Origin: a virus
DNA length: 38,834 nucleotides
Virus record (IMG/VR): IMGVR_UViG_3300045988_143259
Strand: one strand, 5' to 3'
Made by a program: the position numbers and the translations under genes
Notes under the pieces: generated by a model
What the model saw: the letters and a program-made list of their open reading frames with translations, nothing else
What the model was told of the DNA's origin: nothing
Databases searched by the model: none
Shown: positions 1 to 38,834 of the stretch, one piece after another
How the letters are laid out: each line of letters opens with the position of its first letter
How positions within the stretch are numbered: the stretch's first letter is position 1

Positions 1-99
1 CCAGAAATGGATCGTGAAACTATCAAACAAATATTTCGGGAGCTTCGCCAACCTAGAGGATGCCATCCAAAAACGTAGAGAGATAGAGACCAAAAAAAC
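1..99. repeat. Terminal direct overlap, copy 1 (identical to 38736..38834); circular-assembly signature
   Basis: Read directly: bases 1-99 (ccagaaatggatcgtgaaac...gagaccaaaaaaac) recur exactly at 38736-38834. An ORF runs through the junction in frame. Confidence 0.95.
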
Positions 100-421
100 G
101 ACAACTCGCTTTTGTGTGGTTTGCGGGAAACCTATCCCGCCGGACAGGCATAAAAACGCAACAACATGCTCCGAGGCATGCGTGAAAGAAAAAAGTCGGC
201 GTTACATGGCGGAGAAATATGAGGAGTACAAGAACGGACAAAGCCGAAGGCAAAACGGAAATCGCATGCATGCGTTGAGCGTATTCGTCCCGCAGAATAT
301 TTTAGGGGAGCTGAAAACAACAGCGAACAAGCGAAACATATCGCTCAGCGAGTATGTACGCGAACTACTCCAACAAGGTATTGAAAACGAAAAAAGGAGA
401 AAGAAAAATGAAAACATATGA
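1..421 (+). CDS. AP2 / zinc-ribbon / RHH DNA-binding protein, 3' part of the junction-spanning gene
   Basis: The ORF is open to the window edge (track 14..421). It contains CVVCG...CSEAC cysteine pairs. The C-terminal HALSVFVPQNILGELKTTANKRNISLSEYVRELLQQG fits a CopG/Arc-type beta-helix-helix, followed by a Lys/Arg tail. Confidence 0.8.
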   Translation, partial: QKWIVKLSNKYFGSFANLEDAIQKRREIETKKTTTRFCVVCGKPIPPDRHKNATTCSEACVKEKSRRYMAEKYEEYKNGQSRRQNGNRMHALSVFVPQNILGELKTTANKRNISLSEYVRELLQQGIENEKRRKKNENI

Positions 422-710
422 GATTTGGAAATGCACAAAAGAGTTCCCCTACAAAAAGAAGGAAGAGATTATAGAGGGGTGCACCATCCCGGACGAAGAG
501 CCGGAAATCATCTCCGTGCATGAATCACTCACCGAAGCGGAAGCAGCGCTTAAAAAGTACAGCACCACTGCAAGGACGTATTCTAGCGGTGCCGGTAAAT
601 ATATCGGTGTGACGGAATACTGTGTTGTGTCCTACGACCCGGACGAATTTGTTCAATCTGCGGATGTGCATGCAATCACAAAAATGGTTGAAGTGGATGA
701 AATAGCGTAA
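408..710 (+). CDS. hypothetical protein (100 aa), last gene of the plus-strand accessory cassette
   Basis: ATG 408 follows AAAGGAGA and overlaps the upstream stop by 14 nt. The gene is AT-richer than the phage backbone. I recognise no family. Confidence 0.7.
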   Translation: MKTYEIWKCTKEFPYKKKEEIIEGCTIPDEEPEIISVHESLTEAEAALKKYSTTARTYSSGAGKYIGVTEYCVVSYDPDEFVQSADVHAITKMVEVDEIA

Positions 711-740
711 AAGAACCTACCAAAAAGCCAAAATAAGCAA

Positions 741-767
741 AAGCCCCTGGGCCAAACCCAGGGGCTT
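741..767. terminator. Hairpin terminator between convergent genes (best on the minus strand)
   Basis: Stem aagcccctgg(g)/(c)ccaggggctt with a 5-7 nt loop. On the minus strand it is followed by TTTTGCTTATTTT. It sits between 408..710 (+) and 770..964 (-). Confidence 0.75.
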
Positions 768-769
768 CT

Positions 770-964
770 TCACAGACTTTTCCGCCGAATCGACGCCAAA
801 TCATTATTCACGGTCCCCCGACTCACATCGAGTTCTGCGGCCACGTCCTCGATGGCCCAACCACGCCGGTAGTGCAACTCAAAAGCCGCCCGCTCCCGGT
901 CCGTGAGCCACGGGTTCCCGTGCATTTTCTCCAACTGGGCGGGGCTGTACCGATACCTGGGCAT
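770..964 (-). CDS. orphan sigma-70 region-4 / LuxR-type HTH protein (64 aa)
   Basis: LTDRERAAFELHYRRGWAIEDVAAELDVSRGTVNNDLASIRRK matches the sigma region 4.2 HTH pattern. Nothing corresponds to regions 2-3. The gene lies 12 nt downstream of the endolysin. Confidence 0.75.
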   Translation of the reverse strand: MPRYRYSPAQLEKMHGNPWLTDRERAAFELHYRRGWAIEDVAAELDVSRGTVNNDLASIRRKSL

Positions 965-976
965 GGTACCACCCCC

Positions 977-1771
977 TCAGTCCAGCACCCCCAGACGGCC
1001 CAGCACAACGGCCAGCTCATCCCGCTTGACAGGGCGCTCCGGCTCCTGCCCGTCCACAATGCCTTTCAGCGTGGCTTTTTCCCAATGGCCCTGCTTCCGG
1101 CTCCACTCAGGTTCCGCCACAGCGGCGGCGAACGTCATGGCCTTGGTATACAGTGCGTAGGCCTGCGCCCCCGTCATCTCTGCCAACAACTTGTTGATAT
1201 CCATATCATCATCCTCCTTCTCCGGCCGCTGAATGGTGACCGGTTTTTTCACCACGAAATAGTATTTCACCTGCTGTTTGAACAGCGAATAGTTCCCCTG
1301 CGTCCGCGCCGTCCGGGTGCTGGCAGGATCGTTGATGTAGATGGTATTCCCGGTGATTTTCCACACCAGGACGAAGTGCCCGGAAGACGTCCAAAGCCCA
1401 CGGCCCATGCAGGCGATCACAAGATCACCCTGGTCAACGGCAGCCTTGGCCTGGGCGTGGTACGGGCTGTTGGGCTTGCCGTAGATGCTGGCCCCGTTGA
1501 GCATCTTGCAGGTCAGGCCGAAGCGCTTGGCGGCGGGGGCGAAGTAGCCGTAATAGGTCCCCTGGTGCGGGGCCTTGTAGCCGTGGGCCAGCGCCCAGGC
1601 ACACTCACTCTTCGGCGTGACGGATTTGTCCGCCCAGGTGGCCAGCACCATCGCCATAGCGGTAGGGCCACAGCCGGATTTGCCGATAGTGGTGCTTTCT
1701 CCCTTGGCCGAGTAGCTGATATTCGACCAGCGCTGGTCAGTCTGGAGATAGGAGGTCGGTTGTTTATTCAT
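977..1771 (-). CDS. endolysin, Peptidase_C39-like (papain-fold) cell-wall hydrolase with a C-terminal SLH-like wall-binding segment
   Basis: GKSGCGPTAMAMVLA (catalytic Cys context) and SSGHFVLVW (His). The C-terminal RPVKRDELAVVLGRLGVL resembles an SLH repeat. Its position is at the end of the lysis cassette. Confidence 0.85.
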   Translation of the reverse strand: MNKQPTSYLQTDQRWSNISYSAKGESTTIGKSGCGPTAMAMVLATWADKSVTPKSECAWALAHGYKAPHQGTYYGYFAPAAKRFGLTCKMLNGASIYGKPNSPYHAQAKAAVDQGDLVIACMGRGLWTSSGHFVLVWKITGNTIYINDPASTRTARTQGNYSLFKQQVKYYFVVKKPVTIQRPEKEDDDMDINKLLAEMTGAQAYALYTKAMTFAAAVAEPEWSRKQGHWEKATLKGIVDGQEPERPVKRDELAVVLGRLGVLD

Positions 1772-2306
1772 GCAACACCATCCAATCCTCCGCCAGCATG
1801 TCGGACTGGGAAGCTAGCCAACCAACCTGTCGGCCTCTTGTACCGCAAAAGACCAGCGCATGACTGCCAATGTCACAATGAAAAGCCATTAGAGCCGGAT
1901 CGTCTTCGTGCTGATAGTAGATGTTTTTTCCCAACTCTACCCACTGACCCTTTCCATTCCATCCGGCTCGGGCGATGCGCTCACCCTTCTTGGCAGCCTC
2001 CAGGGCAAGCCCGAAGTTCATGCCGTCGGTGGGCCTATAGGCTCCCTTGAACACCTCCTTGGGGCTCCAGCTCTCGTAGCCGTCCTCATAGCGGACCTTG
2101 TAGCCCTCCTCCACCGCAGCCCCAACAGGTACTGCATCGTGGATGGAGCAGACCTTTCCATTCACGCGGTTTGCAGGTTCGGCCTCAACGATCTTAGTTC
2201 CGATATAGCGGTTCATGTTCATCTTCTCCTTTTCGTAGATGCTTTTCTCTCGCGAGATATTCGCCCAGCGAGGGTCCGTTTGCAGGTAGCTGGTTGGTTT
2301 ATCCAT
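1764..2306 (-). CDS. DUF2829 (Tad2-like) protein with the common N-terminal IGTK...SWSPKEVF domain. The first 28 codons are a duplicated endolysin 5' end, so the functional start is probably ATG 2222 or 2216.
   Basis: MNFGLALEAAKKGERIARAGWNGKGQWV...VGWLASQSDMLAEDWMVL matches the DUF2829 consensus closely. AAGGAG precedes the internal ATGs at 2222 and 2216. N-terminal MDKPTSYLQTDPRWANIS copies the endolysin MNKQPTSYLQTDQRWSNIS. Confidence 0.85.
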   Translation of the reverse strand: MDKPTSYLQTDPRWANISREKSIYEKEKMNMNRYIGTKIVEAEPANRVNGKVCSIHDAVPVGAAVEEGYKVRYEDGYESWSPKEVFKGAYRPTDGMNFGLALEAAKKGERIARAGWNGKGQWVELGKNIYYQHEDDPALMAFHCDIGSHALVFCGTRGRQVGWLASQSDMLAEDWMVLHE

Positions 2307-2487
2307 CGTTTTTGCCCTCCGTCTTTTTTGTGAAGAAATACGTGATGATCGCCCCGTAGGCCGTGCAGAACAGCGCCACAGCGTCCTGGTTCACGTCCAC
2401 CGGCGAAAACAGTAGGGCAATCATCGCCCCGGTCATGGCCAGCGTCACCAAGCTCTTCACGTCCAGCAGTTTCAGCAGTTGTTTCAT
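2299..2487 (-). CDS. holin (62 aa, two TM helices, charged C-terminus)
   Basis: LVTLAMTGAMIALLFSPV and AVALFCTAYGAIITYFF, followed by KKTEGKNDG. The stop is embedded in the next ATG (ATGGATAA). Confidence 0.8.
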   Translation of the reverse strand: MKQLLKLLDVKSLVTLAMTGAMIALLFSPVDVNQDAVALFCTAYGAIITYFFTKKTEGKNDG

Positions 2488-2499
2488 ACGTTTCCCTCC

Positions 2500-2919
2500 C
2501 TACAAAAAATCGTTATTCTCAAGCCGCGCTCTGTACACGTTTTCGATGTGGCCGATGGAAATAGCCGCCTTATCATTCGGGAAATCGGGATGAGTCGCGC
2601 AGTATCGGTTGTACTCCGTGATATCCTCCAAGATCTCGTTGAAATGCTCTTGGCTATGGCGCTCCCCCTGCAAAATCTCATCGGCAAACCGCAGGATGCG
2701 CACCCGCAGGTGCTTGGCCTTGTCTTTGGCATCCTCTTCAATGTGGCTTTTCAGTTGTTCGGAAATCCCGGACAACTGCTCTGTAACGTCTCCTAGGATA
2801 GCTTTCCCGATTTTCCGGGCCAGCCACGTCCAGGGGTTGATTTTAATGGGGATGATCTCAACCGCGACGGACGAACCCAGCACAGCCAGGAGCGCCGTGA
2901 TGATCTGTTCAGGTTCCAT
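2500..2919 (-). CDS. N-terminally membrane-anchored protein of the lysis cassette, function unknown
   Basis: 139 aa with the TM segment IITALLAVLGSSVAVEIIPI followed by a helical soluble part. It sits immediately upstream of the holin. Confidence 0.65.
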   Translation of the reverse strand: MEPEQIITALLAVLGSSVAVEIIPIKINPWTWLARKIGKAILGDVTEQLSGISEQLKSHIEEDAKDKAKHLRVRILRFADEILQGERHSQEHFNEILEDITEYNRYCATHPDFPNDKAAISIGHIENVYRARLENNDFL

Positions 2920-2970
2920 ATTCTGGCACCTCTTTCTTTTGGTAGGCCCCCGAATAAACGGGGCCTTTGT

Positions 2971-3408
2971 TTATTCCTGGTAGGCTTCCCACCCGGCGGG
3001 GTAGGCATCCGGTGCCCACACATTGCTATCAATCAAAGACTTGTACAGCTTGCCCTTGTAGCTGACAATATCGCCCTTTTTGTAGGCATCGGTAGCACCC
3101 AACGGCTGAACCCATTCGGGATAGCCGCCGGAAGTCACCCCGATCTTTTTATACAGGCTGGTTGCCGTATCAGGGGGCCACTGTTCAGCGGACGTGTGGG
3201 CTTGTAGAACCTGGTAAAGTTGGGGGTCTCCTACGGCGTTGGTGCCGTAGGAAAACACATCCTTGATTTTGTAGGCGTGGCCTACCTCGTAAGCGGGGAA
3301 CACGGTTGGTACCTCTAGCAGAGTCTCAGCGTGTTCCTCCGGGTCCAACGTGGACAGGAAAAGCTGGATAGCTCGTCTCAGCTCCCGCACCGCTTGCAGT
3401 TTATCCAT
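2971..3408 (-). CDS. tail-fibre-associated protein with a CBM5/12-like carbohydrate-binding motif
   Basis: The C-terminal YKKGDIVSYKGKLYKSLIDSNVWAPDAYPAGWEAY fits the chitin/carbohydrate-binding 5/12 aromatic pattern. The gene follows the fibre genes. Confidence 0.65.
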   Translation of the reverse strand: MDKLQAVRELRRAIQLFLSTLDPEEHAETLLEVPTVFPAYEVGHAYKIKDVFSYGTNAVGDPQLYQVLQAHTSAEQWPPDTATSLYKKIGVTSGGYPEWVQPLGATDAYKKGDIVSYKGKLYKSLIDSNVWAPDAYPAGWEAYQE

Positions 3409-3682
3409 TTTTGTTCACCTCCTCCCCGAGCAGAGCCGCTAACAGCTCCTCAACAGTCACAGGTTTCTCCGGTTCCACGTCCGGGTGCTCTGCGTTGTAT
3501 GCGTCCAGCGCCTCCTGGTCCACCACCAGCGCCGTCACAGTGCCGTCCTGCACGGTGAGAGTACAGAAGCCCTTGGTGTTGATGTAGTCCATCAGCAGGG
3601 TATCGGGGAGAGAGACGGAGTTTGGGAAGGGGATGGTGGTGGGGTTGCCGTGGTTGGGGCCTTGGGTGTTGATGTAATACAT
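3401..3682 (-). CDS. hypothetical protein in the XkdW position (after the tail fibre)
   Basis: 93 aa. AGGGAGGAAAATC precedes ATG 3682. Assignment is by synteny with PBSX-like tail modules only. Confidence 0.6.
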   Translation of the reverse strand: MYYINTQGPNHGNPTTIPFPNSVSLPDTLLMDYINTKGFCTLTVQDGTVTALVVDQEALDAYNAEHPDVEPEKPVTVEELLAALLGEEVNKNG

Positions 3683-3697
3683 GATTTTCCTCCCTTC

Positions 3698-5125
3698 TCA
3701 GCCGATGGCGATGGCGGTGTATTTATAGCCAGAAATATTTAACTGTTCGTGCGTACTGTTGAAAGACCACCAAAAAATCTCATGCTTCGATTCACTACAA
3801 TTTAATGTAGACGTCCAACCACTATTACCGATGATAAAACAGCCTCCACGTTCGGAAAATGGATACAAAGTTCCTGTATATGTTCTGTTATTGTAGTCCC
3901 CACTCATGATTATCAAAAGAACCTTTGGTGAGAAATTGAATGTGAGAGAATTTTTGTTATCCTCCCCATACGTCCCCGTCCCAACATAACTAACAACCTG
4001 CACCCTCGCTTTATCCCCCAAACACCCCAGGTACTCAATGGTGGTGTTCGCTGGGATAGCGGCGTAGCCGGTGACGGGTTGGTAGCGGTCGGCGTAGACA
4101 ATATTTCCGACTCTGGTAAATATCGTGTTGGATGGAAAGAAAACAATCACCGATGAGGCAAAATCGGTATCAGTGTTATTACAATACGCGAATTTTCCTT
4201 GTAGCTCGTTTTTCGCCGTGGTTGCTGCGTTTGTTGTCGTTCCATCAATATAAGTTCCCCCGGTAGTTGCTAATGTGCAAGTGCCATCATCGGAGACGGA
4301 AAGGGCAGCACTGTCGTTCCAGTACGTTCCGACGCCACCAGGAGAACTTTTGCTGGTGATAGCAAAACTCCCTGTTTTTACATCCCCCAACGTATACCCT
4401 GCCTCTTTCGCGTCGCTCCCCTCCTGGTAGGCGTTGCGGTTGGTGGAGACGGGGTAGGTTACGGTGGTTCCGGCGGGGACGCCAATCACTTGTTGGCGCT
4501 TACTTGCCGCGATATACCACCTGCCGCTCTCTCCATTCAACAAGCCTTTCGTCATCGCGGCGTCGGCAGGAATCCACCAAATTTCACCGATTTTAAAGTG
4601 GGACATCCCTGTTTCAACCTGGGAAATCATTTTTATAAATTTCCCCTTAAATACGTTAGCTTTTGATGCATCATCATTCCACGGCTTAATAGTGATGGTG
4701 CTGGGATTTTTGATGCCTGTAATAGTTCCATCTTTGTTTACTGCGATTTCACTGCCGTATTCAAAAGTTCCGGAAGAGTCGGATGTAGCACTATTATTCG
4801 CCCATTTGATATAATGCAAGCCTTCCTGCACTGCGCCTAAACTATACGTTCCGTTGCCACTCGTGATAGTTTTACGCCACACATGCAAATCCCCCGCATG
4901 TGCCAAAGCGTTGAACATGTCATTGGGGGTGGCGGAAGAGGGGAGGCCGATGATGGGAGGGGTGGTGGGCTTTAGGATGTTGGCTAGGGTTTGGGCGACG
5001 GTTCCGGCGTTGTTGTCGATTTTCTGCCAGTTTTCGTTCAGCATCGTCTGGACGTTAAACGTGTCCGCCCCGTCGGTGGATGGGTTTTTCATGAGCAGAT
5101 TCAGATTTTCAGTGTTGCTTGCCAT
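3698..5125 (-). CDS. tail fibre / receptor-binding protein
   Basis: N-terminal MASNTENLNLLMKNPSTDGADTFNVQTMLNENWQKID is the conserved fibre N-terminus of XkdV-type proteins. It follows the DUF2313 gene. The C-terminal part is AT-rich. Confidence 0.85.
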   Translation of the reverse strand: MASNTENLNLLMKNPSTDGADTFNVQTMLNENWQKIDNNAGTVAQTLANILKPTTPPIIGLPSSATPNDMFNALAHAGDLHVWRKTITSGNGTYSLGAVQEGLHYIKWANNSATSDSSGTFEYGSEIAVNKDGTITGIKNPSTITIKPWNDDASKANVFKGKFIKMISQVETGMSHFKIGEIWWIPADAAMTKGLLNGESGRWYIAASKRQQVIGVPAGTTVTYPVSTNRNAYQEGSDAKEAGYTLGDVKTGSFAITSKSSPGGVGTYWNDSAALSVSDDGTCTLATTGGTYIDGTTTNAATTAKNELQGKFAYCNNTDTDFASSVIVFFPSNTIFTRVGNIVYADRYQPVTGYAAIPANTTIEYLGCLGDKARVQVVSYVGTGTYGEDNKNSLTFNFSPKVLLIIMSGDYNNRTYTGTLYPFSERGGCFIIGNSGWTSTLNCSESKHEIFWWSFNSTHEQLNISGYKYTAIAIG

Positions 5126-5668
5126 TTAGGTCCCTCCTGCAAAACTGGATAGTGGCGTGGCGTTTAACTCCGCCAGGGTCATCACCTCGTGGACCTCCCG
5201 AATGAGGAGGTAACGGTAGGCGTAGTTTACGTAGATGTGGGCGGGGACAGCGCGGATGATGGCGCTTTTCAGGTCCTGGATGTTCGCCGGGACGCCAACA
5301 TCTCCGATAAATTTCAGGGTGAGTTCGCCGGGGGTGTAGGTGCAGATGACGCCGCCCGCCTGCCAGGCATCGCAGATGCTCTGCATGGTTTCTAAGGACG
5401 GTTTCTGGGCGATGTTGTAGGCTGCCTGGATGGCTGCCCGCCGGTCCGCTAGGGCTTTGTTTTCGTCCTGTTCCAGGCCCAGCAGGCGCTCATAGTAGCG
5501 CACGCGCTCGATGGGCAGCTCGTCAAAATTCTCGGCGTTGTAGATAGCTACAATTCGGTTTGCCAGGGCGTCCAGGGTCACGCCGCCCGCCGTCATCACG
5601 GCTTCGATCCAGGGATCCTTTTGCAGCATCCAATGGAGCTGCCGGAGCGCGTAATCTTTAACTAACAA
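5126..5668 (-). CDS. baseplate protein, DUF2313 (XkdU/YmfQ-like)
   Basis: The YYERLLGL...RRAAIQA pattern and its position after baseplate J. TTG start at 5668. Confidence 0.8.
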   Translation of the reverse strand: MLVKDYALRQLHWMLQKDPWIEAVMTAGGVTLDALANRIVAIYNAENFDELPIERVRYYERLLGLEQDENKALADRRAAIQAAYNIAQKPSLETMQSICDAWQAGGVICTYTPGELTLKFIGDVGVPANIQDLKSAIIRAVPAHIYVNYAYRYLLIREVHEVMTLAELNATPLSSFAGGT

Positions 5669-6734
5669 CAGTCAAAGTCACCTCCCCCAGCATCGGCGTC
5701 TCCCGGTCGCCCAGGGCTACGTTGGTTGTGCCGCCCGCAACGGTCAGGTTGCTGTGGTCCAATACGCCCTGGGTCGCGTTGATGCGGCTGGCGATCTGGG
5801 AGTAGGAGACGTAGGTGCCCGTTTTCTCAAAGGCCAAGCCCCGCAGGTACTCGGTCAGGGCCGCTTGCACCTTGGTTTTTACGCTCCCGATGCTGGCCCC
5901 GTCGGCCAGGGTGATCTTGGCCACTACGTCGATATATTTGGCCGTGCCCGTGGTTACGGTGCAGACAGCCCCGATGGGCGCTTCCCCCACGCCGTCCCCG
6001 TTGTGGTTGGGGTCGATGAGGGCCTGCACCTGCTGGATGAGGGGAGCGCCTGCCGGTTCCTGGTTGGCGTCCAGGATGCAGACTTCCACCGTGTTCTTGC
6101 CCTGGGCCTGGGGGAAAATCTTCACCCGGCCCACCCCGGCGACAGAGGTCGCCCAGGCAATGTAAGCCTGCTGGTTGGCCCCGTTGTTGGGGTTTTGCAG
6201 GTCGTCATAGTAGCGCTCCCGCAGCTCATCGTCTGTCTCGCTGTCATAGCCGCCGCTGGACGGCTCCGGGTTGGTCACGGCGGAAATGCCCGCGATGGTG
6301 ATGGGCATGTAGGTGATCGTGTTTGCCTCCACGTTGCCGGTTTCCCCGGCGTTGTAGGCCCGCACGGTAAATTTGCTCCCGGCCTCCACATCGGAGTCGG
6401 CAATGGCGTAAAACTGCACGCCGGATTCCGTGGAAAACAAATCACCCGCCGAAATGCTGCCGGCACCCGTCACGACCTGCATCTCTGCCGTGGCGTATGT
6501 GGCGTATTTGCGGATAATGCCACGATGCTGCTTGACAAACTCATCCAGGGCCACCCCGGTGAGGTTGTCCACGTTCAGATTTGCTTCCGCCGTGGCGATG
6601 TCATCGTCCAGGGAAAGCACCGCCTGGGCGAAAGCCGCCGTGAAATCGTAGGCCGGAAACCCGGCTGTTTTCTGGTATCGGTCGGGGATGCGGGCCAGCA
6701 TCTCCCGATGTACCGTGTCAAAATCAAGGGACAA
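5658..6734 (-). CDS. baseplate J-like protein (XkdT-like)
   Basis: 358 aa with baseplate_J-type sequence and synteny. TTG 6734 follows GGAGGTG. Confidence 0.85.
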   Translation of the reverse strand: MSLDFDTVHREMLARIPDRYQKTAGFPAYDFTAAFAQAVLSLDDDIATAEANLNVDNLTGVALDEFVKQHRGIIRKYATYATAEMQVVTGAGSISAGDLFSTESGVQFYAIADSDVEAGSKFTVRAYNAGETGNVEANTITYMPITIAGISAVTNPEPSSGGYDSETDDELRERYYDDLQNPNNGANQQAYIAWATSVAGVGRVKIFPQAQGKNTVEVCILDANQEPAGAPLIQQVQALIDPNHNGDGVGEAPIGAVCTVTTGTAKYIDVVAKITLADGASIGSVKTKVQAALTEYLRGLAFEKTGTYVSYSQIASRINATQGVLDHSNLTVAGGTTNVALGDRETPMLGEVTLTVVS

Positions 6735-7152
6735 TCTGGATCACCTCCGTAATGCCATCGTCGTTGTCTTCCAGGGTCAGGGTGCACTGGATCGTCTCAC
6801 CGTCCCAGCGCATCTGCCCCACGTCCCGGATGCCGGGGTTGTAGGCGGCGGATTCTGCCAGGTGGCGGCGCAGCTCCGAGAGGTCGTAGCCCTTCGGGGC
6901 CTTCTGTCCGATCAAATCCTGCACGGGCGCTCCGAAATCCGCCGGGTAAATGGGGGAGCGTCCCTGCCGCGTGCGGACCACCAGCTGCACCCACTCTTTG
7001 ATGGCCGCCACACCGTAGACCAAGACGGGCGTCCCGTCCTGCATTTTGAGCCGCTGGTTCTGCCAGTCGAACGCAAATCCCATCCCGATCTCCGTCTCCG
7101 GGCGGGTGGCGGTCATAGCCTCCTGTTCCTGGGCCACTGCATCGAATAACAT
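6724..7152 (-). CDS. baseplate wedge protein, DUF2634 (XkdS-like)
   Basis: FAFDWQNQRLKMQDGTPVLVYGVAAIKEWVQLVVRTRQGRSPIYPADFG fits DUF2634, and synteny agrees. Confidence 0.8.
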   Translation of the reverse strand: MLFDAVAQEQEAMTATRPETEIGMGFAFDWQNQRLKMQDGTPVLVYGVAAIKEWVQLVVRTRQGRSPIYPADFGAPVQDLIGQKAPKGYDLSELRRHLAESAAYNPGIRDVGQMRWDGETIQCTLTLEDNDDGITEVIQIVP

Positions 7153-7452
7153 TTAGATCACCCCCAGCAGTAGGATCGTCTGCCCACCGGCAGACTTGCC
7201 AAAGGGGTCCCCCACCAGCGCCACGGTCTGGGGCGCGTACACCTGCGGCACATGGTCCAGCACGCGCAGCTGTCCCGCCCGCAGGATGATCTGCCCGTCA
7301 AAGGCGGTGACGATCAGGGGGCCGGAGTAGCTGACCTCCCCTTTGTCGTTCACCGTGCGGATGGGAGACTGCACTGTCCCCGCAAACCAGGCGTAGGTCG
7401 TGGGGTTGTCCCGCTCTTTGAATTGTTTTGCAATTTGATGCTCCCAGCTCAT
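7153..7452 (-). CDS. baseplate protein, DUF2577 (XkdR-like)
   Basis: 99 aa, in the syntenic position, with ATGA coupling to the upstream gene. Confidence 0.75.
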   Translation of the reverse strand: MSWEHQIAKQFKERDNPTTYAWFAGTVQSPIRTVNDKGEVSYSGPLIVTAFDGQIILRAGQLRVLDHVPQVYAPQTVALVGDPFGKSAGGQTILLLGVI

Positions 7453-9014
7453 TGGTCACACCTCTCCATCGTTAGAGTCATCATGTGGACGGGGGCCAGC
7501 TCATGGGAGACTGCCGTCACCCAAAACTCGCCCACCTCATCGGGGATATTTACCTTCATCCGGCAACCGGCAACCACTTTGTCTGAGCCGTACACCCGGC
7601 AACTAAACGTCTCCTTCGTCCGGTTTTTCTTCCCCAGCAGGTTTTTTGCTTTCGCCGTGGCGCTCACTGTGTCGGTGTCAGAAAACGTCTCCAAAGCCGT
7701 CCGCTTGCCGTAGCGCTTGATGCTGGCTTCACTGGAGGCCACGCCCTGGACAGATACGGTATCGTCCTGCTCGCTGTATACGGTGATGTGGTTCCGCAAG
7801 TCGGAAATGTCCCAGGATACTTGAGGGCTTGCGATCTCCTGCATCACATCAAACGCTGCTAGGTTGCTCTCCTGCCGGTACCACGCCGTGATACATTTCT
7901 GGGCGTAGGACCGAATCACCAGCGTGTTCCCCATCATCCGGGGAAAATAGGTCACGCCGTTCTCACTGGTCACGGTCTCCAAAATCTTTTGAATGATGTT
8001 GGAGGTCGTATCTTTTTCTGTGCCGTACACGGAAGAAATCAGGTTCGGGCAGGAAATCCGCTGGATGCCGACTTTGTTGGCCAGTTGGCTGAGCGCGTCC
8101 TTGGCCGGGATGTTGTTAAACTGCATGATCACGTCGTTGGTGGTCAGCAGCCGTCCCGCGTCGTGGCACACAATGCTCATGCTCTCGCTGTAACTGCCGC
8201 TCACGCTCTGCACCTGCCCCAGGAAAATACACTCCCCAGAGGCCAGGTTGCTCACGCTGACCAAATCGCCGCACATGATCCGCAGCGGCGGGAAGAATTT
8301 CTCCCCCCGTGCTTGGAGTACGGAAAACGTAAACTCCACCGCCACGCTCTCGCTGTCGTCCGTCAGGGTAGGGGAGCCGCAACGGTCTGTAATGTCCCGT
8401 GTCCTATTATTATTGCCCAGCGCCTGCCACACGATTTTATACCGGTCGGGGTTTTTGTACGGGGTATCATCTGCATACACCGTGTAGATTTTCTCCGTTT
8501 GCGGGATATGAATCACGGTGACTTTTTCATCCGCCTCATCCGTGGTGGCGGAAAACCCGTCTGTCCCGGCGGAAGCAATCGGTCCGCCGGTGTACTTGCC
8601 TGCTGTGTCGCTGTATTTGACGTAGTTGGACGGGTTGACCGGCGTCCCGTTGACGTGTACCTCGAAATGGAGGTGATACCCCGTCACGCCGCCGGTGTTG
8701 CCAACTCTGGCAATGGTCTGCCCGGCCTGGACAGTTTGGCCCAGCTTGACGCCGATGCTGGAACAGTGCTGGTACAGCGTCGAGATGCCGCCGCCGTGGT
8801 TGATGATGCAAAATTTGCCCCTGGCCTTGGAGGTCCAGACCTTCGTCACGTTGCCCCCACGGGCCGCAATGATCGGCGTCCCGTTGGAAGCCGGAATGTC
8901 GATGCCTGCATGGTTGCTGGATGACATCCCGTTAGACGTTTTGAAAGACTTCCGGTAGCCAAAGGGGGACGATATGCGACTGTAACCCGGCACCGGCCAA
9001 ATCATCTGTCCCAT
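7449..9014 (-). CDS. baseplate hub (XkdQ / gpD-like) fused to an N-terminal M23 peptidase
   Basis: HAGIDIPASNGTPIIAARGGNV...GYHLHFEVHVNGTPVNP gives the M23 HxxxD and HxH motifs. The remaining roughly 380 aa sit in the XkdQ position. Confidence 0.85.
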   Translation of the reverse strand: MGQMIWPVPGYSRISSPFGYRKSFKTSNGMSSSNHAGIDIPASNGTPIIAARGGNVTKVWTSKARGKFCIINHGGGISTLYQHCSSIGVKLGQTVQAGQTIARVGNTGGVTGYHLHFEVHVNGTPVNPSNYVKYSDTAGKYTGGPIASAGTDGFSATTDEADEKVTVIHIPQTEKIYTVYADDTPYKNPDRYKIVWQALGNNNRTRDITDRCGSPTLTDDSESVAVEFTFSVLQARGEKFFPPLRIMCGDLVSVSNLASGECIFLGQVQSVSGSYSESMSIVCHDAGRLLTTNDVIMQFNNIPAKDALSQLANKVGIQRISCPNLISSVYGTEKDTTSNIIQKILETVTSENGVTYFPRMMGNTLVIRSYAQKCITAWYRQESNLAAFDVMQEIASPQVSWDISDLRNHITVYSEQDDTVSVQGVASSEASIKRYGKRTALETFSDTDTVSATAKAKNLLGKKNRTKETFSCRVYGSDKVVAGCRMKVNIPDEVGEFWVTAVSHELAPVHMMTLTMERCDQ

Positions 9015-9027
9015 GTTCGTCCCCCTC

Positions 9028-9960
9028 TCAGTTTGGATATGGTGAGCTTACGCTCTTGAAATTCCAGCGCTGTGCCCGTTTGCAGGGCCAGCTTGGGTAA
9101 AACCAGTTGTGCGCTCCGTCCCCGGCGTACCATTTGTACTGCTTCGGCAGCACCCGGCCCACGTTGGTCTGCCCGGCTTTCTCCCGGCTCCAGCGGTCCA
9201 GTACGTCGGTGGCCAGGGCTACCAGGTCATAGCCGTGGTCGCTGACTGTCGGCGCACCGGCTTTGTAATAAAACTGATTCGCCGCCAGGGCCACCGACTG
9301 GATGTTTTTTCCCATGCCCGCGTCCACGCGGTTGAGGATACACCAGCCAATGCAGGCGATCTCCGTTTTGCTTTTGATGCCGCGGGCCTCGCCGTACATG
9401 ATTTTTGCGATGATGGTAGCGTCGCTCTTGGTGTACCGTTTGGTAAATGTTCCCCCGCTGGAGGAGCCGGTACTCGCGTTGAGCTGTGCCGCCGTCTGGG
9501 TTTTTTCGCCCGCCGCGTCCTTTGGCTTGCCTAACGTGGCGGCGGAACCGTTGGCAAAGCGATACTCTTTGAAATCAATGGTGTACCCAATGTCCCCGGC
9601 CTGGTCGATCCAATACTCGAAATTTTCCACGGTCACGGGAAGGTTGAATACCTCCTGGCTGTTATTATCCAGGTGCAGCGCCCGAAACGGGATTTTCCGT
9701 TTTCGGACTGCTTCGATCACTCGGACGTAGTGCCAGCCGTTGATGGAGGAATAGGGGCGCAGGAAAGAGTAGCGTTTCAGCGGGAAAAAGCTGGTGATGG
9801 AAAACGTGGCTAATTTCATGTTGCCCAAGGCTTGCAGTTCGTGGTTGATGCCGTCAAATGCCTGGTTGTCCTGGTCCCTGGAAAGCTGGATGCCCGCATT
9901 GGGCACCACCGGGAAAACCAGCACTTCTTCCTTGTTGTTGTAACTCAAGGTAAAATCCAT
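9028..9960 (-). CDS. tail protein (XkdP position) with a C-terminal SleB-type cell-wall hydrolase (Hydrolase_2) domain
   Basis: YGEARGIKSKTEIACIGWCILNRVD...ANQFYY fits the SleB/CwlJ family. ATG 9960 shares one base with the tape-measure stop (TGATG). Confidence 0.8.
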   Translation of the reverse strand: MDFTLSYNNKEEVLVFPVVPNAGIQLSRDQDNQAFDGINHELQALGNMKLATFSITSFFPLKRYSFLRPYSSINGWHYVRVIEAVRKRKIPFRALHLDNNSQEVFNLPVTVENFEYWIDQAGDIGYTIDFKEYRFANGSAATLGKPKDAAGEKTQTAAQLNASTGSSSGGTFTKRYTKSDATIIAKIMYGEARGIKSKTEIACIGWCILNRVDAGMGKNIQSVALAANQFYYKAGAPTVSDHGYDLVALATDVLDRWSREKAGQTNVGRVLPKQYKWYAGDGAHNWFYPSWPCKRAQRWNFKSVSSPYPN

Positions 9961-11798
9961 CAAACCACCCCCTGGGCCACCAGAATTTTGTTGGCGATGT
10001 ACGCGCCGGTCTGTTCCATAAACGCCCGGTTGCCGATCACGTTCCCCTGGATCGTCACCTGTACACTTACGTTGTTGGCCTTCTGTTGCTTTTTGGCAAC
10101 GTCGTGAGGGATGATCTGCGTCCCGTTGGGCAGGTTCATGATCTCACCACGCCCGCCCTCATTGACCCTGGTCAGGCCTCCCCGGAAATACGGCGTGCCG
10201 GTCGCCTTGCCGCCGTAGGTAGCAAGTGTTGGCTGATTGCTATCGCCACCGCCGAAGAAGTTGCTCACAGCATTCTTTACTTTCCCGATGACGTTTTGTA
10301 TTTTCTCAATCTTATCGCTGATCCAGTCGATTACCGGCTGCACCTTTTCTTTCACAGCGTTAAAAGCACCCACGATAGTATCCCGGATTTTGCCAAAAAC
10401 AGCCTTGATTTTCTCCCAAAGTTCTTGTGCTTTCGCTTTGATTTTATCCCAGTTTTTGTACAGTAATACTCCGATGGCAATCACTGCTGGGATTATCACA
10501 AGGACAACACCGAGAGGGGATAACAAGAAAGACTTTAATGCAGTTCCAACGGCCATGAGCGCAATTTTCAGCGTCCCCAAAACTCCTACCATTTGTATAG
10601 ATGCGTAGACTCCTGCTATTTGGTTTACAGCAAGTGACTTTATACTTATGCCAAACGCAAGCATCCCTGTCTTAGCAATAGAAAGTCCGTCCGATAGCAA
10701 CTTTATTTTTGCTGCAACATCAGATACGATAGAAATCGCGGACATTGCCGCGGCAACAGCTAAAATAGCCGGAATCAAAGTGTCCGCATGTTGTATTGCA
10801 AACTCCAAGATTGGGCCGATAACACCCCACGCTGTCTCGATTCCAGCTTGCACCTTCTGCACCGCTTCTGTGATCATAGGCGCGTATTTGCTCACGTCGA
10901 TGGTTTCAATTTTTGCCTTGAACGCCTCGACCTTTTGCAGCACCCATTCCAGCACGGAGCCGGTGGAAACGCTGCCGTCGGACGCTACGCCCAGCAGTTC
11001 CCAGAGCTTGCCCTTGGCGATCACGCTGGCCTCGCCCAGGGCACCGGTGACCTTTTGCATGGCCACCTCGTTTTGACGGGCCTGGATGAGCGCTTTGTTG
11101 TTGGCATAAAACGCATCAGCTGCACCGTAATAGGTGTCTGCCAGGGTGTCCATGATGATTTGCGCACGCTTAGCGGTGGCATTGGTAGCTGCAAGTTTCG
11201 CGTTCATTTGATCTTCGCTCACTTTACCAGCCCAATTGAGTGCATCGGCGAGAACACCAGTGACTTTACCCGTCCTTAAAGACTCGTTGGCACTTTCCAC
11301 CAAGGAATTAATTGGGAGAGAATCACCAAATTTACCGCTGACTCCGGCCGCTATTTTTGTCCATTTTGACACATCTTCTTGGTTTCTTGCCAACTGAGAG
11401 AGTAACTGGGACGCCTCAGTTGCCGTGTCCGTGTCGCCCAGAATCGAATAAAATCCGCTGTATGCCTGCTGTGCAACGTCCGAGCTAAAGCCAACGGACT
11501 GATAGGCCGTGTTCAGTTTGCCCATGGCCCGGCGATACTCTTCTGTGGCTTCCGCCATGCCGATGAAACCGGCGGTGATGCCCGCAAAGCTGATGCCTGC
11601 CAGTGCTGCGCCGACTTTGCCGATGTTTTTCACGGCGCTGCCAAAGCCGTTGCGGACGGTCCGGGAAAACTTCATCACCTGGGCAGAGCATTTCTGCATT
11701 GCCAGGCTTTGTTCTTTTGTGAGTTTTCCCGCCTTTTCCATTTTGCTTGTGAATTTGTCCTGGAGCTTCAGGAGGATATTAACGTTTTTCGTTGCCAA
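9960..11798 (-). CDS. tail tape measure protein
   Basis: 612 aa, helical, with hydrophobic TM-like segments in the C-terminal half. TTG 11798 follows GGGAGG, and a TGA lies two codons upstream in frame. The gene follows the chaperone pair. Confidence 0.9.
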   Translation of the reverse strand: MATKNVNILLKLQDKFTSKMEKAGKLTKEQSLAMQKCSAQVMKFSRTVRNGFGSAVKNIGKVGAALAGISFAGITAGFIGMAEATEEYRRAMGKLNTAYQSVGFSSDVAQQAYSGFYSILGDTDTATEASQLLSQLARNQEDVSKWTKIAAGVSGKFGDSLPINSLVESANESLRTGKVTGVLADALNWAGKVSEDQMNAKLAATNATAKRAQIIMDTLADTYYGAADAFYANNKALIQARQNEVAMQKVTGALGEASVIAKGKLWELLGVASDGSVSTGSVLEWVLQKVEAFKAKIETIDVSKYAPMITEAVQKVQAGIETAWGVIGPILEFAIQHADTLIPAILAVAAAMSAISIVSDVAAKIKLLSDGLSIAKTGMLAFGISIKSLAVNQIAGVYASIQMVGVLGTLKIALMAVGTALKSFLLSPLGVVLVIIPAVIAIGVLLYKNWDKIKAKAQELWEKIKAVFGKIRDTIVGAFNAVKEKVQPVIDWISDKIEKIQNVIGKVKNAVSNFFGGGDSNQPTLATYGGKATGTPYFRGGLTRVNEGGRGEIMNLPNGTQIIPHDVAKKQQKANNVSVQVTIQGNVIGNRAFMEQTGAYIANKILVAQGVV

Positions 11799-12323
11799 GA
11801 TTCAGCGCCTCCCTCATGTAGTCCAGTTCCAGTTCCCACGCCACCCGGAGAAACCGCAGTTCTCCGGGCCGCAGCTCGACCAACTCCCGCAGGGAGTGGC
11901 CCCGGTTTGCGTAGTGGGCGATGGTTGCCAGTTCCGCATCGCCCCGAATCAGTTTTTTAAGTCTTCATCCAGGTCCACGCCGTAAAAAGATGAGATCGTC
12001 GTCACCAGGGCGTTCATGTCCATGATGCTTTCCCGCAGAATCTTGGGCACGATGTCCAGCGGGTCTTTGCATTCATAAACCTCCTGGAGCTGCTCATTGT
12101 GCAGGATAGGACAACAGGCGTAGATCATCTCATACTGGGCTTCCAGCATCGCCTTGGTGTCGCCTTTCTGGGTTCGATCCATGTAGTCCATGAATTTCAC
12201 AAGCGGAATGCGGTGTACTTCCAGTTCACCGTCCAAAATGTGCAAATAGACTCTCTTCACTTCGTCCTGCTGCCAGCCTTTTTTGGCTAACAGGTCCTCA
12301 ATGGTCAGCAGTTTTTTTACCAT
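11779..12323 (-). CDS. tail assembly chaperone, -1 frameshift-extended product (124 + 57 aa)
   Basis: Heptamer A_AAA_AAC (minus strand, 11958-11952) lies directly before the stop. The -1 frame stays open for 57 protein-like codons (LIRGDAELATIAHYANRGHSLRELVELRPGELRFLRVAWELELDYMREALNLGNEKR). It fills an otherwise empty 150-nt gap and ends inside the tape-measure start region. Confidence 0.75.
11949..12323 (-). CDS. tail assembly chaperone (XkdN-like), zero-frame product
   Basis: 124 aa lying between the tube and tape-measure genes. It ends ...DLKN-TGA on the slippery A_AAA_AAC. Confidence 0.85.
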   Translation of the reverse strand: MVKKLLTIEDLLAKKGWQQDEVKRVYLHILDGELEVHRIPLVKFMDYMDRTQKGDTKAMLEAQYEMIYACCPILHNEQLQEVYECKDPLDIVPKILRESIMDMNALVTTISSFYGVDLDEDLKN

Positions 12324-12334
12324 ACGTTCTCACC

Positions 12335-12766
12335 TCACTCGATCATGTCCAGCATCTCGAAACTGCCCGCCGTGAAGGGGACTTCTTCCTCCAAGACAGT
12401 CTTATTCTCAAACTTGTTCAGCGTGATCTCATCCAGATGCACGTCATACAGCGCACAGCGCTCCGTGCCGTCGCTCTGGGGGTCGCTCAGGCTGGCGACG
12501 ATCTTCACTTCCGGCAGCTCGCCGGTCATAATGGCGGACTGGTAGAGCTTGAGAATAGCACTGTCGAACTTGTGCAGGGTCATCGTGCCCGCAATGGAGT
12601 AGCCCATGTACCGTTTTTTCTGGCCGAAATCGCCGTTGATGTCCAGATCCTCATAGTCGATGGTCGCTTTGGCTTCAAAGCTTTTCACGTTGGCCATGAG
12701 TTCCCCGTTGACCCACACGCGGCCAAAGGTGCCGCGAATGACTTTGTTATGACTAAATTTGCCCAT
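12335..12766 (-). CDS. tail tube protein (XkdM-like)
   Basis: MGKFSHNKVIRGTFGRVWVNGELMANVKSFEAKATIDYEDL fits the XkdM/DUF2001 pattern. The gene follows the sheath. Confidence 0.9.
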   Translation of the reverse strand: MGKFSHNKVIRGTFGRVWVNGELMANVKSFEAKATIDYEDLDINGDFGQKKRYMGYSIAGTMTLHKFDSAILKLYQSAIMTGELPEVKIVASLSDPQSDGTERCALYDVHLDEITLNKFENKTVLEEEVPFTAGSFEMLDMIE

Positions 12767-12780
12767 GTGTCACACCTCCG

Positions 12781-13845
12781 TTAGCCCATGGTAAAGACCA
12801 TCCGCATGTCCTCCATAGCGTCCAGGATATGCGCCTGTGCCGCCACGAAGACCTGAGAACGATAGGTCTTCTTCTTGACCTGTGCGTCCGTCAGCGACGC
12901 CGTGGACGTTCCAGCGGCTTCCCAGGCCGCCCGCATAGCGGACACATCGATGGAGACGCTGATGCCCTCGCTGTCTACCACGTCCTCGTCTGCCAGGGCG
13001 CGGAGATAGCTGGAGACGTCCGTCACAAACAGTGCCTGGTTGTCCGCCGTGTTTTTCACCCGGCCCAGGTAGCTGCCTTTGAACGTGCGGATAATATCTT
13101 CCTGAATGAGGTCCATAGCCTCGACCACCGCGATCTTTTTCATGTCGTCGGTCAGGTCGCCCGTCACGGTTTTCAGGGTGTTTACGCCGCGTGCGATGCG
13201 GATGGTGTCATCGTCCGAAAACAGGCACAGGTTTCCGCCGTCGATGCTGGCGTCCAGGCCAGTCACGGCCTCCACCGCCTCCAGATCGTCCAGGGCCTGG
13301 AAGGTCACTGCTTCGTCCATCGGGCAGGCGGCCAGGATACCGGCCAGGCGGGGGAGATAGTTGTTGATGTCAATGGCGGTCTTCTCGCCCTTGAGCGTTA
13401 CCTTGGTGTTGGCAACGTTGACGATGTGAATATCGTCTGCGTTTTCCTGCCCGCTCACCAGCGCCTTAGCCTTACGAATACGTCTGGGGGCGTTGATGCC
13501 CTTGACGTAGGTCACAAGACCAGCCTGGAACGTCGCAGGGACGGCACAAACCCAGTTGTAGCTCAGCTGGTCAAGGATAGCCTGTGCATCGGTCATGGTC
13601 TTATCGGCACCAACCCGAACAGCGATCACCTGATAGGGACCAGCCGCAAACGCACGGGACAGAATGGCGTAATTCTCAGCCGTCCAGTCTTCCTTAGCTA
13701 CCTCATCCAGCGCGGTATAGGTTCGGCTGGTAAAATCGTTTTTGGTGGTGTCCTGCAAGATCACCGCCAGAATCCCCCTGGCCGACCGCGCCGTCGCCGT
13801 GGTCGCCAGCTTCTTAAACTCAACGGAAATCGTAGGAAGTCCCAT
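12781..13845 (-). CDS. contractile tail sheath protein (XkdK-like)
   Basis: 354 aa, directly upstream of the tube gene, with the small-sheath family pattern. Confidence 0.9.
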   Translation of the reverse strand: MGLPTISVEFKKLATTATARSARGILAVILQDTTKNDFTSRTYTALDEVAKEDWTAENYAILSRAFAAGPYQVIAVRVGADKTMTDAQAILDQLSYNWVCAVPATFQAGLVTYVKGINAPRRIRKAKALVSGQENADDIHIVNVANTKVTLKGEKTAIDINNYLPRLAGILAACPMDEAVTFQALDDLEAVEAVTGLDASIDGGNLCLFSDDDTIRIARGVNTLKTVTGDLTDDMKKIAVVEAMDLIQEDIIRTFKGSYLGRVKNTADNQALFVTDVSSYLRALADEDVVDSEGISVSIDVSAMRAAWEAAGTSTASLTDAQVKKKTYRSQVFVAAQAHILDAMEDMRMVFTMG

Positions 13846-13846
13846 A

Positions 13847-14287
13847 TCATCCGTCCTTTCTGTTGATGGTCAGGCTCTCCATGGTGAGGGCCTGCTCTGC
13901 GTCCCGGAGCTGATACGTCTCAACTGTCAGGGTGACGGTCAAAGTCATATCGTCCCGGTCTAACATAAATTCGATCTCATCCGGGTAGAGAAAAAACTGC
14001 TCTTCCACCACCACCGGCTCTTGCAGAGCCTCCGCCAGTTTTGCTTCCCATTCCAGCAGGGAGAGATAGCCCTCGCGGGTCCGCTCCCCAAACCGGATGA
14101 GTTCCAGCTCGTGGGTGTCGTGTTGGAGTTCGCCCTCGCGGGCGGTCTCGCTGTACACCGGCTGGATGTAGGTGGTGGGCCGGGTGAAGCCCTCGGTGAT
14201 GTCCTTGGTGGTGGGTGGCTCTCCAAACAGGCTCTCGATCAGCCCGGACAGCCCCCGGATGGTGTCGATGATGCTGATTTTGCTCAT
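13847..14287 (-). CDS. tail completion / terminator-position protein (XkdJ position)
   Basis: 146 aa with ATGA coupling to the gp10-like gene. Assigned by position only. Confidence 0.6.
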   Translation of the reverse strand: MSKISIIDTIRGLSGLIESLFGEPPTTKDITEGFTRPTTYIQPVYSETAREGELQHDTHELELIRFGERTREGYLSLLEWEAKLAEALQEPVVVEEQFFLYPDEIEFMLDRDDMTLTVTLTVETYQLRDAEQALTMESLTINRKDG

Positions 14288-14712
14288 ACCTCAAACCCTT
14301 TCGAGATCATCTCGTCCACAAAACCTTCCACGTCTCGCGGAAACTCTCGCTTGAGCTGTTTCGTCGTGTCCGCCGCCGGGTGCTTGCCTGGGACGAATTT
14401 TTCTGTTTTCGTCCCGTTGACCCACAGCACGTGGCCGTGTTCGATGAGGTGGGCGTGAGGGGCCTTGTTGTAGACGCGGATCTGGAAATCTCCGTTGTGC
14501 TTCTGCACACCCGTCCGGCGGATGCCTTTCAGCAGGTTGCCGGTCTTCTTCTTGGTCACGGCCTTGGTCTTGGCCCGCAGCAGGCGGCGTCCTTTGTTGC
14601 CCTCTTTTTTCAAAAAAGATTTGGCTTCGTCCGGGTAGACCCGCTCCGCGGTGCGAAACATGTTTTTTACCAGCTCGTCCAGCTCCCGCGTGTCCATGCC
14701 CTCAGTGCTCAC
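14284..14712 (-). CDS. HK97 gp10-family head-tail protein
   Basis: The YNKAPHAHLIEHGH motif. GTG 14712 follows GAGGTGAG; ATG 14697 is the alternative start. Confidence 0.8.
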   Translation of the reverse strand: MSTEGMDTRELDELVKNMFRTAERVYPDEAKSFLKKEGNKGRRLLRAKTKAVTKKKTGNLLKGIRRTGVQKHNGDFQIRVYNKAPHAHLIEHGHVLWVNGTKTEKFVPGKHPAADTTKQLKREFPRDVEGFVDEMISKGFEV

Positions 14713-15025
14713 CGACTCTCACCTCGCAAAAAATTTCCAGGGTTTTGTGGTCGTGGTAGGGGTCCATGATGTACAGGATGTCGTAAATTTCGCCCTCGAC
14801 CACAAACCACATGTCGGGCCGCAGATCGGGCCGCCAGCGGACGGTGATCTTGTGCGTGGTCCGGGACAGTTCGGTCTCCGCCGCCCGTCCCGTCAGCAGG
14901 CTCCCCGTCATAGGGGTCACCTTGGCCCACACGGTGTCCACCGTCTGCTCTTTCACCGGGTACTGCCCCAGCTTGTCGCGGGTCTCCGCCTGGACTTTTT
15001 GGCGGATGACGGCCCGGCACTTCAT
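14702..15025 (-). CDS. head closure / head-tail adaptor (SPP1 gp16-like)
   Basis: MKCRAVIRQKV...KVTPMTG...THKITVRWRPDL...IYDILYIMDP fits the Phage_H_T_join pattern. ATG 15025 lies 1 nt after the upstream stop. Confidence 0.8.
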   Translation of the reverse strand: MKCRAVIRQKVQAETRDKLGQYPVKEQTVDTVWAKVTPMTGSLLTGRAAETELSRTTHKITVRWRPDLRPDMWFVVEGEIYDILYIMDPYHDHKTLEIFCEVRVGEH

Positions 15026-15026
15026 G

Positions 15027-15368
15027 TCAGAGGCCAGATTCACTCTGTACGCCACCGTCCGCCACCTCCTGATTTGCTTCCGTGTAGGCCCGTTCCGCCT
15101 CTGCAACTAATTTCAGCTGCACGATAGCGTTGTCCAGGCCCCGGATGCTGCTCATGCCGCCGGACTCCGTCAAGCCCCGGTGCTCGTAAAATTCCAGCAC
15201 CAGGGCCTTGACGGCCAGGTCGTAGATCGGTACGTCGCCCTCCGGCTCCGGCACGCCTGCGTTGTCCAGGTACGCTTTGGCCGCGTCGATCAGGCTCAGG
15301 AGCAGTTCGTCCTCGAAGCCGCCGTCAATGCGGCAGTAGCCCTTGACGGCTTCCAGCGTCACGGCCAT
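15027..15368 (-). CDS. gp6-like head-tail connector protein
   Basis: MAVTLEAVKGYCRIDGGFEDELLLSLIDAAKAYLDNAGV is the typical Phage_connect_1 N-terminus. Confidence 0.8.
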   Translation of the reverse strand: MAVTLEAVKGYCRIDGGFEDELLLSLIDAAKAYLDNAGVPEPEGDVPIYDLAVKALVLEFYEHRGLTESGGMSSIRGLDNAIVQLKLVAEAERAYTEANQEVADGGVQSESGL

Positions 15369-15371
15369 GGC

Positions 15372-16643
15372 TTAGCCCCCGCTCTTGGGCAGGGTACCCA
15401 GCAGGAAGCCCTCCGGCTGCACCACGTTGCCGCCCACAAACACGTCGCCCAGGATGGTGTTCATGCGCTCCACCGCCTTGACAGACTCGTCGATGCGGAT
15501 GGAGTAGCCGCCGAAAAGGCCCAGCTCGTAGTTGATGGGGTCACCGTAGATCATGTGGACGGTGTCGGCGCTGGCAGAGGCAGTCGCGCCGGTCAGCGCG
15601 GTCAGCGCAGAGCCGATAGTGTAGGGCACGATCAGGCCGCCCTCGATGATCCGGCCCGTGTTGGCGTTGCCGGGGTCCTGCACGATCTCGTAGACGCGCT
15701 TGAGCTCATCGTTGCGCAGGGCGCCGATGGCCTGGAGGTCCTTTTTGTTCAGGTACAGCCGGGCAGAGCCGCCCATTTCCTCGTCGGTGCCATAGGCAAA
15801 AACAAAATCGTCCAGGAAACCGGCCTTGATCTGGGTGATGTTCACGGCCTTGCACATGGCGCGGCCCGCGGTGTCCTTGGCGGTCTTGATGCCAAACATG
15901 TCGGGCGTGGCCTGGCCGTCGCCGTTGTAGATCATGTTGGCAATTTTGCGCCGCATGGCTTTCATAGCCAGGCTGCGGATTTTCTCTTCGTAGGCGATGG
16001 GGGTCAGCTTGCTCAGGTTCCGGTCCACAAAAGTGGTCACGTTGACCTCGTAGGGGCTGATTTTCACCGCGCCGAAGGTGGGGTCAGAGATCGCGGTTCT
16101 CGCGGTCCCGGCCAGGGTGGCGATCTTGCCCGCCTGGGCCTCCGGCTCGCTGTACAGCAAGGGCTCCAGGATGCCGTTGGTGCCGGTCAGGTCCTGCACG
16201 GAGACCTGGTCCAGGATGCTGGACACGCCGGGCAGGTTGTCCCGGATGCTGGTGGCCAGTCTGGTGGGCTCCAGCAGGGTACCGGTGGCCAGGGTCACGG
16301 AGTTCTTCACGCGGCCACCCAGGCCCAGGCCGTCGATCACTTCCTCGATGGAAAAGGTGATCCGTCCGCCGTTGCGCAGCGTCTCCGCCCGCTCTTCGGC
16401 CCGGTCCTTCACGGCGGGGTCCACGGCGGGGTCCACGGCGGGGGCCTTGGCCCCGGCAAATTTGCCCTCCTGCTCCAGCAGAGCCTGATAGCCCTCGATC
16501 TCCGGGTTCAGGGCGGCGGCCTGAGCGGTCAGGTCCTTGCCCTTCTCGATGTCGTTTTCGGCAAAGGCGCTGTCAGCCTGGGCGATCAGGTCCGCCCGGC
16601 GGTTCAGCGCGTCCATGTATTTCTGTCTGGTGGTGCTGTTCAT
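15372..16643 (-). CDS. major capsid protein, HK97 family
   Basis: 423 aa with an N-terminal delta-like helical region. It follows the prohead protease with ATGA coupling. Confidence 0.9.
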   Translation of the reverse strand: MNSTTRQKYMDALNRRADLIAQADSAFAENDIEKGKDLTAQAAALNPEIEGYQALLEQEGKFAGAKAPAVDPAVDPAVKDRAEERAETLRNGGRITFSIEEVIDGLGLGGRVKNSVTLATGTLLEPTRLATSIRDNLPGVSSILDQVSVQDLTGTNGILEPLLYSEPEAQAGKIATLAGTARTAISDPTFGAVKISPYEVNVTTFVDRNLSKLTPIAYEEKIRSLAMKAMRRKIANMIYNGDGQATPDMFGIKTAKDTAGRAMCKAVNITQIKAGFLDDFVFAYGTDEEMGGSARLYLNKKDLQAIGALRNDELKRVYEIVQDPGNANTGRIIEGGLIVPYTIGSALTALTGATASASADTVHMIYGDPINYELGLFGGYSIRIDESVKAVERMNTILGDVFVGGNVVQPEGFLLGTLPKSGG

Positions 16644-17434
16644 CTCGCAAAACCTCCAAATCTGATTTTTTCTAACTCCAGGCGGGCTCTGGCCGCCGCG
16701 AGTTCCTCGGTGTGGTCGGTGTGGTCGGTGGGGTCCGGTGCGGGGTCGATTTTGCCCCCGGTCCGGTCCGGGGCCTTGCCCTCAGCCACCAGCTTGTCGT
16801 ATCGGGCCCGCAGATCGCCGGGGGCGGGCGCAGAAGCCGACGCCGCCAGCGCCCGGATACCGCCGGACCCCACGCAGTTGATGATGGCCGCCGGGTCGAT
16901 GGTCTCCTCTCCGGTGATCTTGTCCACCAGGCCCAGGGCCTTGGCCTCCGGGGCCGTCATCCAGGTTTCGTTTCTCATCTGGCGTTTCAGTTCGTCCCGC
17001 GTGGCCTTGCCGCCCGCCTTGATGGTGTAGGCGTTGAGCAGGCTCTCCGTGATGCTGTCCAGCACGCCGATGCTGTCCTGGTGGGCGTAGCGGTCTCCGT
17101 CGGTCTGCACCACAGGCAGGTGGATCATCACCTGCGCCACGGGGCTGGCGTGGACCTCATCGGCCCCCAGCATCAGCACGCTGGCCGCCGACGCCGCCAG
17201 GCTCTGCACCTCTGCTACCGTGTGGCAGGCCGCGTTGCGAAGCACGCTGTACATCTCAAAGCCCGCAAACACGGACCCGCCGCCGGAGTTTACCTCCAGC
17301 ACAAGGTCCTCGCCCTCCGGGTTCTGGTCGATGGCGTCCCGCACCGCCGCCGGGGAAAAGGCCGGGATCTCAAACCAGTCATACAGCCAGGCGTCTTCAT
17401 CGGCTACCACGTAGCCGTTTAACTGCATCCTCAT
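16640..17434 (-). CDS. prohead maturation protease, ClpP-like (S14)
   Basis: EVNSGGGSVFAGFEMYSVL...SLAASAASVLMLGADEVHASPVAQVMIH contains the Ser/His ClpP-type motifs. Confidence 0.9.
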   Translation of the reverse strand: MRMQLNGYVVADEDAWLYDWFEIPAFSPAAVRDAIDQNPEGEDLVLEVNSGGGSVFAGFEMYSVLRNAACHTVAEVQSLAASAASVLMLGADEVHASPVAQVMIHLPVVQTDGDRYAHQDSIGVLDSITESLLNAYTIKAGGKATRDELKRQMRNETWMTAPEAKALGLVDKITGEETIDPAAIINCVGSGGIRALAASASAPAPGDLRARYDKLVAEGKAPDRTGGKIDPAPDPTDHTDHTEELAAARARLELEKIRFGGFAR

Positions 17435-18693
17435 GTTGTTTTTCTACCTCCTCCGGTGTTCCGCTGGACGCTGAGCTCCTCAAAGAGTTCCAGCGGGATA
17501 TGATTCAGATCAGCCAGCCGCACGTCGCCGCCGGGCACGTCCGGCAGGTCCTCATGCTGCCGGATCTCGTTCACGCTGTACGCGCCCACGTTCCGCATCT
17601 GTGCGTACCAGTTGGCGCGGCTGGCGTGGTCGCCTCGCAGCTCTGCCATCATGTTGATATGCAGCTCCAGCCCCTGCCGCCGCTGGCTGGGCAACAGCAG
17701 CTTCCAGGTCTGCTCCTGCTCATACTGGGTGATGATGGGGTGCAGCGTCCCCGTGACGTACTCGATGGCGTTCTGCTCATTGCTGCTGTAACTCTGTTTT
17801 CCGGCGTTGAGCTTATAGGCCGGAACGCCGAAAAAGTTGCAGATGTCCAAAACGGTCACGTCGTGGTTGCTCACCCATTCGGCGTCTTTCATCGTGGCGC
17901 TGATGGGCGTGTATTTCAGGCCGTGGTCCAGAATCGCCACCCGGAAGCCGTTGTCCGGCCCGCTGTGGGTCTTCTCCCACTCCCGGCGCAGAGCATCTTT
18001 TTTGCTCACGTCCGTTGGCTTGTTGTCCTTGCCCTTCACGTAGCCGCCCAGATCCGCATCGGTGGATAAAACGCCCAGCGGCTGCCCGCCGTTGGCGTAG
18101 TAGCTGGACTGATACCCCTGGGCGTTCAGCCCCGCCTCGATCACCTGCGCCGCCCGCTGTAACACAGATAGGCAGTGCAGTCCGTCCCGCGAGTAGCCCT
18201 TGTAGTGCAGGACGTCCTCGTTCGGCAGCCGCATGGCCCGCCCCGTGTAGGGGTGGCTCACGTCGTACCAGATTTTGCCCGTGGTGTCCTGCCACGGATA
18301 CACCAGCTCAGCCGGCAGAGGGATCAGCTCGATGGGCTCCATCGTGATCGGATTCCGCACGATCCAGTCATAGGCGTTGCCGCGGGTCAGGCGGTTGATC
18401 TCCAGCATCTTCCGCCGGATAAACGGCGTCATGGCCTCGTTGGGCCGCCCGTTCAGCAGGTCCAGGATGGGCGGGAACAGCCGCTCCCTGGTGTCCGCCT
18501 GCATCGCGTAGCTGTTCATCTTGCCAACCGAGTCGGAGATGACCTCAATGCACCGGTTCACCGCCGCCAGTTTCATGGCCGCCGTGTCGCCGGTTGGGAC
18601 CGTTCCGGCCAGGCCGGTGCCGGCCAGGGTCACGACGTTGGCCACCTCTCGCGTGGCCTTTTTCGCGGCCCCGCGCACATGGTCCAGAATCAT
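17431..18693 (-). CDS. portal protein, HK97 family
   Basis: HSGPDNGFRVAILDHGLKYTPISATMKDAEW...ICNFFGVPAYKLN fits the portal HK97-family signature. Confidence 0.9.
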   Translation of the reverse strand: MILDHVRGAAKKATREVANVVTLAGTGLAGTVPTGDTAAMKLAAVNRCIEVISDSVGKMNSYAMQADTRERLFPPILDLLNGRPNEAMTPFIRRKMLEINRLTRGNAYDWIVRNPITMEPIELIPLPAELVYPWQDTTGKIWYDVSHPYTGRAMRLPNEDVLHYKGYSRDGLHCLSVLQRAAQVIEAGLNAQGYQSSYYANGGQPLGVLSTDADLGGYVKGKDNKPTDVSKKDALRREWEKTHSGPDNGFRVAILDHGLKYTPISATMKDAEWVSNHDVTVLDICNFFGVPAYKLNAGKQSYSSNEQNAIEYVTGTLHPIITQYEQEQTWKLLLPSQRRQGLELHINMMAELRGDHASRANWYAQMRNVGAYSVNEIRQHEDLPDVPGGDVRLADLNHIPLELFEELSVQRNTGGGRKTT

Positions 18694-18878
18694 CCGTTTT
18701 CACCCCCGTCCCGGTTCCCGGTGCTCAGCAGCAGGCCCAGGCCCACAGATTCGCCGCCGGCCACGCACACCGCCGCGGGCAAATGCCCCGCCAGAGCGAT
18801 GCCCACCACAATGGCCACCAGCCCCGCCACAAACAGCGCGTCCGCAACCAGCGAAATAAAAAATTTCTTGCGCTTCAT
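18690..18878 (-). CDS. small membrane protein (62 aa) between terminase and portal
   Basis: ATG 18878 follows AAAGGGG. The product MKRKKFFISLVADALFVAGLVAIVVGIALAG... has two hydrophobic segments. ATGA coupling to the portal gene. Confidence 0.6.
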   Translation of the reverse strand: MKRKKFFISLVADALFVAGLVAIVVGIALAGHLPAAVCVAGGESVGLGLLLSTGNRDGGENG

Positions 18879-19024
18879 AAACGCCCCTTTCTGCTCTTCT
18901 GCTTTGGCGTTCTCCCCGGCGGCCCCGCGGACTCCCCACGGGGCCGGGAAACAGGAAGAAAGAGAAACATGAGCCGACGGCCAAAGAAGGAAAAAAGAAA
19001 GCCGCCGGGGAGAGCGCCAAAGGC

Positions 19025-20827
19025 TCACAGCGTAAAGTCTCCCGCGCCCAGGGCGTCGGAGAGGTCGTTTTTGTTTCGGTGTACCAAAGCCCGTGCCAGC
19101 GCGTTCATGGCCGCCGCCACAGGGTCAATGCGTTCGGTGTCGTCTTTGTGCTTTTTCGAGAGCTTGATGTCGCCGTAGTTGTTCTGGATCTCCACGGCGT
19201 TGGCCAGGCACCACAGGGCAAGCGGAGATTCCTCCATCACGATGAGGTTTTGCAGCAGCAGCTCCCGGAATGTTTTCACAGCCAGGTTCTGGCCTGCGCA
19301 GGTCTGGGATATCTCCACGCAGAACGCCTCGTTGTTGCGCTCGTCGCACATTTTGATGGCCAGGTCCGTGGCGTTGTGCCCGTCGTAGTCCACCTCCTGC
19401 ACCTCCCACCGGTGCTCACGCTCCCCGGCAGTGATCCAGTTGTCTACGTAGCTGTTGTCCGTCACGTCTCCGGGGGTCAGCGTCACATAGCCCGCCTGCG
19501 CCCACGGGATGTAAGGCACCCGGTCGCTCTGCTCGTGCCGCTGGGCGCCGCCCTCCGGCATAAAACCATGCATTTTGAGCGCCACCCGCCCATCGTCCAG
19601 CAGAAACACCGCTGCCACGCCCGAAAGGTCGATGCGCTTTCCCAGGTCGAACCCGCACCAGCAGGCCAACCCATCGGTCAGCGCCGCAAACTCTTCCGCC
19701 GGGACCATCGCCCGCTTTGCCAGGCCCATGCAGTTCTCGTCCAGGTAGCGGTTGACGCTGCCGGTCTGCCACTGGCACATCCGGCGGGTGAGAAACTGCC
19801 GTATCTTGTGCGGGTCGTTGGAGCCGTAGGCGGCGTTGTACTCCGTCTCGATCTGCTCCAACATGTATTTGGAGTAGTCGTTCGGGTATCTCAGGCATGG
19901 GTTGGCCCACGTCCATTTTGCTTTGTCGTGCGGGTCCTCCCCGACAGGAAGCTCCCGGATCATCACAAAGTACGTCTCGTCCGTCCTGTGGCCGTCCAGC
20001 ACGCTCTTGGCGTATTCTTCCTCGATGTAGCAGGGCTTACTCTGCGCATCGTCGCCTGCCGTCGTGATCACGTCCAGCAGGGCCTGGGGCCGCTTGCCGA
20101 ATGAGTTCAGGCCGATGTCGTAAATATCCGACGTCGGGTGGGCGTGGTATTCGTCCACCACGAAATAGCTGGGAGCGCCGGAGTCCTTGTTCTTCGTATC
20201 CTTGGACAGCGCCCGCATATACCCGCCCCGGCTTTTGTGTACCACCGGGTTAGAGCGTGGGATGATCAGCCGCTTTTCGATGTTCGGAGACGCCTGCGCG
20301 ATTTTTTTCGCGTCGCCAAACACCCGCATGGCCTGCCCCCGGTCCACGGCAGCGCACTCCACCTCCGGCTCCATCTCAAACACCGCCAGCTCCGGGTGAT
20401 ACGGCGGATACATCGCATCCCCGCACAGATGATAGAGGGCCTGCCCCGATTTCTCGGTGCTCTTAAAGTTGCCCCGTGCCCGCTTGTTGTAGGTGCGCTT
20501 AAACCGCCTGGCCCCAGTGTTTTTGTTGACCCAGCCGTAGGTGCAGCCCAAATCGAACACCTGCCACGGTTGCAGCTGAATGGCCTCCCGCTGCTCCACG
20601 CCCCGGACCTGCACGCACTGTCCAAACCACCGGATGATCCGGTCGGCCCGCGTCGTGTCGAACACAAACGGAAAATCATCCGTCCACTGCCGTTTCAGAT
20701 CGTCCAGGTGGCGCTGACAGGCTTTGATCTCATAGGGGCAGCACATGTCGTGCAGCCGCCCCTCCGTCACCTGTTTGGCGTACACGCTCACCGCGTGGTG
20801 TAGGCCGGACTGGATGCGCACGCCCAT
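19025..20827 (-). CDS. terL: terminase large subunit
   Basis: 600 aa of Terminase_1 type (YFVVDEYHAH Walker-B context, C-terminal nuclease). The ATG shares a base with the TerS stop. Confidence 0.9.
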   Translation of the reverse strand: MGVRIQSGLHHAVSVYAKQVTEGRLHDMCCPYEIKACQRHLDDLKRQWTDDFPFVFDTTRADRIIRWFGQCVQVRGVEQREAIQLQPWQVFDLGCTYGWVNKNTGARRFKRTYNKRARGNFKSTEKSGQALYHLCGDAMYPPYHPELAVFEMEPEVECAAVDRGQAMRVFGDAKKIAQASPNIEKRLIIPRSNPVVHKSRGGYMRALSKDTKNKDSGAPSYFVVDEYHAHPTSDIYDIGLNSFGKRPQALLDVITTAGDDAQSKPCYIEEEYAKSVLDGHRTDETYFVMIRELPVGEDPHDKAKWTWANPCLRYPNDYSKYMLEQIETEYNAAYGSNDPHKIRQFLTRRMCQWQTGSVNRYLDENCMGLAKRAMVPAEEFAALTDGLACWCGFDLGKRIDLSGVAAVFLLDDGRVALKMHGFMPEGGAQRHEQSDRVPYIPWAQAGYVTLTPGDVTDNSYVDNWITAGEREHRWEVQEVDYDGHNATDLAIKMCDERNNEAFCVEISQTCAGQNLAVKTFRELLLQNLIVMEESPLALWCLANAVEIQNNYGDIKLSKKHKDDTERIDPVAAAMNALARALVHRNKNDLSDALGAGDFTL

Positions 20828-21327
20828 CAGTCCCCAAACAGATCCCCGTCGGGGTCTGCCTCCATCTCTGCCGCCGCCCGTTTCCGGGCCAGCCGCGCCC
20901 GCGCCTCCGGGGTCAGCCCCAAGACGTTGGCGTAGGACAGCAGGGTCTTCTCATGGGCCTGCAGCCGGTTGAGCACGCTGTCGATGTTGGCGATCAGTTC
21001 AAACCGCATCTCTAAGTCAGGCTCCGCGTCCGCCTGGGCGATCAGCCCCCGGCACAGCGCCGAAAGGCTGTCCTTCCGTGCAAGTGACGAGCAGTACACC
21101 GCCAGCATCTCCGCGTCCAGCTCATCCAGGATGCCCAGCCCTTCCATCCGTTTCAGGATCGAGCGCCAGTATCCCTGCGCCGTTTTATCTCCGCTGAGAC
21201 TCCGCGGCATCTTCATCGCCTTCATCCGGTCCGGCAGGCAGGATTTCTCCGCCGCCTCCCGCGCTGACTTCTCCGCCTTCGTCAGATGCTTCGTCATCGC
21301 ATCCGCGCTTTTCACGTTCGCTGGCAT
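20827..21327 (-). CDS. terS: terminase small subunit, P27 family (start ATG 21327, or 21345)
   Basis: AQGYWRSILKRMEGLGILDELDAEMLAVYCSSLARKD...LGLTPEARARL fits the P27/Terminase_4 pattern. The longer track ORF to 21480 runs through a GC-rich non-coding-looking stretch. Confidence 0.8.
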   Translation of the reverse strand: MPANVKSADAMTKHLTKAEKSAREAAEKSCLPDRMKAMKMPRSLSGDKTAQGYWRSILKRMEGLGILDELDAEMLAVYCSSLARKDSLSALCRGLIAQADAEPDLEMRFELIANIDSVLNRLQAHEKTLLSYANVLGLTPEARARLARKRAAAEMEADPDGDLFGD

Positions 21328-21432
21328 TTTTGCTTCCACCTCCATCCGCTGATTGGGGAAATTTTCTCTCAAACGAGTGAGCACCGGGGTCTGGGAGTAG
21401 ATGCTCAAAACTTTTTCGAGCCGGGGGGACTT

Positions 21433-21462
21433 GCGCGGCTTCGCCGCCGCGCACCCGTGCGC
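21433..21462. promoter_or_regulatory. GC-rich overlapping palindromes between HNH and terS (candidate cos/packaging recognition region)
   Basis: gcgcggc-ttcgcc-gccgcgc (21433-21452) overlaps gcgcac-cc-gtgcgc (21449-21462). HNH plus TerS/TerL plus HK97 head usually implies a cos site near here. Confidence 0.3.
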
Positions 21463-21520
21463 CCCTGTGAGCCCGCACACGCTCGCGCATCTGCCAGCGC
21501 GGACGTAGCCTCCCGCTGTC

Positions 21521-21883
21521 TCAACGTCGCTCCTGAGCCTGTTCTCGCGCCGTCTTCTGGTCGTGGTGAAACTTGCACAGGCTTTGGTGGTTGCTCGCCG
21601 AAACGAACAGGTCCCAGTCCCCGCGGAACGGGACGATGTGGTCTACCACCGTCGCCTTAGTCCGCCAGCCTTTGGCCGCGCACACCCGGCAGAATGGCTC
21701 CCGCACCAGTTGGGCAGGCCGTAGCCTGTCCGTCCAGATCGACTTGCTGTACCAGCTGTGATATTCTGCGCTGGCACGTTTCCGGCTTTGTCGTGGCGCT
21801 GGCCTATGCTTATCGCACCAGCCGTCACGCGACAGTTCCGGGCATCCAGGATGACGGCAGGGTTTGAGCGGTCGCTGTGCCAT
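21521..21883 (-). CDS. HNH endonuclease (packaging-associated)
   Basis: CRVC...VDHIVPF...NHQSLCKFHHDQKT is an HNH motif with zinc cysteines. The gene is directly upstream of terS. Confidence 0.9.
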   Translation of the reverse strand: MAQRPLKPCRHPGCPELSRDGWCDKHRPAPRQSRKRASAEYHSWYSKSIWTDRLRPAQLVREPFCRVCAAKGWRTKATVVDHIVPFRGDWDLFVSASNHQSLCKFHHDQKTAREQAQERR

Positions 21884-21914
21884 GGGCTATCACCTCCAGG
21901 CCCAGCGCAAAGAA

Positions 21915-21964
21915 AAAGCCCGCGCCAATAGTTCCCCGTGTGGGTTGCTATCAGCTCGGGCTTT
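21915..21964 (-). terminator. long-hairpin intrinsic terminator B (second of a tandem pair)
   Basis: On the minus strand, aaagcccg...cgggcttt closes an imperfect roughly 50-nt hairpin, followed by TTTTTCTTTG. It lies 30 nt before the HNH RBS. Confidence 0.65.
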
Positions 21965-22008
21965 GCAGCGCTGGCCAGTTGTTTTATTTTTTCAGCCGGG
22001 CAAATAAA

Positions 22009-22060
22009 AAAGCCCGATCCAATGATCCCCGTCATCGGGGTTATCATCAGCTCGGGCTTT
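22009..22060 (-). terminator. long-hairpin intrinsic terminator A (overlaps the 3' end of the KTR gene)
   Basis: Minus-strand outer stem aaagcccga/tcgggcttt, inner stem atgat-ccccg/cgggg-atcat, followed by TTTTTTATTT. Confidence 0.7.
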
Positions 22061-22217
22061 CAAAGCACTGGCCATTTATCACGTTGACTTTCACGATGCG
22101 TTTGCATCGGCGGCAGTACAGCTCCAAGTTTTCCGCCGTAGTTTCCGGCAGGATATGCAGCAGATACCGCGGGTGTTCGCAGGTCGGGCACAAAGCCCAG
22201 CCGTTTTTCACTGCCAT
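22047..22217 (-). CDS. cysteine-rich KTR-type zinc-ribbon protein (56 aa from ATG 22217; TTG 22247 possible)
   Basis: GWALCPTC-x21-CRRCKRIVKVNV matches the Cys_rich_KTR layout (W.LCP.C...T...N..LYC..CK). It is the last gene of the early operon. Confidence 0.6.
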   Translation of the reverse strand: MAVKNGWALCPTCEHPRYLLHILPETTAENLELYCRRCKRIVKVNVINGQCFESPS

Positions 22218-22264
22218 AAGTTTACCATGATTTCCCTGTCCGTGCAAGTCTTTTTCCCCCTTAT

Positions 22265-23038
22265 TTACGTTGTTTCTCCAACTAACGTATTATTTCCAAG
22301 ATCAAGGTCGCGCCCGCGTGCGGGCGTGCGCGTGCGCGTTACCATATAGGCGGCATAGGTGTAGGCCCCGAATTGATTTGATATCTCAAACCGATTCATC
22401 TGCACCGCATCATCTGGGATACGGATGATGCCGTTGTCTACCATGGTTTTCTCAGGCGGCGGCAACTGCGCCCGCAAGCCATTAGATACTCCCCACGGCA
22501 CCTTGTCCAGTGGTATCCCGTCCGGCGTCCGCCGGTCCTTAGTCATATACTCGCCACGGCGATGAGGTGGCCAGTCCTGGCAGATGCTTGGCTCCGCATC
22601 GTTCTGCGTTCCGTTTCCCCAAATCTGGAAAACTTCGCTTTTTGTGATATCCGCATCCCGGAAGATCACGTGGAAATGCCACCGCCCATCCCCGTGTACG
22701 GTTTCCACGCAGAAAATGTAGTCGATGATCCTCCCCTTGGCTTTTTTCAGCCGGTTCATAAAATTTTTCCAAATTCTGCGTGCATCTGCGTAATTCCGCG
22801 GCAAATGATCATCGTCGAATGTCAGCGTGTAAAATGTCGCATCCAAACCAAGCAGGCCAACAAAAAGCTCCGCCCTTTCTGCCGGTTTGCGGCGAAAGGT
22901 GGTTTTTGTCTGCGTGATGATCTTGTTTTTGTCCGCCCGTTCCCCAGGGCTTTCCGCTACTCTGTGCCAGGGGCGCACATATCGGCACTCTTTGATGTAT
23001 TCCCCGGCTTGCTGTCTCACCGAGACCCAGTCAGGCAT
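22265..23038 (-). CDS. HUH-superfamily rolling-circle Rep-like protein
   Basis: Three motifs in the canonical order and spacing: TFYTLTFDD (motif I), RWHFHVIF (HUH) and RGEYMTKD (Y-x-x-K). Confidence 0.6.
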   Translation of the reverse strand: MPDWVSVRQQAGEYIKECRYVRPWHRVAESPGERADKNKIITQTKTTFRRKPAERAELFVGLLGLDATFYTLTFDDDHLPRNYADARRIWKNFMNRLKKAKGRIIDYIFCVETVHGDGRWHFHVIFRDADITKSEVFQIWGNGTQNDAEPSICQDWPPHRRGEYMTKDRRTPDGIPLDKVPWGVSNGLRAQLPPPEKTMVDNGIIRIPDDAVQMNRFEISNQFGAYTYAAYMVTRTRTPARGRDLDLGNNTLVGETT

Positions 23039-23225
23039 TTTTCACCACCTCTTTCCCGTTATTCCAGGCTTTCACAGCATCCTCTTCCACACTGTGCGTT
23101 TGTGTGCTGGATCCACACGATTCGCACGATACCCACCACATAGGGTATTTCTGGTTTCGGTGCGAGTCGTTCAGCACGGCCCCGCCCCCACAAAAGGGGC
23201 AGGGCGCGAAACGCTTACTCTCCAT
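23031..23225 (-). CDS. Lar-family restriction-alleviation-like zinc-ribbon protein (64 aa)
   Basis: MESKRFAPCPFCGGGAVL...WWVSCESCGSSTQTHSVEEDAVKAWNNG matches the Lar family pattern (PCPFCG...V.C..CG...eeA..aWN). Confidence 0.75.
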   Translation of the reverse strand: MESKRFAPCPFCGGGAVLNDSHRNQKYPMWWVSCESCGSSTQTHSVEEDAVKAWNNGKEVVKNA

Positions 23226-24000
23226 AGATTTCCGCCGCGATTTCCCCCGCGCAGGCTGCATAACCGGCCATATCGATCCAGTTGTCCGCATGGGCTGGGT
23301 TGCCCTTGGCCCTGCCAACTTTTAACAGAATCATCATCTGCGCCACGTCAACCGGCGTGATCTCACGCCCAGCATCCAGATAGGCCGTCCACAAATCAGC
23401 GATAGCACCAAAGCTATCCTCCGGCCTGCCGTGCGTATCCTGCCTATCCTGGCATACGCACTTTTCAGCGGCATCCAGGATGCTTTTTCTTGTGGCGACC
23501 TTCTTCTCTGCGTTCATCAGAACAGTTGCGTCACGGTAGTCAGAGAGTAGCTTAGTTGCCAGCTTAAGCAGGTGGCTGATACACTCCATGCTTCCTCTGT
23601 TCCCATCGTTGTAAGGACAACCCTCGCAAGGCTTATCCATCAAACAACAATCCAGCCCTCCGATGGCACGCTCGATCAAAGCCACATTTCCCGGTATTCT
23701 AGCCGGTTTTTCCTTTGGCTCATTTTCTCCGTGAATTTGCTTGACCTCCATGTTTGCTTTGCCACAAACGTGGCAGGATTCATTCTTCTTCATTGCGTCT
23801 CCTTCCTTTTCCATTTTCTTAATAATGTTCGCTGCAATATCCCAGGACAGCCAGGCTTCTTCTTTAGTTCTTACTAGCGGCCCTTTGAATCTGCATTTTT
23901 TACATTCGATACACACATGATCTCCGGTTTTATCCATAAACGCAAAGGTATTAAGCCGGTTACACCCACATTTAGGGCACGAGTTGTGCTGCACTTCCAT
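23215..24000 (-). CDS. fusion protein: Lar-like zinc ribbon + Cys-rich middle + DUF6378-like C-terminal domain
   Basis: N-terminal CPKCG...VCIECKKCRFKGPLVRTKEEAWLSW is Lar-like. C-terminal RQDTHGRPEDSFGAIADLWTAYLD...VDVAQMMILLKVGRAKGNPAHADNWIDMAGYAACAGEI fits the DUF6378 pattern. ATG 24000 shares a base with the upstream stop. Confidence 0.7.
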   Translation of the reverse strand: MEVQHNSCPKCGCNRLNTFAFMDKTGDHVCIECKKCRFKGPLVRTKEEAWLSWDIAANIIKKMEKEGDAMKKNESCHVCGKANMEVKQIHGENEPKEKPARIPGNVALIERAIGGLDCCLMDKPCEGCPYNDGNRGSMECISHLLKLATKLLSDYRDATVLMNAEKKVATRKSILDAAEKCVCQDRQDTHGRPEDSFGAIADLWTAYLDAGREITPVDVAQMMILLKVGRAKGNPAHADNWIDMAGYAACAGEIAAEIYGE

Positions 24001-24305
24001 TATTTCCCCTCCATTTCTTCCAGCCGCTGCTTGTGTCGCTCCCACTTCCAGACGGATATATCCGCATTGGGTTTCAGTTCCAGGGCGATAGCACAAGAAA
24101 CAACGTCGGTGTATCCTTCGTCCAACTTATCCAGGTAGCTCCTTCCGCCCTCTTTAACCGGGTTATCTCCCCGCAAAACTCTGGCGAGTTTCAGGGCGCA
24201 GTGGGCCAACTCCGTGCACTCCTCTGCTAGGGCTTCATAGCAGGCAGCATAGCCTACCATGGCTGGGAAATCTCCCCAGCATTTCATTTTATCCGGGATG
24301 TTCAT
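24000..24305 (-). CDS. MazG-like all-alpha nucleotide pyrophosphohydrolase family protein (putative)
   Basis: EECTEL and EGYTDV form an E-E-x-x-E / E-x-x-D pair in helices. ATG 24305 follows AAGGGG. Confidence 0.5.
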   Translation of the reverse strand: MNIPDKMKCWGDFPAMVGYAACYEALAEECTELAHCALKLARVLRGDNPVKEGGRSYLDKLDEGYTDVVSCAIALELKPNADISVWKWERHKQRLEEMEGK

Positions 24306-24316
24306 TTTGTCCCCTT

Positions 24317-24529
24317 TCACCGCCGATATCTATACGTATCACCATTTTTACCCATTAGAGTGATGGTGATAGGCATTCCGCTTGCGTCTTGTGTGAAAGG
24401 GAGAAATCTAGCATTAGTTATGCGTAAATCTTTCCCACTTTTATGGTTTTGCTCACACTTCACGCAAGCAGCTTTTTCCTTGAATTGCGTTCCGCAAATC
24501 TCACACTGAAAAAGTTCGATTTTTTTCAT
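24317..24529 (-). CDS. zinc-finger protein (70 aa), AT-rich moron-like gene
   Basis: CEICG...CVKCEQNH. The gene is markedly AT-richer than its neighbours. Confidence 0.65.
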   Translation of the reverse strand: MKKIELFQCEICGTQFKEKAACVKCEQNHKSGKDLRITNARFLPFTQDASGMPITITLMGKNGDTYRYRR

Positions 24530-24580
24530 TTTGTACTCCTCTCTAACCGTGTCGATTCCAACACGGTTACGTGTTAGTTG

Positions 24581-24865
24581 TCATTCCACCCCCGGCGGTT
24601 CCGGCAAGAGCATCCAGTGGGTTGGTTGCAAGCCGCGTGCCACGTTATCCAGCACCCAGACGTCTGCTGCAAGCATACCCTGAAAAACCACATTTCCATC
24701 ACTACACAGGATAAGCTCTCCTTCGGGCGGATTTTCTTTCTCCACCGGAATCCACCTAGTCCGTTGCAGTGCCTCCAGAATAGTCCGATACGCCTCCCTC
24801 GCTCCGGGCATGGGAGTGTTGTCGGCGTGGCGCTGGAGCCACGCTCTCGCCTCGTCAATCGTCAT
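24581..24865 (-). CDS. DUF551-domain protein
   Basis: WIPVEKENPPEGELILCSDGNVV...THWMLLPEPP is the classic DUF551 pattern. Confidence 0.75.
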   Translation of the reverse strand: MTIDEARAWLQRHADNTPMPGAREAYRTILEALQRTRWIPVEKENPPEGELILCSDGNVVFQGMLAADVWVLDNVARGLQPTHWMLLPEPPGVE

Positions 24866-25220
24866 TGAGCACCTCCCGCATGTCCGCACCACAGTTCGGG
24901 CAAAAATTCAGCCAAACAGATTCGTTCCATTTACCGCAAAATGGGCAATACGGATCATCAACCTCTCTGCGCTCATCCCTTCTTATGGTGTATGTCTCCG
25001 GATATTCTGTTCCCGGATTCGCCTCTCGCCCTGTGTAATGTTCAAAGCCCCCTTTTAGTCTGTGCACCCAATTCCATTGCCCCCGCCGCACCGGGGCCAC
25101 ATCGGCAGCTGGCATGTCCGCAAGCATCCGTTTTGCGTCTATCATTGTGGAAAGCGGCTCTGTGACTTCCATCCTGGTCAGCTTTGCAATCGCTGCGTTT
25201 TTCTCGATGTACTCAGCCAT
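24855..25220 (-). CDS. hypothetical zinc-ribbon protein, paralogue 1 (ADVAPVRRGQW family)
   Basis: AEYIEKNAAIAKL...MPAADVAPVRRGQW...CPFCG...CPNCGADM. Confidence 0.7.
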   Translation of the reverse strand: MAEYIEKNAAIAKLTRMEVTEPLSTMIDAKRMLADMPAADVAPVRRGQWNWVHRLKGGFEHYTGREANPGTEYPETYTIRRDERREVDDPYCPFCGKWNESVWLNFCPNCGADMREVLNDD

Positions 25221-25234
25221 TTCCGTTCCCCCTC

Positions 25235-25519
25235 TTATTCCATCATCTTCGCGCCGCAGTTGGGGCAGTAGGGCATTCCAGATAAGTCAACCCATTCCGA
25301 CTGTTTCCCGTTTATCCGCAACAAGCCCTGCATACATTCGCTGCATGTCGTACCGTTTCCGACCCTTACCCAATGCCCCCGTCGCACCGGGGCCACATCG
25401 GCGGCAGGCTGGTTTGCCACCAGGCTAACCACTCCCACAGTGTCCCACTCGCTGAGAGGGCTTCCTCCCACTTTGCTAATCGCCTTTAGCAACGCTTCTC
25501 GGTCGATGTAGTCAGTCAT
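25235..25519 (-). CDS. hypothetical zinc-ribbon protein, paralogue 2
   Basis: TDYIDREALLKAI...QPAADVAPVRRGHW...CSEC...CPNCGAKM. It shares a roughly 30-nt near-identical stretch with paralogue 1. Confidence 0.7.
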   Translation of the reverse strand: MTDYIDREALLKAISKVGGSPLSEWDTVGVVSLVANQPAADVAPVRRGHWVRVGNGTTCSECMQGLLRINGKQSEWVDLSGMPYCPNCGAKMME

Positions 25520-25679
25520 TGCCTTCCTCACTTTCTTTCGGCATCTTCCAGTCACAGGGGGCAGTGACGTTCAAAACACAGTTCCCGTTACTGGTGGCGA
25601 AATGGCAATTGTCGCAATTGGTTTTCTTGGCGCAGTATCCGCGCAGCCGTTGAAATGCTCGTTCAATACAACTTCTCAC
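25512..25679 (-). CDS. small Cys-rich protein (55 aa, GTG start)
   Basis: GTG 25679 lies 5 nt after GGGAGGGG. The product contains CAKKTNCDNCHFATSNGNCVLNVTAPCDW. Confidence 0.5.
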   Translation of the reverse strand: MRSCIERAFQRLRGYCAKKTNCDNCHFATSNGNCVLNVTAPCDWKMPKESEEGND

Positions 25680-25692
25680 ATTTTCCCCTCCC

Positions 25693-26058
25693 TCACACAA
25701 AAATCTTCGGCGGTTTAGGCATCTCCACCCCCGTAGGACGCCACATGTGCAGGCACAGGGGATGCAGATTAACATAGTCCGTCTTGGCGGGGTGGTACTC
25801 TACCACCGTCTCATCCTCCTGGAAAAACATGCGCTTAATCTCGCACATTTCCTCCCAGGTTGGAGCTGTCGTGCGCTTCCGGTTGGCTGGGGACACGCTA
25901 ACATGTTCCCAGCCGCCGCCGTTAGATGCTACAACATAAAACATCCTTCCACCCACAGGCACCCGGAAAACGCCGTTTCCAGCATCTCCGTTTGTGCCGT
26001 AGTATTGGCATTCAAAATTCCGGTCGCGGTATTTGTCCAGGCTGTGTAAATTTTTCAT
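25693..26058 (-). CDS. conserved phage protein of unknown function (GGWEHVSVS motif)
   Basis: 121 aa with VVASNGGGWEHVSVS...PTWEEMCEIKRMFF...HPLCLHMW. I recall this as a recurrent phage family without an assigned function. Confidence 0.7.
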   Translation of the reverse strand: MKNLHSLDKYRDRNFECQYYGTNGDAGNGVFRVPVGGRMFYVVASNGGGWEHVSVSPANRKRTTAPTWEEMCEIKRMFFQEDETVVEYHPAKTDYVNLHPLCLHMWRPTGVEMPKPPKIFV

Positions 26059-26258
26059 TCCACATCATCCCCAAATTTTTGCTTCAGCTCCCTGACTTCC
26101 CGTTTCAGCGCCTTGATCTCCGTCTTGTACTGAGCCCAAAGCCGGTAAATGAAAGCAGCCGTCTCTCTGTGCATCTCATCGACTTCTCTCGCCGATTTTC
26201 CAAACGACGGTTTCACCAGCTTCCGGCAAATCGTGTGCATTTTCTCTTTCGTTACCAT
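26055..26258 (-). CDS. hypothetical coiled-coil protein (67 aa)
   Basis: ATG 26258 follows GAGGTGGG. ATGGTAA overlap with the upstream gene. Confidence 0.6.
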   Translation of the reverse strand: MVTKEKMHTICRKLVKPSFGKSAREVDEMHRETAAFIYRLWAQYKTEIKALKREVRELKQKFGDDVE

Positions 26259-26467
26259 TCGCTCCCACCTCTCACGCCCGTTTTGGTGTATTTGTTCCCG
26301 TGCCGGTCCACATGCTGGGACGGCGCATCTGCGCACGGCCAATATAGCCGTTCCCACAAGATTTCCTGGGCGATCCGCGCCCGTTTCGTGGCGCAGCCAC
26401 TCGGTCCCTTTTCCATGGCAGCCTGCCGGAGTACATCCTCCGGCAGGCTTTCCATCTCGCGGCGCAT
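26252..26467 (-). CDS. hypothetical protein (71 aa)
   Basis: ATG 26467 shares one base with the dcd stop (TGATG). Confidence 0.55.
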   Translation of the reverse strand: MRREMESLPEDVLRQAAMEKGPSGCATKRARIAQEILWERLYWPCADAPSQHVDRHGNKYTKTGVRGGSEW

Positions 26468-27174
26468 CACCGCTCCCCGACGGGCAGATCCAGCCACCGC
26501 CGCCAGCATTTGCAGCAGTCGCCCTCGCCGTCATCCAGGCACTCATCCTCCGGCACGTCCGGGGGACAGGGACCGCCGCCCAGGAGCGCCGCCAGGGCGT
26601 CCGCGTCCATCTCGCGCAGAGCGTCGGCGTTGGTTTTGGTTGGTTTCTCCCACTGGTCCGCCTCCTGGTACAGGCGGCTTGCCACAACGCCCGTAGACGC
26701 CTGGTATTTTCCGTCGTAGGTCTGCAAGATTTTACCGCATACAGTTTGGAAATACACCTGGCACAGTTCCATCCCAGGATACACACGGACGGGGCGAACA
26801 GGGGTCAGCTCCAGCGTCCACCGCCCCGAAAAGCCGATGTCGCCGAATCCGGCGGTCACATGGACGAACAGGCCCAGCCGCCCAACAGAAGACCGGCCCA
26901 CGATCATGGGCACAAGCCCGTGGGTTTCAGTGTATTCCATCGTCGATGCCAGATACAACTGGCCGGGTTGCAGCACCATGCCCTCCGCCGGAATGTGGAC
27001 GATGTTGGTCCGGTTGTCCTGCCGTGGGTCCAGCACGGCCTCTCGATACACCATCAGGTCCTCGTCCAGTCGCAGGTTGTAGCTGTTAGGGCCAAGGCGG
27101 GCCTCGTCGAAGTCCTGGATTTTGATTTCTCCCACGGAAATCCGCTGTCTAATTTCGTTGGCGCTTAAAATCAT
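26467..27174 (-). CDS. dcd: dCTP deaminase with an approximately 60-aa acidic/Cys-rich C-terminal extension
   Basis: VGRSSVGRLGLFVHVTAGFGDIGFSGRWTLELT...GMELCQVYF is the Dcd/dUTPase-fold signature. The tail is ...CPPDVPEDECLDDGEGDCCKCWRRW. Confidence 0.85.
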   Translation of the reverse strand: MILSANEIRQRISVGEIKIQDFDEARLGPNSYNLRLDEDLMVYREAVLDPRQDNRTNIVHIPAEGMVLQPGQLYLASTMEYTETHGLVPMIVGRSSVGRLGLFVHVTAGFGDIGFSGRWTLELTPVRPVRVYPGMELCQVYFQTVCGKILQTYDGKYQASTGVVASRLYQEADQWEKPTKTNADALREMDADALAALLGGGPCPPDVPEDECLDDGEGDCCKCWRRWLDLPVGER

Positions 27175-27192
27175 GCTTTTTATCCTCCTGTG

Positions 27193-28524
27193 TCAAAATG
27201 GTAAATTTTGTTTTCCAGTCAGGCCCGCAGGCGAGACTTTATCGCCGTGTGTGATGCAACTCGGCGTACATTCTTCCAACTTTTCGCCGTCGATCTCCCG
27301 GAATTCCTGAGTCGGGCCGTCAAACGTGAATGTAATCAGCCCTCCCGCAGGTCCTTTCCTGTTTTTAGCAATGAACATATCTCGCGGCGGCGTTTTCCAG
27401 TCGGATTTGCGCTTATACAACAACATCGCCGCATCAACGTCCTGCTCGATCTGTCCGGATTCTCGCAGGTCAGACAACGTTGGCGGGTCAAAATCCGTCT
27501 TGTTCTGCGACCGCCGAAGCTGGGAGTTAGCAACGACCAAAACTTTTAACTGCCGTGCGATGCTTTTTAGCCCCAGCGATATTTGAGACACTACGTCCGT
27601 TCGATTTCCCTGATTGATCCAGCGCTCCGGTGTCATGATTTGCAGGTAGTCGATGTAGATGATGTCATACCTGTTTTCCATCGTGATATTCCTGACATTT
27701 GTCACGGTCAGGCCGCTGGCATCAATGATATCCAGGTTTCTGCCCGCAAAACTCTGGTTGACGGAAATGATTCTATCGATTTCCTGCTTTTCCAGTTTCT
27801 TCCGTTGGAGCCGAAGGGAATCAACGGAAGCCGATAGCGCTAACAATCGGTCGTAAATTTCCTCTGTCGATGTTTCAAAACTGAAATAACCGACTCGAAA
27901 CTGCTGTGACTGATCCCACGCGATTTGCAGCGTCAACGCTGTTTTGCCAACGCTGGGCCGGGCGGCGACGCAAACATAATTCCCAGGCTTTGCCATGATA
28001 ATGTCAGAAAGCTTCTGGAAATGCCAGTTGAAATAGTCCGGCGGTTGGTCTATCCGCTCTAATGCCTGAAGATAGCCCTCATACGCCGAAACGATCTCCA
28101 CGTTGGTGTTCCTCTGCGTGATCTTATTCAGGCGCTCCATGACCTCCTGGGCCTCTTCCGTCGTTTGGCACTTCGTCAGCGCCAGACCGAGCTGATGGTA
28201 ATCATCCAATGTCGCTTTTTCGATAGCGATCTTAATATACTCGCTGACGTTGGCCGCCGTCGGCGTGACCTCCATCAGTTGCACCAGCGTCTCTCCGTAA
28301 CCCGATCCCATGGCGTTGTTCACGGTCACAGGGTCTACAACATCGCCATTTTGGTACATCGTTTTGATCGTCCGGAAAATTGTCCGATACTCTCCAGAAA
28401 ACTGAGTGTCGGTCATTTTCGTCACGACCTGGCCGACGCATCGGCTGTCGATCAGCATGGATCCCAGGATGGACATCTGCGCATCTAGTGCCTGATCCGG
28501 GGTCAGGGAAGTCTCAAAACTCAT
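27193..28524 (-). CDS. dnaB: replicative DNA helicase DnaB
   Basis: N-terminal DAQMSILGSMLID and Walker A AARPSVGKTALTLQIA. ATG 28524 is in an ATGA overlap with the upstream gene. Confidence 0.9.
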   Translation of the reverse strand: MSFETSLTPDQALDAQMSILGSMLIDSRCVGQVVTKMTDTQFSGEYRTIFRTIKTMYQNGDVVDPVTVNNAMGSGYGETLVQLMEVTPTAANVSEYIKIAIEKATLDDYHQLGLALTKCQTTEEAQEVMERLNKITQRNTNVEIVSAYEGYLQALERIDQPPDYFNWHFQKLSDIIMAKPGNYVCVAARPSVGKTALTLQIAWDQSQQFRVGYFSFETSTEEIYDRLLALSASVDSLRLQRKKLEKQEIDRIISVNQSFAGRNLDIIDASGLTVTNVRNITMENRYDIIYIDYLQIMTPERWINQGNRTDVVSQISLGLKSIARQLKVLVVANSQLRRSQNKTDFDPPTLSDLRESGQIEQDVDAAMLLYKRKSDWKTPPRDMFIAKNRKGPAGGLITFTFDGPTQEFREIDGEKLEECTPSCITHGDKVSPAGLTGKQNLPF

Positions 28525-29315
28525 AGCCGATACGCCCCCTCCGGCTCCGTCTGCCCGGTGCCCTCGGTTTTGCTCGGTGCAGGCTTTTTCACATCCTCCC
28601 ACCGGCGTTGATTCAGCCAGGTGGCAGCGTAAGGGATCCCGATACCGCGCTGCCAATCCTCGCTGTTGAGCTGGCTCATAAACCCCAGCGCCATGGTCCG
28701 CAGAAGGTCCTCATCCGGTCGCAGGTTGTCCCAGGCCCGGATAGCAGCCTGTTTATTTTCGCCCCTGGGATAGCTATCCCAGAATTGTTCAAAGCGGTCC
28801 GGCTTCCAATCGGGGAAATGTTTTTGCTTCCGCCCGCGCCGTCCACCCTTTGGGGGGACTATAGGGGGGGTTATATCTAAGTTATTAATATACTTAGTAT
28901 TTGATTGTGGCGGGTTTTCCGTCAACGGTTTTCCCGTCGACGGGTTTTCCGTCAACGGGTTTTCTGGCAACGGTGCGTTTCCATCCCCTTCTCCCACATC
29001 CTGTGTTTGGGCGTCCACGCCCAGGGGGATTTCCCGGATGACATACGTCATCGGGCCAAAACCGCCGCCCTTATCCCGCGTTTGCTCACGGTGCAGGTAG
29101 CCGCACTCTTCCAATTCTTTCAGGGCCGCCGTCACAGCGTCCTTGCCCTCTTTGCAGATGCGTACCAGGCCGTCCACGGTGTAAACCCAGCTATCCGGCA
29201 GGCCCAAAATTTTGGACAACAGCCCGACAGCTTTTAGGCTCATCCTGGTGTCGCGCAAATGGTAGTTGCTCATGATCGTGTAGTCATGGCATTTTTCCAC
29301 GCGGATAATTGCCAT
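28521..29315 (-). CDS. replisome organiser / DnaD-like replication initiation protein with N-terminal wHTH
   Basis: IMSNYHLRDTRMSLKAVGLLSKILGLPDSWVYTVDGL...LKELEECGYL (wHTH). The C-terminal FEQFWDSYPRGENKQAAIRAW...TWLNQRRWED is typical of phage replication organisers. Confidence 0.8.
   Translation of the reverse strand: MAIIRVEKCHDYTIMSNYHLRDTRMSLKAVGLLSKILGLPDSWVYTVDGLVRICKEGKDAVTAALKELEECGYLHREQTRDKGGGFGPMTYVIREIPLGVDAQTQDVGEGDGNAPLPENPLTENPSTGKPLTENPPQSNTKYINNLDITPPIVPPKGGRRGRKQKHFPDWKPDRFEQFWDSYPRGENKQAAIRAWDNLRPDEDLLRTMALGFMSQLNSEDWQRGIGIPYAATWLNQRRWEDVKKPAPSKTEGTGQTEPEGAYRL
28917..28975. repeat. four tandem 14-15 nt iteron-like repeats inside the organiser gene (candidate ori)
   Basis: ttttccgtcaacgg / ttttcccgtcgacgg / ttttccgtcaacgg / ttttctggcaacgg. 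Each has a CCGTnnACGG mini-palindrome. They encode the PLTENP-type linker. Confidence 0.6.
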
Positions 29316-29400
29316 AAATTCCTCCGTTCGCTTTACATACCGCCAAAAATGCGGTATAATCAAACTGTACTCAATCCATAGCCATATGGATCCTCTGTTC

Positions 29401-29431
29401 AGGCATCACAGGGCGCTATCCTGTGATGCCT
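29401..29431. other. perfect 12-bp stem hairpin between two early genes
   Basis: aggcatcacagg-gcgctat-cctgtgatgcct. There is no U-tract on the coding (minus) strand. Confidence 0.5.
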
Positions 29432-29435
29432 TTCC

Positions 29436-29723
29436 TTATGCCCTGATCTGGCTGTACCGCAGCGCCTTGGCAATGTCGCAAGCGAGCCATTTTTTCCGCC
29501 CGTTGATGTCGACCGGCAGCAAATTCTCCGCTTCCAACCATTTCTTGGCGGCCTTGTCGTCTCTCAGGCCAAGGACCATTTTCACGTCCTGGATATCCAG
29601 GCAAAGGCAGCCAACCAGCGCAACAATGTCATTTTCCAGTGGCTTGCTTTTTACCTGCCGTTTTGGCTCGGCGGCGGGTTGCCCCAGTAAGGACGGATCG
29701 CAGATTTTTGTTATTCTCGGCAT
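29436..29723 (-). CDS. hypothetical protein (95 aa), possible DNA-binding
   Basis: ATG 29723 follows GGAGGAGG. It overlaps the tail of the upstream ORF by 95 nt. Third-position GC slightly favours this frame in the overlap. Confidence 0.55.
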   Translation of the reverse strand: MPRITKICDPSLLGQPAAEPKRQVKSKPLENDIVALVGCLCLDIQDVKMVLGLRDDKAAKKWLEAENLLPVDINGRKKWLACDIAKALRYSQIRA

Positions 29724-30108
29724 TTCGTTTGCCTCCTCTCCTCGGCTCTATCCCCAGTTCCGCCAGCCAATCGTATGGCCGGACATCATGCACATGGTAG
29801 TGCCGTGCGATGTCCTTGATCGGCATCCCGGTCAGGTAGACCTCCATGAAATCCTCCGGGATCGGCTTTTTCGCTCGCTTGTACTTCACGGCTCCATTCT
29901 GCGTATCCGCCCGTCTCCCGGCCTTGACTCGGTGGCAATACTGCCCGCCGGTGCAGTTCGGTTCCTCGCAGGTCAGGCAGGCGTTGATTTCCTCCGGCCC
30001 CTCAGAGTGCCGCATTCTTACGGTACCCTTCAGTGCATCGCTCGGTGCCTCTTTCCATGGTTTGGAGGCCGCCGTTTGTATCATAACGCCGTTTACCCTC
30101 ACGCTCAC
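29629..30108 (-). CDS. zinc-finger + HTH protein (start uncertain: 30108 GTG, 30084 ATG or 30015 ATG)
   Basis: CLTCEEPNCTGGQYC, then EDFMEVYLTGMPIKDIARHYHVHDVRPYDWL (HTH-like) and a basic tail. Confidence 0.5.
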   Translation of the reverse strand: MSVRVNGVMIQTAASKPWKEAPSDALKGTVRMRHSEGPEEINACLTCEEPNCTGGQYCHRVKAGRRADTQNGAVKYKRAKKPIPEDFMEVYLTGMPIKDIARHYHVHDVRPYDWLAELGIEPRRGGKRNAENNKNLRSVLTGATRRRAKTAGKKQATGK

Positions 30109-30238
30109 GTTTTACACCCCACTCTCTCGATCCATACCACGGCGTCCCGGCGCAACGTGGGCAAATGTAGCGCTTGGTGCCCTTTTCCAGCACCGACACG
30201 TTCCACTCCAACCCACATTCCCGGCACAACCTCTTCAC
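30002..30238 (-). CDS. small zinc-ribbon protein (GTG start in a GTGA overlap)
   Basis: CRECG-x16-CPRC. The downstream half is low complexity and overlaps the next ORF. Confidence 0.45.
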   Translation of the reverse strand: MKRLCRECGLEWNVSVLEKGTKRYICPRCAGTPWYGSREWGVKREREGKRRYDTNGGLQTMERGTERCTEGYRKNAAL

Positions 30239-30462
30239 AGCACCCGCAGGGGGATCCCCGCACGGCGCAGAGCCAAGTTAACCTTGCCCTTCCGGGTCTT
30301 GGCCCGCACGGCCTTCTCACGGCTCTTGGTGGCCTTGACTTCGGCCTCCCATCTGGCCTTGGCGTTGGCTTCCAGAGTGGGCTGCATCACTCTCATGATA
30401 CCCTCGATATCTGCCCACTTCCGCGCCTCAGCGCGGGCTTTGATCTCTTGCACAGTGTTCAT
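30235..30462 (-). CDS. hypothetical basic helical protein (75 aa)
   Basis: ORF with a 4-nt overlap to its upstream neighbour (30459..30653). Confidence 0.6.
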   Translation of the reverse strand: MNTVQEIKARAEARKWADIEGIMRVMQPTLEANAKARWEAEVKATKSREKAVRAKTRKGKVNLALRRAGIPLRVL

Positions 30463-30653
30463 CGTAATTTCTCCTTTTCCTCAAGTTTTGCGGCTTCCAC
30501 CCGATAAAACCGGGTCTCCCCGCCGCGGATCGTCCTGGTGATGATCTGCCCCAGCAGGTTCCGCCGGGCGGAACGGTACTCCGTCCGGCGGTGATCCTCC
30601 CAGCAGACGCGCCCGTTATCATCAAAACGGACGTGTCTGATCCGATAAATCAC
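30459..30653 (-). CDS. hypothetical protein (64 aa)
   Basis: ORF with 4-nt overlaps on both sides. Confidence 0.6.
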   Translation of the reverse strand: MIYRIRHVRFDDNGRVCWEDHRRTEYRSARRNLLGQIITRTIRGGETRFYRVEAAKLEEKEKLR

Positions 30654-30991
30654 AGGTCTTCCTCCGTCCAGCCAGTGGCGGTAAAGAGCGCATCCAGAAC
30701 CGCATATACAGCACGTACCATGCGTTTCTGCTCATCCTGCAAGCTAGAATGATCTAAAAGCTCGTCCACGGCAACGCCCTGGGCCTCCGCTTCCTTCTTG
30801 GCACCCCTTGAGGCTTTCAGCTCATCCAGCAGGTAAAATACCTGCTCTCTGGTCAACAAAAGCGTCACAAGCTCGTCGCCCTTGTCCCCGACAAGGCTTT
30901 CCATTTTTGCCTCTCTTCTCCGGGCAGCTTCCTCGAACAGCATTTTTTTCATCCGCTGTACGCTCCCGATGACGTCATTGATGTCTTCCAT
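30650..30991 (-). CDS. hypothetical protein (113 aa), first gene of the long early block
   Basis: ATG 30991 follows GAGAGGAGGAAC. No family recognised. Confidence 0.65.
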   Translation of the reverse strand: MEDINDVIGSVQRMKKMLFEEAARRREAKMESLVGDKGDELVTLLLTREQVFYLLDELKASRGAKKEAEAQGVAVDELLDHSSLQDEQKRMVRAVYAVLDALFTATGWTEEDL

Positions 30992-31006
30992 CCCGGTTCC
31001 TCCTCT

Positions 31007-31054
31007 CGGATAAAAATCTTGGATAAATCTCTGATACCTACCAGCTTATCCAAG
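31007..31054. promoter_or_regulatory. TTGGATAA-type repeats upstream of the early block (candidate operator)
   Basis: cggataa (31007-13), cttggataa (31018-26) and the inverted ttatccaag (31046-54). Confidence 0.35.
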
Positions 31055-31144
31055 CGTGGGGTGCAGCGTTTAACGTCCGCTGCCTAACGACGCTCTTTCC
31101 GCCATCACCAAAATGTGGTACACTGGCCCAAAGGAGGAATTCAC

Positions 31145-31582
31145 ATGGATACAGCAGTTATTTCGTCGATCATCGCCGCCAGTTCTGTAATTCTTTCAGC
31201 CCTGATTTCCTTCGGCGTGGCCAAAATGACCGCGCAGAAGGAAATCGAAAAGCTGAACGAGCAACAGAAGTTGCAGGATAAGGCAGATAGAAAAGATGCC
31301 TTCTCGCTCATGGTAAAAGCCGTAGATTACTACATCCTGCAAGTCCGGCAAGGGACCATGGCGGCAGAAGTGGAAACACCTTCCAAAGCAATTTCGAGGG
31401 CCAGAGTTTTGTTTTCCAGTCCCATCGCAGAAGCGATAGATGCCCTGCAAGCGTCGTTCCAGAATGATGCCGATTTGGATGATCTGAGACGTTGCCTAAA
31501 CAAGGCGGTCGACGAGTACCGTAACCACAAAGACGATAGCCGCCAAGATCGTCGCAAGAGTAAAAATCTCGATCATGAGTAA
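31145..31582 (+). CDS. N-terminally membrane-anchored coiled-coil protein (145 aa), antisense-oriented moron inside the early leftward transcription unit
   Basis: ATG 31145 follows AAAGGAGG. An extended -10 TGgTACACT lies at 31116-31124. TM segment AVISSIIAASSVILSALISFGVA. Third-position GC is lower than in the backbone. Confidence 0.7.
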   Translation: MDTAVISSIIAASSVILSALISFGVAKMTAQKEIEKLNEQQKLQDKADRKDAFSLMVKAVDYYILQVRQGTMAAEVETPSKAISRARVLFSSPIAEAIDALQASFQNDADLDDLRRCLNKAVDEYRNHKDDSRQDRRKSKNLDHE

Positions 31583-31756
31583 ATTGTCGGCTATCCTATC
31601 CAGCTTCCGGCTGTCTTCCAGAGCTTGTTTGTCTGCGCTCCCATACACACCGGTTCGGATCAGCTTTGCCATTGTGTAAACGTCCCAGGACCACGACGGC
31701 ACCCAGTCCGTCGTTCTCAGCCGTTTCAACACGCGCTTCTCACGCCTAGTAAGCAT
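31496..31756 (-). CDS. tail-anchored small membrane protein (86 aa), 3' end overlapping 31145..31582
   Basis: ATG 31756 follows GGGGTGAAA. Third-position GC is about 67 percent in the non-overlapping part (my count, 39 of 58). The C-terminal IFTLATILAAIVFVVTVLV is a TM segment. Confidence 0.55.
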   Translation of the reverse strand: MLTRREKRVLKRLRTTDWVPSWSWDVYTMAKLIRTGVYGSADKQALEDSRKLDRIADNLLMIEIFTLATILAAIVFVVTVLVDRLV

Positions 31757-31821
31757 TTTCACCCCGTCCCCCCTTTCTTCCGCATGTCGCACAAACTCCA
31801 ACCTCCCCCCCGGCCAGCGCC

Positions 31822-31980
31822 TTACGACGCTGGCCCGTTCTTTTCTTGCATACCACGCATGATAGCCATGCCCTGCATCAGCCCTAAAATGCGTTCTTGT
31901 TCCAGAGGGGCTAAACTCTGGAAACTTTTCAGCACCTTCACCATGTCCTGTACGGACTCGTTCAGGGCCTCATCAATCAA
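31822..31980 (-). CDS. unannotated 52-aa helical protein, first ORF downstream of the leftward switch promoter
   Basis: TTG 31980 lies 8 nt after AGGAGG. The product is MIDEALNESVQDMVKVLKSFQSLAPLEQERILGLMQGMAIMRGMQEKNGPAS. It falls below the 60-aa cut-off of the ORF track. Confidence 0.55.
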   Translation of the reverse strand: MIDEALNESVQDMVKVLKSFQSLAPLEQERILGLMQGMAIMRGMQEKNGPAS

Positions 31981-32041
31981 TTCCACCACCTCCTTTCCAT
32001 CCAGTCACCCCCTTTTCTCGTTGTAGTTTTAAGATGCTTAT

Positions 32042-32070
32042 AGTATAATATAAGCGGCTTAAAAAGTCAA
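32042..32070 (-). promoter_or_regulatory. leftward (early/lytic) promoter
   Basis: Minus strand: TTGACT (32070-32065), 17 nt, TATACT (32047-32042). The palindrome TAAGCGGCTTA (32051-32061) lies in the spacer. Confidence 0.65.
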
Positions 32071-32098
32071 GGGTTTTTTTAAGTCTCTTAAAATTTCC

Positions 32099-32127
32099 TT
32101 GACTTTTTAAGCCGCTTATGGTTTAAT
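32099..32127 (+). promoter_or_regulatory. rightward (repressor) promoter
   Basis: TTGACT (32099-32104), 17 nt, TTTAAT (32122-32127). The palindrome TAAGCCGCTTA (32108-32118) lies in the spacer. AGGAGG at 32134-32139. Confidence 0.65.
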
Positions 32128-32146
32128 TATATCAGGAGGTGGGGTG

Positions 32147-32539
32147 ATGGAGTCCCTAGGTGAACGAATAAAGAAAGTGATGGAAGTGCGTGGAAAAAAT
32201 CAGACCGAATTTGCTGCAACGCTCGGCTTATCATCCGCGGCAATTTCGCAAATGATTTCCGGAAAATCCGGCGCATCAAACGGAACGTTGTTTCGTATTT
32301 CCGACGTTTTCAACATAAACTTGGAGTGGTTGAAAACAGGAGAAGGGAACATGGAGAAAGCGCTGCCGTTGAAACGCGAACTAACAGCACGTTTCTCTCA
32401 ACTAATCGGCACAGATATGCCGTATCGAGACGAAATAATCTGTTGTCTATCTGATCTCGGACCGGCTGAATGGAAAATTATTGGAGCGACAATAATCAAA
32501 ATGGCCGATAAGATCAAAGAAAGTGAAGCCGGAGAATAA
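32147..32539 (+). CDS. XRE/cI-type HTH repressor
   Basis: GERIKKVMEVRGKNQTEFAATLGLSSAAISQMISGKSGASNGTLFRISDVFNINLEWLKTGEG is an HTH_3 domain. It is followed by a roughly 60-aa C-terminal domain. Confidence 0.9.
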   Translation: MESLGERIKKVMEVRGKNQTEFAATLGLSSAAISQMISGKSGASNGTLFRISDVFNINLEWLKTGEGNMEKALPLKRELTARFSQLIGTDMPYRDEIICCLSDLGPAEWKIIGATIIKMADKIKESEAGE

Positions 32540-32588
32540 GTTATCCCTTCCGCCGGGTGGCGGGTAAAAATAAACGTAGGAGGATAAC

Positions 32589-33215
32589 ATGAGAAAAGAA
32601 GGACAGGGCGGGCCGAAAAAGCCCGTGTACAAGAGGGTTTGGTTTTGGGTGCTAGTCGTGGTCGTTGTGTTTTTCGTTGCGGTCATGGCAACGCCACTGC
32701 CGGAGGATAGCGGAACAGAGCAGGAGGAACAGAGTGCCGCCGTCGAACAGCAGAAAGAAGAAACCACTGAACCGGCAGAGGAAGAGGCTCCCGCTGTGGA
32801 TGCCCCGGACGTTGCAAAGGACCTGGACAGTAAATATTGCACTTACGTCCGCATGAGCAACAACTGTCTCAAGGGCGTACTAGATGAGGATAATGACCCT
32901 GCGACAACGTACACAAAGTGTACCAAGTCCAAAGACTTTTTTATGCAGGCGCAGGAGAAAATCAGCGCAGCCCGTACCGATGCCATCAAGGACGTGGCTG
33001 ACTGCGCAGAGGCTATTGTACAGTGCATGTACTCCGCTTGCGGAAATATCCAGAAATACCTGGATGACGGGAAAACCAGAGATTTGAGTGCCGCTCAGAC
33101 GGACATTCAGGACATGAACACCCTGAAAACGGAGTTCGAGATGCGGCGGCAGGCATACCTGGAAAAATGCGGAATCGGCGATCAGTACGAACCGCTGAAT
33201 TACGATTACGAGTGA
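32589..33215 (+). CDS. signal-anchored envelope protein with an acidic linker and a Cys-containing helical ectodomain
   Basis: The ATG follows AGGAGGATAAC. TM segment VWFWVLVVVVVFFVAVMA, then an E/Q/A/P-rich linker and a 130-aa domain with 6 Cys. Confidence 0.75.
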   Translation: MRKEGQGGPKKPVYKRVWFWVLVVVVVFFVAVMATPLPEDSGTEQEEQSAAVEQQKEETTEPAEEEAPAVDAPDVAKDLDSKYCTYVRMSNNCLKGVLDEDNDPATTYTKCTKSKDFFMQAQEKISAARTDAIKDVADCAEAIVQCMYSACGNIQKYLDDGKTRDLSAAQTDIQDMNTLKTEFEMRRQAYLEKCGIGDQYEPLNYDYE

Positions 33216-33226
33216 GGGTAGTGGAC

Positions 33227-33964
33227 ATGAAAGAGAGAACAAGGGGATTTGTCGCCGGCTTTCTGTTGTGTGCCCTGCTAATCGGGCTAGGGATTCCAGT
33301 TGGAGCTGCAACGTACAAAAAAGCCGTCGAGATTTACTACCGGGATGTGAAAATCACGCTGGATGGCCAGAAGGTTACACCCAAAGACGCACAAGGTCGA
33401 GCTGTGGAGCCGTTTATCATGGATGGGACGACCTATCTTCCCGTTCGCGGAATCGCTTCTGCATTGGGGATGGGCGTTGACTGGGATAACAGCACCAGCA
33501 CCGTAAAGCTCCACAGCAACGGGAATAGCGGTGTCTTGGATGATGTTTATGCTCTACTGGATTTCACTGGTCACAGCGTTTGGTCGCAGACAGAAACCGT
33601 TGAAATCATCCACGGAGACACACCAACAGAAACGTGGAAGGACTGTATGTATTTCCTGGGTGACGGTAGGTTCTACTGCTATCAGTATTCACTGGATTCC
33701 ACAAGTGATTATGGAATCGAAGGCGAGTACAATGTTGTAGACGGCTGTCTGAATATCGTGTATCAGATAGATTATAACCAGAACGAAAACACCCGCGATA
33801 TTTACAAAATCAGAACAGAGGGAAATGCCATAGTTTTGGAGTACGTATCCGGTGCCGGACTGTTTACCGGAAAGTATACGCAGGACGAAGAATGGACACA
33901 GTACGACATTGGGAAAAAGGTAGATGAGGCATTCCACAAGTATGATGATGCCCCCTATAAGTAA
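33227..33964 (+). CDS. secreted protein with a copper-amine-oxidase N-terminal (stalk-like) domain
   Basis: Signal peptide FVAGFLLCALLIGLGIPVGAA. VKITLDGQKV...PFIMDGTTYLPVRGIASALGMGVDWDNSTSTVKL fits the Cu_amine_oxidN1 pattern. Confidence 0.8.
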   Translation: MKERTRGFVAGFLLCALLIGLGIPVGAATYKKAVEIYYRDVKITLDGQKVTPKDAQGRAVEPFIMDGTTYLPVRGIASALGMGVDWDNSTSTVKLHSNGNSGVLDDVYALLDFTGHSVWSQTETVEIIHGDTPTETWKDCMYFLGDGRFYCYQYSLDSTSDYGIEGEYNVVDGCLNIVYQIDYNQNENTRDIYKIRTEGNAIVLEYVSGAGLFTGKYTQDEEWTQYDIGKKVDEAFHKYDDAPYK

Positions 33965-33985
33965 GCCTGTAAAAGGGCATAAAAA

Positions 33986-34014
33986 GGCCGGCCCTTTCGG
34001 GTCGGCACTTTTTT
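33986..34014. terminator. bidirectional intrinsic terminator
   Basis: ggccggccc-tttc-gggtcggc, followed by ACTTTTTT on the plus strand and CTTTTTAT on the minus strand. Confidence 0.8.
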
Positions 34015-34126
34015 AACCTTTTAGCAGTCCCCGAACAAAGATCAGCACGATCTCTGCCTTCCAATCGGGTAACTGTTCCATGATTTTAACGATTTCTGTT
34101 AACATTTCCTTCCTGGTTTGCTCCAT
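34013..34126 (-). CDS. unannotated 37-aa helical mini-protein
   Basis: ATG 34126 lies 5 nt after AGGAGG. The product is MEQTRKEMLTEIVKIMEQLPDWKAEIVLIFVRGLLKG. Confidence 0.55.
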   Translation of the reverse strand: MEQTRKEMLTEIVKIMEQLPDWKAEIVLIFVRGLLKG

Positions 34127-34135
34127 GTAATCCTC

Positions 34136-34294
34136 CTAACCAGTCGAATAAAGTCGCTGGACGTAAGCTAATACTAACCGCAACCGCCGCCCGTCCATTT
34201 TTTCCAGCAGTTGCGTGATCTGGGCCACAAGCATCATGGTTTCCAATCGAATCGTCTCCTTCCATTTTATCAACATCCGTTCGCTGTCTACCAT
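34136..34294 (-). CDS. unannotated 52-aa helical mini-protein, coupled to the 37-aa ORF
   Basis: ATG 34294 follows GAAAGGG. The stop TAG is part of the next RBS (TAGGAGG). The product is ...MMLVAQITQLLEKMDGRRLRLVLAYVQRLYSTG. Confidence 0.5.
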   Translation of the reverse strand: MVDSERMLIKWKETIRLETMMLVAQITQLLEKMDGRRLRLVLAYVQRLYSTG

Positions 34295-34376
34295 ATTCTA
34301 GCCCTTTCTCATGGAAACCATATTCTTCCAAAGATGCAGAACAACAACAAAAAACGTCGAAAGAAGGGGAAAATTG

Positions 34377-35630
34377 ATGAAGAAAGACACAAAGTACAAA
34401 TACGTCCGAAAAACAATGACTTGGGAAGGGCGGAGATATGAGGTTACAGGGAAAACGGAAGCGGAGGCAATGGAGAAGCTGGGGGCGCTGAAAGAGACGC
34501 TGCGGCGGGGTGAGGGGACCATCGGGCCGGACGTGACGGTTGACCGGTGGTTCCGGGAGTGGTTTGATTTGTACAAGGTTCCGGCGGGGCTGACCAAGAA
34601 ATCGTTGGGGATGTACGGGGAGAAATACAGGGGTTATATTGGCCCCGCCATCGGGCGGATGAGACTGCGAGAAGTGCGAGAGGCGCATTTACAGCGCATC
34701 CTCAACAGTCAGGCCGGGCGCTCCTACTCCCACGTCTCGAAGCTACGGCTGGTGATGACGGAGATGTTTTCCAGAGCTGCAAGCACCCGGCTTATCCCAT
34801 TTGACCCATCGACCAAACTGGAGCTGCCAGAAAACAAAAAAGGCACCCATCGTTCGCTCACGCCCGAAGAGCGAGAGCTTTTTCTCTCAGTCGCGCAGAC
34901 TCATCGGGCCGGGCTGTTTATCCTAACGATCCTGTATGCAGGTCTGCGCCCCGGCGAAGCCGCCGCGCTGAACTGGGAAGACATTGATTTTGATCGGAGA
35001 GAAATCATCGTGCATAAAGCTGTGGAGAGCGGCAACGAAAACATCAAGGACACCAAGACGCCGGCAGGGCGGCGAGAGATCCCCATGAACGCCGTTCTGA
35101 CCCAGCGGATGTTAGAGGCCAGAGGGAAACCAAAGGAGCCGGTGTTCCGGGTGCGGACCGGGAAGCGCGTCGACCACCAGGCAATCCGCCGCATGTGGAC
35201 ATCGTTTATGCGGGAGGTAGATATCCGCATGGGGGCAAAAACATACCGCAACAAAATCATCGAAAGCGCCCTGCCGCCCGGCCTGACCGCCTACTGCCTG
35301 CGCCACACCTTCTGCACGGACCTCCAACGTTCCGAAACCCCCATCAACGTGGCCAAAGAGCTGATGGGCCACCAGGATGTAAGCACAACAGCCAACATCT
35401 ACACCCACAAAGATCAGGATGTTTTGCGAAAATTTATTGATAAAACCGAAAACTACAACATCACCGAGACAAAATCTGTGTGTTATGCTGATGCTTTAGC
35501 CCTGGCAATAGGCCAGGGAGTGGCAGATTTCGGCCTACCAAAGCCAAAAATCACAGTTCACACCACATCCTACACCACCCCCGCCGAACCGGTCCCCGTG
35601 GAAAACCCCGTGGAAAAAGTTTTCGGGTAA
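34377..35630 (+). CDS. int: tyrosine integrase
   Basis: N-terminal KYKYVRKTMTWEGRRYEVTGKTEAEAMEKL arm-binding type. Catalytic residues in LRPGEAAAL (R), CLRHTF (HxxR) and GHQDVSTTANIYTH (H..Y). An unusually long tail of about 75 aa follows the Tyr. Confidence 0.9.
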   Translation: MKKDTKYKYVRKTMTWEGRRYEVTGKTEAEAMEKLGALKETLRRGEGTIGPDVTVDRWFREWFDLYKVPAGLTKKSLGMYGEKYRGYIGPAIGRMRLREVREAHLQRILNSQAGRSYSHVSKLRLVMTEMFSRAASTRLIPFDPSTKLELPENKKGTHRSLTPEERELFLSVAQTHRAGLFILTILYAGLRPGEAAALNWEDIDFDRREIIVHKAVESGNENIKDTKTPAGRREIPMNAVLTQRMLEARGKPKEPVFRVRTGKRVDHQAIRRMWTSFMREVDIRMGAKTYRNKIIESALPPGLTAYCLRHTFCTDLQRSETPINVAKELMGHQDVSTTANIYTHKDQDVLRKFIDKTENYNITETKSVCYADALALAIGQGVADFGLPKPKITVHTTSYTTPAEPVPVENPVEKVFG

Positions 35631-35680
35631 ACGCTGAAACCACTGCGCCGCAAGAGTTTTAGAGAGAAACAACTCCCTGC

Positions 35681-35725
35681 TTCCGGTTCTGAGGGTTGGG
35701 GGTTCGAGTCCCTTCTGGCGTGCCA
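35681..35725 (+). other. attP core: 3' half of a tRNA gene (anticodon loop to CCA)
   Basis: ggggg-ttcgagt-ccctt T-arm, then exactly 7 nt (ctggcgt) + g + cca. Counting back gives variable loop gggtt, stem tctga and loop ttCCGgt (anticodon CCG, Arg). No complementary 5' half lies upstream. Confidence 0.7.
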
Positions 35726-35730
35726 AAAAG

Positions 35731-35775
35731 AAAAAGCCGAAAAGTCCTTGATTTTCAAGGGTTTTTCGGCTTTTC
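35731..35775. terminator. bidirectional long-hairpin terminator directly after the tRNA 3' end
   Basis: agccgaaaa-[ccttga-ttt-tcaagg]-tttttcggct, with T-runs on both strands. Confidence 0.8.
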
Positions 35776-35879
35776 TGCTTGTTCTAAAATCCCGAATCAC
35801 TGCCTTTTAGCTGGCAAAAACTAGGGAAAAACACCGGTTTTTCCAGGTTTCAGGTGTGGAAAGGACGTGGAAAAAAATC

Positions 35880-36185
35880 TCACATCCCCTCGATCTTCCC
35901 CCGCACCTTCGCCACCCACGGCTCCGTCCGCTCCTCGGTCAGCTCACAAATCGCCGAAATCCCGGCCTTGTTGTCCTCCTCGGTGGCGTCCCGGCAAATC
36001 TTTCTCATCATGTCCATGAGCATGTCCCGATGTCCCAGCTCCTGGCTGGCCATGGTCGCATAGCTCCGAGCCATGTTAGGATCGTACTCTCTCAGTTTTT
36101 TGGCGATTTTGCCATAGTGCTGCGCCCCCATGATTTCATCGTCAATGTCGGCGGCGATGGATTTGATCTGCTCCAGTTTCGTCAT
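35880..36185 (-). CDS. island gene E: 101-aa helical protein with a ferritin-like E..H motif
   Basis: ATG 36185 follows GAGGTG. The product is MTKLEQIKSIAADIDDEIMGAQHYGKIAKK...MASQELGHRDMLMDMM. Confidence 0.7.
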   Translation of the reverse strand: MTKLEQIKSIAADIDDEIMGAQHYGKIAKKLREYDPNMARSYATMASQELGHRDMLMDMMRKICRDATEEDNKAGISAICELTEERTEPWVAKVRGKIEGM

Positions 36186-36195
36186 GGCAATCACC

Positions 36196-36594
36196 TCAGA
36201 TCTTGTCCACGGTGACGGCGATATTGGAAACGGTAGCGGCGGCAGACAGCACCACAGTATAAGTGGCTCCGGCGCAGTTGCCAAACTGACGCACCATCGC
36301 GGTGAGCGGCAGCGTCACAGCCTCACCCACAGCGGCGGCGGTGACGGTAGCGGTAGCACCAGGCACGGCCACACCGTCCCGCATCAGCGTGGCGGTGATA
36401 GCCCCGGCGGCGGCAGGCAGGGCAGTCAGTACGATGTCAAAATCGTAATAGCCCGCGCCGTTGATGATGATGCCGTTGCCGTTGAGGTTGATATTACAGC
36501 CGAACCGGCGGTTGATGCTCCCCAGCGGGATCGAGCCGCCCGCCGTAGCGGTGGCCCCGGTGTTTACGGTATAGATACCAGAGTTACAGCTCAT
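36196..36594 (-). CDS. island gene D: 132-aa Ala/Thr/Gly-rich all-beta protein, C1q/TNF-like (BclA C-terminal-domain-like)
   Basis: ATG 36594 follows GAGAGAGGAGC. The pattern GGSIPLGSI...INGAGYYDFDIVL...LMRDGVAVPGATATV...LPLTAMV resembles the BclA_C jelly-roll. There are no collagen repeats. Confidence 0.6.
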   Translation of the reverse strand: MSCNSGIYTVNTGATATAGGSIPLGSINRRFGCNINLNGNGIIINGAGYYDFDIVLTALPAAAGAITATLMRDGVAVPGATATVTAAAVGEAVTLPLTAMVRQFGNCAGATYTVVLSAAATVSNIAVTVDKI

Positions 36595-36612
36595 AATTTT
36601 TGCTCCTCTCTC

Positions 36613-36645
36613 AAAAAACAGAGGCGGGGACATTCGCCCCCGCCC
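36613..36645 (-). terminator. internal intrinsic terminator between island genes C and D
   Basis: Minus strand: ggcgggg-cgaatgt-ccccgcc, followed by TCTGTTTTTT. Confidence 0.75.
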
Positions 36646-36664
36646 ACCCGGTCAACGTGACCAA

Positions 36665-37258
36665 TCAGATGTTGCCGTTGCTACACCCGCCGAAAAACGG
36701 GTTGCAGTTGGTTGCATACGCAGTGCTGGTAGGATACCGCACCACGCCGCACATGGCCTGAGCAAGCTCAAGCTGCTGGATGCGAGCAGCCATAGCCGCC
36801 TCACGGTCCGCGCACATTTTGTCCAGCACCTTCTGGATGCCAGCGGTGATGTTTGCGTTGGTAGCCGCGTTGTAGTTGGCCATGTCAAACCGCACACTGT
36901 CGATATTGCGCTGGGTGGTGCAGCAGCACTCAGCGATCTGCGCCATCAGGTCCCGGAAATTGCCCTGGGTGGAATAGCCCAGGTCGCAGATGCCCTTAGT
37001 CAGGTTGATGTTTACGCCATCCAACTGGTCACTCAGACGACCAACTGCGCCCTTCATTTCGACAAACGAGTTGGCGCTGCACAAGTCCGCCTCGGTGACG
37101 GGGTTGCCGTTGCTCCGGCCACCGAACCCGAAACCGCCGCCGAACATAAAAATGATGGCGAACAGAATGATCAGGATGAAGCCGTTGCCCCAGCCTTTTC
37201 CGTCGCCACCGCCGCCCAGAACAGCGGCGATGTCGGACAAGCTAAAATTGCTATCCAT
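36665..37258 (-). CDS. island gene C: bitopic membrane protein with a Gly-zipper TM and a 9-Cys Asn/Gly-rich C-terminal domain
   Basis: ATG 37258 follows AAGGAG. N-terminal GGGGDGKGWGNGFILIILFAIIFMFGGGFGFGG, then ...GICDLGY...IAECCCTTQRNID...NCNPFFGGCSNGNI. Confidence 0.75.
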   Translation of the reverse strand: MDSNFSLSDIAAVLGGGGDGKGWGNGFILIILFAIIFMFGGGFGFGGRSNGNPVTEADLCSANSFVEMKGAVGRLSDQLDGVNINLTKGICDLGYSTQGNFRDLMAQIAECCCTTQRNIDSVRFDMANYNAATNANITAGIQKVLDKMCADREAAMAARIQQLELAQAMCGVVRYPTSTAYATNCNPFFGGCSNGNI

Positions 37259-37317
37259 GTTATTTTTCTCCTTTTCGGGAATTTTATCAGCGGTTGGCCA
37301 CCCCGCAGATAATCATG

Positions 37318-37545
37318 TTAAAAAAGCCCCTTGAATTGGTTCAGGTCGATGCCGTGCTCCGCGGCCACCTGCTCCGGGGTTTTGCCTTTGCAGCTCTGCA
37401 CAAACTGGGCAAACTGCGGATTTCTCTGCATCAACAGAGGAATCAGTTTCTCAGGATCCTTGCCTTTCAATGTGGAAATCAGTTGCGCGATCATGGCAAC
37501 CGGATTTGCTCCACCGGCAGCCTTCTGAAATAATGGGTTACTCAT
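37318..37545 (-). CDS. island gene B: 75-aa helical protein
   Basis: ATG 37545 lies 7 nt after GGAGGG, in an ATGAGTAA overlap with gene A. The product is MSNPLFQKAAGGANPVAMIAQL...LMQRNPQFAQFVQSCKGKTPEQV. Confidence 0.7.
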   Translation of the reverse strand: MSNPLFQKAAGGANPVAMIAQLISTLKGKDPEKLIPLLMQRNPQFAQFVQSCKGKTPEQVAAEHGIDLNQFKGLF

Positions 37546-37930
37546 CCGCAAACCCTCCGATCTGTTCGTTTAATTTATTCAAAAATTCGGAAAACTCCGC
37601 CTTGGTCACAAACTCTGGTTCCGCCGCTTTCTGTGTAGCCTCCGGGTCGTATTTTTCAAAACGGTAATAGTTAGTCGTGGTGATGCCAGTGGTGTCCGCC
37701 TCTTTCACAGCAAACACCGGTTCTCCCTGCGCCATGATCCAGGCCTTCACACCCGGTTGTACGCTCACGTTAGCGATGTCAGCTACTCCGGGTACCAGAA
37801 CCCACCCAGGCCCATTCTGACGCTCCTGGGCGCTTCCTGCACCCTGTGGCGGCGTCTGACGTTGCCACCATGGGCTTTGCATCGACATTTGCCCCCATCC
37901 AGTCATCACGGGATAGCCTAACTCAAACAT
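37538..37930 (-). CDS. island gene A: 130-aa protein with a Q/P/W-rich N-terminus and a small beta-rich core
   Basis: ATG 37930 lies 8 nt after GGAGG. The core is GWVLVPGVADIANVSVQPGVKAWIMAQGEPVFAVKEADTTG. Confidence 0.7.
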   Translation of the reverse strand: MFELGYPVMTGWGQMSMQSPWWQRQTPPQGAGSAQERQNGPGWVLVPGVADIANVSVQPGVKAWIMAQGEPVFAVKEADTTGITTTNYYRFEKYDPEATQKAAEPEFVTKAEFSEFLNKLNEQIGGFADE

Positions 37931-37955
37931 CCTGCATCCCTCCGTTTCTGTTAAA

Positions 37956-37964
37956 ATCGTACCA
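37956..37964 (-). promoter_or_regulatory. extended -10 promoter element for island operon A-E
   Basis: Minus strand TGgTACGAT. The same TGgTA architecture occurs at 31116-31124 and 38079-38087. Confidence 0.45.
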
Positions 37965-37984
37965 AATTTTTACAGCCCACTTGT

Positions 37985-38028
37985 CCAAACCATGCCCAAT
38001 TCCTGCTCAATTTATGCTCAATTTATGC
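37985..38028. repeat. four phased 11-bp tandem repeats upstream of the A-E promoter
   Basis: ccaaaccatgc / ccaattcctgc / tcaatttatgc / tcaatttatgc. The last two are identical. Confidence 0.8.
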
Positions 38029-38036
38029 CCAACAAA

Positions 38037-38064
38037 AAGCCCGCCCCCAAAATGGGACGGGTTT
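38037..38064 (-). terminator. intrinsic terminator oriented leftward in the island spacer
   Basis: Stem cccgcccc/gggacggg with one mismatch, followed on the minus strand by CTTTTTGTT. Confidence 0.5.
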
Positions 38065-38093
38065 CGACACTGGGAATGTGGTATTTTATAGCT

Positions 38094-38164
38094 ACCTTAT
38101 TCTCCCCCAGAGAAAAGGCAGCCCCCACCGGCACGTTGCAGAAAACCGGCGGGGGCTTTTGTTT
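38094..38164 (+). ncRNA. candidate small RNA (extended -10 at 38079-38087 to terminator at 38121-38164)
   Basis: TGgTATTTT promoter element. An 11-bp stem gcccccaccgg/ccggcgggggc (one mismatch) is followed by TTTTGTTT. The 5' part carries ccttattctccccc (anti-Shine-Dalgarno-like). Confidence 0.3.
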
Positions 38165-38171
38165 CGTCATA

Positions 38172-38239
38172 TTGTACGGAAATTATACGGATATTTAGGT
38201 AATATGCCTATTGCGTTGTACGGAAAAAAGTCGTATAAT
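38172..38239 (+). promoter_or_regulatory. promoter and direct-repeat operators of the plus-strand regulator cassette
   Basis: TTGCGT (38211-16), 17 nt, TATAAT (38234-39). The direct repeat ttgtacggaaa occurs at 38172-38182 and 38216-38226, 44 nt apart. Confidence 0.55.
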
Positions 38240-38289
38240 AAGGACAGTTAAGAGAGAAACCCACAGAATAAAAAACGGAGGCAAACAAA

Positions 38290-38484
38290 ATGACTAAGAC
38301 CTACTTTTTCCCTGATGACTACACCGAATTTGACATTTTCGGTCAGGAGATGCCCGTTTGTATCGACCGCGCAGAGTGTGAGCGGCTGGCTAGAGAATAT
38401 GAAATGACCGTGGCAGAATTCATGGACCACATGCATGAGGCCAGCGAGAGTGAGATTGCAGAGTACGGAGTGTATGCAGAGTAA
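38290..38484 (+). CDS. small very acidic protein (64 aa)
   Basis: The ATG follows ACGGAGG. About 17 of 64 residues are Asp/Glu. The product is MTKTYFFPDDYTEFDIFGQEMPVCIDRAECERLAREYEMTVAEFMDHMHEASESEIAEYGVYAE. Confidence 0.7.
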   Translation: MTKTYFFPDDYTEFDIFGQEMPVCIDRAECERLAREYEMTVAEFMDHMHEASESEIAEYGVYAE

Positions 38485-38505
38485 GCATGGATGGAGGTTT
38501 GAGAA

Positions 38506-38652
38506 ATGGATGATGCAAGAATCGAGATTCGCATGAGTACGGAGATGAAATCCCAGTTGCAAGCGCTGGCTAAGTCTGGAAGCATGACGGTGGGCGGCTA
38601 TATCAAGTCGCTCATCCAGCGTGAGATCGAGAAGAGCAAGGGGACGGCATAA
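38506..38652 (+). CDS. ribbon-helix-helix (CopG/Arc-like) protein, 48 aa, unannotated in the ORF track
   Basis: ATG 38506 lies 8 nt after GGAGG. MDDARIEIRMSTEMKSQLQALAKSGSMTVGGYIKSLIQREIEKSKGTA fits the beta-strand, helix, G-turn, helix pattern. Confidence 0.7.
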   Translation: MDDARIEIRMSTEMKSQLQALAKSGSMTVGGYIKSLIQREIEKSKGTA

Positions 38653-38682
38653 CGCCGCCCCATCACTTCATTAGGAGGAACC

Positions 38683-38834
38683 ATGGAGGAAACCAAAAAA
38701 TCCGGTGTAAAGGGCGTCTCCTGGAACAAGAAAACCCAGAAATGGATCGTGAAACTATCAAACAAATATTTCGGGAGCTTCGCCAACCTAGAGGATGCCA
38801 TCCAAAAACGTAGAGAGATAGAGACCAAAAAAAC
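38683..38834 (+). CDS. AP2-domain / zinc-ribbon / ribbon-helix-helix DNA-binding protein, 5' part (continues at 1..421 across the circular junction; about 187 aa in total)
   Basis: ATG 38683 lies 4 nt after AGGAGG (38673-38678). The N-terminus MEETKKSGVKGVSWNKKTQKWIVKLSNKYFGSFANLEDAIQKR fits the AP2/ERF-type strand-strand-strand-helix pattern. Position 38749 equals position 14 and is in frame. Confidence 0.8.
   Translation, partial: MEETKKSGVKGVSWNKKTQKWIVKLSNKYFGSFANLEDAIQKRREIETKK
38736..38834. repeat. Terminal direct overlap, copy 2
   Basis: Exact 99-nt match to 1-99. Confidence 0.95.

Follow-up and report, generated by a model that had tools for sequence, protein, structure and literature searches.

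The five minus-strand open reading frames A to E that lie beside the attachment site of a circular phage genome (the window, meaning the whole 38,834-nt stretch of DNA that was analyzed, which carries a 99-bp terminal repeat) are one copy of a widespread colinear phage module that is present in thousands of gut and rumen phages. In full, the module consists of the small regulator S, a terminator-promoter junction, A-B-C, an attenuating terminator, a beta protein and a ferritin-superfamily protein (Table 1). The original prediction, made from the sequence of the window, had proposed a five-gene cassette in an att-proximal cargo slot. The coordinates and translations agree with the five reading frames and the lengths that it gave, and the cassette is coherent and conserved, but it is not limited to five genes, as the upstream regulator S also belongs to it.

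Results

A gene order shared across bacterial phyla

The co-occurrence check suggested with the original prediction was run, and the genes were found together and colinear in dozens of loci. Among 49 loci anchored on C, A-B-C is colinear in at least 45, and the other members are present at varying frequencies (D in 40 loci, S in 40, E in 24 and F in 11). The pattern was repeated in 30 loci anchored on the endolysin, and colinear co-occurrence of the cassette genes extends to more than 70 loci across phyla. A-B-C is followed by a small Cys-bearing beta protein, which is D or, in other loci, the unrelated protein D2. The last position is held by a ferritin-superfamily protein (the half-ferritin E or the full-length F) or by a DUF7841 protein. 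All five genes of the window are under strong purifying selection (dN/dS 0.02-0.18; 0.06-0.09 for A).

The hosts of the prophages that carry the cassette are Clostridia, Bacteroidaceae and Treponema. The cassette is present in the genome of a Treponema bryantii isolate and in prophages of the Bacteroidaceae type that carry spanin-like genes, and the module keeps its gene order across the divide between Firmicutes, Bacteroidota and Spirochaetota. The cassette also occurs in CPD1-type phages of C. perfringens, some relatives of which serve as lytic phages although CPD1 is annotated with an integrase, and in genomes labelled sipho-, myo- and podo-. The C family comprises 1,957 representative clusters at 50% identity, and one variant of C was found on 495 contigs, which places the module among the commoner dark matter of gut and rumen phages.

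The cassette is dispensable. Most, yet not all, relatives that share the endolysin carry it, and in four loci with the same endolysin and a full downstream flank (L063, L065, L067 and L080) both the cassette and S are absent. Two further loci (L066 and L068) carry the cassette with no detectable S.

Table 1. Positions of the module and of neighboring elements in the window
Feature	Position	Strand	Description
S	770-964	-	64 aa; sigma-70 region-4-only HTH protein; upstream (sixth) module member
Tyrosine integrase	34311-35630	+	adjoins attP core
attP core	35681-35725	+	3' 45 nt (anticodon loop to CCA) of tRNA-Arg(CCG) gene
Bidirectional closing hairpin	35732-35774	both	20 pairs; terminator-like
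Closing terminator hairpin	35844-35825	-	
E	35880-36185	-	101 aa; half-size ferritin-like protein; one E/ExxH metal site
D	36196-36594	-	132 aa; C1q/TNF-type (BclA_C-like) beta protein; N-terminal MSC(K/N)S motif
Internal intrinsic terminator/attenuator between C and D	36612-36645	-	10 pairs (36645-36622), then T-run
C	36665-37258	-	197 aa; anchor gene of the module; PHROG 16490 (function unknown)
B	37318-37545	-	75 aa; PHROG 22984
A	37538-37930	-	130 aa; PHROG 21718
Extended -10 element	37956-37964	-	TGGTACGAT (TGgTACGAT), read from the sequence; -10 and upstream region kept in relatives
11-bp phased repeats	37983-38029	-	GCAtAAATTGAGC twice, then GCAGGAATTGGGC, then TGGTTTGGAC; -35-like hexamer in each
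Terminator-like hairpin with T-run	38040-38061	-	upstream of cassette promoter; same hairpin kept in relatives

The lysis module is the constant neighbor

An integrated relative (L008) in Evtepia gabavorous is flanked by a tRNA-Arg(CCG) gene whose 3' part agrees with the attP core at 44 of 45 nt, which confirms the attachment site proposed for the window; no complete tRNA gene was found in the window. The cassette is the last element before attP and the tRNA in this lineage, and its computed GC content is that of the phage backbone, as had been noted. A hypervariable cargo island flanks it and, in the window, separates S from A. An Rfam search of the window and of the surroundings of the cassette detected no riboswitch or other known RNA.

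The att-proximal position thus holds for the lineage of the window but is not the conserved context. Evtepia prophages have the cassette after the holin and the amidase, two other loci (L005 and L007) have it after the endolysin, and in a further one (L082) it precedes the holin and the endolysin. The loci of Treponema bryantii and Bacteroidaceae place it between the tail fibre and an Rz-like/CHAP endolysin. As the cassette of phages with diderm hosts sits between the tail fibre and the holin/spanin/endolysin genes, far from att, the constant neighbor is the lysis cassette and not att. The lysis module is the invariant neighbor of the cassette across all host types seen. Canonical holins are already present in the phages that carry the cassette.

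A small region 4 protein and a punctuated promoter

S and the hairpin at 38061-38040 are features beyond those listed in the original prediction. In most loci S lies directly upstream of A. A family HMM built from the cassette loci matches the reading frame of the window with an E value of 1e-26, and this frame starts 12 nt downstream of the putative endolysin. S matches the Pfam families Sigma70_r4_2 (34.2 bits, cut-off 25.7) and Sigma70_r4 (30.2 bits, cut-off 24.1), and it aligns to the sigma-factor families of PHROGs over their C-terminal 40-45 residues only, which correspond to region 4; its match to GerE falls under the cut-off. Lacking region 2, which is responsible for core binding and -10 recognition, S cannot be a sigma factor.

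The cassette has its own promoter and terminators, recognized by their sequence pattern. The extended -10 element, the strong ribosome-binding sites (GGAGG-type upstream of A, C, D and E) and the overlap of the A stop with the B start (ATGAGTAA), all described originally, can be read in the sequence, and the overlap suggests that B is translationally coupled to A. A distance of 21 nt separates the last hexamer of the repeat array, TTGGAC (37988-37983), from the -10 downstream of it, and three exact contiguous copies of the 11-bp repeat are its sole exact matches in the genome. The array is kept in relatives with divergent types of A, and the relative integrated in E. gabavorous has an analogous array of AATTTGK repeats with the same 21-nt spacing. 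We regard the array as a candidate binding site for S, which could act as a repressor instead of an activator.

The hairpin upstream of the array would insulate the cassette promoter against upstream transcription. A terminator between S and A is present in 15 of 29 distinct loci (0.1 in shuffles), and in other lineages the T-run of the terminator leads straight into a -10-like hexamer in 8 of the 29 loci under strict criteria and in none of the shuffles. The hairpins expected after C and at the end of the cassette, the latter bidirectional, were both found. The former exceeds what shuffling yields: 33 of 46 distinct loci have a perfect-stem terminator at most 130 nt after C (shuffles: mean 0.3, maximum 2). 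The ribosome-binding site of D directly follows this terminator and leaves no room for a promoter there.

Orphan proteins A, B and C

The cassette proteins could not be placed in a known virion, lysis, replication or defense family by Pfam, PHROGs, NCBIfam, PADLOC or PDB profile searches, or by Foldseek for A only, in agreement with what had been noted at first. PADLOC (PADLOC-DB 2023, which newer systems postdate) returned no family at E ≤ 1 for A to E, and no member of the cassette has a structural annotation in PHROGs. No sequence relative of known function was detected for A, B or C, the fold comparison covering A only. The literature on the module, on small sigma region 4 phage proteins beside lysis genes and on links between C. 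perfringens phages and sporulation yielded no description of the cassette. Inspection of the N-termini of A, B, D and E revealed no signal peptide.

In the structural model of A, residues 1-35 form a disordered N-terminus rich in Q, P and W, residues 40-92 make up a small beta domain, and helices follow at the C-terminus; the pLDDT of the core is 83-89. The Q/P/W-rich N-terminus and the small beta core had been described for it originally. Foldseek found nothing in the PDB below an E value of 0.2, and the matches in BFVD are uncharacterized gut-phage proteins only. The predicted fold of A is an orphan with no similar solved structure. The N-terminal half of B is rich in M, Q, N and P, and the protein has a conserved NPQF...GK(T/N)PEQ... 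motif; its profile has no credible relative in the PDB, where the matches were confined to designed proteins and a TAL-effector artefact caused by repeats. A and B occasionally occur as fusion proteins (P0157 and P0220).

C carries a conserved N-terminal SLSDIAAV motif, a Gly-flanked hydrophobic segment and a long predicted helix (65-163). The nine Cys that had been reported, including a CCC triplet that proves invariant, were counted in the translation. Charges flanking the hydrophobic segment are near neutral, and one variant implies an N-in/C-out topology. No Pfam or NCBIfam family matched C at E ≤ 1, and there were no PADLOC or PDB relatives. The likeness to YjcZ suggested earlier lacks support, as C has no such family match in Pfam or NCBIfam and is a 197-aa protein with a large Cys-rich domain. 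The AlphaFold2 model of C, with a pLDDT of 48, was left out of the fold search.

Two other ideas about C were set aside. The hosts of the window lineage are Oscillospirales, which belong to the Firmicutes and are taken to be monoderm, which speaks against C being an i-spanin in this lineage, and the diderm relatives carry separate spanin-like genes: an Rz-like gene (a weak match, E 0.002) and an overlapping lipobox reading frame downstream of the cassette. A fusion of the tape measure protein to C (P0387) was considered as a Rosetta-stone clue; since its prophage is decayed and lacks the distal tail genes, the fusion was attributed to a deletion.

C1q-like D and ferritin-like E

D, which had been likened to C1q and to the C-terminal domain of BclA without a collagen stalk, resembles these proteins in sequence profile. 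The protein of the window matches Pfam BclA_C with an E value of 4e-5 (23.9 bits, under the curated cut-off of 38). Against the PDB, a family profile of 33 sequences matches the BclA CTD (6e-6), the C1q domain of cerebellin (3e-5), the F-BclA CTD over the full length (9H38, 1e-3) and ExsF/BxpB (4e-3 to 2e-2). The structures 9H38 and 9H3D were identified in PMC12357932, the former being the F-BclA CTD. D starts with MSCNSGIYTV; GXX repeats, an exosporium leader and a collagen-like stalk are all absent.

Treponema and Bacteroidaceae-type lineages have the unrelated D2 in place of D. D2 was considered as a divergent D, but profile comparison was negative except for the N-terminal MSCK motif, and D2 has no relative in the PDB. 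That D might imitate the fibre tip of its own phage, as a copy or as a decoy, was likewise rejected, since D has no similarity to the fibre proteins encoded at 3698-5125 or 2971-3408.

The ferritin-like nature of E is upheld by a match to Pfam Rubrerythrin above the cut-off (26.8 bits against 22.8, residues 14-68) and by E17, Y24, E49 and H52, which include the E/ExxH ligands and are invariant in 19 members of the family. The E profile gives weak matches to a Dps-like protein, bacterioferritin, rubrerythrin and symerythrin. F, the alternative last gene, matches true ferritins (E 2e-5) and no longer has the histidine of ExxH. The idea that E and F are two homologous forms of the same gene was not retained (the hhalign probability is only 15%); each belongs to the ferritin superfamily by separate evidence.

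Discussion

Our tentative proposal, to which we grant somewhat less than an even chance on the basis of sequence patterns, is that the module encodes an assembly anchored in the membrane, which S switches on very late and which acts at the time of lysis. S would be among the last products of the late/lysis transcript, bind the 11-bp-phased -35-like repeats and switch on an extended -10 promoter devoid of a -35 element. If S activates this promoter, then A, B and C would form a delayed-late class, produced in large amounts just as the lytic cycle ends, with D and E made in smaller amounts through read-through of the terminator after C. In the cytoplasmic membrane, C would be the anchor of an assembly that is oligomeric, helical and rich in Cys, with A and B as its cytoplasmic partners (neither has an export signal, and they are coupled and sometimes fused). 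The most likely job of such an assembly would be to control or modify the membrane when the cell lyses, and not to decorate the spore or the cell surface. It might time lysis, as the T4 holin T does with RI and RIII, and/or bar the entry of further phage DNA. The cell-surface or exclusion device imagined in the original prediction is possible. Control of lysis leaves the C1q-like D and the ferritin-like E without explanation.

In a more elaborate and rather doubtful version, the undescribed, phylum-spanning module would be a new type of membrane device, dependent on redox state or on metal, through which phages of anaerobes set the moment of lysis or gate the membrane. S, as its mini-regulator bound to the phased -35-like repeats, would turn it on when infection ends; C would be a Cys-rich helical stalk, the orphans A and B its cytoplasmic partners, and a small Cys-tagged beta head (D or D2) would be substoichiometric, as would the ferritin-like E or F.

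A private promoter and flanking terminators, situated within a late operon or where it ends, are the classical layout of a moron, and expression from the prophage fits this layout equally well. The cassette could therefore be a membrane device expressed from its own promoter in the lysogen, serving superinfection exclusion, an undescribed defense or another fitness trait. This alternative, which comes near to the view taken in the original prediction and which we consider somewhat unlikely but worth serious attention, draws on the terminators on either side, on the position directly before attP and the tRNA in the lineage of the window, on the adjacent hypervariable island, typical of accessory hot spots, on the absence of the cassette from some close relatives and on the membrane-anchored C. 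It fits less well with the deep colinear conservation across bacterial phyla, which is unlike that of typical defense morons, with a GC content equal to that of the backbone and with the lack of PADLOC matches for the five proteins. Moreover, S appears to be co-transcribed with the late lysis genes, given the 12-nt gap after the putative endolysin, and phages of diderm hosts embed the cassette between tail and lysis genes and not at att. The CPD1-type phages of C. perfringens also carry the cassette and have relatives used as lytic phages, an argument tempered by the integrase annotated in CPD1.

The placement directly after tail fibre genes in phages of diderm hosts would also suit an accessory set of the virion, with a D trimer and A/B as late morphogenetic or decoration proteins or as a fibre add-on, and C as a platform for assembly or a protein of the ejection type. 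Fibre tips commonly bear C1q/TNF-like heads, the nearest relatives of D are fibre heads (BclA and F-BclA), and D, having no export signal, would fold in the cytoplasm as virion proteins do. We nevertheless find this explanation improbable: D does not resemble the phage's own fibre proteins, PHROGs gives no member a structural annotation, structural genes do not usually have a regulator of their own and a terminator among them, and the cassette is dispensable in relatives with the same lysis gene and accompanies sipho-, myo- and podo-labelled genomes alike.

Spore-surface assembly, which the original prediction had also entertained, has lost most of its ground. A GerE-like small regulator would here place BclA/ExsF-like and Cys-rich proteins on the spores or the exosporium of lysogens. 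The closest solved relatives of D are indeed all Bacillus exosporium proteins (BclA, F-BclA and ExsF/BxpB), S has its sub-threshold GerE match, a GerQ-like architecture of A had suggested a link to spores, many hosts are Clostridia, and coat and exosporium proteins lack signal peptides just as A, B, D and E do. But a role confined to spores is ruled out, since the cassette occurs in non-sporulating hosts (Treponema bryantii and those of the Bacteroidaceae-type prophages), the unrelated D2 replaces D in these non-sporulating lineages, and C matches no YjcZ, coat or exosporium family; we hold remodeling of the spore surface to be very improbable. That there is no system at all, only unrelated hypothetical reading frames adjacent by accident, has the lack of annotation in its favor and is practically negligible: the genes are colinear in more than 70 loci across phyla and are under purifying selection, their regulatory punctuation is conserved, and some of them occur fused.

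S and its recognizable candidate cis-element offer an immediate experimental handle on the module (EMSA, reporter fusions), and the cassette's presence in cultured CPD1-type C. perfringens phages and in the cultivable host Evtepia gabavorous makes its function directly testable. If the cassette controls lysis or exclusion, it would be a new component of the textbook lysis cassette for phages of anaerobes.

Comparison with known systems

The lysis-inhibition set of T4 consists of a class III bitopic holin, T, and its small partners RI and RIII. The architecture is shared: C, at about 200 aa, has the build of a bitopic membrane protein, in which a short N-tail and a single hydrophobic segment precede a large C-terminal domain that contains Cys, and the cassette likewise has small soluble partners encoded with or beside lysis functions. 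There is no sequence or profile similarity between the two, and neither Phage_holin_T nor any other holin family is among the Pfam matches of C. The cassette further differs by its C1q-like and ferritin-like members and by its occurrence in phages that already have canonical holins.

Hendrix-type morons, such as bor and lom of lambda or the exclusion protein gp15 of HK97, resemble the cassette in their private promoter and terminators, their placement in late regions or at att and their dispensability. Unlike them, the cassette comprises 5-7 genes with a dedicated regulator, a backbone-like GC content and a fixed order across phyla. This regulator shares with sigma-70 region 4 and the small HTH regulators of the GerE/LuxR type the region 4 match and the array of -35-like hexamers before the cassette promoter, and departs from sigma-70 factors in having only 64 aa and no region 2.

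Among exosporium proteins of the Bacillus cereus group, ExsF/BxpB consists, like D, of one free-standing domain (about 130-170 aa) and has no export signal, whereas the BclA-type fibre has the collagen-like stalk and the exosporium leader that D lacks. The likeness of D to this group comes from sequence profiles, and D differs from it in being phage-encoded, in a cassette that is also found in non-sporulating hosts. E has a single E/ExxH pair in 101 aa, in contrast to true rubrerythrin with its two-pair four-helix bundle and rubredoxin CxxC domain. Encapsulated ferritins, of roughly 100 aa, build their di-iron site across a dimer; E is similar to them in size, with no encapsulin shell gene or targeting peptide seen alongside it.

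A conserved cassette linked to the lysis genes

The five minus-strand open reading frames A to E, predicted to form an operon between attP and the lysis genes, are present with the expected coordinates and lengths. Direct sequence reading recovered the A/B overlap (ATGAGTAA) and the proposed extended −10 element (TGGTACGAT), and placed ribosome-binding sites of the GGAGG type upstream of A, C, D and E. All five frames are real genes, with dN/dS of 0.02-0.18 against relatives with 88-97% protein identity. Closed into a circle, the window is a complete genome of 38,735 bp. The attP site had been located correctly: it is identical at 44 of 45 positions to the tRNA-Arg(CCG) that flanks a relative integrated in Evtepia gabavorous, a match that makes a related member of Oscillospirales the probable host.

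Coordinates and occurrence of the features of the cassette and its surroundings
Feature	Sequence	Coordinates	Strand	Length	C-anchored loci
A	window	37538-37930	minus	130 aa	46/49
B	window	37318-37545	minus	75 aa	45/49
C (anchor)	window	36665-37258	minus	197 aa	49/49
D	window	36196-36594	minus	132 aa	40/49
E	window	35880-36185	minus	101 aa	24/49
F, alternative last gene				about 190 aa	11/49
S, small HTH protein, 12 nt downstream of the putative endolysin	window	770-964			40/49
Variable cargo island between S and A	window	1-740 and 38263-38834			
Peptidase_C39_2-like protein (putative endolysin)	window	977-1771	minus	264 aa	
Tad2-like (Thoeris anti-defence 2) domain protein	window	1764-2306	minus	180 aa	
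Tyrosine integrase	window	34311-35630			
attP core, last (3') 45 nt of tRNA-Arg(CCG) gene	window	35681-35725	plus	45 nt	
Exact direct terminal repeat	window	1-99 and 38736-38834		99 bp	
−10 element	window	37956-37964			
Terminator upstream of the proposed promoter	window	38061-38040			
Hairpin after C, with T-run	window	36645-36622		10 pairs	
Bidirectional hairpin	window	35732-35774		20 pairs	
D2	compared loci L034; L052; and relatives	3809-4138; 12060-12470			
HNH homing endonuclease CPD1_038	L050 (phage CPD1)	5182-5805			
YTKKQIAD... protein	compared loci L083; L042; L037	9155-9529; 6310-6696; 6261-6632			

Using protein C as an anchor, we collected 49 loci (7 from IMG/VR, 4 integrated prophages and 38 from GTDB genomes) and counted families with iterative HMMs built on their open reading frames. 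The genes do travel together, in a constant order S-A-B-C-D-(E or F), but the cassette is not limited to the five originally proposed: S belongs to it, as do the alternatives F and D2. A DUF7841 protein fills the last slot in one lineage, and A-B fusion proteins occur. In the Treponema and Bacteroidaceae versions, E is followed by a conserved protein of 123-128 aa with a YTKKQIAD... motif and no match in a PHROG search, which may be a further lineage-specific member.

A second set of 30 further loci was anchored on the endolysin. There, S, a variable island and then A-B-C were found in 20, most of them with a longer C (about 280 aa); two further loci include S and stop short of the cassette, and in two others (L066 and L068) the cassette is present but no S was detected. 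Neither S nor the cassette occurs in four loci with a full downstream flank (L063, L065, L067 and L080).

The cassette is itself mosaic. In the related locus L001, B (5713-5940) is 63% identical to its window counterpart, against 95-97% for D and E, which implies recombination between cassette variants. In Clostridium phage CPD1, an HNH homing endonuclease (PHROG 374, E 5e-65) lies between the B and C homologues.

The att-proximal slot described in the original prediction fits Firmicutes prophages, where tail fibre, holin and endolysin are followed by S, A-E and finally att, a tRNA or an integrase, but it is not a constant context. In Treponema bryantii, from whose isolate genome one protein was recovered by the A-profile search, and in Bacteroidaceae-type contigs, the tail fibre is followed by S-A-B-C-D2-E, holin-like frames, an Rz-like gene overlapping a lipobox frame, a CHAP endolysin, further genes and finally the integrase. 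The cassette remnant of L082, a decayed Firmicutes prophage, precedes holin and endolysin. Taken together, these arrangements identify the lysis module, not att, as the invariant neighbour. L082 also has a frame (6001-7164) in which the N-terminus of a tape-measure protein (PhageMin_Tail) is joined in frame to a C homologue's C-terminal half; this prophage lacks the distal tail genes, and the fusion is thus probably a deletion scar.

In the window, the cargo island between S and A holds plus-strand Arc/RHH-like and DksA-zinc-finger/HNH-like frames. In close relatives, unrelated genes (1.3-3.7 kb, frequently on the other strand) take its place, making this an insertion hot spot within the cassette. 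The Peptidase_C39_2-like protein is probably an unusual cysteine-peptidase endolysin, because relatives encode Amidase_2 or CHAP endolysins at the same place. Just upstream lies a gene whose product matches Tad2 (Pfam PF11195, E 1.5e-20), a candidate anti-defence gene.

Products of the cassette

A, B and C are orphans. In the AlphaFold2 model of A, the N-terminal 35 residues are disordered; after them come a confidently modelled, small beta domain (pLDDT 83-89) and helices at the C-terminus; Foldseek returned nothing below E 0.2 among solved structures, and its BFVD matches are uncharacterised gut-phage proteins only. B has no credible relative in the PDB. C has no relative in the PDB and no family in Pfam, NCBIfam or PADLOC, and its family, which comprises 1,957 representative clusters at 50% identity, bears no informative name in any source checked. 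The AlphaFold2 model of C is unusable (pLDDT 48) and suggests no more than a hydrophobic helix and one long helix (residues 65-163).

D gives a sub-threshold match to Pfam BclA_C. A family profile of 33 members matched the BclA C-terminal domain (CTD) at E 6e-6, cerebellin C1q at 3e-5 and, over its whole length, the F-BclA CTD 9H38 at 1e-3, as well as ExsF/BxpB; the two newer structure entries, 9H38 and 9H3D, were identified in PMC12357932. These profile matches support the earlier guess of a C1q-type protein without a collagen stalk, and point to D as a stand-alone C1q/TNF-type domain. Where D was not detected, its slot is occupied by D2, a beta-rich protein of 110-135 aa with no relative in Pfam, PHROG or the PDB, which resembles D only in an M-S/A-C-K motif at its N-terminus and a cluster of Cys residues at its C-terminus.

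E scores above the Pfam Rubrerythrin cut-off and weakly matches PDB profiles of a Dps-like protein, bacterioferritin, rubrerythrin and symerythrin. With E17, Y24, E49 and H52 invariant across its family, it reads as a half-size ferritin-like protein with one ferritin-type metal half-site. F matched true ferritins at E 2e-5 and has lost the ExxH histidine. S consists of sigma-70 region 4 only, according to Pfam and PHROG matches.

Regulatory elements

Pattern scans recovered both predicted hairpins, the one after C and the bidirectional one, and added a terminator just upstream of the proposed promoter that the original prediction did not list. Across loci, a GC-rich hairpin and T-run in the S-A intergenic region are typically followed immediately by a TAnAAT-type −10, often with TG. 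A perfect-stem terminator is present there in 15 of 29 distinct loci (0.1 in shuffles), and in 8 of those 15 a −10 hexamer with at least 5/6 matches lies within 25 nt (none in shuffles). In the window lineage, 11-bp phased repeats lie between the terminator and the −10: two copies of GCATAAATTGAGC are followed by GCAGGAATTGGGC and that by TGGTTTGGAC. Apart from the three exact copies, the genome has no exact match, and the array is kept in relatives even with A and C of a different subtype. The last −35-like hexamer, TTGGAC, is 21 nt from the −10, a spacing shared by the Evtepia prophage.

The terminator after C recurs in 33 of 46 distinct loci (0.3 in shuffles). The D ribosome-binding site follows it directly and leaves no space for a promoter, so that D and E would be made by read-through only. 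No known RNA family was present in the window.

Proposed function and alternatives

We tentatively favour an S-activated, late, membrane-associated cassette. The S gene would lie at the far end of the late/lysis transcript. Of a sigma factor, S has only the domain that reads the −35, and the −35-like hexamers, arrayed on one helix face, precede a promoter with no −35 at the proper distance. On the simplest reading, S activates this promoter. This would create a delayed-late class, with all products appearing at the end of the lytic cycle, A, B and C in bulk and D and E at a lower level. C would serve as the membrane anchor of an oligomeric assembly, helical and rich in Cys, whose cytoplasmic partners would be A and B, which are coupled, sometimes fused, and free of export signals. 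The constant linkage to the lysis cassette suggests that the system times or modifies membrane events at lysis, and/or blocks further DNA entry.

The main rival, a moron expressed from the prophage for exclusion or defence, is possible but somewhat doubtful. It accounts equally well for the cassette's private promoter, flanking terminators and dispensability, and for the cargo island next to it. Arguments from lifestyle are weak here: CPD1-type phages of C. perfringens were the only cultured carriers found. In CPD1 the cassette is flanked by the lysis and the replication modules. Although a relative, CPP8, is described as lytic, without lysogeny genes, CPD1 itself is annotated with an integrase. 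That the products are virion accessories seems unlikely. A spore-surface role, raised in the original prediction, is highly improbable and was dropped because hosts include diderm, non-sporulating bacteria.

For the S-activated late cassette, two leads on what its C1q-like and ferritin-like members do are speculative. The N-terminal Cys motif shared by D and D2 and the Cys-rich tail of C hint at metal- or disulfide-mediated attachment, and the hosts found to date are all gut or rumen anaerobes.

Annotated phage records, family libraries and literature searches yielded no description of the cassette. It is common, spans several phyla and lends itself to experiment. Profile matches make D a probable new member of the C1q/BclA_C fold that consists of this domain alone, and the cassette as a system matches no known kind; we class it as new, with a candidate function only. 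Its architecture loosely resembles that of the T4 holin T with RI and RIII, a similarity of arrangement and not of homology.

Follow-up and report, generated by a model that had tools for sequence, protein, structure and literature searches.

A four-gene phage cassette as the minimal form of a modular, probably self-regulated accessory island, most likely of anti-defence type

In the 38,834-nt stretch of viral DNA analyzed here (hereafter, the window), four plus-strand genes, g1 to g4, run across the junction of the sequence ends and make up a single operon, which we interpret as a modular and probably self-regulated accessory island in its most reduced form. An anti-defence (acr-type) island is the most likely assignment, one that we hold with moderate confidence because of the acr-type genes found in its relatives and one domain fusion; no gene of the window belongs to a known anti-defence family. 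An earlier note on this DNA had offered an anti-restriction unit as a secondary idea; taken as an anti-defence unit, this is the best-supported reading. The phage, a gut siphophage whose host appears Bacillota-like, is temperate and encodes a CI-like repressor (32144-32539) and an integrase. Judging from sequence comparison with related loci (L numbers below), the slot of the cassette is a variable accessory island, with the lysis genes of the temperate siphophage on one side and its integrase-proximal end on the other. The genes and the hairpins that accompany them are listed below.

38290-38484, plus strand: g1, 64 amino acids, pI 4.15, 17 D/E versus 4 K/R
38506-38652, plus strand: g2 (RHH48), a 48-amino-acid ribbon-helix-helix (RHH) protein
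38640-38661, plus strand: hairpin spanning the g2 stop codon, MFE -21.1 kcal/mol, z -3.79
38683-38834, plus strand: 5' part of g3, codons 1-50 and two bases of codon 51, with an AP2-like domain at residues ~7-50
1-421, plus strand: remainder of g3, in which nt 1-99 duplicate 38736-38834 and nt 100-421 are the unique part
408-710, plus strand: g4, 100 amino acids, acidic, pI 4.6
739-769, no strand assigned: hairpin shared by the convergent cassette (plus) and late/lysis operon (minus)

Each of the four reading frames is preceded by a GGAGG-type ribosome-binding site (RBS) and is under purifying selection (dN/dS 0.01-0.21 versus homologues in related loci); by these two measures g1-g4 are genuine genes, and the four-gene plus-strand cassette described earlier is borne out. 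So is its AT-richness relative to the backbone (46.2% GC over 1334 nt versus 55.9% for the genome). The lysogeny region at 32-34 kb has a GC content as low as that of the cassette. The length of about 187 amino acids previously given for gene 3 was wrong: the window closes with 99 nt (38736-38834) that are an identical copy of nt 1-99, and this duplicate had been counted twice, so that g3 has 157 amino acids. The terminator reported at 741-767 does exist as a hairpin (739-769, 14 bp, GC-rich), and it also closes the island in L001 and L005, but its better T-tract lies on the minus strand; it mainly terminates the late/lysis operon and would at most work in both directions. No tRNA or Rfam family was detected anywhere in the window, the cassette DNA had no similarity match among 50,697 deposited phage genomes, and no relatives were detected in 185,579 species-representative genomes scanned with the g3 family and with a conserved 139-aa neighbor.

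Upstream of g1 lies a compact promoter region with the following elements.

38120-38165, plus strand: GC-rich hairpin AGCCCCCACCGG / CCGGCGGGGGCT with a TTTTGTTT tail (inverted repeat I4)
38172-38193, plus strand: predicted operator box O1 (5' of the -35), TTGTACGGAAATTATACGGATA, with two TACGGA half-sites in direct orientation at a spacing of 11 nt
38211-38216, plus strand: -35 hexamer TTGCGT, 3/6 matches to TTGACA
38216-38237, plus strand: predicted operator box O2, TTGTACGGAAAAAAGTCGTATA, imperfect inverted repeat TACGG-N7-TCGTA
38234-38239, plus strand: -10 hexamer TATAAT, 17 nt from the -35
38243-38256, plus strand: leader GACAGTTAAGAGAG, unique in the window

One such module of ~100 bp (terminator tail, O1, -35, O2 over the -10, leader) stands ahead of g1-g2-g3-g4, and 24 copies were found in 16 related loci, all on the strand of the island. 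Relatives reuse the module one to three times per island before different cargo genes; L004, L011, L012, L049 and L117 carry two or three, with up to three, ahead of unrelated first genes, in L011 and L012. The 16 TACGG-type copies share a mean mutual identity of 92%, at a divergence where synonymous sites of the neighboring genes are near saturation (dS up to ~2). Conservation extends to the scaffold TGCCTATTGC around the -35 (24/24 copies), the leader (at most one mismatch in 24/24, with both operator types), TATAAT (16/16 TACGG-type modules), and the tail TTTTGTTTCGTCAT, which is kept ahead of most copies. The hairpin at 38120-38165, with 12-nt arms that are 92% complementary, reads as an insulating terminator, and it stands upstream of the module in every locus. 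As a query against viral contigs, the 14-nt leader was unspecific, with ~100 chance matches; a composite pattern of 29 specified bases returned three true loci.

The earlier note had called this promoter near-consensus. Its hexamers and 17-nt spacer are present, but with a -35 matching at three of six positions the term does not hold, and a promoter scan tool did not call TTGCGT-17-TATAAT. We accept the promoter because it is conserved in 24 module copies, and we infer that transcription starts at about 38246. A minus-strand promoter-like site that the scan did call (38210-38182) is attributed to chance, since its -10 is not conserved in relatives and its transcript would hit the hairpin at once. 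The 5' leader has no significant RNA structure (z-score -0.36), leaving an Aca2-like RNA-binding mode without support. The two direct repeats 44 nt apart that had been noticed in this region were recovered: the 38.8-kb window has two exact copies of TTGTACGGAAA and no more, one at 38172 and one at 38216, and a third copy with two mismatches lies at 38183. These repeats are very probably RHH operator sites. O2 fills the -35/-10 spacer and overlaps the -10; many relatives have CCGTA in place of TCGTA, and the perfect palindrome of a sister lineage occupies the same position.

Across the related loci there are three operator types, each paired with one regulator. TACGG-type operators and RHH48 co-occur perfectly in 10 loci, one of which, L049, lacks g3. 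The palindrome TGTACACCCAATGGGTGTACA in both operator boxes accompanies RHH47, a protein 50% identical to g2, in L006, L008, L009 and L117, the last of which also has no g3; in RHH47-encoding loci, O1 is swapped as a unit for the palindrome TGTACACCC..GGGTGTACA. The third type, ACACCAAATTGGTGT on a TTGACA-17-TATAAT promoter, is confined to four loci, those with a gene for the HTH protein F5. Between L012 and L117, the cargo genes share 90-100% nucleotide identity, versus 48-78% for both operator modules and the small RHH gene. The predicted DNA-facing strand residues are R5/E7/R9 in g2 and R5/S7/R9 in RHH47, so that the two strands differ at the central position (R-E-R versus R-S-R). The RHH of g3, for its part, comes in four subtypes or is absent within the TACGG group. 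Because the operator type tracks g2 and not the RHH of g3, g2 is likely an autorepressor, proposed to bind O1 and O2. All compared loci come from one phage lineage, and the covariation could in part reflect linkage, regulator and operators lying within ~1.5 kb of each other. O1 is a direct and not an inverted repeat, and the -35 is weak; both observations count against the g2-operator reading.

With its N-terminal strand, two helices and profile matches, g2 is assigned to the RHH (MetJ/Arc) superfamily from its sequence. It matches phrog_13890 (1.7e-5) and the Arc-like repressor family phrog_582 (4e-4), and its Pfam matches (RHH_5, NikA-like, DUF6290) all fall below the curated cutoffs; the sister proteins RHH46 and RHH47 score higher on the same families, and RHH46 reaches the NikA-like cutoff (27.4 versus 27). 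In fold and size g2 resembles Arc and Mnt of the P22 immI region, CopG and the omega repressors, and it would likewise use a beta-ribbon to contact repeated half-sites at a promoter that they overlap. Heptad repeats are bound by omega in direct as well as inverted orientation, a tolerance that binding to O1 and O2 would demand. The operator sequences and the context are different, however, with no antirepressor, plasmid copy-control or partition genes nearby. In relatives (L049, L011, L012), the hairpin at the g2 stop serves as terminator of the RHH48 operon, ahead of the module that follows; in the window, at 38640-38661, it is joined directly to the RBS of g3 and may be an attenuator or a recombination scar.

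The g3 protein (pI 9.9) combines an AP2-like domain, a treble-clef zinc ribbon (C56, C59, C74, C78; helix 76-97), a disordered linker (98-108) and a C-terminal RHH (108-155). Its Pfam scores for AP2 (20.0 bits), DUF2116 (21.6) and CopG/RHH (22.1) are all below the curated cutoffs; the AP2 match, against a cutoff of 33.3, covers only the first 19 model positions. Because of these sub-cutoff scores, the domain calls for g3 and g2 hold only in combination with AlphaFold2 (AF2) models, fold matches, PHROG and family-level matches. Among 14 g3 family members, AP2 matches occur in seven, all sub-cutoff, DUF2116 in all 14 (best 4.9e-12), and RHH families in most. The AF2 model (pLDDT 83) contains a beta-beta-beta-alpha unit (strands 12-15, 20-25 and 28-33, helix 36-50; pLDDT ~87-91), the zinc ribbon and the RHH helices. 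Foldseek returned Arc, CopG, CdbA and AmrZ for the RHH (probability 0.97-0.99) and AP2-fold matches at 0.69-0.95, namely WRINKLED1 (0.69) and a T. gondii mitoribosomal large-subunit chain (0.95), which we take to have an AP2 fold although the Foldseek output does not label it so. Searches by tblastn hit AP2 parts of homing endonucleases and one annotated AP2/ERF protein; among 50,697 phage records, including those of Listeria and C. difficile phages, g3 had no tblastn match at E <= 1e-3. The AP2 (PF00847) assignment thus holds at the level of fold and family comparison, not at the Pfam threshold, and the domain composition proposed for gene 3 is confirmed at that level. We found no description of AP2 + zinc ribbon + RHH, in line with the remark that an AP2-RHH architecture was undescribed; the combination is a rare one. 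We also considered a homing-endonuclease remnant, as g3 matches phrog_99 (HNH-endonuclease C-terminal region, 1.2e-10), and rejected it: the DNA-binding tail alone matches, and there is no HNH domain. Across lineages, the AP2 module is nearly invariant, and the RHH and the number of zinc ribbons vary.

Since g3 does not track the operator type, its target is probably not O1 or O2, although its RHH could take some part in binding the operators or assemble with g2 into mixed oligomers. An alternative that we consider rather improbable makes g3 the master regulator (Aca) of the island, binding the scaffold around the -35 or the leader, with g2 fine-tuning. It would fit the near-invariance of both the AP2 module and the module scaffold, the resemblance, in our own comparison, of TGCCTATTGC to the 11-mer TGCCCAATTCC of the array described below, and the first proposal that AP2 proteins in acr loci are Aca-like (10.1101/2023.05.22.541795). 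L049 and L117 nevertheless use the same scaffold without g3, RNA polymerase contacts and RBS context can account for the scaffold, and for those AP2 proteins of acr loci that have been studied by experiment, the site of action is the host cas genes instead of the acr promoters (10.64898/2026.02.23.707548).

AP2 proteins are frequent in acr loci, and one AcrIC5 homologue adjoins an AP2 protein (10.1101/2023.05.22.541795). CasPRs (Sanderson et al., bioRxiv 2026) are zinc-domain (CapR) plus AP2 anti-CRISPRs of Bacillota phages that silence cas genes, and any extra HTH domain in them is considered autoregulatory (10.64898/2026.02.23.707548). Like them, g3 has the AP2 domain, which is required for CasPR activity, one or more zinc-binding modules in variable number, an optional extra DNA-binding domain (HTH in CasPRIB2, RHH in g3), and a place in an accessory slot after the lysin, with Acr homologues in relatives. 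Unlike in CasPRs, the AP2 domain comes first, the C-terminal RHH implies obligate dimers, and the zinc module is a CxxC...CxxxC treble clef (DUF2116-like) in place of the CapR pattern CxCxC...CxC. That pattern occurs twice in gp27 of phiCDHM13, in a part that does not align to the g3 family; hhalign of the family with gp27 (10.1101/2023.05.22.541795) covers the AP2 region only (41 columns, E 4e-4, probability 35%). On this analysis, g3 is most likely a dimeric, CasPR-like factor with a target outside O1 and O2.

The main proposal of the earlier note was that the cassette could serve the divergent A-E operon (minus strand, 35880-37930) as its dedicated set of regulators. One further feature bears on it.

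37993-38036, no strand assigned: four tandem 11-nt repeats TGCYCAATTYM, next to CTTGTCCAAAC, which is conserved, and upstream of 37930, where the divergent operon starts

That g2 and/or g3 are dedicated transcription factors of A-E, acting on 37931-38289, would agree with the divergent gene arrangement in every locus and with an array placed just upstream of a weak, extended -10-type promoter region, as suits an activator site; the AP2 domain of g3 and the array are, moreover, both kept across lineages. The array lies outside the cassette promoter. The TACGG repeats, however, are the cassette's own promoter elements, in a module that is reused inside islands, with terminator-like hairpins between that promoter and the A-E side. 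In L118, g1-g3 are 100% identical and adjoin a different divergent operon, with only two proteins remotely (27-28%) similar to B and C of the window, close to the finding that the note itself had named as refuting; because of this identical cassette beside a different operon in another phage, the dedicated role is unsupported. Three to six copies of the 11-nt repeat stand before both divergent operon types in every locus covering the region; L049, which has no AP2 protein, and L117 retain the array and the divergent operon without g3. We therefore regard the cassette as private regulator of A-E as improbable. The array is a putative target of g3 or of another factor, and g3 may have a role at this conserved site upstream of A-E.

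The anti-defence reading itself draws on the cargo of the related islands. In the same slot, relatives carry an AcrVA2 homologue and AcrIC5-domain proteins. The latter score 39.6 and 33.9 bits on PF22147 (cutoff 27), with the 39.6-bit match lying in residues 3-39 of a g1-like fusion. The AcrIC5 match spans only 37 of the 53 model positions. In these 126-aa fusion proteins (L001-L003), the C-terminal half is a g1-like domain, and in L008 an AcrIC5-domain gene is the first gene of an RHH47-type operon. A 339-aa protein of a relative has a precomputed PF26125 (AcrVA2-like) match and reaches the solved AcrVA2 structure 7ci1 at E 1.1e-6. AcrVA2 homologues are widespread, and few have been assayed. 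The relatives also have a terminal HTH gene, as in canonical acr-aca operons, and the position of the island corresponds to that of the AcrIIA1-3 locus of Listeria A118 and of the phiCDHM13 locus of C. difficile. For ten island families, PHROGs gave 'unknown function' only, plus HTH matches for F5.

Both g1 and g4 are candidate effectors, g1 as an anti-defence candidate in view of the shared domain. Only 8 clusters among 5.8 billion proteins contain g1, whose dN/dS is 0.01-0.15. The g4 start overlaps the g3 stop by 14 nt (translational coupling), and g4 (dN/dS 0.13-0.18) occurs only directly 3' of the 153-157-aa form of g3. Its AF2 model is of moderate confidence only (pLDDT 68), with spurious immunoglobulin and arrestin matches (rmsd >8 Å) as the sole Foldseek result against the PDB, and with only uncharacterized gut siphovirus proteins as matches in BFVD. 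A PDB profile search with g4 and a PDB sequence search with g1 found nothing. None of g1-g4 matched known anti-CRISPR families (AcrIC5 PF22147, AcrVA2), and PADLOC had no match for g1-g4 and six island families, so that identity with a defence system is rejected.

These searches also bear on a type II toxin-antitoxin or abortive infection module, in which an RHH antitoxin (g2 or g3) would be set against a small toxin (g1 or g4). Weak RelB, CopG_antitoxin, VapB and CcdA matches of g2 and g3 could be read this way, as could the constant pairing of g3 and g4 with their 14-nt overlap and the proposed autoregulation of the promoter. The antitoxin matches are, however, all sub-cutoff and generic to the fold; g2 is a bare RHH of 48 residues, without a toxin-binding extension and with a variable downstream neighbor, and the acidic g1 and g4 have no toxin family or fold in Pfam, NCBIfam, PADLOC, PDB sequences or Foldseek. 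The toxin-antitoxin idea, also raised earlier, is thus not supported, and we judge it highly improbable.

A secondary immunity region like immI of P22, with two RHH repressors (as Arc and Mnt) controlling an antirepressor, g1 or g4, in the lysis-lysogeny decision, would account for two RHH-containing proteins in one small operon, both with Arc-like PHROG matches, for an operator that overlaps the promoter, and for a temperate phage with a CI-like repressor and an integrase. It is distinctly improbable: neither g1 nor g4 matches Ant, KilAC or another antirepressor family, the island lies in a post-lysis moron slot far from the immunity region (32.1 kb), and its genes vary more between loci than a core decision circuit would allow, the cargo in relatives including AcrIC5-domain proteins and AcrVA2 homologues and no immunity genes. 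The island could also carry other kinds of moron genes.

Under the preferred anti-defence reading, the promoter would fire upon entry of the phage DNA, and g1 and g4, the candidate effectors, would be made together with g2. Dimers of g2 would then bind the TACGG half-sites of O1 and O2, whose spacing of 11, 33 and 44 nt would place them on one helix face, and the bound protein would occlude the -35 and -10, turning the operon off in an Aca14-like manner. As a second, separate DNA-binding factor, g3 would act as a CasPR-like dimer elsewhere, on host defence genes or the 11-nt array, with its RHH as a dimerization or auxiliary module. A bolder extension, possible although we consider it unlikely, is that g3 founds a silencer class parallel to CasPRs, in which an obligate RHH dimer with AP2 and one to three treble-clef zinc ribbons binds host DNA (e.g. 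coding regions of defence genes) and switches off transcription of immunity, g2 autoregulates through exchangeable operator cassettes, and g1 and g4 are new direct inhibitors of pre-existing defence complexes.

The closest parallel for g2 is Aca14 (Feussner et al., Nucleic Acids Res 2026), an RHH Aca that binds an inverted repeat over the -10 and controls neighboring operons (PMC13551039). Both are small RHH proteins, and g2 would likewise be encoded within an anti-defence-type operon; the motif, for g2 a predicted one, overlaps their own -10 (here O2, TACGG-N7-YCGTA, over TATAAT) and is repeated before neighboring operons, which corresponds to the one to three modules per island in our loci. 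The likeness is one of description. As to differences, Aca14 is described with a long helical extension and g2 is minimal, Aca14 comes from Pasteurellaceae and the host here appears Bacillota-like, there are two operator boxes 44 nt apart with O1 a direct repeat, and the operon of the window contains no known acr gene. With canonical acr-aca operons (HTH Aca1-13) and prophage anti-defence islands, the cassette shares promoter-operator autoregulation (proposed here), cargo proteins that are small and acidic, extreme turnover of this cargo alongside regulators that are conserved, and a place adjoining the lysis module, as in Listeria A118; relatives show the textbook form, in which a consensus promoter bearing palindromes is combined with AcrIC5-domain and AcrVA2-like genes and the terminal HTH. 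In contrast to those operons, the regulator is an RHH protein whose gene comes second instead of last, a single operon encodes two DNA-binding proteins, and the window has no experimentally validated Acr.

If this reading is right, g2 and its relatives would add a second family, independent of the first, to the RHH-type Aca regulators, and this one would belong to a gut phage lineage that is Bacillota-like. The loci would also constitute a natural specificity swap, with scaffold and cargo constant and operator boxes and RHH exchanged together; because they swap together on a constant scaffold, the protein-DNA recognition code would be directly testable. AP2 + zinc ribbon + RHH would extend the theme of acr-locus AP2 proteins as DNA-targeting effectors or regulators, and would be relevant to a question posed in the Aca14 paper, namely whether anti-defence control involves zinc-finger-type domains (PMC13551039). 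The island families F2, F4, F6 and F9-F13, as well as g1 and g4, are all uncharacterized, and the ~100-bp module, RHH48/RHH47 and g3 would serve as a portable marker with which uncultured gut phages could be searched for new anti-defence genes through guilt by association.

The phage is a temperate siphophage whose unit length is 38,735 bp, and its contig is circular or terminally redundant, nt 38736-38834 being an exact copy of nt 1-99. Simple joining of both contig ends thus over-counts an open reading frame across the junction: g3, the third gene of the plus-strand cassette, had been put at about 187 aa because this 99-nt duplicate was counted twice, and its true length is 157 aa. The four reading frames located by the earlier note are all present in the sequence:

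38290-38484, plus strand: g1, 64 aa, pI 4.15
38506-38652, plus strand: g2 (the ribbon-helix-helix protein RHH48), 48 aa
38683-38834 joined to 100-421, plus strand: g3, 157 aa, pI 9.9
408-710, plus strand: g4, 100 aa, pI 4.6, with a 14-nt overlap with the end of g3

Each is preceded by a GGAGG-type RBS and, compared with homologues in related loci, is under purifying selection (dN/dS 0.01-0.21), which marks them as real genes and not chance reading frames. The cassette is indeed AT-richer than the backbone (46.2% GC versus 55.9% for the genome), and GC is similarly low in the lysogeny/moron region at 32-34 kb. Two lysogeny genes of the phage are:

32144-32539: CI-like repressor
34311-35630: integrase

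After the integrase, the minus strand carries the genes for replication, packaging, head, tail and lysis. TerL shares no more than 33% identity with any deposited phage, and its top matches are among Bacillota phages. The lysogeny-side accessory genes at 32589-33964 (GC 47-49%, low as in the cassette) encode a superinfection-exclusion-like protein (phrog_4980, 7e-8) and a Cu_amine_oxidN1-domain protein (3.4e-19). In the lysis module, a 180-aa protein (1764-2306, minus strand) with a Tad2-like / DUF2829 domain (PF11195 E 1.5e-20; phrog_872 4.9e-43) might be a Thoeris anti-defence homologue; it lies outside the island described below. A 64-aa protein consisting of sigma-70 region 4 alone (770-964, minus strand; PF08281, 2e-8), perhaps a late regulator or anti-sigma-like factor, is encoded directly 3' of the endolysin in all related loci, convergent with the island. 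Two relatives carry a 349-aa reverse transcriptase (RVT_1) in the tail-fibre region (L008 9341-10390, L009 7200-8249), adjoining CBM_5_12 and DUF6273 proteins; this may be a diversity-generating retroelement.

The cassette occupies an island slot, bounded by the divergent minus-strand operon on one side and the sigma-r4/endolysin genes on the other, which holds 2-10 plus-strand genes from at least 17 families. Its promoter lies among two direct repeats, as proposed: TTGTACGGAAA has exactly two perfect copies in the window, at 38172 and 38216, and a third with 2 mismatches at 38183.

38211-38239, plus strand: promoter TTGCGT-17-TATAAT

The description of this promoter as near-consensus overstated its strength, as the -35 element matches the consensus at only 3/6 positions, and a generic promoter scan of the window did not call it. 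A minus-strand promoter called instead was rejected, since the relatives do not conserve the site. Promoter function is assigned by comparison, because the surrounding module of ~100 bp is kept across relatives. In the window and 15 related loci, recovered via g3 homologues and a composite DNA pattern, we found 24 copies, arranged as a terminator tail TTTTGTTTCGTCAT, putative operator box O1, TTTAGGTAATATGCCTATTGC including the -35 element, box O2 over the -10 element, a leader GACAGTTAAGAGAG(G) and an RBS. Mean pairwise identity among the 16 modules of the TACGG type is 92%; synonymous sites of the adjoining genes are near saturation (dS up to ~2). Islands contain 1-3 modules, every copy in the orientation of the island, and the first genes behind them are unrelated (g1-like, families F2, F4, F9 and F11, and a 136-aa gene in L049). 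In O1 the repeat is direct, and O2 is an imperfect inverted repeat, TACGG-N7-TCGTA, over TATAAT (CCGTA in many relatives). Spacings of 11, 33 and 44 nt between the TACGG cores (38176, 38187 and 38220) place all three on the same helix face.

A stable hairpin spans the g2 stop codon (38640-38661, -21.1 kcal/mol, z -3.8). In L011, L012, L004 and L049 this hairpin, with a T-rich tail, terminates the RHH48 operon just 5' of the next module. In the window and L118 it abuts the g3 RBS and the g1/g2 order is inverted relative to L012, which points to a recombination junction.

Which protein reads the operators can be approached through their variation. RHH48 at least 94% identical to g2 is encoded in 10/10 loci with TACGG boxes. 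In a sister lineage (L006, L008, L009, L117) the scaffold is the same and both boxes are the palindrome TGTACACCC(A/T)(A/T)TGGGTGTACA, the second overlapping the -10 element (TACAAT); these loci encode RHH47, 50% identical to g2, with predicted DNA-facing strand residues R-S-R versus R-E-R in g2. A third promoter type, with a consensus TTGACA-17-TATAAT and two ACACCAAATTGGTGT palindromes, is confined to the four loci encoding F5, an HTH protein of 109-110 aa that is likely a classical anti-CRISPR-associated regulator (Aca). It lies at L001 6790-6860 and L005 6830-6900 and also occurs in L002 and L003, driving AcrIC5-domain/AcrVA2-like genes in L001-L003 and a 61-aa gene in L005. Each of the three operator types is thus invariably paired with one regulator, the signature of autoregulated operons, on which g2 is assigned as the probable operator-binding autorepressor; the chief reservation is that regulator and operators are linked over ~1.5 kb, in loci of a single phage lineage. 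The RHH domain of g3, by comparison, falls into four subtypes inside the TACGG group, and g3 is absent from L049 (TACGG type) and L117 (palindrome type).

The cleanest evidence comes from L012 and L117, whose cargo genes F2, Zn203 and F6 share 90-100% nucleotide identity, whereas identity falls to 65-78% in the first module and to 48-75% in the small RHH gene and second module. Operators and small RHH have been swapped jointly on a background that is otherwise shared. On paper, g2 and the putative operators fit the pattern of Aca14, to which we liken them by layout and not by sequence: this RHH Aca binds an inverted repeat over the -10 element and represses its own and a neighbouring anti-defence operon (PMC13551039). 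A third small RHH protein, RHH46 (46 aa, strand residues R-Q-R), replaces g4 as the gene overlapping the g3 end in the lineage with a long g3 form (235-237 aa):

L006 6711-6851: RHH46
L007 1109-1249: RHH46
L008 6705-6845: RHH46
L009 4237-4377: RHH46

The earlier suggestion of an anti-restriction unit fares best among the functional readings when widened to anti-defence. In relatives' islands, some proteins exceed the gathering cutoff of Pfam AcrIC5 at their N-terminus (39.6 and 33.9 bits versus 27), and a 339-aa protein has a precomputed AcrVA2-like Pfam match and also matches solved AcrVA2 (7ci1, E 1.1e-6, ~240 residues). A terminal HTH gene gives these islands the arrangement of canonical acr-aca operons. 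L001-L003 encode fusions of the AcrIC5-like domain with a C-terminal g1-homologous domain (37-39% identity, E 1e-15 to 1e-16); g1 and AcrIC5, described as a highly acidic protein (10.1101/2025.06.06.658234), are both strongly acidic. The island position matches the Listeria phage A118 AcrIIA1-3 locus, between lysin and integrase, and the C. difficile phiCDHM13 locus, 3' of the endolysin. No window protein has a direct match to an anti-defence family: known Acr families did not match g1-g4, nor did defence-system models match g1-g4 and six other island families. By association and one domain fusion, the island with its cassette is probably an anti-defence locus. The cassette had also been read as an antitoxin/toxin-like unit, and an immI-like reading was considered, but each lacks its defining partner.

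It had further been proposed that the cassette could be the dedicated regulator set of the divergent operon.

35880-37930, minus strand: divergent A-E operon, proteins matching PHROG unknowns
37993-38036: the 11-nt sequence TGCYCAATTYM four times in tandem, next to conserved CTTGTCCAAAC and 60-105 nt upstream of the start codon of the divergent operon

The related locus L118 argues against this proposal: its g1-g3 are 100% identical to those of the window, but they adjoin an alternative operon (151/78/278/74/136/241 aa) in which just two proteins are remotely similar (27-28%) to B and C of the window. By this comparison, the A-E operon is no specific partner of the cassette. Relatives carry either type; the 241-aa protein of the alternative is DUF7841, and the A-E products include a Gly/Cys-rich membrane protein (197 aa) and one of 145 aa that matches BclA_C (C1q-like) below the cutoff. 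Between the 11-nt array and the cassette promoter sit two GC-rich hairpins with T-tracts (38038-38061 and 38120-38157), terminator-like on both strands, with no gene between them; in L010, ~80 nt between them are deleted, apparently via recombination between GCCCGCCCCCA and GCAGCCCCCA repeats.

For g3, the earlier call of AP2, zinc ribbon and RHH domains holds, as predicted fold, structural matches and family-level matches agree. In the AF2 model (pLDDT 83), residues 12-50 form a beta-beta-beta-alpha unit, the zinc ribbon carries a long helix, residues 98-108 are a disordered linker, and the RHH contributes two helices. The Foldseek matches of the C-terminus are CdbA, Arc, CopG and AmrZ (probability 0.97-0.99); those of the N-terminus are WRINKLED1 and a T. 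gondii mitoribosomal large-subunit chain (0.69-0.95). Single-sequence Pfam matches are all below cutoff; across the family, DUF2116 is found in 14/14 members, RHH families in most and AP2 in 7/14. The N-terminal module is almost invariant, followed by 1-3 CxxC...CxxxC zinc ribbons and a variable C-terminal RHH. The family is rare, with 13 clusters in a set of 5.8 billion proteins. When 1.84 billion representatives were searched with a profile, roughly six more clusters matched across all three domains (among them P0027, P0028, P0030, P0050 and P0071), alongside variants without AP2 (P0031, P0038) or without RHH (P0033). A literature search for this architecture found no description.

The AP2 domain stays conserved from one operator lineage to another, and the module can do without g3; the target of g3 is therefore most likely elsewhere. 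It may be host DNA or the conserved 11-nt array at 37993-38036, and the g3 RHH would supply dimerisation. The array, of 3-6 copies (4 in L011 and 6 in its near-identical relative L012), lies upstream of both divergent operon types, as would suit regulation of the divergent promoter by g3 via the spacer; it persists, however, in L049, which has no AP2 protein, and we consider such regulation unsupported and unlikely. The array may serve a regulator, the integrase (as arm sites) or another purpose.

Action on host DNA would resemble that of CasPRs, CapR (zinc) and AP2 proteins abundant in Bacillota phage acr loci, which are anti-CRISPRs that bind cas coding sequences and block transcription, and whose extra HTH domains are dispensable and thought autoregulatory (10.64898/2026.02.23.707548). 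Genes with an AP2 domain occur frequently in acr loci; in Cryptobacterium curtum an AP2 protein adjoins an AcrIC5 homologue, and gp27 of phiCDHM13 has been proposed as an Aca (10.1101/2023.05.22.541795). The gp27 sequence has two CxCxC...CxC modules and a C-terminal AP2, and its alignment with the g3 family is confined to the AP2 region (hhalign E 4e-4, probability 35%), so g3 does not qualify on CapR and was ruled out as a CasPR family member. In design, g3 and the CasPRs are built alike: the number of zinc modules varies, an AP2 is present, and a further DNA-binding domain is optional.

The locus thus combines a putative RHH-type Aca-like autorepressor with exchangeable operator cassettes, as judged from covariation in one phage lineage, and an undescribed AP2, zinc ribbon and RHH protein that would occupy a CasPR-like niche.
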